In this document: positions 1-64,000 of the stretch, piece after piece
Layout of the letters: every line of letters begins with the position of its first letter
Position numbering within the stretch: position 1 is the stretch's first letter
Source of the DNA: an uncultured Gammaproteobacteria bacterium
Lineage (GTDB): Bacteria > Pseudomonadota > Gammaproteobacteria > UBA9214
Direction of reading: 5' to 3'
NCBI GenBank assembly: GCA_963773065.1
Contig: CAVYZN010000032.1
Span: 64,001-128,000, forward strand
Length of the DNA stretch: 64,000 nucleotides
Translations under genes and position numbers: made by a program
The notes under the pieces: generated by a model
Databases searched by the model: none
What the model saw: only the letters and a program-made list of their open reading frames with translations
Told to the model about the DNA's origin: nothing

Positions 1-1579
<1,579 letters not shown>

Positions 1580-1676
1580 GTCATCGACAGCAAACTAACA
1601 TTCAAAGCCTATCTAAACTGTGAAATTGCCTATATACTGCAAATATTACTATTTAAACGGTATATAGGCCCTCTTT

Positions 1677-2955
1677 ATGCGTATAGACTTCAGGCTCACC
1701 AACTTCGGCTCGTTCCACGAAACCTAAACCTTGAGCATGGTTGGCGCTGCCGGCAAAGAGCACGAGGAAACTCATCTGTTTGCTTCGGGCACGACGCTGG
1801 CGCCACGGCTGTTGCGGTCCACTCATCGTGTACGGCCGAAACGCCGGTGGCAAGACGAATCTCGTACGCGCGTTTCAGTTTATGCAGGCCATGGTCTTGC
1901 AGTCGGCGACGCAAATTCAGGAAGGCTGCAGAAATTCAATGTGCAACCCTTCCTTTTTGGATCGGAAGAGAGCAAACAGCCGACTCAATTTGAAGTGAAC
2001 TTCATTGAAGACGGCGATGATAGGCGAGATTCGATACCAGTACGGCTGCAGCCTGACGCCCGAGCGGATTACGCAGGAATGGCCTTTCGCCGCGCCGAAG
2101 GGACGCAGCAAGCGACAATTCCATCGTGAGTACAAACCGGAACACAGGCAAGTACCAATGGGACTGGGGCGCATCGTTTGTTGGCCGCAGGAAGATTTGC
2201 GCGACAAAACGCGCGCCAACGGCTTGTTCTCGTCGACCGCCGTCCTGTTCAACAACGAGCAGCTACGCCCGTTTTTCAGATGGTTCCAGAATCGACTGGC
2301 CATCATTCCGGCAGACGCACTGATCAACCTGGAGCACACGTTGGGGATGTGCACCACGGATACCGGCAAGGCCGACGTCATCGCCTTTCTCTCGGCGCGG
2401 ACCTCTCCATCACTGACGTTGGTTTGGAAAAACAGCCGGTCAAAATGACGACCATCGTTTTCGATCTTATTGGTGCTCCGCAGCCGCCGAAGACCACGGA
2501 AGAAGAGGCCACGCGCGTGCGATTTCGTCATCGTTCGCGCGACGGACTTTCAGAACTCGAACTCGCTTCGAAGAAGAGTCGTCAGGGACGCAAAAACTTT
2601 TTGCATTGGACGGAACCATGGCTGGATGTCATGCGCAATCGGCGCGTGTTGGTGCTGGACGAGCTGGATCGCAGTTTACATCCACTGATCTGACGGCATC
2701 TGATCGAACGCTTCAACAATGATCGAACCAATCTGCTGAATGCGCAGCTCATTGCCAGCGCCGCACGATACCAGTCTGTTGGATAGGCACCGCTGCGGCG
2801 CGACCAGGTGCTGGTTCATCGAAAAAAACCGTCAGGAGGCGTCGCATCTATATTCGCTGGTCGAGTTCAGCCCGCGCAAGGAAATCTCTCTTGAGCGCGG
2901 CTATTTAATGAGACGTTACGGTGCCTTACCCATCGTTGGCAATCTGGATTTCTGA
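1677..2955 (+). pseudogene. RloA/AbiLi-like AAA_21 ATPase, heavily disrupted
   Basis: N-terminus MRIDFRLTNF, Walker A YGRNAGGKTN, Walker B VLVLDELDRSLHP, C-terminus WFIEK..LYSLVEF..YL..RYGALP; many stops and frameshifts. Confidence 0.75.
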
Positions 2956-2961
2956 GGCGTT

Positions 2962-3592
2962 ATGGCGCGCAGACTTGCGCGAAGCATCGGATGACACGGC
3001 AGTCGATTTCCGGCGACGGATTCGACAACGCGAACTCTACGACCGCCTGCTGATTGTCTGCGAGGGACTTACGGAGAATTTTACTTCGATGGCCTTGTTT
3101 TCTTTCTGGGTCGTCCAGCGCCAACATTCGAAGCAGCCAGAGCCGAAAAACGGACCGGTAGAAGTTGTTCGCTACGGCATCGGCTTAGCCGGGAAGCGCA
3201 CGAAACGGGCGACGCTTACCAGACGGCTTTACTGCGTTTTCGATCTGACCGCCCCATCAGAACGCCCTTGATCTGGCGGCTGCAACTCATCTGCGCAGAA
3301 CCTCTTTGACCCGGTCACCAGCAGCCGCTGTTTCGAAATCTGGTTGCGCCTGCACTTCGGCTACACCGACTGCGGATTTACCGCCGTCGGCAAGAAAACG
3401 GCCTGCGAAGTGGTGGAAGAAGATTTACGCAAGCACGAGCCCCGCTACCGCAAGGGCGCTGAAGGGCTGTTCGGCCTATTGTGCAACGGGTGCCCGATGC
3501 CGCAACCAACAGCCGCATGCTGGAGGTCAGTAACCAACGCACGGGCAGCAATAACCCGAGTTGCAACGTACATAACCTGGTGGATGATCTGA
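2962..3592 (+). pseudogene. RloB-like protein, disrupted
   Basis: LLIVCEGLTE, YCVFD, CFEIWLRLHF and NPS motifs in different frames directly after the AAA_21 ATPase. Confidence 0.7.
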
Positions 3593-3617
3593 TGACGCTG
3601 AAAGCGGACGTACCAAA

Positions 3618-6532
<2,915 letters not shown>

Positions 6533-6553
6533 ATCAACGAGGAGCACGCATCC

Positions 6554-6862
6554 ATGCACAATGCCCTGAAACTGGATGAATCGACCCTGGCCCGCTTTTG
6601 CGAGCGGCACCACATTTTTCGCCTGGCGCTGTTTGGCTCGCAACTGAAGGGCACCGCAGGACCGGACAGCGACATCGACCTGCTGGTGGAGTTCGAGCCG
6701 GAACATATCCCGGGCCTGCTGGGCATCGCCGGGATGGAGCTGGAGCTGTCGGAGATGTTGGGAGGCAGGAAGGTCGATCTGCGCACGGCGGGCGACCTGT
6801 CGCGCTATTTCCGTGACGAGGTGGTGCGCACGGCGGAGGTGCAGTATGCGCGTAGAGGATAG
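6554..6862 (+). CDS. Minimal nucleotidyltransferase (MntA-like antitoxin)
   Basis: [22 protein letters not shown] (GS-x10-DxD). Confidence 0.9.
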
Positions 6863-7184
6863 CGTACGTGTCCGCCACATGGTCGAGGCGTGCGAAGCGG
6901 CGATCGGGTTTGTGGCCGGCCGCAGTCGTGCGGAACTGGACACGGACCTGATGCTGCTGTTTGCCATCGTTCGCGCGGTCGAAGTCATCGGTGAAGCCGC
7001 CGGCAGGATCTCGGAGGAGACTCGAGCGGCCCACGGCGACATTCCGTGGAACGCGATCATCGGCATGCGTAACCGTTTGGTGCATGCCTATTTCGAGATC
7101 GACAGAGACATCGTCTGGGTAGCAGTGACCGAGGAAATCCCCGCGTTGCTGGCCCAATTGCGGCCGCTGGCCGCTAACCAATAG
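6846..7184 (+). CDS. DUF86/HepT-like HEPN RNase toxin
   Basis: [21 protein letters not shown] (Rx4HxY); overlaps the MNT gene. Confidence 0.9.
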
Positions 7185-7193
7185 GGAATTCGC

Positions 7194-10540
<3,347 letters not shown>

Positions 10541-10577
10541 CGGCAGTCGGGTTCATTTTGGCCGAAGTAACGGCCGC

Positions 10578-11690
10578 TCAATACATGCGGTGCCGGAACA
10601 GCCAGCCGGCGAGGGTCAGGCTGGTGAGACCGATCACCGCCATGGGCCAGTACTGGTGGATGAGCAGCGCGTAGGAGCTCCCCTCGAGGAACACCCCGCG
10701 CAGCACGATCATGAAATAGCGCAGCGGATCGAGGTAGGTCAGCAGTTGCACCGCCTGCGGCATGTTTTCGATCGGAGTGGCGAAACCGGACAGAATGACG
10801 GCGGGCACCAGGAACAGGAAGGCGCCGAGCAGTCCCTGCTGCTGGGTGATGGAGAGCGAGGAGATCATCAGCCCGACGCCGATGGCGGAGAGCAGGAACA
10901 ATCCGAGGCCGAGATAGAGCGCGCCGACGCTGCCGCGCAGGGGGATTTCAAACCAGAGCATGGCCACCAGGATGATAATGCTGCCCTCGATGAGCCCGAT
11001 GAGCAGCCCCGGCAGGGACTTGCCGATCAGGATCTCCACCGGGCGCAGCGGCGTCACCAGCAACTGGTCGAAGGTGCCGGCCTCGCGCTCGCGCGCCACC
11101 GACAGGGCGGTGACCACCAGGGTGACCACCAGCGTCAGCAGTCCCACGATGCCGGGGATGATGAACCAGCGCGATGAGAGCGTCGGATTGAACCAGGCGC
11201 GCATTTCGAGACTGGCCGGGGCTGCCGCCGCCTGTCCGTGGCGCGCGGCCCAGTCCGCGTTGAAATCGATGACGATGCTGCGGGCATAGTTCAGCGCCAG
11301 CATCGCCGTGTTGGAGTTGCGCCCGTCCAGAATGATCTGCGCGGCGGCGCTGTCGCCGCGGGCGAGGTCGGCGCTGAAGCGCGAGTCGAGGCGCAGCACC
11401 ATCAGGGCCTGCCGGTTATCGATCAGCGGCGTAATCTCCCCGTCGTGATCCAATGTGGCGATGACGTGAAAGTGCGGCGAACCCTCGAACCGGCTGATGA
11501 ACTGCCGCGAGGCGCCGCCGCCGTCCTCATTGTAGACCGCTAGCGCGATATCGTTCAGGTCGAAGGTCGCCGCATAGCCGAAGATCACCAACTGGATGAT
11601 CGGCGGCCCGATCAGCACGAAGCGGCTGCGCTTGTCGCGCAGCACGGCCAGCAGTTCCTTGAGGGCGAGAGCCAGGATGCGCTTGAACAT
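10578..11690 (-). CDS. ABC-2 exporter permease (YbhR-like)
   Basis: Intact 370-aa ORF with AREREAGTFDQLLVTP and several TM helices. Confidence 0.9.
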   Translation of the reverse strand: MFKRILALALKELLAVLRDKRSRFVLIGPPIIQLVIFGYAATFDLNDIALAVYNEDGGGASRQFISRFEGSPHFHVIATLDHDGEITPLIDNRQALMVLRLDSRFSADLARGDSAAAQIILDGRNSNTAMLALNYARSIVIDFNADWAARHGQAAAAPASLEMRAWFNPTLSSRWFIIPGIVGLLTLVVTLVVTALSVAREREAGTFDQLLVTPLRPVEILIGKSLPGLLIGLIEGSIIILVAMLWFEIPLRGSVGALYLGLGLFLLSAIGVGLMISSLSITQQQGLLGAFLFLVPAVILSGFATPIENMPQAVQLLTYLDPLRYFMIVLRGVFLEGSSYALLIHQYWPMAVIGLTSLTLAGWLFRHRMY

Positions 11691-11705
11691 CGCCGGCTTC
11701 TCTCA

Positions 11706-11882
11706 GAGCCTGTGAAAATATCGACGGCCGTCGCGAGGGCGTCGATTGGCGTGCGAGGCAAGGCGCGCTGCGCGAAAACAAGGGAGTTTGGCGAGCCAAA
11801 TGACCGACGTTTTCGCGTGGCGCAACGCCGCCGCAGCCGCAAAGCGGCGTCCACAGCAGGCTGGCGATATTTTCACAGGCTC
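11706..11882. mobile_element. 177-bp non-autonomous MITE with IS5-like ends
   Basis: Perfect 18-bp terminal inverted repeat GAGCCTGTGAAAATATCG, flanked by TCA at 11703-11705 and 11883-11885. Confidence 0.85.
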
Positions 11883-13025
11883 TCAGTCCAGCCGCTTGCG
11901 CGCCTGGCGCCGCACCAGGGCGAAAAACACCAGCGCCATCAGCGCCAGGGCCGCGGCGTTCGGCAGCAGCACCGGCCAGATGTTCCCCGCCAGGAACAGG
12001 CTCTGCACGATGGCGACGAAATAGCGCGCCGGCACCAGGTGGGTGATGATCTGCACCGCGGCCGGCATGGAGCCGATGTCGAAGATGAAGCCGGAGAGGA
12101 TGAAGGCCGGCAGGAAGGTCACGATGATGGCGATCTGGCCGGCCACGAACTGGTTTTTCGCCACGATCGAGATCAACAGCCCCATGCCGAGCGCGACCAG
12201 CATGAACAGCGCCGAGGCGAGGAGCAGCAGCAGGAAGGAGCCGCGCAGCGGCACCTCAAACTGCCAGCGGGCCAGCGCCACGGTGAGCAGCATGCCACCC
12301 ATGCCGAGGATGAAATAGGGGATGAGCTTGCCGAGCAGAATTTCCCGGATGCGGATCGGCGTGACCATCAGCGCCTCCATGGTGCCCCGTTCCCATTCGC
12401 GGGCGATGACCAGCGAGGTCAGCAGCGCCCCGATCAGCGTCATGATGACAGCGATCAGTCCGGGCACCAGGAAATGGCGGCTGTAGAGATCCGGGTTGAA
12501 CCACACGCGCGGCTCGACCATCACCGGCGCCTCAAGTTCGCGACCGCGGGCGGCGGCGTACTGCTCCAGCCAGCTCTGCCACACTCCCTGGATGTAACCC
12601 TCGGTGATGCGCGCCTGGTTGGCGTTGACGCCATTGACGATGACCCCGATCGGCGCGTCGGCAAAGGCGAGCAGGCGGCGGCTGAAATCCTCGCGCAGCC
12701 ACACGATGCCTTCGACCTGCTGCGTGCGCAGCGCCTGCATAGCCGTCTGGATGTCCGGGTAGCGATAGGGGGTGAAATAGTCCGAGTGTTCGAAGGAACG
12801 CAGCAGTCCGCTGGTGTTGGTGTCCGGGTGATCGGCGACCAGGGCCACCGGAACGTGTTTGGCGTCGAGTGACACGCCATAACCGAACAGGAACAGCAGC
12901 ACCACCGGCATCACGAAGGCGATGGCGATGCTGGAGGGGTCGCGCAGTATCTGCAGAAATTCCTTGCGCACCATGCCGCGCAGCCGCCGGCTTGCGCCGC
13001 CGCGAGGCTCAGGCCGCCGGTTCAT
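11883..13025 (-). CDS. ABC-2 exporter permease (YbhS-like)
   Basis: KEFLQILRDPSS, AREWERGTMEAL. Confidence 0.9.
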   Translation of the reverse strand: MNRRPEPRGGASRRLRGMVRKEFLQILRDPSSIAIAFVMPVVLLFLFGYGVSLDAKHVPVALVADHPDTNTSGLLRSFEHSDYFTPYRYPDIQTAMQALRTQQVEGIVWLREDFSRRLLAFADAPIGVIVNGVNANQARITEGYIQGVWQSWLEQYAAARGRELEAPVMVEPRVWFNPDLYSRHFLVPGLIAVIMTLIGALLTSLVIAREWERGTMEALMVTPIRIREILLGKLIPYFILGMGGMLLTVALARWQFEVPLRGSFLLLLLASALFMLVALGMGLLISIVAKNQFVAGQIAIIVTFLPAFILSGFIFDIGSMPAAVQIITHLVPARYFVAIVQSLFLAGNIWPVLLPNAAALALMALVFFALVRRQARKRLD

Positions 13026-14775
13026 GGTGCACGGCCCGCGCTTCGATGAGCCCGATGAAGGCATCTTCCATGGTGGGATGCGGATGTGCGGGCGTGCGGA
13101 AGCGCCGTTTCATTTCCGCCGGCGTGCCCAGCGCCAGCACCTCGCCCTCCGCCATGATGACCAAGCGGTCGCAATAATTGGCCTCGTCCATGAAATGGGT
13201 GGTGACCAGCACGGTGACGCCGGACTCCGCCAGCGCATTGGTGCGTTCCCAGAACTCGCGCCGCGCGAGCGGGTCGACGCCGGAGGTGGGCTCGTCGAGA
13301 AACAGGATGTCCGGTTCGTGCATCAGGGCGGCGGCGAAGGCCAGGCGCTGCTTGAACCCGAGCGGCAGGTCGCCGCTGTTGCCCTCGGCATAGGGCTCCA
13401 GTTCGAAGGTATGCAGTGCCCAGCGCAGGCGCTCGGCGCGGGCGTCGCCGTCGAGGCCATAGGCGCTGGCGAAGAAGCGCAGGTTCTCCGCGACGGTCAG
13501 GTTGGCGTACAGGGAAAAGCGCTGCGCCATGTAGCCGAGCCGGCCGCGGGCCTGCGCAGCGGCATGGCGCAGGTCATGGCCGGCGACGGTGAGTTTCCCG
13601 GCGCTCGCCGGCAGCAGCCCGCAGAGCATGCGAAAGGTGGTGGACTTGCCCGCGCCGTTGGCGCCCAGCAGCCCGAAGATCTCGCCGCGGCGCACCGAAA
13701 AACTGACGCCTTTCACCGCAAGGAAGTCCCCGAAGCGGCGGTACACGTCCTGTACCTCGATGACCGTGTCATCGCCCGCCAGGACCGGCGGCCGGGCCTG
13801 GGGTAACGCCGCCACGCGGCCCGCCTCCCGGGGTGATTTGAGCCGCGCGATGAACGCGTCCTCGAAGCGCGGCGGCACGGCTTCGACCGGCTGGCCTTCG
13901 CTACCGAGCCGCAGGAACTCGGGCGGCTCGGCGGCGGGTTGCTCCAACACCACGCGCACCGCCTCCCCGTCGATGAGGGCATCGACCACGCCGGGCGTCT
14001 GGCCGATGCGATGCTGCAGGCGGCGCTTGCCGGCGCCCGTGGCCGCGATCCGCCAGGTCCGGCCCTGCATCGGTTCGCTGAACGCGGCGGGCGGGCCCTG
14101 GCCGAGCAGTTTCCCCCGGTGCAGCAGTATCACCTCATCGCAGCGCTCCGCCTCGTCCAGATAAGCCGTGCTGAGCAGCACGCTCATGCGCTCCTCGCGC
14201 ACCAGGCGGTAGACGATCTGCCAGAGTTCGCGGCGGGAAACGGGGTCCACCCCGACCGTGGGTTCATCGAGCAGCAGCAGGCGCGGCGGGTTGACCAGGG
14301 TGCAGGCCAAACCGAGCTTTTGTTTCATGCCGCCGGAGAGCCGGCCGGCCAGACGCCGGGTGAAGGGACCCAGGCCGGTCATGCGCATCAATTGCTCGTA
14401 GCGCTCCGGCCGCCGCACCTCGGGGAGGCCCTGCAGGTCGGCGTAGAAATCCAGGTTTTCCTGCACGCTGAGATCCTCGTACAGGCCGAAGCGCTGCGGC
14501 ATGTAACCGAGGGCGGACTGGGCCGCGAGGGGTTGCGCGACGACATCGATGCCGAGCGCGCGTATCGCCCCGCGATCCGGCAGCAGCAGCCCGGCGGCGA
14601 GGCGCATCAGCGTGGTTTTGCCGGCGCCGTCGGGACCGATCAGGCCGGTGACCGTGGCCGCGTGGATCCGCAGATCGAGCGCGTCGAGCGCGGTAACCGT
14701 GCGGCTGCCGATGCGAAAGGTCCGCGTCACGCCGGACAGGGACAGGGCCGGCGTAGCGTCACCGGGTGCGCCCAC
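13009..14775 (-). CDS. Double ABC ATPase (YbhF-like)
   Basis: Two Walker A motifs (GPDGAGKT, GANGAGKS), LSGG signature, two LDEPT motifs. Confidence 0.92.
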   Translation of the reverse strand: MGAPGDATPALSLSGVTRTFRIGSRTVTALDALDLRIHAATVTGLIGPDGAGKTTLMRLAAGLLLPDRGAIRALGIDVVAQPLAAQSALGYMPQRFGLYEDLSVQENLDFYADLQGLPEVRRPERYEQLMRMTGLGPFTRRLAGRLSGGMKQKLGLACTLVNPPRLLLLDEPTVGVDPVSRRELWQIVYRLVREERMSVLLSTAYLDEAERCDEVILLHRGKLLGQGPPAAFSEPMQGRTWRIAATGAGKRRLQHRIGQTPGVVDALIDGEAVRVVLEQPAAEPPEFLRLGSEGQPVEAVPPRFEDAFIARLKSPREAGRVAALPQARPPVLAGDDTVIEVQDVYRRFGDFLAVKGVSFSVRRGEIFGLLGANGAGKSTTFRMLCGLLPASAGKLTVAGHDLRHAAAQARGRLGYMAQRFSLYANLTVAENLRFFASAYGLDGDARAERLRWALHTFELEPYAEGNSGDLPLGFKQRLAFAAALMHEPDILFLDEPTSGVDPLARREFWERTNALAESGVTVLVTTHFMDEANYCDRLVIMAEGEVLALGTPAEMKRRFRTPAHPHPTMEDAFIGLIEARAVHHEPAA

Positions 14776-14776
14776 G

Positions 14777-15820
14777 TCAGTTCTCTCCGCAGCGGTCTTT
14801 GTCCGGCGGTGCGCCGGCGGCCGGCTGGTCGAGCGCGATGGCGACCGTGACCGGCATGCCCAGACGCAGTTCGGCGGCGGGATTGCAGGCATAGATGCGG
14901 AGCTGATAGACCAGGCGCGTGCGCAGTTCCGGGGATTCGACGTTTTTCGGAGTGAATTCGGCCGTGGGCGAGATATAGCCGACCCAGCCGGCGTAGGTCT
15001 TTGCGGGGTAGCTGTCGGAGCGGATCTCCGCCTTCATGCCTGGGGCGATCTTGCCCAGGTCGGGCTCGGGCAGCCAGGCGCGCACCCAGACCGGGTCGAT
15101 GAGCGCCAGCGTGAGCACCGGCGTCTGCGGCGTTGCCATGTCGCCGGGTTCGAGTATCCGGTCGCGCACGATGCCCTCGGCCGGTGCGTACAGGACGGTG
15201 TCGGCCAGCCGTTCTTCCGCCAGCGACAGGGCGGCGCGGCGCGCTTCGAGTTCGGCCCGGGCCTGTTCGATGTCCTCGCGCCGCGGCCCGGCCAGCGCCA
15301 GCGCCAGCGTGGCCTCGACGGCGCTCGCCTGCGCCGCGGCGGAATCGGCCGCCGCCCGCGCCAGGTCCACGGATTCCGGCGAAGTGAGTTTTTTCGCGAG
15401 CAACGCCCGCTGCCGCGCATGCGTGTCGCGCGCGGCCTGCGCCTGCGCCTTGGAGGCCGCGACATCGGCGCGCGCCTTGGCGATTTCCTCCGGCCGGCTG
15501 CCGGCCTCGAGCCTTGCCAGGGCCTGTGCCTGCGCCGCCGCCATGGCCTGGGCCTCATTCACCGCCGCCTTGAGGCGCGGCTGGTGCAAACGCGCCACGA
15601 CCTGGCCCCGGCCGACCTGGTCGCCTTCCCGCACCTGGATCGCTTCGATGTGCTCGCTCTCGTTGAAGGCGAGTTGCACCTCGCGGATATCCACGTTGCC
15701 ATACAGCGTTATCCGGTTGGCGGCCGACTCTTCGGTGCCGTTCAGCCACCACCAATAGGCGCCAGCACCGGCCGCGAGGATGACCAGCACCAGCGGGATG
15801 AGTTTTTTATTCCTGTTCAT
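14777..15820 (-). CDS. HlyD-family membrane fusion protein (YbhG-like)
   Basis: N-terminal TM segment, LYGNVDIREV, AEFTPKNVES. Confidence 0.9.
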   Translation of the reverse strand: MNRNKKLIPLVLVILAAGAGAYWWWLNGTEESAANRITLYGNVDIREVQLAFNESEHIEAIQVREGDQVGRGQVVARLHQPRLKAAVNEAQAMAAAQAQALARLEAGSRPEEIAKARADVAASKAQAQAARDTHARQRALLAKKLTSPESVDLARAAADSAAAQASAVEATLALALAGPRREDIEQARAELEARRAALSLAEERLADTVLYAPAEGIVRDRILEPGDMATPQTPVLTLALIDPVWVRAWLPEPDLGKIAPGMKAEIRSDSYPAKTYAGWVGYISPTAEFTPKNVESPELRTRLVYQLRIYACNPAAELRLGMPVTVAIALDQPAAGAPPDKDRCGEN

Positions 15821-16104
15821 GGGAGCGGGCTGCGTTGCCTGGGTTCACAAGGGTTTTCTGGCAGTTGATGGACAGGCACTATTAAAAAGTGGTTATAGTG
15901 CACCACTCCATGGAACCTCGCCATAGAAACCTATTTAAGTCCATGACGGCCGGGCGCAATAACGCCGGCGTATTGCGCCGCAGGGAACGTCACCTGCGGC
16001 GAATTTCACTTTCGCTGATTCGCCCTCTGATATGAATGGCACTTACTTAAGCCGAAATGTTGGGAGAGCAGCGGCCGTAAAATGCGTGCGAGCTAACGGC
16101 CTTG

Positions 16105-16710
16105 TCAGGGCTGGCTGACTGGCGGCTGATAACTGACATTCTCATTCTCAATCACGACATACTGCCGCTGGCGCAATTGCTCGATCAGGCTCATCAACTC
16201 AGGTTCTCCAAGCGTTTTCATAAACAGCGCGTTGATCGTATTGGCCAGGGTTTTGACCTTGCGCGGCCGGGAGTGGCCACGGGCGGAAAGGCTTTTTTCG
16301 ATAGCGGCAATCTTCTCTTCGGATGATGTGGCGTTCGAGATTCTCAGCAAAGGTATTTCGGATAGATCCCTTACCCGCTGGGCAACTATCTTTCTTGCTT
16401 TTAGATGCTTGATGAGCGGATCGAAGCCGGTATCTTTCGAGATGATATGGAAGCAGGCATTGGGTTCACGTTCCGCCAACTGGCCGACATAGAATGCGAT
16501 GTGAAAATCCAGGGCATTGGAACCATTGCCGCCGATTTTCACGTACTCGGCATTACTGCCCAGCACTTGCAGCGATGCGGCGAGATCCAACGGCACCTTC
16601 GATTGACTGGCGCCGACGAAAACCAGCACCTTGAAGGGATGACCATTGAGAAGAGTCAGGTTCTTTGGCTGGACATTCTCGAAATCAATCAGGATGTAGT
16701 TGGTGTTCAA
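16105..16710 (-). CDS. PIN/NYN-like domain protein (cassette-type gene)
   Basis: TTG start after AAGAGGA; YILIDFENVQP, NALDFHIAFY, IISKDTGFDPL; forms the 3' half of the 386-aa ORF. Confidence 0.75.
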   Translation of the reverse strand: MNTNYILIDFENVQPKNLTLLNGHPFKVLVFVGASQSKVPLDLAASLQVLGSNAEYVKIGGNGSNALDFHIAFYVGQLAEREPNACFHIISKDTGFDPLIKHLKARKIVAQRVRDLSEIPLLRISNATSSEEKIAAIEKSLSARGHSRPRKVKTLANTINALFMKTLGEPELMSLIEQLRQRQYVVIENENVSYQPPVSQP

Positions 16711-16769
16711 GCGGTATCCTCTTTTTCTTTTCCAAGCGTTCGTAAAATAAATCTGTCCACATTTCATCT

Positions 16770-17265
16770 CTTTTCTTCTATTTGTTGTGGCCACGCCTGG
16801 CCAGTACTTCCAGAGTACAACAAAAGTGATGTAGTGCGTCACCAGCAACGCAGGAACCCAGAACGCGGGTATCCAATAGGCCGGACCCATATACGCCGAC
16901 GCTCCATAGAGCGTAGCCAGCGTTATAGCGGCGATCAGGTCTACCGTTCCCTCCACGTTGAAAATCCATACGAGCAGCCGGGCGCCGCGGGCATTTCTGA
17001 TCACGACCGGTATCGCGGCCAAGGCCAGCAGGGCGGCAAGCAGGTCTCCGAATGCCGCCGGATAGGCGAATCGCGGAGGGATACCCGCGTAGGTGGCACC
17101 AGGCGCGAGAAACATCAGTCCGAGGTGTCGAAACGCATGGAGCAGGAGAATCGGCGGTAGAACGACCTGCGGCTTGAGTTCCGGCAGTTTCGGCAGGAGG
17201 TAGATCCTGGCGGCAAGCCAGAACACGAATGTACTGAATAGAAGATTGACAGTGAGAATGTTCAT
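16770..17265 (-). CDS. Small multi-TM membrane protein, reading through in frame into the PIN gene
   Basis: Hydrophobic helices with LHAFRHLGLMFL and FGDLLAA; 3' boundary approximate. Confidence 0.6.
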
Positions 17266-17370
17266 CGAATAGCCCTTGCAGCGTTATTCACGCTTGAAAA
17301 GTGATCTGATCGGGGTAGCGGATGCCTCGCAACAACCCAGCCTGGTATAGCTCGCACGCAACGCATCGGA

Positions 17371-17976
17371 TCAAACCAGAGCCTGGGTGTCGCACTCGCT
17401 GCGCTCGCAAGACCGCTCGCGCGCATGCTTCATCGCATTCGCATACCACTCGAGTTCGGTCAGAAACCGGCTCGCGCGCCGCGGATAGTTGGCATCGACC
17501 GGTGTCCCGTCGTCCCCGAAGGCATCTTGTACGGCCGGAATCGGCAGGATGGAAGGAATACTCGCCATCCCCATCTCCGCCAGCATGGCGCGCAGCGTCA
17601 TCGCCGCGCGCACGCCACCGAAAGGACCCGCCGAATAGCAGACGATCGCCGAAGGTTTCCAGAAGTATTCCTCGAGAAAATGGTCCATAAGATTCGTGAG
17701 CGCCGGGGGCACGGTATGGTTGTACTCCCCCGAGACGACGATGTAGGCGTCCGCCGGAATGATGATGCGCGCCAGACTTTGCAGCACCTGGGGAGCCTCG
17801 TGCGGATCGTATTCCTTGTACATCTTGTCGAGCAGTGGCAAGGGATACTGCAGTGGATCGATCAAGGTGACTTCGTGCCCGCGTTCGCGGCATTGGTTGA
17901 CGATGAATCGCGCCGCTTTTATACCCTGTCGCGCCGAGCGAACGGAGCCGTAGAAGACGACGATGTTCAGGGGCAT
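17371..17976 (-). CDS. NADPH-dependent FMN reductase
   Basis: YGSVRSARQG, EYNH, YSAGPFGGVRA. Confidence 0.88.
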   Translation of the reverse strand: MPLNIVVFYGSVRSARQGIKAARFIVNQCRERGHEVTLIDPLQYPLPLLDKMYKEYDPHEAPQVLQSLARIIIPADAYIVVSGEYNHTVPPALTNLMDHFLEEYFWKPSAIVCYSAGPFGGVRAAMTLRAMLAEMGMASIPSILPIPAVQDAFGDDGTPVDANYPRRASRFLTELEWYANAMKHARERSCERSECDTQALV

Positions 17977-18119
17977 ATTCGTGACTCCTGCATGGAGGAT
18001 TGAAGCATACTCCTCTTGCGTTCCGGTTCAATCGGAGTGTGGGGGCGGCGCCAAGGCTCGTTTATTTTCCGAGTGTTGAGAAAATAAATCTGTCACCTAT
18101 TCCGGTTGTCAGATACCGG

Positions 18120-18449
18120 CTACTTGTCGCCGGTAATCGTTTGTTCTACTGACGGATCGGCCCATGGAGTGCCTTGGAGTCGAGACTGGTAGAAACGCTG
18201 ACAGTTCGCCAGGAATTCCTCTCGAACGGGGAGCGTGTCGTGAGGGTACGTCGGCTCTTCTTCGACCAATCGCCATAGCGCAACATCATTAAGCCAGCAT
18301 AATGAATGTCCTGTCTGCGACCGATGGTCGCGTATACCGTCTCGTAGCCGCTGCACTTCTTTTGCCAGGCGGGATATGACTGACACATCGCTGGAACAGT
18401 ACTCCGCAAGCTCGGAGTCGGCGATATAATCGTCTTTGTTTTGCGTCAT
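18120..18449 (-). CDS. Hypothetical protein
   Basis: 109-aa ORF with GAAGG RBS; followed by an attC R''-like box (ATCTGAC). Confidence 0.6.
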   Translation of the reverse strand: MTQNKDDYIADSELAEYCSSDVSVISRLAKEVQRLRDGIRDHRSQTGHSLCWLNDVALWRLVEEEPTYPHDTLPVREEFLANCQRFYQSRLQGTPWADPSVEQTITGDK

Positions 18450-18489
18450 GACGCCTTCCGTTCCTGTTTGAAAAACCCGGGCCAGAGAA

Positions 18490-18644
18490 GAATGGTACTT
18501 ACTTAAGGCAAGAGTCCGAATTTTTCGTCATTCCCGCGGAAGCGGGAATCCAGGAGGTTTCATGAATGTCTGGATTCCGGCTCTGCGCTGCGCTCCGGCC
18601 GGAATGACGGTTATGCAGAAGTTCCCCTTAAGTAAGTGCCATTC
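18490..18644. repeat. Nested palindromic element: outer GAATGGYACTTACTTAAG inverted repeats around an inner GTCATTCCCGCG-type REP doublet
   Basis: Outer arms 18490-18507 and 18627-18644; single outer arms also at 16034-16051 and 49163-49179. Confidence 0.8.
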
Positions 18645-18727
18645 CTCTCTGATCCGGCTTTATACTCGCCCGGGATGGGACCATACGTTGATGAGCTGAA
18701 CCAGAGTTGTCCGTTCATCGTTGTGCT

Positions 18728-18796
18728 GCCCAGCGTTCGACGCGATGCGTCCGCAACGGCTTGCCGTCGTGTGTCGCCTCGACGGAGGGTGCAGGC
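18728..18796 (-). other. Degenerate attC site
   Basis: Minus strand GCCTGCA-CCCTCCGTCGAGGCGAC..ACGGCAAGCCGT..GTCGAAC-GCTGGGC has attC architecture with mutated core boxes. Confidence 0.55.
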
Positions 18797-18815
18797 GTCA
18801 TAATCGATTCGGTTC

Positions 18816-19433
18816 TCACCGCACGACCCGGTACGTGATGTGAGTGACGAGCGGTGAGCTGCTGGCGCCCACTTGCTCCAGCCTGAAGCTGGCCGGATCG
18901 AGGTGATCCAGCAACCGAATGCCGGTGCCGAGCAGTACCGGAGCAATGTGCAGGGTGAATTCATCGATGAGGCCGGCTTCGATGAACTGCCGGATGGTTT
19001 CGGCGCCTCCCGAGACCCGCACATCCTTGCCGCCGGCGGCGGCTCGGGCCTGATCGAGGGCGCTCGCGATGCCGTCGGTGACGAAGAAGAAGGTCGTTCC
19101 GCCCTTCCTTGGCCAGGGTTCGCGCGCGGAGTGCGTGAGGACAAACACGGGTGCGCGGAACGGCGGGTTCTCGGGCCAGCCGACTTCTCCCTCGTCGAAC
19201 ATGCGACTGCCCATCACATACGCGCCCGCGCGCTCGAAAACCTCCCTGACAAGCGCATCATCGGGTGAAGTCTCCCCGCCCGACAAACCGATGCGTTCCA
19301 GAAAGCTCGCCGTCTGGAACATCCACTCGTGAATGCGGGTGCCCCCATCCCCCAGCGGGTTACCCGGACCCCGGTTTGTGCCGGCGAGATAACCGTCCAG
19401 CGAAACGCCAACGTCGAAGAAGACATTGCTCAT
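18816..19433 (-). CDS. Dihydrofolate reductase/RibD C-terminal family protein
   Basis: VSLDGYLAG, VMGSRMFD, GGKDVRVSGGA, IAPVLLGTGIRL. Confidence 0.88.
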   Translation of the reverse strand: MSNVFFDVGVSLDGYLAGTNRGPGNPLGDGGTRIHEWMFQTASFLERIGLSGGETSPDDALVREVFERAGAYVMGSRMFDEGEVGWPENPPFRAPVFVLTHSAREPWPRKGGTTFFFVTDGIASALDQARAAAGGKDVRVSGGAETIRQFIEAGLIDEFTLHIAPVLLGTGIRLLDHLDPASFRLEQVGASSSPLVTHITYRVVR

Positions 19434-19576
19434 GTTTTCGCTCCTGTTGATTGACGGAGTGCCGGCCTCTGTGCGTGACGCTTACCTCCGCTCTTGAGAC
19501 GCGGTAATAATAACCGGGTCAGAGTACAAATAAGGCTAATATTAGCGAATATTGTTCTATGAACCAGGTTTTTCTG

Positions 19577-19837
19577 CTATATGCCGCAACACTTTTTAAA
19601 CTTCCTTCCGCTTCCACAGGGGCAGGGGTCATTCCGCCCAATCGATTCTTCCACTCGATAGGGTTCGGATGGATTCAGCAGTCGCTAGACATTACTGATG
19701 TCTTCCGGTGCATCAGGTTCAATTCCGGCGATCACCTGCCAGCCATTTGCAGTGCAGATGGCCACGATTTCCTCGGCCCTTTCCTGGGTGGCGACTCTAA
19801 CCACGGCCGGATGTTTCCTTGTCCCGAGTTTCGCCAT
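19577..19837 (-). pseudogene. SEC-C motif protein with one in-frame TAG
   Basis: Manual translation MAKLGTRKHPAVVRV...EDISNV*RLLNP...[20 protein letters not shown]; internal stop at 19685-19687; absent from the ORF track. Confidence 0.8.
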
Positions 19838-19859
19838 GCTCTTGGTTCTCTGTCATTAC

Positions 19860-19919
19860 TGCCAATGACAGCGCTAAGCCGCGCCGCTTTTTGGCGGCGG
19901 CTTGAGCGTATAGTTGGGG
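19860..19919 (-). other. attC site with mutated R'
   Basis: CCCCAAC-TATAC-GCTCAAGCCGC..GCGGCTTAGC-GCTGTC-ATTGGCA; L''/L' pair with the typical extra base. Confidence 0.75.
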
Positions 19920-20152
19920 CACAGTTGCTGGTAAAGGAACTCCGGCGCGAAGTCCGCCCCGTTGGGCCAGACAATGGTTTCAAGTTCCTCATCCAGAAAC
20001 AACTCCGCGAATAGCGCCTTATCATTCAATGGCTGGAACATTTCACCCCACAGTTCGTCTTCAAGGTCGACTTCGCCTTCCACTCCATCTGCAAACCTTA
20101 ACCAGATACGGTAGTCACCTTGATACCTGGCTTCTCGCAATTTCGGCAACAT
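19874..20152 (-). CDS. DUF2442 protein (TA partner)
   Basis: YRIWLRFADG..VDL, TIVWPNGADFAPEFLY. Confidence 0.85.
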   Translation of the reverse strand: MLPKLREARYQGDYRIWLRFADGVEGEVDLEDELWGEMFQPLNDKALFAELFLDEELETIVWPNGADFAPEFLYQQLCPNYTLKPPPKSGAA

Positions 20153-20156
20153 GGCA

Positions 20157-20417
20157 TTACTCCAGCGGTTCAATTTTCTTCAAGGCTTTTCTGTCTCGGG
20201 CCAAATTCCAATCTTCGGTCAGCTCGGTTTTGTGATATTCGCGCCACTCTTGCACCAGACCCAAAACACGGGGAGGCAAACGGCCCTCGATTACCTCACC
20301 CGTATCTATCGCAATGACTGCTACAAAATCCCCATACTTCGCATGAAAGTGAGGAGGATTATAATCGTTGAAGTACATGGCGATAATGATGCCAAGGAAT
20401 CTACTGATTACCGGCAA
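20157..20417 (-). CDS. DUF4160 protein (TA partner)
   Basis: MPVISRFLGIIIAMYFNDYNPPHFHAKY. Confidence 0.9.
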   Translation of the reverse strand: MPVISRFLGIIIAMYFNDYNPPHFHAKYGDFVAVIAIDTGEVIEGRLPPRVLGLVQEWREYHKTELTEDWNLARDRKALKKIEPLE

Positions 20418-20432
20418 GATATCTCTCCATGT

Positions 20433-20513
20433 CTATACAGCCCTCATCGATTCAACATACGCGACTGGTTCAAGATGCTCGGCCTCCGCGGCAGGATGAA
20501 AGTAATAGCTCAT
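20433..20513 (-). pseudogene. Truncated RelE/ParE-type toxin, N-terminus only
   Basis: MSYYFHPAAEAEHLEPVAY then a stop; ATGA overlap with the upstream antitoxin. Confidence 0.65.
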
Positions 20514-20734
20514 CTAAGCAAGGCCTGTGCTTTCTTTCTGACCTCTTCCGCAGGGATGGGTTGCACAATGCCTTCGTCGAGTTCTCTGGCTCGACGGTGT
20601 GCTTCAATCAACCAATCTTCTTCTATTTCATCCATATTTTGCGCATCAAGACTCAATAGGAGTTTCTGTGTCAACTCTGCTCTTTCTTCCTCTGATAGAT
20701 GAAGAGCTTCATCTTCAATTTGCTTTAGGTTCAT
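20510..20734 (-). CDS. Addiction module antitoxin component (TIGR02574-like)
   Basis: EALHLSEEERAEL..LLLSLD..W..EAHRRAREL. Confidence 0.85.
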   Translation of the reverse strand: MNLKQIEDEALHLSEEERAELTQKLLLSLDAQNMDEIEEDWLIEAHRRARELDEGIVQPIPAEEVRKKAQALLR

Positions 20735-20757
20735 GTCTTTCTCCTGAATCAGTGATT

Positions 20758-20830
20758 GGGACAGAAATATTTTCCATGTGTTCGGAAAATAAATCTGTCA
20801 CCATTTCTGTCCTAAAATAAACCTGTCCCC
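20758..20830. repeat. Family A repeat (AAAATAAATCTGTCACC-type palindrome plus an extra arm)
   Basis: Arms at 20758-20775, 20784-20802 and 20814-20830; other copies at 16744, 18061-18103, 22516-22564 and 26712. Confidence 0.85.
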
Positions 20831-20864
20831 ATTTCATGTCACCGAACTCATGGCGCACTAGGCC

Positions 20865-21338
20865 TTACTTGTTCTGGCCCGCCTCGACGAATGCCGCGAG
20901 TTTGTCGAGTGCCATCCGCCAACCGGTTTCGTTGTCAGCGGTCGACAGGCCAGGCGGCAGGTTGTCGTGTACGGCGAGCACATCCGTGCCGCCGTCCGCC
21001 TCAGTGAGCGTGAACGTGACCATCATCTCGCCGCGCATCGCGGCATCGGCCGTCTCGAACTCCATCACTTCGACCACCTGCTCATTGGGTACGAGCTTGA
21101 CGAAGTGGCCGTGGTAGGTGTCGGTGTGCGCGGTCGTCTTGCCGGTCCCGGTCGGCTCGTCGTATGTGAGCGAGATTCTGAACAAACCACCTTCGCGAGC
21201 GTCAAACACATGCACGTGGCTGGTCATGCCAGTCGGCACCATCCATGTCGCGACCGCTCGCGCATCGAGAAGCGCGCCATAGACGTTTGCGCGAGGCGCG
21301 TTCACATGGCGACGGGTGCGCGTAGAGGTGGTGGCCAT
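20865..21338 (-). CDS. SRPBCC/AHSA1 domain protein
   Basis: APRANVYGALLD..W, FDAREGG, GWRMALDKLAA. Confidence 0.88.
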   Translation of the reverse strand: MATTSTRTRRHVNAPRANVYGALLDARAVATWMVPTGMTSHVHVFDAREGGLFRISLTYDEPTGTGKTTAHTDTYHGHFVKLVPNEQVVEVMEFETADAAMRGEMMVTFTLTEADGGTDVLAVHDNLPPGLSTADNETGWRMALDKLAAFVEAGQNK

Positions 21339-21367
21339 AAGTTGAATCCCCCACGGCGGATTGTGAC

Positions 21368-21443
21368 GCCTGACGCCGCGGTTCAGGCTCGACCCGGCCG
21401 AGCGAAGCGAGGCTGGGACGTCTCCTGGAACCGCTTGTTGGCC
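21368..21443 (-). other. attC site (R' GTCAGGC)
   Basis: GGCCAAC-AAGCG-GTTCCAG..CGCTTCGCTCG..CTGAAC-CGCGGC-GTCAGGC. Confidence 0.8.
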
Positions 21444-21453
21444 GACACACGGC

Positions 21454-21639
21454 TCATCTCAGGCTCCGGAACGCCCAAACGCAGAGGCTGCCGGTGACGG
21501 CCGCCGCTATCCATGATGCCCACACGGGCACCTCGAAACTTCCGACGTGCACGGGCAACTGACTGAGTGCGCGCCATGTTTGAGCTACGGCAACAAAACC
21601 GAAGATCAGGCCTGAAACCACAACATATTTGTTGGACAT
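21454..21639 (-). CDS. Small two-TM hypothetical cassette protein
   Basis: GGAGG RBS, 61 aa, followed by an attC. Confidence 0.7.
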   Translation of the reverse strand: MSNKYVVVSGLIFGFVAVAQTWRALSQLPVHVGSFEVPVWASWIAAAVTGSLCVWAFRSLR

Positions 21640-21677
21640 GACTGCCTCCGAATCGAGGAGCCATGATACTTGAAACC

Positions 21678-21731
21678 AATCGAGGGGTCAGAATACTTGA
21701 AAAACTGTTCAAATACTCTGACCCCTCGATT
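21678..21731. repeat. Family B repeat (GGGGTCAGAGTAC-type palindrome)
   Basis: AATCGAGGGGTCAGAATACTTGAA / TTCAAATACTCTGACCCCTCGATT; further arms at 19516-19532, 21651-21674 and 26318-26340. Confidence 0.85.
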
Positions 21732-21751
21732 ACGTCGTAGGCTCGATGGGC

Positions 21752-22186
21752 TTATTGGTACGTTTTACCGTCATGCATTAACCAGCCATCGATATGTCGA
21801 TTACCTGGGTCATGGTGTGTCCAGTGGATAACTCCACCTTTCGGATTCCACTCGTATTCACCATAGAACGCTACGGTATCCCCGGTGCTCAATCCGCTGA
21901 CCCTGGGCGCCAGATCGATGTTATGAGTCACCAACACTGTTTGCCCGGTATCGAGCCTTAGAATGAACCGTTGGTGCCTCGATCCATCAACATCATCAGC
22001 CAACAGCTTCGTGACAATGCCTTCTCCCTGTACCTGGAGATCGCTTTGTCTGTTGTCATAGGCATCCTGGAGAGTATTGTCAGCGCCCCGGGTCCATGAG
22101 GAAAGGCCGGGCAGGGAAATGCCTTGTTCCTGAACGAACCCGTAGGCCAATGCTGCAACGACAACCAGGACAAGAAGTTTTTTCAT
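21752..22186 (-). CDS. DUF3465 secreted protein
   Basis: Signal peptide; DDVDGSRHQRFIL, HNIDLAPR, GEYEWNPKGGVIHWTHHDP. Confidence 0.9.
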   Translation of the reverse strand: MKKLLVLVVVAALAYGFVQEQGISLPGLSSWTRGADNTLQDAYDNRQSDLQVQGEGIVTKLLADDVDGSRHQRFILRLDTGQTVLVTHNIDLAPRVSGLSTGDTVAFYGEYEWNPKGGVIHWTHHDPGNRHIDGWLMHDGKTYQ

Positions 22187-22195
22187 GTTTTTCCA

Positions 22196-22276
22196 ATGTA
22201 ACATGCAGGTTCAGAGACCGGCAGCCGGCAAGCGTAGCGTTGCTCCTTGACGGTTACTCGGGACCACAGGTCAGGC
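22196..22276 (-). other. Degenerate attC site
   Basis: GCCTGAC right after the stop codon ... CTGAAC-CTGCAT-GTTACAT. Confidence 0.6.
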
Positions 22277-22515
22277 TTAGTCGCCACACCACTGCGACTC
22301 GCAGGGAATGCCATCACCGTCACCATCAATTTCCACGCCGGGGCAGTTATCCAAATAAAACGTCGCCTCTTCGCAGGAGTTCATCTCATTGCAACGGGAC
22401 TTTCCCTGGCATTGAAACCCCGGAGTGCTGTTGCTCTGTGTCGCGGACTGGTCACTTCGGAGAAGTTCGACGTGACTCGTTTTCTGGGTGAATTGCTGCC
22501 ACCCATAGTAAGAGT
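22277..22515 (-). pseudogene. Excalibur Ca-binding domain protein, 5' truncated
   Basis: Manual translation YGWQQF...FQCQGKSRCNEMNSCEEATFYLDNCPGVEIDGDGDGIPCESQWCGD*; no start codon, the frame runs into a family A repeat. Confidence 0.8.
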
Positions 22516-23179
22516 AATTGGCACAAATTTATTTTCCAAGTGTTCGGAAAATAAATCTGTCACCTTTTCTCGTATGACATGAGCGGCAGCCCACGGTTTT
22601 CCGTGAGCTACCGGCGATAGGAGGTTAGACCTCTTCGGGGAGTGCGTACTGTGTGATATCAATCGTCTTCTCACCCTTCTTGCGACGCAGGGTGTATTTA
22701 TTTCCCTTGCGGTAGATGACTACATGCCAGTACGTGCGGTCATCTTTCGTCGTGGTCCACGATCCTTCAAGCCACGGCTCGAACTCGGTGAAAGGAATGA
22801 GGATGAGTCGCTTGCTACTGCCGCAACCGAAGGCGACATAGGCCTTCGGATGTGCACGTAAGAACTCCTGCTGGTGCGGATGAAATGCGAACCAATAGTT
22901 GGGATTGGTCTCGGGGTTGTGCTCCTTCGACACGGAACAGTTCAGTGCCATGTCCTTGTCCGGTGAAGAATACCCCGCGCGACTACGCTTTACGAGAGAA
23001 ACGCCGAGCGCGGCTTGTACCCGTTGCACGCAAGCTTCGTGGAAGGCCACCGGCTTGAACTTCGGCCCTTCTGGCCCAACGGGCGCGGCGGCGTCTTCTA
23101 CCTCCACTGACTCCTCATCCTGTTTGATCTCCTCTGCTGCCGAAAACAGTATGTCGGCGATTGCATCGAGACGAGTGAA

Positions 23180-24811
23180 CCTTACTGATGCATAAAACTC
23201 AGGCATGAAGGAAGAAATACGCTTGTATTATAGGGCCCACGACTCATTCGTCCCCTGATCCTGGGGTTCACTGATAGTGCATTCCAGAAGATGGTAAAAA
23301 TGACGATGAAAGTCCGCGTGTAACCATAAAAAAACGGTTTCCGAATTGGTAGAATGCGTTTGCCAAAACCATCCAACCAATCAAAAGGAAACCGTTCACG
23401 ATGAAGTGTAGCAGAGCCGAAATACACCGTAAAACCTACCGGCTTCCCGCGCTGAGTTTTGAAGACCAACAGCTCACCTCGTTCTCGGGACTCATTATTT
23501 TCCAGGCGCTGTTTGCTCGTCTGCAACTTAAGCGCCGGCTCAGCGGCTGTTTTGAGCATCTGCGCCTCACCCCGATCTTCGGCCATGGGGTGATGGTGTT
23601 GCTGCTGGTGGTGCATTTGCTGCTGGGCTACCGGGAACTGCGTGATATCCGCTACTACCAGGACGACCCGCTGGTGCGCCGAGTGCTGGGGCTTACCCGA
23701 TTGCCGGATGCCTCGACCCTGAGCCGGGCTCTCGCGAACACCGATCAGGCAAGTGCCGAGAAGCTGCGCCGGCTCTGCCGGTGCCTGGTCCTGGAGCGTC
23801 TGGCACGTCTGGAACTGCAGCGCATTACGGTAGACTTTGACGGCTCGGTGCTCTCCACCGGTCGCTTTGCCGAAGGGGCGGCGGTGGGCTTTAACCGCAA
23901 GAAGAAAGGCCAGCGCAGCTATTATCCGCTGTTCTGCACCCTGTCGCAGACCGGGCAGATCCTGGATGTATGGCATCGCCCGGGCAATGTGCATGATTCC
24001 AACGGTGCCCAGGCGTTCATCCTCGAGTGCATCCGGGCGATCCGCGCGGTGGCACCCCAGGCGCTCATCGAAACACGCATGGACAGCGCCTTCTTCAGCG
24101 ATGACATCGTCCGCTTGCTGGAGGCCCAAGGGGTGCAATACAGCATCAGCGTGCCCTTTGAGCGCTTCGCCAAACTCAAGCGCCTCATCGAGGCGCGCCG
24201 GCAGTGGTGGCGCCACAACGGGCGGATCGCCTATTTTGAGCGGCAGTGGAAACCCAGCACCTGGACACGGCGCGCCCGCTTTGTGTTCATTCGCCAGAGA
24301 AACAAGGTCCAATCCAAGGAACCGGTGCAGCTCGACCTCTTCGTCCCCTTCGCCTGGGGCTACGATTTCAAGGTCATCGTGACCAACAAGCGCGTGCGGG
24401 CCGGCAAGCTCCTCAGCTTCCATAACGGCCGGGGTTCGCAGGAAGGGGTGTTCGCGGAACTGAAAACCGACAGCCAGTTGGAGTATGTGCCTACGCGCAC
24501 GCTCGCGGGTAACCAGATCTATCTGCTCTCGGCGGTGTTGGCGCATAATCTCAGCCGCGAATTGCAGATGGAAACGACGGATAAACAGCGTGCAACCACC
24601 GCCAAGCGCACGCCGCTGTGGGCCTTTGAACGGCTGGATACCCTACGCCGCAAGCTCATTCAGCGTGCCGGCAGGCTCACTCGCCCACAAGGCAAGCTCA
24701 CCTTGACTCTGAGCGCCAATCCCTCGGTCAAAAACGCGCTGTTGCATTATCTGACCGAATTGGATAAGGCCGCATGAGTTCCAATTTCCGGTAAATTTAT
24801 GCAACGCTGGG
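23180..24811 (+). mobile_element. IS1380-family insertion sequence
   Basis: Duplicated GTGAA(C) at 23175 and 24812; imperfect ends sharing TGCATAAA. Confidence 0.85.
23401..24777 (+). CDS. IS1380-family DDE transposase
   Basis: LTSFSGL, ITVDFDGS, SYYPL, RPGNVHD, RMDSAFF, HNGRGSQEGVFAELK. Confidence 0.92.
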   Translation: MKCSRAEIHRKTYRLPALSFEDQQLTSFSGLIIFQALFARLQLKRRLSGCFEHLRLTPIFGHGVMVLLLVVHLLLGYRELRDIRYYQDDPLVRRVLGLTRLPDASTLSRALANTDQASAEKLRRLCRCLVLERLARLELQRITVDFDGSVLSTGRFAEGAAVGFNRKKKGQRSYYPLFCTLSQTGQILDVWHRPGNVHDSNGAQAFILECIRAIRAVAPQALIETRMDSAFFSDDIVRLLEAQGVQYSISVPFERFAKLKRLIEARRQWWRHNGRIAYFERQWKPSTWTRRARFVFIRQRNKVQSKEPVQLDLFVPFAWGYDFKVIVTNKRVRAGKLLSFHNGRGSQEGVFAELKTDSQLEYVPTRTLAGNQIYLLSAVLAHNLSRELQMETTDKQRATTAKRTPLWAFERLDTLRRKLIQRAGRLTRPQGKLTLTLSANPSVKNALLHYLTELDKAA

Positions 24812-25470
24812 GTGAACTCACGAGGAATCAGGATGCTATGGATGCGCTGAACAATAGCCGGGTCTTCGACCTCTTCCTTGATTGACATGAGCCGGAGCAG
24901 TGCATCCACTGAGATGAGGCGGATATCCCAGGCGTAGCGTGAGCCACGGATCTGCGCTTCAAGGTCGCCTGTGTCCTGCCGTCCGACAACGAACAGCATG
25001 GATGATTGGGCTTCCGTTATAACATTCGAGCCTACAAGGTCTCGGCGATAGCCTGCAATCGTGTTGAGATCGATGCGATACGCGTCCGTCGTCTTGACCT
25101 CGATGAGGATCGACTGATTGCTTGGAAAGAGCCACAGCCCATCAAAGCCCGTGTGTTTGACAGTCCCGCGGTAGCGTCCACGTGTGGCGGTAGCTCCGAG
25201 TCGGGCGCCGACTTCGTTGACGATGTCTTGAAGGACGAAACCAGAGTCCGGGAACCCGGACGACAGGCACTGTTCGCAGTACGCGACCAAGTTCGCAGAG
25301 GGAACACTTGCGAGGAAGTCTCGGAACTCCTTTGAGCACGTTCCGTCGTCGGTCAACTTTCCATCGCCTGCAATAGCAACGAGTTGCTGCACCTGCTTGC
25401 CTTGTAACTGCTCAGGTGATTTCTTCCAGAGATCAAGGAGTGACATGCGGTGCAGTCTACGTGTGTTGAG

Positions 25471-25495
25471 ATCTAACTCTATTAGAGGGCCTAAG
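25471..25495 (-). other. attI-like site
   Basis: Minus strand GCCCTCTAATAGAGTTAGAT matches attI1 GCCCTAAAACAAAGTT at 12/16 positions by eye; no attC hairpin upstream; AT-rich flank. Confidence 0.55.
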
Positions 25496-25659
25496 GATCG
25501 GGTTAGTCATATGATTCTCCTGTCTTTATTAAAATTAACTGGTCTTGAAATCAATTCGGTTGACTCCATATAGCATGGCCTAAAAGGAAAAACAAACTTA
25601 GCTCAAGGCTTTCCCTGAATGTCATTTCGGTTTCTACGTATATCATCGCCGTGAACCGG

Positions 25660-26000
25660 TCCATGCCGTGCACCAGCTCCCAACTCACGGCCGTCCGAAT
25701 AGTCGGCGGACTTCAGTTGTCAGTGTATTCCTGGATAACACCAGACAGGCATGGCAACGTTCGCCCTGCGTTGTTCCAGTGAAAATCATACGATGATCTT
25801 AATGCCATCGATTCACGACCCACCCAGTACGCTCCAAAGCCGCAAAACGCGTTTTGCCTTCGTACCTGGCCAATGTGTCACGCCGTGGCAAAGGAGATAT
25901 GAATCGGTTCAAGAGGATGTTCGCCGTGCTCGATACGTTCCGCGAGAACCCGGAGCGCGAGCGCCTCGGCTTGTGCAATGGCCGCTTCACGAGCGTAGCC
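25660..26000 (+). pseudogene. Decayed RAYT/IS200-like Y1 HUH transposase remnant
   Basis: Residual motifs in the expected order: ILMP, PWQRRY, EDVRRARYV, ENP (shifted frame), QWP; REP-like remnant at about 26165-26248. Confidence 0.45.
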
Positions 26001-26318
26001 GTACTTCATTACTCCTGGTAGCTCGGGAATTTCCGCGATCAACGACCATCTTCCTCACGGTCGATTTCCAGTGTGAACATCATAGTGTTTACCTCGGTTG
26101 TTTCCCCGCAATGATAGTAGGTAGCCGGGTTGAGCGACAGCCACAACATCGCCGGGAGCAATGTTGGACAGACGCAGGCTGGCCCGCAGGCGGAGTCCAT
26201 GGAGGGACTCCGCAAACCCGGGTTTCACTGCGTTCAACACAGGCTACCTCCTGCGTCCGGGTTCAGCCAAGTGACGATGAGAGGGTAACCTGGTCGGCGT
26301 CATCGACGGAATCAAGGA

Positions 26319-26612
26319 TCAAGGGCTCAGAGTACTTGAACCGCGCTTTTTGCCGCGTACGCTGGGACGCGATGTCAGGGGTTCTTTGAATTGCGAGGCG
26401 TAAAAATCAAGGAGTCTGCGGATCATGGCTTGATAGGAAGTGTGATTCTTTTTCGCTTCAGTCTTGAAAAACTCGATGCTTGCCTTGCTAAGCGATAGGG
26501 TTACCTTGACGTTCTCCTCTTTGAACACCAAGCTTTCCGGTGGAGGAAGAAAGTCTTCGATTACGCGCACCTTTCCAAGTGGCTCGTCTGAATACTTGAT
26601 TTTGCTCTTCAT
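26319..26612 (-). CDS. BrnA/CopG-like antitoxin
   Basis: KIKYSDEPLG..IEDFLPPPESL..VKVTLSL..YQAMIRRLLD; C-terminus runs through an attC remnant. Confidence 0.8.
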   Translation of the reverse strand: MKSKIKYSDEPLGKVRVIEDFLPPPESLVFKEENVKVTLSLSKASIEFFKTEAKKNHTSYQAMIRRLLDFYASQFKEPLTSRPSVRGKKRGSSTLSP

Positions 26613-26690
26613 GGATTCTCTCGACTTTTCGCCAATATCCTGCGCCAATAGGTCTGATGATTCCGTTGAGATAGGTGAACCGGTCCGTGG
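26585..26690 (-). pseudogene. BrnT-like toxin, 3' remnant only
   Basis: RFTYLNGIIRPIGAGYWRK..HEEQNQ; 5' part missing just inside the family A repeat at 26712. Confidence 0.65.
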
Positions 26691-26778
26691 GAATTGCGGG
26701 ACTAAACAGCAGAAAATAAATCTGTCACCTATCCCACCACGTTTCTATATGAAATACCGCGTCGACCAGGCGTAATGA

Positions 26779-27165
26779 TCACTCCGTGGCGTCGATCACC
26801 TTCACCCCATAGCGGCCCAACATTCCATCGCTGCTGACGATATCAAGTCCTTCCGCCTGCGCCTGGGCGATGAGCATCCGATCAAAGGGGTCGCGGTGAA
26901 TGGCTGGCAACTCACCCGCCCGCTCACCATGAAAAAAGGTAACCGGCAACTTCTCGAATCCCTCTGCGTCGATGACCCCATCCAGGTCGTCTGGCGCTTT
27001 CAGCTTACCGATGGACTTCTTGATACTGATCTCCCAGGCACTCGCGGCGCTGACATAGACTTCGTTGTTCTCGTTTTCTATGAGCTGTCTCGCATTCGGG
27101 CCCAGGCTCGGATCGTCGGCAAGCCACCACAGCAGGGCTTGGGTATCGAGCAGCAGGCGCTTCAT
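26779..27165 (-). CDS. vapC: VapC PIN toxin
   Basis: LLLDTQALLWW, VSAASAWEI, HRDPFDRMLIAQA. Confidence 0.92.
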   Translation of the reverse strand: MKRLLLDTQALLWWLADDPSLGPNARQLIENENNEVYVSAASAWEISIKKSIGKLKAPDDLDGVIDAEGFEKLPVTFFHGERAGELPAIHRDPFDRMLIAQAQAEGLDIVSSDGMLGRYGVKVIDATE

Positions 27166-27404
27166 TCCCGCCCCTCGAAGTCCGCCACAAGCTCGGCCGG
27201 CGTCTGGTCGAAATCTTCAGCCAGGGTGATCTGTCCCTTAAGACGTCCAGGTTTTCGCCTGGCGCGTCCCGCCCGATGGGGGAGGAGGTCCAGGTATGGC
27301 TTGCCTGCCTTGGCAATAACCACCTTTTCTCCCTTCCAGACCAATTCTCCCAGCTCCGAAAGCCGGGATTTTGCTTCATGCATATTAACTTGCTTGGTAC
27401 TCAC
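27162..27404 (-). CDS. Phd/YefM antitoxin
   Basis: QVNMHEAKSRLSEL..GEKVVIAKAGKP..RKPGRLKG. Confidence 0.9.
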   Translation of the reverse strand: MSTKQVNMHEAKSRLSELGELVWKGEKVVIAKAGKPYLDLLPHRAGRARRKPGRLKGQITLAEDFDQTPAELVADFEGRE

Positions 27405-27431
27405 GGCGAGTGCTCCTGTCAGTGCCAAATG

Positions 27432-27449
27432 TTAGCTAAGTTTAGCTAA
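27432..27449. promoter_or_regulatory. Putative TA operator
   Basis: Two tandem palindromes TTAGCTAA-GT-TTAGCTAA just upstream of the antitoxin. Confidence 0.6.
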
Positions 27450-27654
27450 TTCTATGCGGCTCTGACAACCGGGAGAACTCCGGCACCCAACCATGCCCAA
27501 TCGGCAGCCCAGAGAATCAGGCCGACATAAAACCCGGGTGACCCGCTATCATCCCCACGCCCCGCAGACAGGGATACGGACCGCCTTCCCGAAACCCGAC
27601 CACCAGCACATCAAGCAATGCTCTGGGCGCCCCCGTTTCGCTTTATTTGAGTGC

Positions 27655-28185
27655 TCACGGTGGGAGAGTGGATTTTGAGTTCAACCAGGCGATGATAAAC
27701 GCGGCGATGGCGCCGGCGTCGTTGAGGTCCAGCACCGGCAGGGCGCCGGCATCGAGGGGGTAGTCGCAGGCGACGGCGATGATGTTGGGATCGTCGGGGT
27801 GCAGCAGCGGGTGGCCGAGGGCTTGGCGGTGCAGTTCGATCTTGGGAAACGGCACGTGGCGGAAGCCTTCGACCAGCACCAGGTCGACGGTCTCGGGATC
27901 GAGCCGGGCGAGGAGGGTGTCGAGGTCGGGGTCGTCCGCCTCGGGGGTTTCCGTGATCAGCGCCCAGCGGCGGGCGGAGGCGACCAGCACCTGGGGTGCG
28001 CCCGCCTTGCGCAACTCGTAGCTGTCCTTGCCCGGGATGTCGATGTCGAACGTCGTGGTGCGCGTGCTTGATGATGCCGATGCGCAGGCCCTGCTGCGCG
28101 AGCAGCGGGATGAGTTTGCGGAGCAGCGTGGTCTTGCCGGTGCCGCTGAAGGCGGCGAAGCCGAGCACCGGCAGGACGGCTTCAT
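27655..28185 (-). CDS. mobB: Molybdopterin-guanine dinucleotide biosynthesis protein B (frameshifted)
   Basis: GFAAFSGTGKTTLL, IKHAHH, FDIDIPGKDSYELRKAGA, LVLVEGFRH. Confidence 0.88.
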   Translation of the reverse strand: MKPSCRCSASPPSAAPARPRCSANSSRCSRSRACASASSSTRTTTFDIDIPGKDSYELRKAGAPQVLVASARRWALITETPEADDPDLDTLLARLDPETVDLVLVEGFRHVPFPKIELHRQALGHPLLHPDDPNIIAVACDYPLDAGALPVLDLNDAGAIAAFIIAWLNSKSTLPP

Positions 28186-28545
28186 GAGTGCGTGCCCGGC
28201 GGGAAACAGCAGGCGGGCCGGGTAGCCGGGCTGGAGGATGCAGCCGTTGACGAGGCGGGCGTAGTCCTCGCGCACCCCGCGCAGCAGGATCACGCCGGAG
28301 AGGGCGAGTCCCGGCAGCAGCAACAGCGCGATGAGCGGCAGGTAGGCGGCCTGCAGCAGCGTGGCGGCGAGCGGCAAGAGATAAAGCGGCCAACTGAACA
28401 GCAGCCCACGAAGGCCGTGCTTGAGGCCGAGGAGCAGGCGCGCGATGGCGCGGCGCAGGCGCTGCCGCGGCGAGTGGTACACGGCGAGGAACACGCCGCG
28501 CTCGAAGTCGTTGCGGATGTCGGCGAGGCGTTTGGGTGCGTTCAT
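28182..28545 (-). CDS. Small two-TM hypothetical protein
   Basis: MNAPKRLADIRNDFERG with two hydrophobic helices; 3' end uncertain. Confidence 0.55.
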
Positions 28546-28557
28546 AGAAGAAGCGAT

Positions 28558-28754
28558 TTCACCGCAGAGACGCAAAGAACGCAAAGCAATTCTATGGATT
28601 TTTGTTAAGGACTCTCTGAGCATGTCATCCCCGCGAAAGCGGGGATCCAGTAAGCCAACGATCCGGTAAAGATTGGATTCCCGCTTTCGCGGGAATGACA
28701 GGCTTAATCAGAGACAAAATAATTCCTTTGCGTCCTTTGCGTCTTTGCGGTGAA
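28558..28754. repeat. Nested REP-like element (outer TTCACCGCAGAGACGCAAAG arms, inner GTCATCCCCGCG doublet)
   Basis: Outer arms 28558-28586 and 28726-28754; inner 28623-28700. Confidence 0.85.
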
Positions 28755-28776
28755 TAGTATCTTTTCTATATGGCCG

Positions 28777-30622
28777 CTAATGGCACTCGGGCAGGACGCC
28801 GACCTGGGGCATGCGGGCGAGGCCGGTCTCGCGGGCGTGCTGCTCGAAGCCCTTGTTGCGCCAGAAGAACGCGCCGGGCATCGTGGTGGGGATGACGAGG
28901 GCGTAGAACAGGGCGCGGCCGATGAGCGCGGTCGCGAACACGCTGATGGCCGCGCCCGCCCACAGCAGCAGGCCGGGGAGGCCGCCGGGGTGCAGCACGG
29001 CGATGAGCGCGAGCAGGACCATCGACAGGGCGAGGCCCGCGTTGCGCAGCCAGTAGGTGTTGCCGAAGGTGGTGCGCTGTTCGTGCATGCGAGGCCTCGC
29101 CCTCGCCGCCGCCGCGGCGCAGGTCGCGCGCATGGCAGTAGAGGCCGACGGCCTCCAGCGCCAGGCCAAGCAGCATCACCGCGGCGAGCGCGCCCGCGGT
29201 CGCCGCCCACGGCAGGTCCTGCGCGGTCTGTACCACGGCAAGCGTCAGCGCGACGAGCAGCGGTCCCAGCGCCAGCATGTTGCCGTAGAACGCCGTCAGC
29301 ACCTGCCAGTGGTTCCAGAAAGGGCGGGCCGGGATGCGGTAGATGCGGTGCATGAAATAGAGCGCGGCGAGGCCGGAGACGGCGGCGCCCCAGCCGGTCA
29401 ACTGCGCGAGCAGCGTGCGCTCGCGCCGTGCGGCAGCCAGGTAAACAGCATCGGCAGGCCGGTCAGCAGCGCATAGGCGCCGAGGAAATTGTAGAACACG
29501 GCGATGCCGGCCACTTCCCGGCTGACCGGCGAGTAGCGCAGGTTGTTGAACGCGCGGTAGAAGCGGTGCGGGCGGCCGAGGTGCAGGGTGGAGAGCACCA
29601 GCGCCAGGGTCTGCGCTCCGATGAGCCCGAAGAGGAGCAGCGGGCGGGCGACCGGGTGGCTCGCCGCATCGAGCGTCTCAACGCCGAACAGCGGTCCGAG
29701 GAACAGGGTGAGGAAGGCGCCGATCACCGCCTGCGAGACCAGCGTGAACACCACCAGCGGGTCCTCGCGGGTGCGCAGTTTCTTGAAGCTCCAGGCGCGC
29801 TCATTCGAGCCGGCGGCGACGCGGGGCCGGTAGCCGCCGCCCGGCGCCTGCGTATCGCGCTCGTAGCGCAGCGGCAGGCTGTCCGGGCGCGTCGAGTTCG
29901 CGCGGCAGGCTCTTCGTCTGCTGGAAGCGGATGTTGGGGTGGGTGATCTCCGGCGCGGGAAAGCCCGGGATGCGCGTCTGCAACTGGTCGCGCTGCGCCG
30001 GCGTGGTCTCGATGATGCCGAAGTCGAGCGCCCCGGCGAGGCAGGCGGCGACGCAGGCGGGCTTCAGTCCCACCTCCAGCCGGTCCACGCACATGTTGCA
30101 CTTGGACACATGCCCGGCCTTGGTGTCGAGCTGCGGCGCGTTGTAGGGACACACCCAGGTGCAGTAGCCGCAGCCGAAGCAGATATCCGGGTCCTGCAGC
30201 ACGGCGCCGTACTCGGCGAACTTGGTGTAGGCGCGCGTCGGGCAGCCCTTCAGGCACACCGGGTCGTCGCAGTGATTGCAGGCCATGGAGATGTTGAGGC
30301 GCTGGTAGGCCGGCCAGGCGCCGCCCTCGACGTAGCCGACCGAGCGGAAGGCGATATGCGCCGGCAGATCGTTCTTCTCCGAACAGGCCGCCTCGCAGGC
30401 ATGGCAGGCGATGCAGTGGTCGGCGTTGAAATAGAAGCCGTGCTGCTTGTAGCGGTTGGGGTTGGCGGAGACCGCGCCGTCGCCGTTGATGTTGAGCGAC
30501 TCCCCGCGCAGCGCATGGCCCGGCGGCACCGTCTCGATCGGCGTGCCGTAGCGGTTGGTCGCCGGGTGCGTCACATCCGGGACGAACGCATAGGCCGGTT
30601 CGTTGGGGCGCGGTTCAAACAT
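28777..30622 (-). CDS. 4Fe-4S dicluster ferredoxin fused to a DmsC/YnfH-type membrane anchor (frameshifted)
   Basis: CIACHACEAAC, CNHCDDPVC..CP, CFGCGYCTWVC, KCNMC..C; then LSTLHLGRP and SPVSRE among many TM helices. Confidence 0.85.
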
Positions 30623-30650
30623 GGCCGCTACCGGAATCATCGGTAGTAAA

Positions 30651-30900
30651 TGTAGGAGCGGGTTAGCGCTTTTTGCGTAACCCACCAGGCGTTGCGCCGC
30701 AACACAACGCATTTTTTTAATGAGTGCCAGGCGGCACAGCCGGTGGGTTACGGCACCAACGGCGTGCCTAACCCACCCTACATGAATGATGGAACCGCCT
30801 GCATCCGTAGCGCGGAGGGAGCGCAGCGTAATCCGGGGATCAATGTCGCTTTGCATCGCTCCGCGGATTACGGCCTGCGGCCTTCATCGCGGGAATACGG
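30651..30900. repeat. GTAG-type REP doublets
   Basis: TGTAGG..GGGTTAGCG..CGTAACCCACC and GGTGGGTTACG..TAACCCACCCTACA; partial copy at 41768-41820; second doublet 30805-30900. Confidence 0.75.
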
Positions 30901-30921
30901 GTTTCAGAGATTCTTTAATCA

Positions 30922-33108
30922 TCAGAACGCCCGCGCCGCGAGGTTGCGCTCCGCGGCGGCGGCCTGGTCGTCGGACGGTTCGATGCGCACGGCGCACTGC
31001 TTGTAGGCCGGCTGGCGCGAATGCGGGTCGAGCAGGCCGAGGGTGAGGCGGTTGACGCATTCATGGTAATGGAAGGGGATGAACACGCTGTCGCGCGCGA
31101 CGCGCTGCGTGCATTGCACCATCACCACCGCGTCGCCGCGGCGCGAGGTGAGCCGCGCGTAAGCGCCGTGTTCGATGCCGAGTTCCGCCGCCGCGTCGGG
31201 GTTCATCTCCATGTACGGCGTCGGGCTGAACTTGTTGGCGTTGGCCACCTTGCCGGTGCGCGTGCGGGTGTGGAAGTGCTCGACCACGCGGCCGGAATTG
31301 AGCCAGAAGGGATAGGCCGCGTCGGGGCGCTCGTTGTTGTCGATGAAGGGCAGCGCGATCAGCTTCGCCCGGCCGCCGGGATAGGGGAACACGCCGTCGG
31401 TGTAGAGGCGCGGCGAGCCCTGCGGCGCGGTCTCCTCGTTGCACGGCCACTGCAGGCCGCGGTGGCGTTCGATCTTCTCGTAGCTCATGCCCGAGTAGTC
31501 CAGCAGGCGGCCTTTGGACAGCACCTTCAGCTCGTCGAACACGCCCTCGGCGGTTTCCGGAAAGTTGATGCGGCGGCCCTGCTCGAAGCGCTTGGCGACC
31601 TGGTTGAAGATCCACAGGTCGGCCTTCGACTCGCCGTGCGGCTCGCACACGTTGCGGATCAGGTTGACGCGGCGCTCGGTGTTGGTGAAGCAGCCTTCCT
31701 TTTCCGCCCACACCGCCGCCGGCAGGAACACGTGCGCGTATTCGTTGGTCTCGACGTCGCGGTAGGCGTCCTGCACCACCAGGAACTCGAGCTTCTCCAG
31801 CGTCCTGCGGATGCGCGGGGTGTTCGCCATCGAGGTCATGGGGTTGGTGGCGATGAGCCACAGTCCCTTGATCTGCCCGGTTTCGATCGCGGGCAGGATG
31901 TCGGTCATGAAGAGCCCGCGTTGCTTCGGAAAGAACTCCGGATCGATGCCCCAGAATCCGGCGATGTCCCGGCGGTCCTGTTCCTTCTCGAGGTAACGGT
32001 AGCCCGGCAGGCCGGAACACGACGACCATTCGCGCGTGCCCATGGCGTTGCACTGCCCGGTGATGGAGAGGCTCGAACCGCCGGGCTTGCCGATGTTGCC
32101 GGTGATGAGGCTCAAGTTGTTGATGGCGACCACGCCGTCGGAGCCGTGGGTGCTCTGGTTGATGCCCATGGTCCAGATGGTCATCGCGGCGCCGGCTTTG
32201 GCATAGAGGCGCGCGACGTGGCGGATGGTGTCCTCGTCGATGCCGCAGAGCTTCGCGGCGCTCACCGGGTCGTACTGTTTGACGAGATCCGCGAAGGCCT
32301 CGAAGCCCTCGGTGTGCGCCTCGATATAGGCGCGGTCCTCAAGCCCCTCCGCGAGGATCACGTGCGCGAGCGCGTTCAACAGCACGAGATCGGTGCCGGG
32401 CGCGATGGGCAGATGCAGATCGGCGTGCTGCGCGAACATCGTCACGCGCGGGTCGACCACGATGACGGGGAAGCGGCGCTGCTCCAGCGCCTGGGTGAGC
32501 CGCCAGTAGATGATCGGGTGCTGCTCGGGCAGGTTGGAGCCGAAGGCGAGCAGGCAGCCGGTGTGCTCGAAATCCTCGTAGCAGCCCGGCGGGCCGTCGG
32601 AGCCGAAGGAGCGCTTGTAGCCCGAGACCGCCGAGGACATGCACAGGGTGGTGTTGCCGTCGTAGTTGTTGGTGCCGATGACGCCGCGCGCGAGCTTGCC
32701 CAGCGTGTAGAACTCCTCGGTCATGATCTGGCCGGTGGAGACGATGGCGAAGGCGTCGCGCCCGTAAGTCTTCTGGATGCGCTGGATTTCCGCGGCGGTT
32801 TTGTCGAGCGCCGCATCCCAGCCCGTCTCCTGAAAGTCCTCCCAGCGGTGCTCGCGCAGCAGCGGCGTGTCGCCGCGCCCGGCGGTCTTGCGGAACAGTT
32901 CGTGTTCGAAGATGCCCTTGATGCACAGCTTGCCGCGGTTCACGTCGGCGTCGGCGACGCCGCGCGAGGCGACCGGCTCGCCCGCGGCGGTCAGGCCGAC
33001 CTCGATGGAACAGCCGGTGGAGCAGTAGCCGCAGGTGGCGTAGCGCCATTCGGCCACGCCCTTGTCGGCGATCTTGATCGGGTTCTTCCTGCGGCGTCCG
33101 AACAGCAT
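30922..33108 (-). CDS. NasA-like molybdopterin nitrate reductase catalytic subunit
   Basis: CGYCSTGC..LCIKG FeS motif, NTTLCMSSA, ITGQCNAMG, AEKEGCFTNTERR, QPAYKQCAV. Confidence 0.85.
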   Translation of the reverse strand: MLFGRRRKNPIKIADKGVAEWRYATCGYCSTGCSIEVGLTAAGEPVASRGVADADVNRGKLCIKGIFEHELFRKTAGRGDTPLLREHRWEDFQETGWDAALDKTAAEIQRIQKTYGRDAFAIVSTGQIMTEEFYTLGKLARGVIGTNNYDGNTTLCMSSAVSGYKRSFGSDGPPGCYEDFEHTGCLLAFGSNLPEQHPIIYWRLTQALEQRRFPVIVVDPRVTMFAQHADLHLPIAPGTDLVLLNALAHVILAEGLEDRAYIEAHTEGFEAFADLVKQYDPVSAAKLCGIDEDTIRHVARLYAKAGAAMTIWTMGINQSTHGSDGVVAINNLSLITGNIGKPGGSSLSITGQCNAMGTREWSSCSGLPGYRYLEKEQDRRDIAGFWGIDPEFFPKQRGLFMTDILPAIETGQIKGLWLIATNPMTSMANTPRIRRTLEKLEFLVVQDAYRDVETNEYAHVFLPAAVWAEKEGCFTNTERRVNLIRNVCEPHGESKADLWIFNQVAKRFEQGRRINFPETAEGVFDELKVLSKGRLLDYSGMSYEKIERHRGLQWPCNEETAPQGSPRLYTDGVFPYPGGRAKLIALPFIDNNERPDAAYPFWLNSGRVVEHFHTRTRTGKVANANKFSPTPYMEMNPDAAAELGIEHGAYARLTSRRGDAVVMVQCTQRVARDSVFIPFHYHECVNRLTLGLLDPHSRQPAYKQCAVRIEPSDDQAAAAERNLAARAF

Positions 33109-33130
33109 GGCGTGCCGGTTACCGGCCGGC

Positions 33131-33460
33131 TCAGGCCGCGGCCTCTTCGGCGTGCAGCGCGAGGTACACCCGCCCGTTCTCGATTCTGACGGCGTAGCGG
33201 TTGGTGCAGCCTTCGTCCGGGCCCAGCGCCTTGCCGCTCGCCAGATCGATTTTCCAGTTGTGCAGCGGGCAGGTGACGGTGGTGCCATGGACGATGCCTT
33301 GCGACAGGGGTCCCTGCTTGTGCGGGCAGGAGTCGCGCAGCGCGAACACCTCGTCGGTGGCGGTGCGGAACAGGGCGATGTCCATGGTGTCGGTGCGCAG
33401 CACCCGCGCGCCGAGGCGCGGGATGTCTTCCAGTCTGGCGATTTCGGTCCATTTGCTCAT
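33131..33460 (-). CDS. nirD: Nitrite reductase small Rieske subunit
   Basis: CPHKQGPLSQG..CPLHNW. Confidence 0.93.
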   Translation of the reverse strand: MSKWTEIARLEDIPRLGARVLRTDTMDIALFRTATDEVFALRDSCPHKQGPLSQGIVHGTTVTCPLHNWKIDLASGKALGPDEGCTNRYAVRIENGRVYLALHAEEAAA

Positions 33461-33495
33461 GAGGGTTGCTCGTTTGAAATCCGGATGGTTATTCA

Positions 33496-33721
33496 TTCAC
33501 CGCAGAGGCGCCGAGGACGCGAAGCAGAACGAATTGTTAAAACATTCAGGGCGTCGCGAAAATTGCGGTACCCGCCTGTAGGAGCGGGCTTGCCCGCGAA
33601 GACGACTGTTCCGGCAAGTCAACCAGTTCGCGGGCAAGCCCGCTCCTACATTGGGTTGAATTCAAGATTTTCGATATGCCCATTTGTTTTTACTCTGCGT
33701 CCTTTGCGTCTCTGCGGTGAA
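33496..33721. repeat. Nested REP-like element (outer TTCACCGCAGAG arms, inner perfect 24-bp GTAG inverted repeat)
   Basis: Outer 33496-33524 and 33693-33721; inner TGTAGGAGCGGGCTTGCCCGCGAA at 33577-33600 and 33627-33650. Confidence 0.85.
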
Positions 33722-33744
33722 AACGCCGTTGATTCGTGCCGCGA

Positions 33745-36180
33745 TCAGCCGGTGATCCGCAGCGGCGTGAACTCATGGTGTTCGGCGCCCTCGGCGCGCT
33801 CCTTCCAGGGGTCGATCTGGGCGAAGCCCTGCGAATAGTCGAAGCGCGCGGCGAGTTCCTTGCGGCCCGGTTCGTCATCGAGCAGGCGGCTCTTGATGTA
33901 GCTGAGACTCACCCGTTCCACCCACGGGGCGGTGCGCTCCAGGTAGTGGGCCTCCTCGCGGTAGAGCTGGATGAAGGCGGCGCAGTACTCCATCACCTCC
34001 GCCTCGGTATCGACCTTGACGAGCAGGTCGGTGACGCGCACCTTGATGCCGCCGTTGCCGCCGACGTGCAGCTCGTAGCCGGAGTCCACGCACACCACGC
34101 CGAAGTCCTTGATGGTCGCCTCGGCGCAGTTGCGCGGGCAGCCGGAGACCGCCATCTTGAACTTGTGCGGCATCCACGAGCCCCAGGTCATTTGCTCCAG
34201 CACGACGCCCAGCCCGGTCGAGTCCTGCGTGCCGAAGCGGCACCAGTTCTTGCCGGCGCAGGTCTTCACCGTGCGCAGCGCCTTGCCGTAGGCATGACCC
34301 GACACCAGCCCGGCCCGCGACAGATCGGCCCACATCCGCGGCAGGTCCTCCTTCTTCACGCCGAACATGTCGATGCGCTGGCCGCCGGTGACCTTGACCT
34401 CGGGCACCTGGTACTTGTCGCAGGCAGCGGCGATGGCGCGCAGCTCGTCCGGCTTGCACAGCCCGCCGAAGAAGCGCGGCACCACCGAGTAGCTGCCGTC
34501 CTTCTGGATGTTGCCGTGGGCGCGCTCGTTGATGAAGCGCGACTGGGCGTCGTCATCGTACTCGCCCGGCCAGTAGGCCAGCAGGTAATAGTTGAGCGCC
34601 GGGCGGCAGACGTGGCAGCCGTCGGGCGTCTTCCATTCGAGGAACCCGCGCACCGCCGCCATGTTCTTCAGGCCATTGGTCTTGATCGCGGCGATGATCT
34701 CGTCGTGGCTGTATTCCGTGCATTTGCACAGCGGCTGCCTGTTGGGCGCGGCGTCGTAGCCTTCGCCGACGGTGCCGGAGAGCAGCGCCTCGACCAGCCC
34801 GGTGCAGGAGCCGCAGGAACTGGATGCCTTGGTGTGGGCGCGCACATCCTCCAGCGTGAACAGGCCCTGCCGGGTGATGGCCTTGACGATGGCGCCCTTG
34901 CACACGCCGTTGCAGCCGCAGATCTCGGCGGAATCGGGCAGGGCCATGACCCGGGTTTCGACGCCGTGACCGGCATCCCCCAGGTCGTGCTGGCCGAACA
35001 GGATGGTCTTGCGGAAGTCGGCGATGCTGGTGCCTTCGCGCATCAACTGGAAGTACCAGGTGCCGTCGATGGTGTCGCCGTAGAGCACGGCGCCCTTGAT
35101 GCGGTTGTCGCGCACGACCAGCTTCTTGTAGGTGCCCGCGGCCGAGTCCTGCATGAGCAGGACCTCGTCATTCGCCGACTCGTTGAATTCGCCGGCGGAA
35201 AACAGGTCGATGCCGGTGACCTTGAGCTTGGTGGAGGTCACCGAGCCTTCGTAACGGGCGTAGCCGAGGTTGGCGAGATGATTGGCGGCGACCCTGCCCT
35301 GGTCGAACAGCGGCGCGACCAGTCCGTAGGCGATGCCGCGATGCTGGGCGCATTCGCCCACGGCATAGATGCTCGGATCGTAGGTCTGCAGGGTGTCGTT
35401 CACGACGATGCCGCGCTCGCAGTAGAGACCGGCCTGCCGGGCCAGATCGGTGTTCGGCACGATGCCCACGCCCATGACGACCAGGTCGGCCGCGACTTCG
35501 CTGCCGTCCTTGAAGCGCACGCCGCGCACCCGGCCGTTGCCGAGGATTTCCGCGGTTTGCGCCTCCATGAGAAACGTGAGGCCGCGCGCTTCCAGCGAGC
35601 GCTTGAGCAGGGCGGCGGCAGGCTTGTCGAGCTGGCGCTCCATCAGGCGGTCGAGCAGATGCACGACCGTCACCTCCATGCCCTGTTTCATCAACCCGTT
35701 GGCGGCCTCGAGTCCCAGCAGTCCGCCGCCGATCACCACCGCCTTGCTGTAATCCCGGCTCGCCTGCAGCATCCTATCGACGTCGTGGATGTCGCGGAAG
35801 GCGATGACGCCGTCGAGGTCCCGGCCCGGCACCGGGATCATGAAGGGATGGGAGCCGGTGGCGAGCAGCAGGCGGTCGTAGCGGACCGTGGTGCCGTCCG
35901 CGGCGATGACGCGGCGCCTCACCCGGTCGATCTCGGTGACCTTGTTGCCTTTATAAAGGGTGATGCCGTGGTCCCGGTACCAGGCGTCGTCGTTCAGCAT
36001 GATGTCATCGACGGTCTTCTCGCCGGCCAGCAGCGGGGAGAGCAGGATGCGGTTGTAATTGCCGTAGGGCTCCGCGCCGAACACCGTGATGTCATAGCGA
36101 TCCGGCGCCAGCTTCAGCAATTCTTCCAGGGTTCGCACGCCGGCCATTCCGTTTCCGACCAGCACCAGTTGTTCTCTCAT
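33745..36180 (-). CDS. nirB: NAD(P)H nitrite reductase large subunit
   Basis: GNGMAG, GGGLLGLE, ICGCNGV, NERAHGNIQKDG, KTCAG..CRFG, SGCPRNC. Confidence 0.96.
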   Translation of the reverse strand: MREQLVLVGNGMAGVRTLEELLKLAPDRYDITVFGAEPYGNYNRILLSPLLAGEKTVDDIMLNDDAWYRDHGITLYKGNKVTEIDRVRRRVIAADGTTVRYDRLLLATGSHPFMIPVPGRDLDGVIAFRDIHDVDRMLQASRDYSKAVVIGGGLLGLEAANGLMKQGMEVTVVHLLDRLMERQLDKPAAALLKRSLEARGLTFLMEAQTAEILGNGRVRGVRFKDGSEVAADLVVMGVGIVPNTDLARQAGLYCERGIVVNDTLQTYDPSIYAVGECAQHRGIAYGLVAPLFDQGRVAANHLANLGYARYEGSVTSTKLKVTGIDLFSAGEFNESANDEVLLMQDSAAGTYKKLVVRDNRIKGAVLYGDTIDGTWYFQLMREGTSIADFRKTILFGQHDLGDAGHGVETRVMALPDSAEICGCNGVCKGAIVKAITRQGLFTLEDVRAHTKASSSCGSCTGLVEALLSGTVGEGYDAAPNRQPLCKCTEYSHDEIIAAIKTNGLKNMAAVRGFLEWKTPDGCHVCRPALNYYLLAYWPGEYDDDAQSRFINERAHGNIQKDGSYSVVPRFFGGLCKPDELRAIAAACDKYQVPEVKVTGGQRIDMFGVKKEDLPRMWADLSRAGLVSGHAYGKALRTVKTCAGKNWCRFGTQDSTGLGVVLEQMTWGSWMPHKFKMAVSGCPRNCAEATIKDFGVVCVDSGYELHVGGNGGIKVRVTDLLVKVDTEAEVMEYCAAFIQLYREEAHYLERTAPWVERVSLSYIKSRLLDDEPGRKELAARFDYSQGFAQIDPWKERAEGAEHHEFTPLRITG

Positions 36181-36223
36181 GGAGTCACCGCGGTTGCTTG
36201 ATGAACAGATCATCAAGTAAAAG

Positions 36224-36240
36224 AGCAAGGGTCATGCCAA
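36224..36240 (-). promoter_or_regulatory. Sigma54 promoter of the nirB operon
   Basis: TTGGCATGACCCTTGCT (GG-N10-GC). Confidence 0.8.
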
Positions 36241-36335
36241 TAGCGCGGTTCGCGGTATCGGGTTCCTATGTGGCTGTATTTGCATTGTTATACATCTCAT
36301 GCGCTGAATCATGGAGTGTCTGTCGTATCGTGATG

Positions 36336-36352
36336 CGCACCAAACATGTGCA
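36336..36352. promoter_or_regulatory. NtrC-like binding site
   Basis: CGCACCAAACATGTGCA resembles TGCAC-N7-GTGCA, about 100 bp upstream of the sigma54 site. Confidence 0.6.
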
Positions 36353-36717
36353 GCCCCGGTCATGGCGCATGCCTTGTTAGTGCGTGTCATTGCCTGGGCA
36401 TTCAATGAGGCAAATCCCACTGCCGGCTCCGCCGCCGCACCAGGGTGGAACGTCCGCACGGCTTGCGTTCGTACCGCAAGGCGCGATCGGCGGTGTCATC
36501 CAGATGAATTTCTGCACGCTCGTCCTTATGTGAACCCATCGGCATGCCACGGCGAATGACAGGCAGGCTTTCAGCCCGTGAATGCGCCGCTTCTGCATCA
36601 AACTGGTTCCACCCGGCCGTACGGGTGCACTACATCTGTGCGATTCATGCTCCGATGTCCACGCCGCATTCCGCCGTCGATTCATTTTTCATCGAGAAAC
36701 TAAGGGATTAGTGGATA

Positions 36718-36733
36718 CGGCATGCTTTCTGCT
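36718..36733 (+). promoter_or_regulatory. Putative sigma54 promoter of nrtA
   Basis: CGGCATGCTTTCTGCT (GG-N10-GC). Confidence 0.55.
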
Positions 36734-36825
36734 GTTGCTTGTCCGAAAACTTGTTCAAACCTTCTGCATCCGGAGCAACGATGAGAATTTACAGCGATAC
36801 GGTATGCGCCACGCGGCGCAGGTTG

Positions 36826-38190
36826 ATGAAGCACGTCCTACTATCCCTCGGACTCTGTCTGGGTCTGTCCCTGCTGCCGCCGGGCGGCAGCCTGGCCGCC
36901 GCCGGCAAACCGGAAAAGGAGAATCTCAAGTTCGGCTTCATCAAGCTGACCGATATGGCGCCGCTCGCCATCGCCTATGAGAAGGGTTACTTCGAGGACG
37001 AGGGTTTATACGTCACGCTGGAGCCGCAGGCGAACTGGAAGGTGTTGCTGGACCGGGTGATCGATGGCGAGCTCGACGGCGCCCATATGCTGGCGGGCCA
37101 GCCGCTGGGCGCGACGATCGGCTTCGGCACCAAGGCGAACGTGATCACCGCCTTCAGCATGGACCTCAACGGCAATGGCGTCACCGTCTCCAACGACGTC
37201 TGGGAACAGATGAAAAAGCAGCTACCGCAGGAGAACGGCAAGCCGGTGCATCCGATCAAGGCGGACTACCTCAAACCGGTGATCAAGCAATACCGGGATG
37301 CAGGCAAGCCCTTCAAGATGGCCATGGTCTTCCCGGTTTCGACTCATAACTACGAACTGCGCTACTGGCTGGCCGCCGGCGGCATACACCCGGGTTACTA
37401 CGCCCCGCTCAAGGGCGATATCACCGGCCAGATCGGCGCCGAGGCCCTGCTCTCCGTCACCCCGCCCCCGCAAATGCCGGCGACGCTGGAGGCCGGCACC
37501 ATCGATGGCTATTGCGTGGGTGAACCGTGGAATCAGCAGGCCGTCTTCAAGGGCATCGGCGTGCCGGTCATCACCGATTACGAGATCTGGAAGAACAATC
37601 CCGAGAAGGTCTTCGGCGTCTCCCAGGAGTGGGCGAACAAATATCCGAATACCCACAAGGCGGTGCTCAAGGCGCTGATCCGCGCGGCCATGTGGCTGGA
37701 CTCGGGCGGCCTTGAGAACCGCAAGGAGGCCGCGAAGATCCTGTCGCGTCCCGAGTATGTCGGCGCGGACTACGAGGTGCTCGCGAACAGCATGACCGGG
37801 ACCTTCGAGTATGAAAAGGGCGACACGCGCTCGGTGCCGGATTTCAACGTCTTCTTCCGCTATAACGCCACCTACCCGTATTACTCGGACGCGATTTGGT
37901 ACCTGACCCAGATGCGCCGCTGGGGCCAGATCCCCGAGTCCAAGCCGGACGGCTGGTACCTGGATATGGCGAAGCAGGTGTACCGGCCCGATCTCTACGC
38001 CGCGGCCGCGAAAGAGCTGATCGCCGAAGGCAAGGCCAAGGCCGGAGACTTCCCGGATTTCGGCGCCGAAACCGGTTTCCGCCCGCCCCAGAGCGGCTTC
38101 ATCGACGGCATCGTCTATGACGGCGCCAAGCCCAATGACTATTTGGCGAAGTTTCCGATCGGCCTCAAAGGTGATGAGGTCGTGAAATAA
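36826..38190 (+). CDS. nrtA: Nitrate ABC transporter substrate-binding protein (NrtA/CmpA family)
   Basis: Signal peptide, [25 protein letters not shown]; start uncertain. Confidence 0.88.
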
Positions 38191-38219
38191 TCACGGCCCG
38201 TTGATCATTACTGCGAGCA

Positions 38220-39190
38220 TGGCGATGAGCACAGACAGAGTCACGGCATTACGATCCGCCGGCATCGCCGAATTCGGCAAGTCGCTGCTGGTCCCGCTGC
38301 TGGCCTTCCTCCTGTTTCTGGGGATCTGGGATGTATCCGCGGCGCGCATCCATACCTCGCTCGGTGCGGTGCCGGGCCCGGTCGAGGTATGGAAGCAAGC
38401 CGTCAACCTGGTCGATGAACACCGGCAGGAGCGCGCCCGGCAGGCCGCGTTCTACGAGCGCCAGGCCAAACGCAACGCGGAGGCGCTCGCGCAGGATCCC
38501 CAGGCCGATGTGCGCATTCGGCCCTATACCGGCAAACCGACCTTCATCGACCAGATCCTGACGAGCCTGGTGACGGTGTTCACCGGGTTCCTGATCGCCT
38601 CCCTGATCGCCGTTCCCATCGGCATCGTCTCGGGCCTCAGCCAGACGGTGTATCGGGCGATCAACCCGATCGTGCAGATCTTCAAGCCGGTTTCACCGCT
38701 CGCCTGGCTGCCGATCGTGACCATCATCGTCAGCGCCGTTTACGTGTCGGACGACCCGATGTTCGCCAAGTCCTACATCACCTCGGCCATTACCGTCACG
38801 CTGTGCTGCCTGTGGCCGACGCTGATCAATACCGCCGTCGGGGTCGCCTCGCTCGACAAGGATCTCGTCAACGTCGGCAAGGTGCTGCGTCTGGGCTGGT
38901 TCACGCGGGTGTGGAAGATCGCGCTGCCCTCGGCGATTCCCATGATCTTCACCGGACTGCGTCTGAGTCTCGGCATCGGCTGGATGGTGCTCATTGCCGC
39001 CGAGATGCTGGCGCAGAATCCGGGGCTGGGCAAATTCGTGTGGGATGAGTTCCAGAACGGCAGTTCCAATTCTCTCGGACGCATCATGGTGGCGGTGTTC
39101 GTGATCGGCCTGATCGGCTTCATGCTGGATTTGGGCATGCTGCTGCTGCAGAAGAAGGTGTCGTGGGACAAGGAGGCGGTGCTGCGCTGA
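38220..39190 (+). CDS. nrtB: Nitrate ABC transporter permease
   Basis: FKPVSPLAWLP, WMVLIAAEML; start uncertain. Confidence 0.88.
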
Positions 39191-39254
39191 GCGGCCGGTA
39201 CGACCCATGCCCAATAACAACATGCTGTCGCGACCGGCGTTACCGGAGTGAACA

Positions 39255-40147
39255 ATGACCATTGAACATCTCAATATCGACCATGTAACCGTGGAATTTC
39301 CCACCCCCGGCGGGACCTTCACGGCGCTGGACGACGTCGACCTGGTGATTGCCAAGGGTGAATTCGTTTCCCTGATCGGCCACTCCGGCTGCGGCAAATC
39401 GACGGTGCTGAATGTCGTCGCGGGCCTGCTGCGGGCGAGCCGCGGCGGCGTGGTGCTGGACGGCACCGAGGTCGACGAACCGGGGCCGGATCGCGCCGTG
39501 GTGTTCCAGCACCACTCGCTGCTGCCCTGGCTCACCGCCTACCAGAACGTCGAGCTGGCCGTGAAGACAGGTGTTCAGGGGCGCGAAGTCGAAGGCGCAG
39601 ATGCGCGACTGGATCGAGCACAACCTGCGGCTGGTGCACATGGAGCATGCCATGGACAAGCGCCCCGGCGAGATCTCGGGCGGCATGAAACAGCGGGTGG
39701 GGATCGCCCGGGCGCTGGCCATGCAGCCGAAGGTGCTGCTGATGGATGAACCCTTCGGCGCGCTGGACGCGCTCACCCGCGCCCACATGCAGGACTCGCT
39801 GATGGAGATACACGCGGAACTCGGCAACACCGTGATCATGATCACCCACGACGTGGACGAGGCGGTGCTGCTCTCGGACCGCATCGTCATGATGACCAAC
39901 GGCCCGGCGGCAACCATCGGCCAAATCCTCGCGATCGGGCTCGAACGCCCGCGCGAGCGGGTCAGTCTCGCGGTCAGCGCGCAATACAATCACTATCGCG
40001 CCGAAGTATTGAAGTTCCTCTACATGCGCCAGCGCCGCCCCGGCGAAACAAAAGGCGGAGGTGCCCGCGGAAAAATCAGCCGGCGAATCCCTGCCGCCGC
40101 AGAAAACCCCGGACCTGAAGGTGGTAAGGGACCAGGCGGTTGCCTAG
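39255..40147 (+). CDS. Nitrate ABC transporter ATPase, NrtC/D-like (frameshifted)
   Basis: GHSGCGKST, ISGGMKQR, MDEPFGALDALTR, MMTNGPAA; 3' end inferred. Confidence 0.85.
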
Positions 40148-40426
40148 CAGGAATCGGGACACGATCGCCAACCGCTAGACTCCTTAAAAAACCGAAGGCT
40201 TTAACCCCTGCCCATCGTGTTGGATGCGGGCAGTATTCATTTGACCAATGCGCCTCTCCTGTTTATTGTGGAGCCATTTTTCATGCCATGGACAATCCTT
40301 GGACCCTGTATCATATGACCAGGGGTGGGATCCTGGCCGTGGTGTTTACATCGCGCCCTGCATGACAGACGGCCGCGTAGAGTGAGCCGAATGAACCACC
40401 GGCTATCTGATTGTCTTTCTAATTAG

Positions 40427-41707
<1,281 letters not shown>

Positions 41708-41857
41708 ACGCAAGGCGGCATGGCTCGAAGAACCTCGGAACGAAGGGCATTTACATAAACCGAACAATGTAGGGTGGGTTAGCGGTTTTTGCGTAACCCA
41801 CCAGGCGTTGTGCAGCAACACAACCTGGCGGTTCAATTACTCGTTGATGAATGAATA

Positions 41858-41932
41858 GCCACGGAAGCACACGGAATTACACGGAATAATCACTAACAAA
41901 ATCTTTCCGTGTGCTTCCGTGGATTCCGTGGC
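41858..41932. repeat. CACGGAA-type palindromic doublet
   Basis: Three CACGGAA units facing three TTCCGTG units; second copy at 47517-47603. Confidence 0.85.
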
Positions 41933-41977
41933 CATAGAGGTTTGGCTGCAGGACGAGAACCGGGGCGCATCACGCTA

Positions 41978-43792
41978 TCAATCAGGTGAGTTTTCCTGCT
42001 GCGCCAGCCAGGCGCGCCAGCCGCCGAATGCCGTGATGTCCAAGGCATCATCCAGGGCGCAGGGCTCGCAGATGAAGCCCTTGTGCCACGCGCCGTCCTC
42101 GAGTTCCAGCGTGCCGATGCCGAGCGGCGCCGGGATGCCGGCCACGAAGCCGCCCAGCTCGGCGAGCGGCAGTTCCCACACCTCCACCTCGATGGCCGCG
42201 CCGCCGGCCGCGACGCGCACCAGGCCGGGCCGCCGCGGCGGGCCGCCGGCGAGCGCATAGAGCCGGTAGACGGGCGCGGTGCGGGTGGCGGCGATGAGCC
42301 GCGCGCCGCGCGCGGTCAACTGGTGGTTGAGCGGCAGGCCCTTAAGGTGCGCCCCGCAAACCACCAGCCGGATCGCCCTCGCCATCGCAGATTGTCGCTG
42401 GCCGGGACGCCGGCGGCACGGGCCGGCCGGTGGCCCCGAGGGTGAGGCCGCTGGCATGGTGCAGGCGGGCCGCGTAGCCGCAGAGCGCCGCATCGTGAAA
42501 CGCCGGGGCGAACAGCGTCACGCCGAAGGGCAGACCGTCGGCGCGAAAGCCCGCCGGCACGGCGACGGCGGCGCAGTCGAGCAGGTTCATGAAGTTGGTG
42601 TAGTAGCCCAGCCGGCTGTTCAGCGTCACCGGGTCGCGGTTCACTGCCTCGATGGTGTAGATCGTGCCGGCGGTGGGCGTCACCGCGAAGTCCATTGCCC
42701 GCAGGATCTGATCCACGGTACGCCGCAGCGACTGCAGGCGGTGCTGGTCCTTGAAAACATCGACCGCGCCGATCGACCGGCCGGCCGCGATAATGCGATG
42801 CGTGACCGGCAGCATCGCCTCTGGCCGCGCCTCGATGAAGGCCTCGATGGCGGCATAGCGCTCGGCGATCCACGGGCCCTGGTAGAGCAGGCGCGCGGCA
42901 TCGAGGAAGGGTTGCAGATCAAACGTGACCGGCTCTCCCCCAGTTCGCGCAGCCGTTCGATCGCCTCGCGGTAGAGCGCCGCCGCGGCGCGGTCGCCGAA
43001 GAACTCGAGCTGTTCCGCGCGCGGCAGCCCGAAGCGGAAGCGCTCCCGCGCGCTCGGCCCCGGCCGGGCCTCGCGTGCATAGGGGTCGCGCGGATCATAG
43101 GCGGCGGCCACGGCCAGCACCGCCGCGGCATCCCGGCAGTCGAGTGCGAAGACGCTGACGCAGTCGAGGCTCCGGCAGGCGGGCACCACGCCCGACGGTG
43201 CTCAGCAGACCGCGGGTGGGCTTGATGCCGATGAGGTTGTTGAAGGCCGCGGGCACCCGGCCGGAACCGGCGGTGTCGGTGCCAAGCGAAAAGCTCGCCA
43301 GCCCCTTCGCCACCGCGACCGCCGAACCGGAACTCGAGCCGCCGGCGAGGTAGCGCGGGTCGAAGGCGTTGCGCACCGCGCCCCAGGGCGAGCGGGTGCC
43401 GGTGAGGCCGGTGGCGAACTGGTCCAGGTTGGTCTTGCCGACCGGCACGGCGCCGGCCGCGAGCAGGCGTTCGACCACGAACGCGGAGTGCGCCGGGGTG
43501 TAGGCGATAGCCCGCGCAGGCGGCCGTCGTCGGTATCCCCGCGAGATCGATGTTGTCCTTGATGGCGAACGGTATGCCGTAGAGCGGCTGCGCTGGCCGG
43601 GTCGCGCCCCGCGAGGGCATCCAGGTAGGGCGCGGTCTCGGCCTCGCTCAGCAGGTGGATCCAGATGTTGTCGTCCCGGCAGGCCTGCGCCCGCTCACGG
43701 ATCCGAGCGAGCACCTCGCGCGGGGTCAGCGTCCCGCTGCGGTAGGCGGCGAGCAGGTGCTCGATCGACAGGTTCGGCGACGCGCGATCCAT
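41978..43792 (-). CDS. atzF: Allophanate hydrolase (frameshifted)
   Basis: [53 protein letters not shown]. Confidence 0.9.
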
Positions 43793-46700
43793 CACCCGGC
43801 TCCGCTCACGTCCACGACCAGCAGCTTCTGCCCCGGCGTCACCTGCGTGCCCGGTTCGCACAGCACGCGGCTGACCACGCCCGCGTGCTCGGCGCGCAGC
43901 GCGATCTCCATCTTCATGGATTCCAGCACCAGCAGCGTATCCCCGGCGGCGATGGCGTGGCCTTCCTGCACCTCGAGCTGCCAGACGCTGCCGTGCACGT
44001 GCGCCTCCACCGCGATCTCGGTCTCCGAGAGCACCAGTTCCCCGGCGGTTTCGTCGATGGCCGCGCTGTCCGGCGGCACGTAGGTCGCCTGGCCGGTTTC
44101 GATCCAGCGGCGGCGTTCGGCCTCGAAGGCGGCCTGCTGGCGCGCCTTGAAGGCGGCGATGCCGGCGGCGTGCTCGCCGAGGAAGCGCTCGTAGCCGGAT
44201 AGGCCGAACGTCGTCTCCTCGATGCGCAGCCGATAGGCGCCGCGCGGGAAGTCATCGCGGATGCGCCGCAGTTCGTCCTCGCCGACCGGGAAGAAGCGGA
44301 TCTGGTCGAAGAAGCGCAGCAGCCAGGGCTGTTCGAATTCCGGCGTGCGCCGCCAGCGGTTCCACATCTGCAGCGTGCGCCCGACGAACTGGTAGCCGCC
44401 GGGTCCCTCCATGCCGTAGACGCACAGGTAGGAGCCGCCGATGCCGACCGCGTTCTCGGGTGTCCAGGTGCGCGCCGGGTTGTACTTGGTTGTCACCAGC
44501 CGGTGGCGCGGATCGAGCGGGGTGGCGACCGGCGCGCCCAGGTAAACATCCCCCAGCCCCATGACCAGGTAGCTGGCGCTAAAGACGATGTCGCGCACCG
44601 CCTCCACGCTGTCCAGACCGTTGATGCGGCGGATGAACTCGATGTTGCTCGGGCACCAGGGCGCGCCCGGGCGCACCGAGCGGGTGTACTTGTCGATGGC
44701 GAGCCGCGTGGCCGGGTCGTCCCAGGAGAGCGGCAGGTGCACGATGCGCGCCGGCAGTTCCAGGTCCTTGCTGTCGCCGAGCGCCTGCTCGGCCTCGCGC
44801 AGCCGCGAAAGCAGCTCCGCGGTCGGCAATCGCAGCGGGTCGTAGTGCACCTGCAGCGAGCGGATGCCCGGGGTCAGCTCGAGGAGGCCCGGGAGCCTGC
44901 AGCGCCTTGAGATGCCGCATCAGGGCGTGCGCGCGGAAGCGCAGCCGGATGTCCAGCACCGGCGGCCCGTATTCGATCAGCAGGTAGCGGTCGCCGCAGG
45001 CGCGGTAGGCGACCGCGATGCCGTCCGCGCCGGCGTCGCCGTGATCGAGCAGCGGCGAGCCGAGTGCGACCGGCTCGATCGCGACGGAGGGTTTGCGCAG
45101 CGCCGCAATCGCCGCGTCCTGTTCGCGCGCCAGGGCGTCCGCGCCGCGCTGGTCCACGGGCACGAAGCGCACCCGGTCGCCGGGGCGCAACTGGCCCAGC
45201 TTCCATTGTTCGGCGCGGATGACGGTCGCGGGACAGACGAAGCCGCCGAGGCTGGGGCCGTCCGGCCCGAGTATCACCGGCATGTCGCCGGTGTAATCCA
45301 CCGCGCCGATGGCGTAGGCGTTGTCGTGGATGTTGGAGGGATGCAGACCGGCCTCGCCGCCATCCGGGCGCGCCCATCGCGGCTTCGGCCCGATCAGGCG
45401 GATGCCGGTGCGGCTGGAGTTGTAATGGACCTCCCAGTCCGCCGCGAAAAAGTCGTCCATGTCCGCCGGGGTGAAGAAATCCGGCGCGCCGTGGGGCCCG
45501 TAGATCACCGGCAGGATCCAGCGGTTCTCGTAAGCCGGCCGCTGTGACGGCGGGAGCCGCGCCGCCGGCACGGCTTCGGTCACCGGCCGGATGGGCAGCA
45601 CGTCGCCCACCCGCAGGTGGCGCCCGCCGTGTCCGCCGAACCGGCCGAGGGTGAAGGTCGCGCGGCTGCCGAGGTAGGGGGTGATCTGCACGCCGTGGCG
45701 CACGGCGAGGTAGGCCCGCGCGCCAACGCCCGCGACCGCGCCCAGCGTCAGGGTGCTGCCGGCGCGCACCGGCACGCTTTGCCAGGCGGGCAGCGGCTCA
45801 CCGTCGAGGTCCGCCGGCAGCGGCGCGCCGGTCAACGCGATGACCGTGTCGCAGCGAAAGCGCAGGGTCGGGCCGGTGACGGTGCATTCCAGGCCCGCGG
45901 CCTCCGGCGGGTTGCCGAGCAGGCGGTTGGCGTAGCGGAAGGCGAGGTCGTCCATGGGCCCCGACGGCGGCACGCCCACGTCCCAGTAGCCGGTGCGCCC
46001 CGGATAATCCTGCACCGTGGTCTGGGTGCCGCCGGAGAGCACCTCGATGCCGGCGCCTGGTAGGGGAAGGCGTCCAGGGTGCGGGTGGTGTGGCGCATGG
46101 CGCGGAAGTCCTCGCTCACCAGCACCTGGCGCAGATAGGCGAGGTTGGTCTCGATGCCCTCGACCGCGGTGCGCTCCAGGGCGTGCGCCAGCGCGGCGAT
46201 GGCGCCGTCGCGGTCGGCGGCGTGCACGATGAGCTTGGCCAGCATCGGGTCGTAGTAGGGCGGCACTTCGGCGCCGGTCTCGATCCAGGTCTCGCAGCGG
46301 ATGTCAGCCGGAAACGCCACGTGAGTCAGCAGGCCGGCGGCGGGCTGGAATCCCCGCGCCGGGTCTTCCGCGTAGAGCCGCGCCTGGATCGCATGGCCGG
46401 TGGGCCTATATTCCAGGGTCTCCAGCGGCGGCAGCTCGCCAGCGGCGAGGCGCACCATCCACTCCACCAGGTCAACCCCCGTGACTGCCTCGGTCACGCC
46501 GTGTTCGACTTGCAGGCGGGTATTAACCTCGAGAAAGTAGAACTTCTCCGTCGCCGCATCGTAGAGGTATTCCACCGTGCCGGCGGAACGGTAATCGACC
46601 GCCTCGCCCAGGCGCCGGGCCGAGGCCAGCATCCGCTCGCGCACCGCCGCACGCAGGCCCGGCGCCGGCGTCTCCTCGATGACCTTCTGATGGCGCCGCT

Positions 46701-47391
46701 GCAGGCTGCAGTCCCGCTCCCCCAGGGCGATGACCCGCCCGGCGCCGTCGCCGAAGATCTGCACCTCGACGTGGCGGGCATTCGCCACGTATTTCTCCAG
46801 GAAGAGGCCGGCATCGGAGAAGTTGTTGCGCGAGAGGCGCCGCACCGAATCGAAGGCCGCGCCGAGCGTGGCGGCATCCGGGCAGAGCTGCATGCCGATC
46901 CCGCCGCCGCCCGCGGTGCTCTTCAGCATCACCGGATAGCCGATGGCCGCGGCCTCGCGCAGGGCATGGTCCACGTCCTCGAGCAGGCCGGTGCCCGGCA
47001 GCAGCGGCAGGCCGCTCGCCCGGGCGAGCGTGCGGGCGGTGTGCTTGAGTCCGAAATCGCGCAACTGCTCCGGCGTCGGGCCGATGAAGGCGATGCCGAA
47101 GGCGGCGCATTCCTCGGCGAAGGCGGCGTTCTCGCTGAGGAAACCGTAGCCCGGGTGGATGGCCTGCGCGCCGCTCTGGCGCGCCGCCGCGAGGATGCGG
47201 CCCGGATCGAGGTAGGTCTCGGCGGCCAGCGCCTCGCCGATCAATATCGCCTCGTCGGCCTGGGCGACATGCAGGGAGTGGGCATCGGCGCGCGAGTACA
47301 CCGCGACGGAGCGGATGGACAGCCGGCGCAGCGTGCGCAGGATGCGGCAGGCGATGGCGCCGCGATTGGCGATCAGGATCTTGTCGAACAT
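43792..47391 (-). CDS. uca: Urea/guanidine carboxylase (frameshifted)
   Basis: ANRGAIA biotin carboxylase, [24 protein letters not shown], biotin site ESMKME. Confidence 0.93.
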
Positions 47392-47411
47392 GGCAGCAGG
47401 ACTTCGTTATC

Positions 47412-47463
47412 GCGGCGGGTCGTCCCGCCTGTTACCCGAACCGCCCCGGGGCCGTCCCCGGCG
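47412..47463 (-). ncRNA. Guanidine-II (mini-ykkC) riboswitch
   Basis: Two GC hairpins with ACGR loops, CCGGGG-ACGG-CCCCGG and GGCGGG-ACGA-CCCGCC, about 20 nt before the uca start. Confidence 0.85.
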
Positions 47464-47603
47464 CGGTGGTCAATCTCACCACTGCGAATCTTTCATGGCT
47501 GCTAGGGGAAGTCCGTATGGCCACGGAATCACACGGAAGACACGGAAATATAAAAATCATTCAAAAGATCCTTCCGTGTCATTCCGTGTGATTCCGTGGC
47601 CAT

Positions 47604-48251
47604 TCAATCCCAGATCAGCATGCGCACCGGCGTGGGGTTATAGGCGTTGCAGGGGTTGTTCAACTGCGGGCAGTTCGAGACCAGCACCACCACGTCCATC
47701 AGGGCGCGCATTTCCACGTAGCGCCCGGGGGCGGAGATGCCGTCCTCGAAGGTGAGCCCGCCCTGCGGGGTGACCGGCACGTTCATGAAGAAATTGATGT
47801 TGCTGGTGAGGTCGCGCTTGCTCAAGGGTATGCCGGCCTGCGCCAGGGCGCTCAGGAAATTGTCGCGGCAGTTGTGCATGCTGCGCTTGTCGAGGGCATA
47901 GCGCACCTGGTTGCTCTCGGCGGCGCAGGCGCCGCCCAGCGTGTCATGCCGCCCGCAGGTGTCGGCGGTGATGATGAGCATCGCGCGGCCTTGCGAGGAC
48001 AACAGCCGCGAGCCGCAGGTGAGATAGAGGTTGCCCTGGGCGCGGATGGTGTCGACCGCGCTGTAGCGCTCGCCCGGATCGCGGGCGTTGTAGAACAGGG
48101 TGTCGACCGCCTGGTTGCCTTCCAGGTCGACGATGCGCAGCGTCTGGCCCTGCCGCAGTTCCTTCATCCAGGGTTCGCCGGCGCGCACGATGGCGTCGTG
48201 GACGGCGGCGGCGGGATCGAGCGGGCTTTCGGCGAGTGCGTGATCGGACAT
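47604..48251 (-). CDS. cgdB: Urea carboxylase-associated protein (carboxyguanidine deiminase subunit B type)
   Basis: [40 protein letters not shown]. Confidence 0.85.
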
Positions 48252-48261
48252 CGGGAAACCC

Positions 48262-49002
48262 TCAATCGTACTGGCAGTGATAGATGGCGGTATTGGCGAA
48301 GCCGCGCCGGTTCTCCGGGCAGGAGTTCAGGCACGGGTCGTCGGCCGCGACCGGGTCGGCCCGCCAGACGGTGAGCGCCACGGGACGCGGCCGCCACTCC
48401 CGCGCCGGGTCCAGCGGATGGGGGCAGGTGTTCAGCACCACCAGCGTGTCCATCTCGGCGCGCAGGTCGACGTGACTCCCGGGCGCGGAATGGCCGGCGT
48501 GAAACTGCATGCGGCCGGTTTCATCCGCCGTGACCCGGGAGAAGAAATTGATGTTGGCCACCAGGTCCCGCCGGTCGAGGCCCCATTTCTCCAGCTCGAT
48601 CAGGAACAGCTCGCGCCCGTTGCGATAGAACTCGTTGCGGTAGTCCTGGTAGCTGTGCTCGCCGTACTGCGACTTCACCAGGGCGGCGTCGGAGACGCCG
48701 CAGAAGGTGTCGTGCCAGCCGCAACTGTCGTCGATGATCGACATCAGCACCCGGCCCATGTCGGAGTAGCAGACGTGACCTTTCGTGAGGTAGGCGGTGT
48801 GCTGCGCCTTGAGGGTGTCGGCCATGTTGTAGCGTTCCAGCTTCTCATGGGCGTTGTAGAGCAGGGCGGAGCAGTTAGCGCCCCCCTCGGTGTCGGTGAG
48901 GCGCAGGCAGTAGCCGCGCCGGATGATGAAGGACCAGTAGCGCGCGCCAGGCAGGGTGTCCTGGTGCACGATGCGCGCCGGGTCCAGAGCCGGGGCCGTC
49001 AT
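48262..49002 (-). CDS. cgdA: Urea carboxylase-associated protein (carboxyguanidine deiminase subunit A type)
   Basis: [30 protein letters not shown]. Confidence 0.85.
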
Positions 49003-49055
49003 GGCAGTTCTCCTCTCAGCTTCCCTAAGTAATGTCCGTTCATAAAGAAACAAAC

Positions 49056-49140
49056 TCACCGCAAAGTCGCAAAGAACGCAAAGCCATTTGATGGTTTTTG
49101 TTAATGAGTTTCTTCGCGAACTTTGCGTCTTTGCGGTGAA
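49056..49140. repeat. TCACCGCAAAG-type doublet with no inner insert
   Basis: Arms 49056-49083 and 49112-49140, within CTAAGTAA-bearing flanks at 49025 and 49163. Confidence 0.8.
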
Positions 49141-49210
49141 AAATGGTGTTGATGGATGAAGACTAAGTAAGCGCCATTCTGGTCATAGCCAATATCTGTT
49201 CGTTGGGTTG

Positions 49211-50008
49211 TCAATTGACCGCCGCCTCCAGGGCGCGCGGGACCTCTTCCTCCACGTGCCGGCGGATGTCCTCGATCGTGCCGGCAGGGGTGCGCGCGAG
49301 TGACAGGTCATAGGTAATGGTGGCGCCGTAGGCGTGCAGCGCCTGCGCATCGATGCGCACCTTGTCGAACACCAGCAGGCGGGTCCCCAGGTAGAAGCCT
49401 TCCTTGAGGTCGTGGGTGATCATGAACACCGTCAGGCCGCTTTGCTGCCACAGGCTCAGCACCAGCTCGTGCATGTCCGCGCGGATCCCCGGATCGAGCG
49501 CGCCGAACGGCTCGTCCAGCAGCAGGATGCGCGGCTGCATGATCAGCGACTGGGCGAGCGCGAGGCGCTGCTGCATGCCGCCGGAGAGTTCCGCCGGATA
49601 CTTCCCCAGCGCCTGCCCGAGCCCGACCGATTCGAGCATGTCCCGCGCCCGTTCGCGGGCCGCGCGCCAAGCTGCTCCGAACAGGTGGCCGGTCAGCCGC
49701 GCGCCCTTGAGTTCCAGGCCGAGCATGACATTCTTCAATACCGTCAGGTGCGGAAACACCGAATAGCGCTGGAACACCACGCCCCGGTCCGGTCCGGGTT
49801 CACCCGGCAGGTCGCGCCCGTCGAGGCGGATGCGCCCGCGGGTCGGCTGCTCCTCGCCGAGCAGCAGGCGCAGGAAGGTGGTCTTGCCGCAGCCCGAGGC
49901 GCCCACGATGGTGCAGAATTCCCCCGGCTTCACCGTCAGGTTGAGACGTTCCAGCACCACGTGTCCGCCGTATTCCTTCCAGACCTGGCTGAAGGCGATC
50001 AGGCTCAT
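49211..50008 (-). CDS. ABC transporter ATPase (guanidine/urea uptake)
   Basis: GASGCGKT, LSGGMQQR, LDEPFGALD. Confidence 0.9.
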   Translation of the reverse strand: MSLIAFSQVWKEYGGHVVLERLNLTVKPGEFCTIVGASGCGKTTFLRLLLGEEQPTRGRIRLDGRDLPGEPGPDRGVVFQRYSVFPHLTVLKNVMLGLELKGARLTGHLFGAAWRAARERARDMLESVGLGQALGKYPAELSGGMQQRLALAQSLIMQPRILLLDEPFGALDPGIRADMHELVLSLWQQSGLTVFMITHDLKEGFYLGTRLLVFDKVRIDAQALHAYGATITYDLSLARTPAGTIEDIRRHVEEEVPRALEAAVN

Positions 50009-50835
50009 GCGCCGCCTCCGCCGGTCTGCGCGTGAAACCACGGGAACGCACGCCGGGAGATGAGGCGCAGCGCCAGGTCGGTGAGATAGGCGAGCAGGGT
50101 GATCCACGCCACATACGGCAGGATCACGTCCATGGCGAGGTAGCGGCGCAGTAAAAAAATGCGGTAGCCCAGGCCCTCCGTGGCGGCGATCGCCTCGGCG
50201 GCGATCAGGAACAGCCAGGCGCTGCCCAGCGACAGGCGCACCGCGTCGAGCAGCCGCGGCAGCACCTGGGGCAGGATCACGCGCAGCATGAGCTGCCAGC
50301 TCGAGCCGCTCAGCGTCTGCGCCTTGATGATCTGCTCCGCCGGCAGTTCGCGCACGCGCTGCTGCAGGTCGCGGATGATGAAGGGCGTGATGCCGATGAC
50401 GATCAGCACGACCTTGGAGACCTCGCCCAGCCCGAACACGATGAAGAGAATCGGCAGCATCGCCATGGGCGGGATCATCGACAGGGTGGCGACGAACGGC
50501 GCCAGGTTCGCGCGCAGGTAGGGGATGCTGCCGAGCAGCACACCGAAGACCAGGCCGGCGAGCGCGCTGATGCCGACCCCCAGCGCCAGCCGTTTCAGGC
50601 TGGCGCCGGTGTCCGCCCACAGCAGGTACTCGCCGCTGCGTTGGCTGGGTTCGACCGCCATGCGCCGCACGGCTTCGCCGAAACTGGCGAAGGAGGGCAG
50701 CAGCTTGTCGTTGGGGTTGTCCGCAAGCCGCGCGTGGGAGGCGGCCAGGTAGAACGCCAGCAGCAAAAGAAACGGCAGCATCCCCAGCGACAGGCGCAGC
50801 ATGGGGCCCGGCTGGCGGTTGATCAGCCGTTTCAC
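50005..50835 (-). CDS. ABC transporter permease
   Basis: NPNDKLLP, WLFLIAAEAI, LGYRIFLLRRY. Confidence 0.9.
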   Translation of the reverse strand: MKRLINRQPGPMLRLSLGMLPFLLLLAFYLAASHARLADNPNDKLLPSFASFGEAVRRMAVEPSQRSGEYLLWADTGASLKRLALGVGISALAGLVFGVLLGSIPYLRANLAPFVATLSMIPPMAMLPILFIVFGLGEVSKVVLIVIGITPFIIRDLQQRVRELPAEQIIKAQTLSGSSWQLMLRVILPQVLPRLLDAVRLSLGSAWLFLIAAEAIAATEGLGYRIFLLRRYLAMDVILPYVAWITLLAYLTDLALRLISRRAFPWFHAQTGGGGA

Positions 50836-50868
50836 GAGCCTGCCACGGCGCGCCCGGGCATCATGGTC

Positions 50869-51954
50869 TCAGAGCTTGCCGTCCGCGGCCATGGCCATGT
50901 AGGTGTCATCGAAGCGCAGCTTGACGTTGGCCTTGTCGCCGAGGGACTTCCCACCGGGAAAGGCGATGCCGATGAAGCCGGCGTCCGGCGCGCCCTCGCC
51001 GAGCAGCCCGTGATCGAAGGAAAACCTGGCGACACGCTTCATGGTGTCGGGCAGCTCGGTGCCGCGCGTGAAGGACAGCGCCTCCGCGGCCTGGTAGAAC
51101 ATGCGCGTGGTGGCGAGCTGGGCGTCGTAGCCGGGGAGGTCGGTGCCGGAGGCCTTGGCCATCTGGGTGCGCGCCGCACTAGCGGCCGCGTCCTTGCCGG
51201 ACATGACGGACAGGATTTCATACCAGGCGCCGGTCAGCGCCTTGCCGAGCGCCGGATTGGCCTTGAGGGTGGCGGTGTTGACCACCATCAGGTCGATGAT
51301 CTCGCCGGGGATCTGGCTGGAATCGAACACCTTGTGGCTGTCGGGCGTGGCCAGGATCTCGCTCAGCAGCGGATTCCAGGTGACCACGGCGGTGACATCG
51401 GGCGAGGCGTAGGCGGCGACCATGTCGGCGTCGGAGGTGTTGACGACGGTGATGTCCTGCTCGCCCAGGCCGATCCCGTCCAGGGCGCGCGCCAGCAGGT
51501 AATGGGACACGGACAGCTCCACCAGGTTGACCTTCTGGCCCTTGATGTCCGCCAGGGATTTCTTGCCCTTGAGGACCACGCCGTCGTTGCCGTTGGAGAA
51601 GTCGCCGACGATCAGCGCGGTGGAATCGACGCCGCCGGCGGCGGGGATGGTGAGCGCGTCCATGTTGGTCATGACGCAGCCGTCGAAGGCTCCGGCCGTG
51701 TACTGGTTGATGGACTCGACGTAATCGTTGATCTGCACGACCTCGATCTTGATGCCGTACTTGTCGGCCCACTTCTTAATGATCCCGGCCTGGTCGCCAT
51801 AGTCCCAGGGCATCCAGCCGACATAGATGCTCCAGGCGATGCGGAAGCTGTCCTTCGCCAAGGCGGGCGCGGAACCGGCGGCCAGGCCGAAGGTCAACAG
51901 GAGGGCGGCGCAGAGATGGAAAATGCGCGTGCTGCGGATGTACTGGAGGTTCAT
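50869..51954 (-). CDS. ABC substrate-binding protein (urea carboxylase system, likely guanidine)
   Basis: Signal peptide, WSIYVGWMPW, DYVESINQYT, DFSNGND. Confidence 0.9.
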   Translation of the reverse strand: MNLQYIRSTRIFHLCAALLLTFGLAAGSAPALAKDSFRIAWSIYVGWMPWDYGDQAGIIKKWADKYGIKIEVVQINDYVESINQYTAGAFDGCVMTNMDALTIPAAGGVDSTALIVGDFSNGNDGVVLKGKKSLADIKGQKVNLVELSVSHYLLARALDGIGLGEQDITVVNTSDADMVAAYASPDVTAVVTWNPLLSEILATPDSHKVFDSSQIPGEIIDLMVVNTATLKANPALGKALTGAWYEILSVMSGKDAAASAARTQMAKASGTDLPGYDAQLATTRMFYQAAEALSFTRGTELPDTMKRVARFSFDHGLLGEGAPDAGFIGIAFPGGKSLGDKANVKLRFDDTYMAMAADGKL

Positions 51955-52012
51955 GACTTTCTCCCTTGCTGGTTGCGGTTGGGTTCAATTCACGGGGAGA
52001 CCAAGCGTGCCG

Positions 52013-52112
52013 ACCTCCCGGGCTTTTATCCCGCCGTGTAACCCCCCGCAAGAGAGGTCGGCGACTCTCGGACCAGCCATCCGCCACCGGCGGACCGGAA
52101 CCCTAGTCACCT
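52013..52112 (-). ncRNA. Guanidine-I (ykkC-yxkD) riboswitch
   Basis: CTAGGGTTCCG..CTGGTCCGAGAG..ACACGGCGGGATAAAAGCCCGGGAG. Confidence 0.93.
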
Positions 52113-52178
52113 ATTCCTGTCATTGGGGAGCGGACCCGGTGATGCCGCACGGTGTCGATCCCCCGCGACAGAGAGAAA

Positions 52179-52195
52179 AGCAAATCGGATGCCAA
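52179..52195 (-). promoter_or_regulatory. Sigma54 promoter
   Basis: TTGGCATCCGATTTGCT upstream of the riboswitch. Confidence 0.75.
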
Positions 52196-52538
52196 CCGGG
52201 GCACATCCGATAATCAAGGGGTTAACCCGTCGTGATGATGTTGGTGCGAACCGGGCGCCCTGAAATGGCGCATTCCGGTGACGACTGTTCGCTGATGGTG
52301 CACACAGCGGTGACTCTATCCCGTGGCGCAAGGTGATGGCCGGTCGGGTCGGGATGACTCCAGCACGGGTGGTTGCTAATGCATCCGTTAGTCGATGCCA
52401 CTTTGCAGGGGCAAAGTGGTCCGGGATGGGCTTGCCGGAACCGTGTGCCGCCAGGACGGCGGCACGCCGAGCCTACAGGGACGTATTCACGGCGTGTTCC
52501 GGCAAGCCCATCCCGGACCACGTGGTTAATTGTGCGGG

Positions 52539-55500
52539 TCACGAAGAGCCGGCGGGGGAGGGTGGCACGCCGATTCCGGCCAGGAGGTCGAGCAGCCGCT
52601 CGGGGTCCACCGGCTTGACCAGGTGATGGTCGAAGCCAGCGGCCAGCGATCGCGCTCTGGCTTCCTCGTGTCCATACCCGGTTACCGCCACCAGCAGCGC
52701 CTCACGACCCTCCGGCAGCTCCCGCAGGCGCCGGGCCACCTCGTAACCGTCCATGCCTTTGAGCCCGATGTCGAGCAGCACGGCCTCGGGCCGGAACGAG
52801 GCGGCGAGCTCCAGCGCGGCCTGGCCCGTAGGCGCCACTTTTACCTGGTGGCCTTCCAGGGACAGCAGCACCCCCATGGCGTCGGCTACGGAAACATCGT
52901 CTTCCACCAGCAAAATTCGCCGCCCCGGCCGGCGCGGGGCCGGTCGGGGTTTTGCGGCCGTCTGGGCCTGGCGCGCCACTGCGGCGGGCAGCCAGACGGT
53001 GAATTCCGAGCCCTGGCCCGGGCCGGCGCTTTTTGCCTCCACCCGGCCGCCGTGCAACTCCACCAGCCGGTACACCAGCGTGAGCCCTATGCCCAGGCCG
53101 CCCTCGGTCCGATCCAGCGAGCGCTCGCCCTGCTCGAACAGGTCGAAGATGCGGGGCAACAATCCGGCCGGGATGCCGATGCCGTTGTCCCGCACCCTCA
53201 GCGCCACTTCCGGGCCGACCCGCTCGGCGCTGAGTTCGATTTTTCCGCCCTTGGGGGTGTATTTGGCGGCGTTGTCGAGGAGATTGAGCAGCACCTGGGT
53301 CAGGCGCACCGGATCCCCCTCCAGTTGCACCGGCACCTCCGGCAGGGAAACGGTAACCGCATGTCCTTTGCTCTCGATCAGGGGCCGGGCGGACTCCAGG
53401 GCCTGTTCGACCACCGCGGCCAGTTCGATGCGTTCTTTCTTGAGCGCGATATTGCCGCGGACGATGCGGGAGACATCGAGCAGGTCGTCCACCAGCCGGG
53501 TGAGGTGGACGACCTGTTGCTCGATGATTCCCCGCGCCCACTCGATCCGGGGCCCGTCCAGTCCCGGCTGGCCCATGATGTGGGCGGCGTTACGGATGGG
53601 CGCCAGCGGATTGCGCAGCTCGTGGGCCAGCATGGCCAGGAATTCGTCCTTGCGCCGGTCGGCCTCGCGCAGTGCTTCCTCGGCGCGTTTGTGGCTGGTG
53701 ATGTCATGCGCCACGAGGACCGCTCCCATCCGCTCGCCGCTGACCTCCAGCGGCGCATTGGAGCAGGCCACCATCACGGGCGAGCCGTCCTTGCGGAAGA
53801 ACAGGGCCTCCTCGTTGCGGACGGTTTCGCCAGAGGCGTAGATCCAGCAGTTGGGACAGTCGCTGAAGGGATAGGGACGGCCATCCGCATGGTGGTGATG
53901 AATCAGATCGTGCAATACCTGCCCCAGGAACTCACCGGCGGTATAGCCGAAGATGCGCTCGGCTTCCGCGTTCACGAAGGTGGTGCGGCCATACTCATCC
54001 GTGACAAAAATCGAATCCGCCGCGCACTCCGTGATCGCGTTGGTGAGACGCAGTTGTAGCCGTAATTTCTCCTCGGCCTGCTTGCGCACGGTGATGTCCT
54101 GGGTGGTTCCGAATCCCCCGAGCAGCGTCCCTTGTTCGTCGAATTCCAGCTCGGCCCGCTCGCGGACCCATTTCACCATGCCATCCGCGATCAGCCGGTG
54201 CTCGATGTCGTACGGTTCGCCGTGCAGCGCCGCCTTCCACATCCGGTCGACATACTCCCGGTCATCGGGATGAACGGTCGAAAGGAAGGTCTCATACGTC
54301 AGCGGTGTTCCTCTGGGTATGCCGAAAATCCGGTGGTTCTCGTCGGACCACAGCAATTCATTGTGCCGCACATCCAGCCGCCAACTCCCGATCTGCCCCA
54401 CGGCCTGGGCCCGGTTGAGGTCCATTTCACTGTCGCGCAGGGCCTCGCCCACCCGCTTGCTCTCGGTGACGTCCTGCACCGTGGCGACCAGGTATTCCAC
54501 GCCATGACCCGCACGGCGCACGCATTTCACGTCCAGGCTGGTCTCGATGAGGCTGCCGTCCTTGCGCACGAAGCGCTTGTCCAGCATGTAACCATCGCTC
54601 GCGCCGTTCAGAACCTGTTCGAGCTGGACCCGTTCGGCGGTGAGGTCGTCCGGGTGGGTGATCTCCTCCCAGGTGGTTTGCAGCAACTCCTCGCGCGGGT
54701 AGTCCAGAATCTCGCACAAGCGGTCATTGGCATGCAGCCAGCGCCTGCTCTCAGGCGAGGTGATGGCCATGCCGATGAAGGGCAGGTCGTAGAACAGCTT
54801 GAGCAGCCGGTCCTTTTCCGCGGCTTGGGCGATCAGTTCCAGCCGGTGGGCGTGCTGCTCCTGACGCCACAACAGGAACACCGCCGCCGCCACGGCGGCG
54901 ACGGCGGCGAACGCGACCAGACCGATCCAGAACACCAGATCGTGGAGTGGGCGCAGCACCTCGTCCCGATCCACCTTGGTCAGCAGGAACCATGACGTAT
55001 TCGGCACCTGGCGTACGGCGGAGAGCACCGGGATGCCGCGATAGTCGCGGCCTTCTATGTTTCCAGTACGGCCGCTGCGCAGGGCGATGGCGGCGGTTAG
55101 CTCCGGCGTGTCGAGCGGGAGACGGAAGGTGAGCGCCGCGTCCCCGCGGTGACGCAATTGGTTGAGATACAGGACGCTGTTCCCATCCCGGCGGATCAGC
55201 AGGGTTTCGCCGCTGGGGCTGGGCGTGGGCCAGGTCTGGATGAGGGGGAACAGAAACTCCTCGACCGCGGCGCGCAGCACCGCCACACCCGCCACCCGGT
55301 GCGCGCCGGCGTCGCGTTTGATGAGCGGCACCACAAAATCCAGCCGAATCTGCTCCGCGCCGTCCCGATACAGATCGCTGACCTGCACTAGCCCCGTACG
55401 CAGGGCTGCCGGCAGCAGCGCTGTCCGGATGCCCTTCAGGGTGTCGGGCTCTCCCGGCGGTGAGAGCAGGCGCTCACCGTCTGCATCCAGCAGTTGGACG

Positions 55501-56069
55501 TCGTGGTGATACAGGCGCTTGAGTACCTCGAGTCGCCTGAGGATGCGCTCCCGGGCGTCGCCGTCGCGCGTGCGCTGCCAGTTCTCGACGTCGTCGATGA
55601 AACCTTCGCTGGCGGCGAGTTCCTCGGCGTTATTTCGCTTTGCTTCCAGCCAGGTTTCGATCTGAGTGACTTTCAGGTTGGCGATGGCGTCGAGGTTGGC
55701 TAATGCCTCGGCACGGATGCGGGGACCCTGCGTATGAATGACGCCGTAGCCGAGGAGGGGCACGACCAGGGCAAGCCCTAGGAACACGCCGAGCATGTTG
55801 CGGAGCTTCTGTACGCCAGGGCGCGCCGGCTTGTCCAGGCTGCTCCGGCCCCAGACCCGCAACAGCAGGTAGAGCAGGAGGGAGGTGACGGCGACAAAGG
55901 CCACGCCCTTGGCCGTGCCGATCCAGGTAAGCCGCTCGGCGTCGTGCACCACGAGCGCCAGCAGCCGGTCGGACGCGAATATCCAGAGGGTGGCGAAAAC
56001 CAGGTAGAGGGCCGCGACGCGGGCAGCCGCTTGCCGGGTGGTTACGCGGCTATCCGGCAGGAACGACAT
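52539..56069 (-). CDS. Hybrid sensor histidine kinase (TM/Cache-like domain, three PAS, HisKA, HATPase, receiver)
   Basis: FLAMLAHELRNPL, NLLDNAAKY, GLGIGL, LLDIGL..KP; intact 1176-aa ORF. Confidence 0.92.
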   Translation of the reverse strand: MSFLPDSRVTTRQAAARVAALYLVFATLWIFASDRLLALVVHDAERLTWIGTAKGVAFVAVTSLLLYLLLRVWGRSSLDKPARPGVQKLRNMLGVFLGLALVVPLLGYGVIHTQGPRIRAEALANLDAIANLKVTQIETWLEAKRNNAEELAASEGFIDDVENWQRTRDGDARERILRRLEVLKRLYHHDVQLLDADGERLLSPPGEPDTLKGIRTALLPAALRTGLVQVSDLYRDGAEQIRLDFVVPLIKRDAGAHRVAGVAVLRAAVEEFLFPLIQTWPTPSPSGETLLIRRDGNSVLYLNQLRHRGDAALTFRLPLDTPELTAAIALRSGRTGNIEGRDYRGIPVLSAVRQVPNTSWFLLTKVDRDEVLRPLHDLVFWIGLVAFAAVAAVAAAVFLLWRQEQHAHRLELIAQAAEKDRLLKLFYDLPFIGMAITSPESRRWLHANDRLCEILDYPREELLQTTWEEITHPDDLTAERVQLEQVLNGASDGYMLDKRFVRKDGSLIETSLDVKCVRRAGHGVEYLVATVQDVTESKRVGEALRDSEMDLNRAQAVGQIGSWRLDVRHNELLWSDENHRIFGIPRGTPLTYETFLSTVHPDDREYVDRMWKAALHGEPYDIEHRLIADGMVKWVRERAELEFDEQGTLLGGFGTTQDITVRKQAEEKLRLQLRLTNAITECAADSIFVTDEYGRTTFVNAEAERIFGYTAGEFLGQVLHDLIHHHHADGRPYPFSDCPNCWIYASGETVRNEEALFFRKDGSPVMVACSNAPLEVSGERMGAVLVAHDITSHKRAEEALREADRRKDEFLAMLAHELRNPLAPIRNAAHIMGQPGLDGPRIEWARGIIEQQVVHLTRLVDDLLDVSRIVRGNIALKKERIELAAVVEQALESARPLIESKGHAVTVSLPEVPVQLEGDPVRLTQVLLNLLDNAAKYTPKGGKIELSAERVGPEVALRVRDNGIGIPAGLLPRIFDLFEQGERSLDRTEGGLGIGLTLVYRLVELHGGRVEAKSAGPGQGSEFTVWLPAAVARQAQTAAKPRPAPRRPGRRILLVEDDVSVADAMGVLLSLEGHQVKVAPTGQAALELAASFRPEAVLLDIGLKGMDGYEVARRLRELPEGREALLVAVTGYGHEEARARSLAAGFDHHLVKPVDPERLLDLLAGIGVPPSPAGSS

Positions 56070-56542
56070 GGATGCTTGTCCATGAAAAAACCAGTGTGGA
56101 AGGCGGCATGCAGCCCCGGCAGTTGTCGTCGATCATCGGAATCCGGCCCGGGAAACCCTCGATGCCGGCGTGCCCGCCGTGCTGCCCCGGCCCTCGACTC
56201 CGTGGATGAGGTGACATCTCAGACCATAAACTCATCAGGGTGATGGAAATCGTGGCATGGTACTGCACAAACAAGCGGCGAACAAAGCCTGGGGCGGCAA
56301 GAAGCTGGCCGGGGAAACGGCGGGCAGGGGTGTCCGTGGTCTGTCGGTAGGGAAACCGCTTAGAGCGGAAGAGAACAAGGGTGAGAGTGGGCCGAGGGTG
56401 CCTTATCGGACCTATCGGCGGGAAGACCACGGCGGGATTCCGCGTCAAGGTGAGCCCGCTACAACCGTTTTTCGGGTGGATGCTCGCGAAATGGGCGGGT
56501 TATGCTTCCTATACTCCGGGTAACGCATAAGCTCAGTTGACC

Positions 56543-57475
56543 ATGTCACTTCGTCGCATTTTCAGAAAACTACGCAAAGGCGGGCTGTTGAAACTCAAGC
56601 GGCTGCTTTATGAGGAGATCTTGGTGCTGGGGGATTCCCATGCCCGTATCTTTCGGTATAAGCGAATCCGCCGCAGCCTCCCCAGATTTTTTTTCAACGT
56701 GACCAATGTGGGCGGGGCAACCGCTTCCGGTTTGGCCAACCCCAACTCCAAGACCCAAGCGTATCAGATTTTTCGCGAAGCCTTGCAAACCACCAAGGCG
56801 AAAACCGTGATCGTGATGCTGGGCGAGGTCGATACGGGGTTCGTCATCTGGTATCGGGCCAAAAAATATAACGAGGCGGTGAGCGTGGTGATGCAGGCGG
56901 CCATCAAAACTTACACCAGCTTTCTTTCGGAAATAAAAGCCCGCTCCTTTCGGGTCATCTGCATCAGCACGCCGCTGCCGACGATCAAGGACGGCAATGA
57001 TTGGGGAGAGATTGCCAACGCGAGAAAGGAAATCTCTGCCACCCAGGTGGAGCGGACCGCCCTCACCTTGGCCTTCAATCAACAGATCGAGGTATTCTGT
57101 CAGTTGGAGGGCATTTCCTTTATCAATCTCGATAAGCGTTCGCTGGGAGAAGACGGCACGGTGAATCCCTCGCTGCTCAACTCGAATCCCAATAACCATC
57201 ATTATGAGCCGCAGGCCTATGCCGCGCTGCTGGTTGGACCGCTTCAGGACGTGGCCGCTTCAAAGTCCGAATCGGGGTCTCAAATGCCGAGCCTGAGGAT
57301 CATCAGGTTGGCGATGACGTCGATTTTGGCCAATGCCGTTAGCGGGCTGTGGCACAGGCACTGCGTGTCGGCGTTAACACCTGCCCTGATGCCGGCCGGG
57401 TTGCTCGACGGCCTCCAAGCGGCTGGCAGGAAGCCCCGCAGCCAGGCCAATTGCTGCCGGGTCAGGGGCAAGTGA
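56543..57475 (+). CDS. SGNH/GDSL-like hydrolase
   Basis: LVLGDSH, LGEVD, NHHY; the C-terminal ~70 aa may be spurious read-through. Confidence 0.65.
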   Translation: MSLRRIFRKLRKGGLLKLKRLLYEEILVLGDSHARIFRYKRIRRSLPRFFFNVTNVGGATASGLANPNSKTQAYQIFREALQTTKAKTVIVMLGEVDTGFVIWYRAKKYNEAVSVVMQAAIKTYTSFLSEIKARSFRVICISTPLPTIKDGNDWGEIANARKEISATQVERTALTLAFNQQIEVFCQLEGISFINLDKRSLGEDGTVNPSLLNSNPNNHHYEPQAYAALLVGPLQDVAASKSESGSQMPSLRIIRLAMTSILANAVSGLWHRHCVSALTPALMPAGLLDGLQAAGRKPRSQANCCRVRGK

Positions 57476-57494
57476 TCGTGAGGGTTGCAATCAC

Positions 57495-57515
57495 GAATAG
57501 GAAACATTATCATTT
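57495..57515. promoter_or_regulatory. Putative Fur box
   Basis: Reverse complement AAATGATAATGTTTCCTATTC upstream of hemP. Confidence 0.5.
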
Positions 57516-57615
57516 GTACATGTAATAATCGTCCATGGTGAAGACTGCCACTTGACGACAAGGCCATCTTCACCGGTCTGGATACGGCCTGCGGTGACAA
57601 AGGGGGGATATTCAT

Positions 57616-57822
57616 TTGGAGAGGGAAAATCAGGTCTTCCGTAAGGCCGTGATAAACGCCGGTCCGAACCCCGCCGTGGCGGGAACCGCCGGTGTAGACG
57701 GGGCGCCGTGTTATTCGACCCATGAATTGTTCGGCGCTGCCCGGCTGGTCACGATCGTACACGCGGGGCAGATCTACCGGATGCAAATCACCCGTATGGG
57801 AAAGTTGATCCTGACTAAATAG
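57616..57822 (+). CDS. hemP: Hemin uptake protein HemP
   Basis: ELFG..VTIVHAGQIYRMQITRMGKLILTK; start uncertain. Confidence 0.85.
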   Translation: MERENQVFRKAVINAGPNPAVAGTAGVDGAPCYSTHELFGAARLVTIVHAGQIYRMQITRMGKLILTK

Positions 57823-57952
57823 ACCCGCGGGCCGGGAATGCCGCCGTTCCCGTCCCGGGCACTAAGTTCCGGCGGTTGCCGTAGCCAGCCATGCAGCGCC
57901 ATCGGGCGATGCCAGCCAGCCTCTTTGATCGATCTCACCGAGGAGGTGCTGC

Positions 57953-58297
57953 ATGTCCGACATATCCCGTGGTACCGACGCGCAACGCGTTGCGCACATC
58001 GAAGACTCGCTGTTTTTTCTCATGACCCGTTTCGGGGTATGCCCCTGCGCCTGGCTTGCGGAGGCGATCAAACACCAGATTGAAATGCTGCTGCGGCAGC
58101 CCGGAGACGCCGGTGCCGCTAAGGCGCGGTTGTACCGCCAATTGTTGCCCGCCTGGCGGCATCTTGCCGAGGAGACGTCCCATGCCCCGGAGGACATGAC
58201 GGTGGCGAGCGCCGCGATATCGATACGTTCCACCGCATCGCCTCCGCGGCCGTGTACCCCGCGGGAGTCGGCGGTGGGGCGTGTTGCGAATCCATAG
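57953..58297 (+). CDS. Hypothetical protein
   Basis: GAGGAGG RBS; contains CPC..AIKHQI. Confidence 0.5.
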   Translation: MSDISRGTDAQRVAHIEDSLFFLMTRFGVCPCAWLAEAIKHQIEMLLRQPGDAGAAKARLYRQLLPAWRHLAEETSHAPEDMTVASAAISIRSTASPPRPCTPRESAVGRVANP

Positions 58298-58346
58298 GGT
58301 ACGGGCCGTGATTAATCTCAACCAAAGAATCAAAGGAGCAAATTCA

Positions 58347-59430
58347 ATGCGGAAGACCCCTACACGAGCAGTCCACGCACTGGCCGCGCTGCTGGCCGGC
58401 ATCATCCTCTGCGGTCCCGCCGCGGCGCAGACGCGGGAATACTGGATCGCGGCCGACGAGGTTGCCTGGGACTACCCCCCTCGTTTCCCATCGATTTGAT
58501 GTATGGTGAGGAATTCACCCCGGAGCAGCGGGTATTCGTCGAGAACGGCATCGGCCGTGTCTATCTTAAATCGCTCTATAGCGCGTACACCAAAGGCTTC
58601 GCCTCCCCAAGCCGCGCGGACCGCGTGAGCAGCATCTGGGTACGCTCGGGCCGGTCATCCGGGCCGAGGTCGGGGACACGATCGTCGTGCATTTCCGCAA
58701 CAACACCCGGTTTCCCGCCAGCGTCCACCCGCACGGGGTCTTCTATGAAAAGTCATCCGAGGGCGCGCCGTATGCGGATGGCACCGGCGATGGGAGCGGC
58801 GACAGCGTGGCGCCGGCGAGCGAGTATACCTACGTCTGGCCGGTGCCGGAGCGGGCAGGTCCCGGACCGAACGATCCCAGTTCCATTGCCTGGGTCTACC
58901 ATTCGCATGTGGACGAGGTCGCCGACACGAATGCCGGGCTGATCGGTCCGATCATCATCACCCGGCGCGGCATGGCGGACGCGGACGGCGCCCCCCGGCA
59001 TGTCGACCGCGAATTCATCTCCCTGTTCACCATCTTCAATGAAAACGCCAGCCGCTATCTGGAGGCCAACCTGGCGAACTGCACCAACGGCTCCTGTGAT
59101 CCCGGCGATGCGGACTTCCAGGAGAGCAATCTAAAGCACGGCATCAACGGGCTGCTGTATGGCAACAACCGGGGCTATGAGATGCGCGTCGGGGAACGCG
59201 TGCGCTGGTACATCATCGGCATGGGGACCGAGGTGGACCTGCACACGCCGCACTGGCACGGCAACACCCTGCTGCATCAGGGCAGCCGGCTCGATGTGGC
59301 GGAGATTCTGCCCGCCGCCACCAAAACCTTCGACATGGTGCCAGACAATCCCGGTACCTGGATGTTCCACTGCCACGTGAACGATCATCTGAGCGCGGGT
59401 ATGATGACGGTGTATACCGTGACCGAGTAA
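58347..59430 (+). CDS. Secreted two-domain multicopper oxidase (frameshifted)
   Basis: Signal peptide, REYWIAADEVAWDY, SVHPHG, YHSH, HTPHWHG, FHCHVNDHLSAGM. Confidence 0.88.
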
Positions 59431-59488
59431 TCCTGGGGGGCGCCGCCTGTCCTGGCACCGGCGGCATCCGGCGCCCGGCCGATGAGGG

Positions 59489-60205
59489 TCAAGCGGGTAC
59501 GAACCGGTAGCCGATGCCCGTCTCGGTGATCAGGTGCCTGGGCCGCGCCGGGTCGGCTTCGAGTTTTTGCCGCAGATGCCCCATGTAGATACGCAGGTAG
59601 TGGCTGTGCTCCACGTGGGACGGCCCCCAAACCTCGCGCAGGAGCAGCCGATGCGTCAGCACCTTTCCCGGGTGGCTCAGCAGTACCGCAAGCAAGCGGA
59701 ACTCGACCTGGGTCAGGTGGACTTCCTGCTCGCTCCGTAAGACGCGGCGATTCGCCAGATCCACGACCACATCGGCGAAGCGCAGCACGGGACCCTGCTC
59801 ATCGCCGGAGCGGGCGGTGCGGCGCAGCGACGCCCGCATCCGCGCCAGCAGCTCCGCCACGCCGAAAGGCTTGCTCAGGTAATCGTCGGCGCCCGCATCC
59901 AGCGCCTCAACCTTGTCATGCTCCTCGACCCGGGCCGACAGGACGACGATGGGCATGCCGCTCCAGGCGCGCACCGCGCGGATGAAGTCCGTGCCATCGC
60001 CGTCGGGCAGACCCAGATCGAGGATGACGAGATCGGGCTTGCGCGTGCCGGCCTCGATCAAGCCGCGTTGCAGCGTTCTCCGCCTCGAACACGCGAAAGC
60101 CCTCCGCCTCCAGGGCATGGCGCACGAAGCGCCGGATTTCCTTCTCGTCCTCGACGATCAGGATATTGGCGTGCGTCTCGATGGGACTGGCTCCCCTGGT
60201 TTCAT
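59489..60205 (-). CDS. kdpE: Response regulator KdpE (frameshifted)
   Basis: LDLGLPDGDG, ADDYLSKPF, YLRIYMGHLRQKLE, TETGIGYR. Confidence 0.92.
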
Positions 60206-62907
60206 GGCGATGCCTCGGGTTCCATGCCGGGCTGTTCGTCCAGCGGCAAGGTAAAGATAAACCGTGCGCCGTGGGGGGCGCGATTCTCGGCCCAGATTTT
60301 CCCGCCGTGCCCTTCCACGATCGCCTCGCAGATGGCGAGCCCCAGGCCCACGCCGGGGATGACCGATTCCTTTTCGCCGCGGACGAACTGCGCGAAAATG
60401 GCGCGCTCCTGGCCGGGCGGCAGGCCCGGGCCCTCGTCCCACACTTCGACGCGCAGCTGTTCCTCCGCCGGTTTGGCGGTGACGCCGATGGCCGTCCCGG
60501 GCGGCGTGTATTTGGCGGCGTTCTCCAGCAGATTGACCAGTACGCGCTCCATCAGGAGCGGGTCGCATCTGACCAGCGGCAGATCCGCGGGCAGATCCAG
60601 GCTGACCGGGTGCTCGCTCAATGCCGGCTCGAGCCCCTTGAGCGCGCTGCCGACGATCTCCTCGAGCGACTGCCAGTCCTTGCGCGGCTTCACGTCGCCG
60701 GATTGCAGCCTGGCCATTTCCAGCAGGTTGTTCACCATCCGGCTGGTGCGCAAGGCCTGCTCGCGTATCACGTCGGCCTTGTCCGTGTATTCCGATTGCG
60801 CCGCGACCAGATCGAGCGACAGCGTCTCGGCCATGCCGACCAGCGCCGTGAGCGGCGTTCGCAGGTCGTGCGAGAGCGCGGCCAGCAGCGAGTTGCGCAG
60901 CCGCTCGGATTCCATTTTTATCAAGGTGTCCTGCGCCACCGACACGAAGTGGATGCGCTCCAGGGCGATCGCGATCAGCGCCGCGAAGGTGTCGAGCAGC
61001 CGGCGCTGCTCCGGGATCATCAACAGGCGCGGATTCTGCGGCTCGATCACCAGCACCCCGCGCACCCGCATCGGCGCCTTGAGCGGCAGGTAGAGCTGCG
61101 CGGTCGCGGGCAGCGTGTCGGTACCGGTACCGGCCGGTTCGTTCCTGTCGCAGCACCACTGCGCGACGGCGAGATCGTAGGCCGGGGTGGCGCCGTGCGC
61201 GGCGGGCGCCTGCAGCTTGTCGGACAGATCGGGCAACAGGATCGTGGCCTTGGCATGGAAGGTCGATTCCACGAACCGGTCGCTGATCTCGACCACCTGT
61301 TCCTCGACCAGTGCCGATGACAGGGACTTGGCCATTTCATACAGACTGCGGGCGCGTTCCTCGCGATGTTGCGCCACCCGCGCCTGATAGCGCAATCCGG
61401 CGGTGAGATGCCCGGTGACCAGGCCCACGATCAGCATGACGGCGAAGGTGAGCAGATACTGCACGTCGCTCACCGCGAAGGTGAGGCGCGGAGGCACGAA
61501 AAAGAAATCGAACGAGACCACGCTCAGTATCGCGGCGAGCACCGCCGGTCCGCGCCCGTAGCGGTAGGCGATGTACACCACGCCCAGCAGGTACAACATG
61601 ACGATGTTGGCGAGATCGAAGTGACGCAACAGCGGTGTCGCCACCGCCGTGATGCCGGCGCAGGCGAGCGCCGCGTACAGATAACCCCGGAGGGGCACGG
61701 GTGTTCTGGCGTCCTCCCGTCGCTCGATCTCCACGGCGGCCGCGCGGCGCGCGCGCTCTTCCTCCCTGGCCACCGTCATGATATCGATGTCGGGCGCCCG
61801 CGCGCCCAGGCGCTGGCTGAACGCCTGGCGCGCGGGCCAGCGCCGCCGCGCCCGCGTGCTGCGCCCCGCGACGATCCGCCCGAGATTGTTGTGCCGCGCG
61901 TAGTCGAGCACGGCCTCGACGGCATCCTGCGCGGCCACGGTCGCCGTCTCGGCGCCGAGATCCTGCGCGAGCTTGAGCGTCCTGAGGATGGCATGCTGGC
62001 GCGCCTCCGGCAGGCGCCGCGTCCGCGGGGTCTCCACGTACAGCGCATGCCACAGGCTGTCGAGCTTCGTGGCGAGGCGCGCCGCCGTGCGCACCACCTT
62101 CTCGTCCACGTCGCTCGGCCCGATGCAGGCGAGCAGCGTGTCGCGCGTGTGCCAGACATGCTCCTGTGCGCTGGTGCGGCGGAACGCCCGCATCTGGTCA
62201 TCCACGCGGTCGGCCGTCTGCCGCAGCGCCAGGTTGCGCAGCGCGATCAGGTTACCCTTGCGGAAGAAGTTCTGGATCGCGCGCTCGGCCTGTTCCGGCA
62301 GATACACCTTGCCCTCGCGCAGGCGCACCAGCAGGTCGTCGGGCGGCAGGTCCACCAGCACGACCTCGTTGGCATCGGCGAACACGCGGTCCGGCACCGT
62401 CTCCCAGACGCGGATGCCGGTGATGCCCCCGACGATGTCGTTGAGGCTTTCGATGTGCTGCACGTTGACGGTCGTGAGCACGTCGATGCCCGCGGCCAGC
62501 AGCTCCTCGACGTCCTGCCAGCGTTTGGGGTGGCGGCAGCGCGGCGCGTTCGAATGCGCCAGCTCATCGACCAGCAGCACCGCCGGCCGGCGCCGGAGCG
62601 CCGCGTCGAGGTCGAATTCCTGCAAGGTGCGCCCGCGGTGCTCGATATCCTTGCGCGGCAGGCTTTCCAGGCCCTCCATCAGCACCGCGGTTTCGCTGCG
62701 GCCGTGGGTCTCGACCACGCCGATCACCACGTCCAGCCCCTGCGCGCGCAGGCGGCGCGCCTCGATCAGCATCGCGTAGGTCTTGCCGACCCCGGGCGTG
62801 GCGCCGAAAAAAATCCTGAGCCTGCCGCGCCGGGCCTGCGCTTCCTGCGCTTTGGCCTCCGCCAGCAGCGCATCGGGGGAGGGGCGGCGAGTGTCGTCTT
62901 GTGCCAC
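60202..62907 (-). CDS. kdpD: Sensor kinase KdpD
   Basis: GATPGVGKTYAML, DELAHSN..KRWQD, SHDLRTPL. Confidence 0.96.
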   Translation of the reverse strand: MAQDDTRRPSPDALLAEAKAQEAQARRGRLRIFFGATPGVGKTYAMLIEARRLRAQGLDVVIGVVETHGRSETAVLMEGLESLPRKDIEHRGRTLQEFDLDAALRRRPAVLLVDELAHSNAPRCRHPKRWQDVEELLAAGIDVLTTVNVQHIESLNDIVGGITGIRVWETVPDRVFADANEVVLVDLPPDDLLVRLREGKVYLPEQAERAIQNFFRKGNLIALRNLALRQTADRVDDQMRAFRRTSAQEHVWHTRDTLLACIGPSDVDEKVVRTAARLATKLDSLWHALYVETPRTRRLPEARQHAILRTLKLAQDLGAETATVAAQDAVEAVLDYARHNNLGRIVAGRSTRARRRWPARQAFSQRLGARAPDIDIMTVAREEERARRAAAVEIERREDARTPVPLRGYLYAALACAGITAVATPLLRHFDLANIVMLYLLGVVYIAYRYGRGPAVLAAILSVVSFDFFFVPPRLTFAVSDVQYLLTFAVMLIVGLVTGHLTAGLRYQARVAQHREERARSLYEMAKSLSSALVEEQVVEISDRFVESTFHAKATILLPDLSDKLQAPAAHGATPAYDLAVAQWCCDRNEPAGTGTDTLPATAQLYLPLKAPMRVRGVLVIEPQNPRLLMIPEQRRLLDTFAALIAIALERIHFVSVAQDTLIKMESERLRNSLLAALSHDLRTPLTALVGMAETLSLDLVAAQSEYTDKADVIREQALRTSRMVNNLLEMARLQSGDVKPRKDWQSLEEIVGSALKGLEPALSEHPVSLDLPADLPLVRCDPLLMERVLVNLLENAAKYTPPGTAIGVTAKPAEEQLRVEVWDEGPGLPPGQERAIFAQFVRGEKESVIPGVGLGLAICEAIVEGHGGKIWAENRAPHGARFIFTLPLDEQPGMEPEASP

Positions 62908-62913
62908 GGGTGG

Positions 62914-63490
62914 TTACTGTTGATTACCCTCGAGCGCGAGGTTGAGCCGCAGCACGTTCACCCGCGGCTCGCCCAGTCTGCCGAGCCACGGGCGCTCCGC
63001 CTGCTGCTCGATGAGCGCCGTGACCTGCTCGACCGGGAGGCGCCGGGTCCTGGCCACGCGCGTTGCCTGATAGTACGCCGCCGCGAGCGAAATGTCCGGA
63101 TCCAGACCGCTCGCCGAGGCCGTCACCAGATCGACCGGCACCGGCCGGTCGTTGCCCGGGTCGGCGGCCCTGAGCGCTTCGATGCGCGCCTTGACCGCCT
63201 CGGTCAGCGCCGGATTGAGCGGCCCGAGATTCGAGCCGCTGGAAACCGCGGCGTTGTAGGGATACGGGCCGGTGGCCGAGGGCCGGCCCCAGAAATACCC
63301 GGGCGACGAAAACTGCTGACCGATGAGCGCGGAACCGACCGCTTGGCCGTTCACCGTCACGAGGGAGCCGTTGGCCTGGTGCGGGAACAGCGCCTGGGCG
63401 ACAGCCGGTCACCGCGAGCGGATAAACGACGCCCGTCAGCACGGTAAGCGCCGCGAACAACGTTACCGCGGGACGCAGTAGAGTCTTCAT
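62914..63490 (-). CDS. kdpC: K+-transporting ATPase subunit C (frameshifted)
   Basis: [39 protein letters not shown]. Confidence 0.93.
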
Positions 63491-63502
63491 AGTGTTTTCT
63501 CC

Positions 63503-64000
63503 TTACACCAGACCCAGGGCCACGAGCCCCAGGTCGATGAGCTTGATGCCGATGAACGGGACCAGGATACCACCCAGGCCGTAGATCGCGAGATTGCGCC
63601 GCAACACCGCGCCGGCGCCCTGCGGGCGGTAGGTGATGCCCTTGAGCGCCAGCGGGATCAACGCCACGATGATCAAGGCATTGAAGATCACCGCCGACAG
63701 GATCGCCGACATCGGGCTGGCCAGCCCCATGACGTTGAGCGCGTCGAGCTGCGGGTAGATCGCCACGAACATGGCCGGGATGATGGCGAAGTACTTGGCC
63801 ACGTCGTTGGCGATGCTGAAGGTGGTGAGCGCGCCGCGGGTCATCAGCATCTGCTTGCCGACGGCGACCACCTCGAGCAGCTTGGTCGGGTTCGAGTCGA
63901 GATCGACCATGTTGCCGGCCTCCTTGGCCGCCTGCGTGCCGCTGTGCATCGCCACCGCGACGTCGGCCTGGGCGAGCGCCGGTGCGTCGTTGGTGCCGTC
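63503..64000 (-). CDS. kdpB: K+-transporting ATPase subunit B, 3' part
   Basis: [39 protein letters not shown]. Confidence 0.95.

Follow-up and report, generated by a model that had tools for sequence, protein, structure and literature searches.

A CALIN is recognised by two or more attC sites spaced by less than 4 kb, and IS1111-attC insertion sequences are mobile elements that target attC sites. The TIRYTs, the HUH/Y1 transposases of TIRtrons, are the same enzymes as the RAYT proteins of group 1 and the TnpAY1 proteins of subclass 2.1. TIRtrons and TIRYTs, with the motif GGGGWSAS in the terminal inverted repeats (TIRs), were described in 2013 (Di Nocera et al., PMC3733652). Group 1 of the RAYTs was classified by Bertels et al. 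2017 (PMC5581495), and subclass 2.1 of TnpAY1 by Quentin et al. 2018, where the criteria given in Table 1 are an NHVH HuH motif, a YIELNP tyrosine motif and a length of about 238 aa (PMC6006769). The integrase-less attC clusters named CALINs, and sedentary chromosomal integrons, are the subject of Cury et al. 2016 (PMC4889954). Group II introns are known in integrons as mobile elements in or beside attC sites (PMC7923331).

The locus considered here is a gene array of 11.5 kb, or 0.3% of the genome, in a window of 64,000 nucleotides from an uncultured gammaproteobacterium. Its GC content is 0.49-0.59, compared with about 0.65-0.70 in the flanks. Two families of palindromic repeats lie in it. 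Family A, all of whose array copies share one orientation, comprises a TIR doublet at 22513-22574, recognised by motif search and folding as a hairpin; a doublet at 20758-20808 that together with an extra arm at 20812-20836 occupies the whole junction (20758-20836); a doublet at 18061-18103 whose left arm is degenerate and which adjoins the hairpin ending the gene at 18120-18449; a degenerate doublet at 16724-16766; and a single arm at 26711-26735, upstream of a BrnA-like gene. Family B comprises a TIR doublet at 21678-21731 with a degenerate third arm at 21651-21675 (21651-21731 in all), a single arm at 26318-26340 that overlaps the 3' end of the BrnA-like gene at 26319-26612, and a half arm of 13 nt only, GGGTCAGAGTAC, at 19516-19528. 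Three doublets are hairpins with z scores of -4.5, -4.8 and -8.6, none of 200 shuffles folding equally well; the degenerate family A copies at 18055-18108 (z -1.8) and 16722-16768 (z -1.1) fold no better than shuffles.

When up to three mismatches are allowed, family A has 26 arms in the genome, 8 of them inside the array, and family B has 14, of which 3 are inside; a reversed-sequence null yields none for either. The two families are thus real and locally enriched, as the original prediction held. Its further statement that they occur in the array alone is correct within the window, where both are restricted to the low-GC array, but genome-wide mapping places the remaining 18 A arms and 11 B arms elsewhere in the same genome. 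Nor are the copies confined to gene boundaries, as had been claimed: an open frame of 386 codons, in which a membrane ORF is fused to PIN7, includes the one at 16744 and reads through it in frame. Most copies outside the array adjoin toxin-antitoxin or defence genes in this genome, and at 20 random sites none of the 25 families listed is of either kind.

By their sequence, both families are identified as predicted TIRs of TIRtrons. The outer motif of A, with consensus GGGGACAG (164 arm occurrences across 119 loci), and that of B, GGGGTCAG, both fit GGGGWSAS; in the window, the motif of A varies to GGTGACAG or GGGACAG. In another genome, locus L116 holds an intact Y1_Tnp protein of 235 aa between inverted GAAAAGGGGACAGATTTATTTT repeats, and its motifs TNHVHLLL and YIELNPV, like its length, are those of subclass 2.1. 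A TIRYT homologue is present in 19 of the 119 loci that bear A, within 300 nt of the motif in 15 of them. On contig C26 of the genome under study, a frameshifted, decayed TIRYT lies between A repeats. Family B stands on both sides of a 236-codon Y1_Tnp gene in locus L167 (PF01797, 54.8 bits), which is assigned to subclass 2.1, and adjoins a Y1_Tnp gene in L145; these are 2 of the 17 other genomes having B. No family B transposase was found in this assembly, the completeness of which is 90.9%. Three other TIRYT genes of the genome each have their own exact inverted repeat starting GGGG[AT]CA, and a fourth has, by eye, a similar motif. The proposed link to a RAYT-type HUH enzyme is therefore borne out, since the repeats flank intact Y1 genes elsewhere and A flanks a decayed copy here. 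The description of the system as new is not, because this class of repeat and enzyme, GGGGWSAS motif included, has been known as TIRtron/TIRYT since 2013 (PMC3733652, PMC6006769). The repeats are end-sequences of transposases that cut hairpins and form a known family, and they represent mostly known biology.

The resemblance to TIRtrons extends beyond the outer motif and the inverted copies around a Y1 gene of about 235 aa with NHVH and YIELNP, to a low copy number and to dispersed single and dimeric copies; A and B are likewise found as gene-less doublets or single arms. A 19-mer of family A is identical across several phyla, and this wide, patchy, TIRtron-like taxonomic spread suggests horizontal transfer. 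Such identity is one difference from described TIRtrons, and the array variant, GGTGACAG, is another. A third is placement, in that the copies in the window have no gene between them and cluster where cassettes of an integron remnant meet. In the literature no description of TIRtron copies clustered at integron cassette junctions was found, and gene-less TIR copies at such junctions are an unusual placement of a known repeat class.

Related systems fit less well. REP/REPIN-RAYT systems (REPtrons) of Escherichia and Pseudomonas share hairpin doublets resembling the non-autonomous partners of a single-copy HUH/Y1 enzyme, and a transposase gene between inverted repeats, but have hundreds of copies where there are tens here. 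The window copies have neither GTAG nor GTGG at the hairpin foot, where a classic REP or REPIN would have GT[AG]G. Some Pseudomonas copies have a neighbouring TTAGAGTAG. The transposase scores 73.9 bits against the cut-off of 80 for the classic RAYT model REP_Tyr_transpos (NCBIfam NF047646). Assignment to IS200/IS605 was likewise rejected, the tyrosine motif being YIELNP and not Y---Q, the ends being inverted repeats where that family has subterminal hairpins and no TIRs, and the score against NF033573 being 21.4 bits with a cut-off of 55.

The array itself is identified on sequence grounds as a putative chromosomal integron, degenerate and decaying, that has lost its integrase. An integron origin had been predicted and is upheld by a remnant of the attI region, by two attC-model matches on the cassette strand and by the presence of IntI in 24 of 53 relatives in the family. 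The remnant (25465..25620, plus strand) is homologous over about 150 nt, or 155 bp in full, to the stretch that immediately precedes the start codon of intI in one same-genus genome, on which the comparison rests (72% over 135 nt, E 3.7e-8), and may contain an attI; it is bounded by an RYYYAAC sequence, ATCTAAC, at 25472-25478, after which no intI follows. In the 90.9% complete genome no match to TIGR02249 scores above 81.8 bits, where the cut-off is 265, and tblastn with a relative's IntI found no remnant of the gene in the window. An attC model of our own, trained on 18 sites from relatives' arrays in one bacterial family, gives 70 matches in six IntI-linked arrays of relatives, 69 of them on the expected strand, and two weak ones in the window. 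The better of these (19858..19919, minus strand, 21.5 bits, E 0.0059) has R'' CCCCAAC and an R' mutated to ATTGGCA, and shares 91% identity in the core with an attC from an array that adjoins IntI in a relative. The other (21373..21438, minus strand, 14.6 bits, E 0.34, R' GTCAGGC) follows a small ORF at 21454-21639. A simple pair scan found no R''/R' pairs in the array. As in CALINs and sedentary integrons, small co-oriented cassettes rich in toxin-antitoxin genes are accompanied by an attI-region remnant and two attC-like sites 1.5 kb apart, and relatives have IntI-linked arrays; here, by contrast, most junctions show no recognisable attC, and half hold TIR repeats.

The cassette genes lie on the minus strand. 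The first, a 394-codon frame at 22625..25446 with no Pfam family in either half, is split by an insertion sequence on the plus strand (23175..24811; DDE_Tnp_1_4 transposase at 23401-24777), which is bounded by a 6-bp target duplication, GTGAAC, and has copies in relatives. Metagenome contigs lack 23175-24811, without which the frame reads open throughout. There follow an Excalibur-domain gene remnant without a start codon (22277..22510), a DUF3465 gene (21752..22204) with homologues in different order in G002 and G003, an AHSA1/SRPBCC gene (20865..21338), an Unstab_antitox antitoxin gene (20510..20734), a DUF4160/DUF2442 pair (19874..20417), a RibD_C gene (18816..19433), an FMN_red gene (17371..17976) and PIN7 (16105..16712); a PIN/Phd-like toxin-antitoxin pair lies at 26779..27428. 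An unrelated MITE (family C, 18485..18652) has inverted ends, AATGGCACTTACTTAAGG, and a solo end of this family, at 16029-16051, delimits the array on the left. The Excalibur gene was said to have lost its 5' end; it has no upstream start codon in frame, but the domain is complete (PF05901, 38.9 bits). The 32-residue frame taken for a truncated BrnT gene has no Pfam match, and its similarity to one BrnT-like ORF of this genome, itself named by eye, is not significant.

Locally, repeat edges match truncated attCs or genes and rearrangement breakpoints, and they match cassette borders more often than simple colonisation predicts. A or B is present at 6 of about 12 junctions to the left of the attI remnant. 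Beside the A doublet at 22513-22574, an attC remnant (22572..22634, minus strand; hairpin z -5.2) has R'' GTCTAAC over the stop codon, L'', a 13-bp hairpin and L', and ends at the crossover G, with R' missing. That this attC is cut short, as proposed, agrees by eye with the relatives' consensus up to the crossover G, but the attC model leaves the site unscored at E<=10. Short metagenome contigs of X2 and X3 lack 42 nt of it. Two more putative remnants, at 18114 and 26380, can be made out by eye alone, and the single B arm at 26318-26340 appears, by eye, to cut an attC-like remnant at about 26341-26395. Homology with G002 stops at 18105, beside the A doublet at 18061-18103. At the antitoxin gene, the edge of an A doublet takes the place of the canonical cassette start G|TTAGAGCC, the cassette beginning about 8 nt inside it. 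In contigs of the metagenome run X1 the same cassette has B-type doublets on both sides instead of A, with joints at 20759|21678 (side 53) and 21725|20488 (side 34), and the outer edge of the A doublet is precisely where homology stops. In an X3 contig the A loop (22540) is joined to the B third arm (21658). All these contig joints rest on short overlaps of 33-53 nt with the repeats, in contigs from other organisms.

The explanation we consider probable is that a decaying, integrase-less cassette array had its junctions colonised by two low-copy families of TIRYT hairpin TIRs. The doublets would be non-autonomous elements that a cognate TIRYT once mobilised in trans, using single-stranded DNA, and they would have landed in non-coding cassette junctions prone to form hairpins, or have been duplicated together with them; subsequent deletions, and duplications on a local scale, would then have taken away parts of attC sites and gene ends. 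The array copies make up a local GTCACC sub-family and can be sorted into three pairs, each with a likeness that extends past the arm and points to probable duplication within the array. Since the family A transposase is a pseudogene and the assembly has none for family B, the copies are most probably fossil and do not form a cassette-splicing system that still works. Against this explanation count the match of repeat edges to cassette borders, the X1 contigs in which B replaces A, the toxin-antitoxin or defence neighbours of most copies elsewhere in this genome, and the training of the attC model on a single family.

It is also conceivable, but unlikely, that HUH-mediated editing is active, as first proposed, with TIRYT and TIR hairpins inserting at, or recombining with, attC hairpins near the G|TT crossover, so that cassettes are deleted, replaced or re-mobilised without IntI and TIR doublets become working junction elements. 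In its favour are the occupation of half of the junctions, the remnant that by eye stops at the crossover G, the displaced antitoxin start, and the joints of X1 and X3; an attC-model match also lies about 740 nt from the TIRYT gene on contig C17, and movement of CALINs by HUH elements has been raised as speculation (PMC7923331). Against it stand the decayed or absent cognate transposase, the short overlaps on which the contig joints depend, and a pairwise likeness that fits duplication and not repeated targeting. The six IntI-linked arrays of relatives have neither A nor B, and among their 70 attC matches there is one TIR-type doublet of another kind. Only 3 attC-model matches occur in 100 A-bearing loci of other genomes, although a model trained on one bacterial family may miss attCs near A in distant phyla. 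The 150 ORFs that flank A in other genomes are mostly housekeeping genes, Y1_Tnp being the commonest family (7). Targeting of attC as a general rule is unsupported.

Two further readings assign the hairpins a different origin or role. IntI can use secondary sites, and if TIR doublets folded like attC hairpins and served it as surrogate or secondary sites, this would account for borders at the G|TT crossover. The borders do lie at or near crossover points by eye, the doublets are stable single-strand hairpins, and IntI is common in the family. The doublets have no R''/R' AAC...GTT feet, however, they are unscored by the attC model at E<=10, and the relatives' active arrays are free of doublets of family A or B; this reading is very improbable. 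Still harder to credit is that the repeats are kept as cis-acting signals (terminators, mRNA-stabilising hairpins or toxin-antitoxin operators) and are not mobile-element debris. REPs have been credited with such roles (PMC3733652), the consensus A doublet forms a hairpin with a run of T behind it on either strand, and copies stand upstream of genes in gene orientation. But the same 19-mer lies beside unrelated genes in many phyla, promoter-like spacing was not seen by eye, and some array copies are degenerate, two folding no better than shuffles.

Colonisation of a decaying array remains the preferred account. A bolder proposal, and a doubtful one, is that TIRYT doublets seek out the attC hairpin in single-stranded form, at G|TT or next to it, take the place of the attC, fix or delete the cassettes nearby, and can then act as exchange points independent of the integrase; one cassette would then be bordered by A in one lineage and by B in another. 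IS1111-attC elements and group II introns similarly lie in cassette arrays, within an attC site or beside one, and depend on structures of single-stranded DNA, but they are whole elements carrying their own genes, for a DEDD transposase or a reverse transcriptase, whereas only short gene-less hairpin repeats are present here and attC targeting is putative. If it is true, homing to attC would give the RAYT group 1/TIRYT class, which is large and has had no function assigned so far, its first role in the cell or its first target.

The identification of the palindromic repeats A and B, which sit at gene borders of the low-GC array, as terminal inverted repeats (TIRs) of Y1 (HUH) transposases of the TIRYT type is well supported. 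At least 119 stretches of a collection of species-representative genomes contain the A 19-mer GGAAAATAAATCTGTCNCC, and the hosts, by record title and among the matches listed, are Gammaproteobacteria (Pseudomonas, Ectothiorhodospira, Steroidobacteraceae), Nitrospirae, Coprothermobacterota, Deltaproteobacteria, and Acidobacteriota. The complete A unit is GAAAAGGGGACAGATTTATTTTCC, frequently arranged as an inverted doublet with a variable loop. At a Pseudomonas locus, L116, two inverted A copies enclose an intact 235-aa gene whose product matches PF01797 (Y1_Tnp) with 48 bits and the NCBIfam model REP_Tyr_transpos with 73.9 bits, under that model's cut-off of 80. Homologues of this protein are found in 19 of the 119 A loci (among the matches listed), and in 15 cases the motif is no more than 300 nt away. 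The array's own genome carries a frameshifted copy of the TIRYT gene on contig C26, with inverted A arms on either side. Family B is present in 18 of 401 genomes of the class, the own genome counted (a backwards control gave 1 match overall); it lies on both sides of a 236-codon Y1_Tnp gene at locus L167 and adjoins a Y1_Tnp gene at L145. With A and B flanking Y1_Tnp genes at L116 and L167, the original prediction of a RAYT-type enzyme proves right in kind.

No B-cognate transposase was found in the own genome. Four further TIRYT-like genes lie there, at C11:147967-148644, C8:39664-40539, C17:85808-86575, and C28:45832-47094; three have each their own exact inverted repeat starting GGGG[AT]CA, and the fourth has a like motif recognized by eye. 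A genome of the same class, G391, holds 45 B copies, 23 forward and 22 reverse, many of them in doublets, and may host an active B-type TIRtron, the whole unit of transposase and TIRs.

The class of repeat and enzyme is already described and is not new. Y1 transposases with TIRs have been named TIRYTs and their units TIRtrons; they share a TIR motif, GGGGWSAS, and the repeat families may be solitary, dimeric, or clustered (Di Nocera et al. 2013, PMC3733652); most TIRYTs are assigned to TnpAY1 subclass 2.1, with NHVH and YIELNP signatures and a median of 238 aa, which corresponds to RAYT group 1 of Bertels (Quentin et al. 2018, PMC6006769); and RAYT group 1 is given the widest distribution of the groups, signs of horizontal transfer, and flanking 16-mers that are only moderately repeated (Bertels et al. 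2017, PMC5581495). Both A, as GGGGACAG, and B, as GGGGTCAG, match the published TIR motif. The subclass 2.1 signatures are present in the proteins of L116 and L167. The terms TIRYT and TIRtron were found in only two published works. A search for the exact A motif string gave no literature match; the supplementary TIR and REP lists of PMC3733652 and PMC6006769 may include A or B.

Within the array, A occupies 16724-16766, 18061-18103, 20758-20836, 22513-22574, and 26711-26735, all in one orientation, and B occupies 19516-19528, 21651-21731, and 26318-26340. With up to 3 mismatches allowed, 26 A arms and 14 B arms are counted across the genome, and the reversed sequence yields 0 and 0. Since 8 of the A arms and 3 of the B arms fall within the 11.5-kb array, 0.3% of the genome, against a reversed null of 0, the local enrichment holds. 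The placement of both families at gene borders of the array is thus real, but they are not confined to it: the rest of the genome contains 18 A and 11 B arms. The array copies have in common a rare GTCACC variant and sort into three pairs whose similarity reaches past the arm itself, features that fit local duplication together with junction DNA no worse than repeated insertion. The well-preserved doublets form single-strand hairpins (z -4.5, -4.8, and -8.6), whereas the degenerate A copies at 18.1 and 16.7 kb show no hairpin folding. A promoter or operator reading of A was weighed by eye and dropped.

Two other repeats share this region. A MITE of about 170 bp at 18485-18652 has inverted ends AATGGCACTTACTTAAGG, and a solo end lies at the array's left edge (16029-16051); 37 such ends occur in the genome, in pairs with a spacing of about 135 bp or about 1.5 kb, and the summed contig depth at the MITE and solo end exceeds 1000 in four metagenomes. 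At 26117-26252 lies a palindromic repeat of about 135 bp that begins GTTGGAC and ends GTTCAAC, a polarity wrong for attC; it recurs on many relatives' contigs and on own contig C23, with high metagenome contig depth (48-195).

The array at 16.0-27.5 kb has a GC content of 0.49-0.59, between flanks of about 0.65-0.70 in the window, and its small genes lie on the minus strand throughout. Pfam families represented are PIN7, FMN_red, RibD_C, a DUF4160/DUF2442 pair, an Unstab_antitox antitoxin, AHSA1, and DUF3465, with an Excalibur-domain remnant, a BrnA-like antitoxin, and a PIN/Phd pair. The putative BrnT remnant has no Pfam match; against one BrnT-like open reading frame of the own genome, named by eye, it scored below its shuffles, and a peptide-motif scan for a comparator found none. 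An insertion sequence (IS) at 23175-24811 encodes a DDE_Tnp_1_4 transposase, has a duplication of 6 bp (GTGAAC), and interrupts a 394-codon gene of unassigned function. The empty site of this IS is seen in contigs of two metagenome runs, and the own genome (contig C28) and same-genus genomes have copies at 88-90% identity. As a conserved block the array was found in none of 40 relatives, where the matches are pieces, IS, and repeats only.

Several other features of these genes may be recorded. A 386-codon frame at 16105-17265 runs open, with no stop, from a membrane ORF through a degenerate A doublet into the PIN7 domain. A HicB-like antitoxin at 25881-26108 (weak Pfam support, E 0.057) appears by eye to be frameshift-broken, and about 30 codons of a ParE/RelE-like toxin seem to be left at 20418-20509, downstream of the Unstab_antitox gene (also by eye). 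The same-genus locus L139 (G002:C65:7400-9300) has RibD_C with an internal deletion, DUF3465 fused, by eye, to a cold-shock-like N-terminus, and the 3′ end of the gene at 18120-18449, in a gene order unlike that of the window; neither A nor B is present there. Rfam has no entry matching the array. Elsewhere in the window, aptamers of a Guanidine-I riboswitch (52013-52117, minus strand, 96.8 bits) and a Guanidine-II riboswitch (47415-47463, minus strand, 44 bits) are above the Rfam gathering scores.

That the array is a worn-out former integron is well supported. The segment 25465-25620, a putative attI remnant, is homologous to about 150 nt ending at the intI start codon in a same-genus genome (G001:C129; 72% over 135 nt, E 3.7e-8). 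This similarity starts at a RYYYAAC box on the cassette-facing side, and the cassette direction that the remnant predicts agrees with the minus-strand genes to its left. No integron integrase was found in the own assembly (90.9% complete), whereas IntI scores above the curated cut-off in 24 of 53 same-family genomes, including three of the four of the same genus.

A strict scan for R′′/R′ pairs (RYYYAAC...GTTRRRY) found no attC in the array. Because the same scan missed a true attC in a relative, a relaxed scan and a covariance model were used instead. The model was trained on 18 sites from the IntI-linked arrays of six relatives, all of one bacterial family; in those arrays it gives 70 matches, 18 of them the training sites, with 69 on the strand predicted from intI. 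It matches the window at two places only, 19858-19919 (21.5 bits, E 0.006) and 21373-21438 (14.6 bits, E 0.34). Each match lies on the cassette strand and has its R′ box mutated; the core of the former is 91% identical to an attC of a relative's array. Together with the intI-upstream homology, these matches bear out, in kind, the integron origin originally proposed. Further remnants were recognized by eye from 22634 to 22572, near 18114, and near 26380, none of them scored by the model. On own contig C17, the TIRYT-like gene lies about 740 nt from a model match at C17:87314-87371 (29 bits).

It had been proposed that the palindromes target attC and splice cassettes independently of IntI. As a general rule this is not supported. 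Among 150 ORFs flanking A in other genomes Y1_Tnp leads (7), and the remaining families, among 25 listed, are housekeeping; neither A nor B, at up to 3 mismatches, occurs in the six relatives' arrays or at nine further IntI loci, although one of the six arrays has a different TIR-type doublet. In 100 of the 119 A loci (702,686 bases; loci among the matches listed) the attC model has only 3 matches, and it may be blind to distant attCs. Within the family, 23 of 54 genomes carry A, at 0-12 arms and on scattered contigs. The length of neighbouring ORFs was uninformative as a proxy for small-gene islands.

What does stand is a local coincidence of repeat edges with cassette borders. A or B is found at about 6 of the 12 junctions to the left of the attI remnant. 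The attC near 22630, said to be cut where its GTT is due, does end by eye at the crossover G (22572), although the model gives it no score. The array's antitoxin gene is a canonical cassette elsewhere, and here an A doublet stands in place of the canonical start; among 49 metagenome homologues, 25 have a conserved TA[GA]AGC start and 18 a GTTRRRY-like core within 60 nt upstream of the gene, and 10 of 58 loci have attC-model matches. In the own genome, ORFs within 800 nt of 20 non-array A/B sites include DUF2442 (2), Unstab_antitox (2), dnstrm_HI1420, DUF433, HTH_37, DUF4160, ParE_toxin, Mrr_cat, and TIR_2; at 20 random sites, all of the 25 families listed, of 52, are housekeeping.

Contigs from four public metagenome runs, aligned at 88% likeness or more, represent other strains or organisms, and they bear only on the parts of the array that they cover. 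The share of the words of 18000-23200 present in any one public sequencing run is 13% at most. In one run (X1) the upstream side of the antitoxin cassette is joined to a B-type doublet (20759 to 21678 across TGGG, 53 nt on the short side), homology breaking off precisely where the A doublet of the window has its outer edge, and the downstream side of the cassette is again joined to a B doublet (21725 to 20488, 34 nt). In X3 the A loop (22540) is joined, across unspecified letters, to the third arm of B (21658); the short side there is 33 nt. Since the short sides fall on repeats, these joints show a B-type repeat beside the antitoxin cassette and not one given locus. They show that A and B can hold the same cassette border in different lineages. 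In contigs of X2 and X3 the first cassette lacks the IS and is still followed by an A doublet, and 42 nt of the attC-remnant hairpin are absent. An X2 contig joins 17339 back to 16105; this joint, whose short side is 45 nt, is compatible with a unit of 1235 nt in tandem or circular form.

A and B may have settled in the array of a former integron, colonization being followed by decay. This account is probably correct and is favoured over active HUH-mediated splicing of cassettes, because in this genome the gene for the A-cognate enzyme has decayed to a pseudogene and no B-cognate enzyme was found. Active splicing is unlikely, for all that the exchange of A and B at one border would suit it. 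Only the match between repeat edges and cassette borders is left unexplained. Use of the TIR hairpins by IntI is very improbable, and slightly less credence still is due to a cis-regulatory role.

The “undescribed system” resolves into two described systems superimposed, TIRYT TIRs and an integron remnant, and shows how a seemingly new system can turn out to be two known ones overlaid. The locus is also a worked example of a palindrome at a cassette junction that is not necessarily attC. TIRYTs, or RAYT group 1, are the largest and widest-spread RAYT-like class, and the published descriptions considered here give no function or target for them. Integron attC sites and the substrates of HUH transposases are alike single-stranded DNA hairpins. 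For Halorhodospira, it has been speculated that ssDNA-dependent elements cluster beside an integrase-less attC cluster and that HUH elements might move such clusters (PMC7923331). An interaction between TIRYTs and attC, if real, would account for the decay or continued shuffling of integrase-less cassette clusters, and would supply an assayable substrate for TIRYT enzymes.
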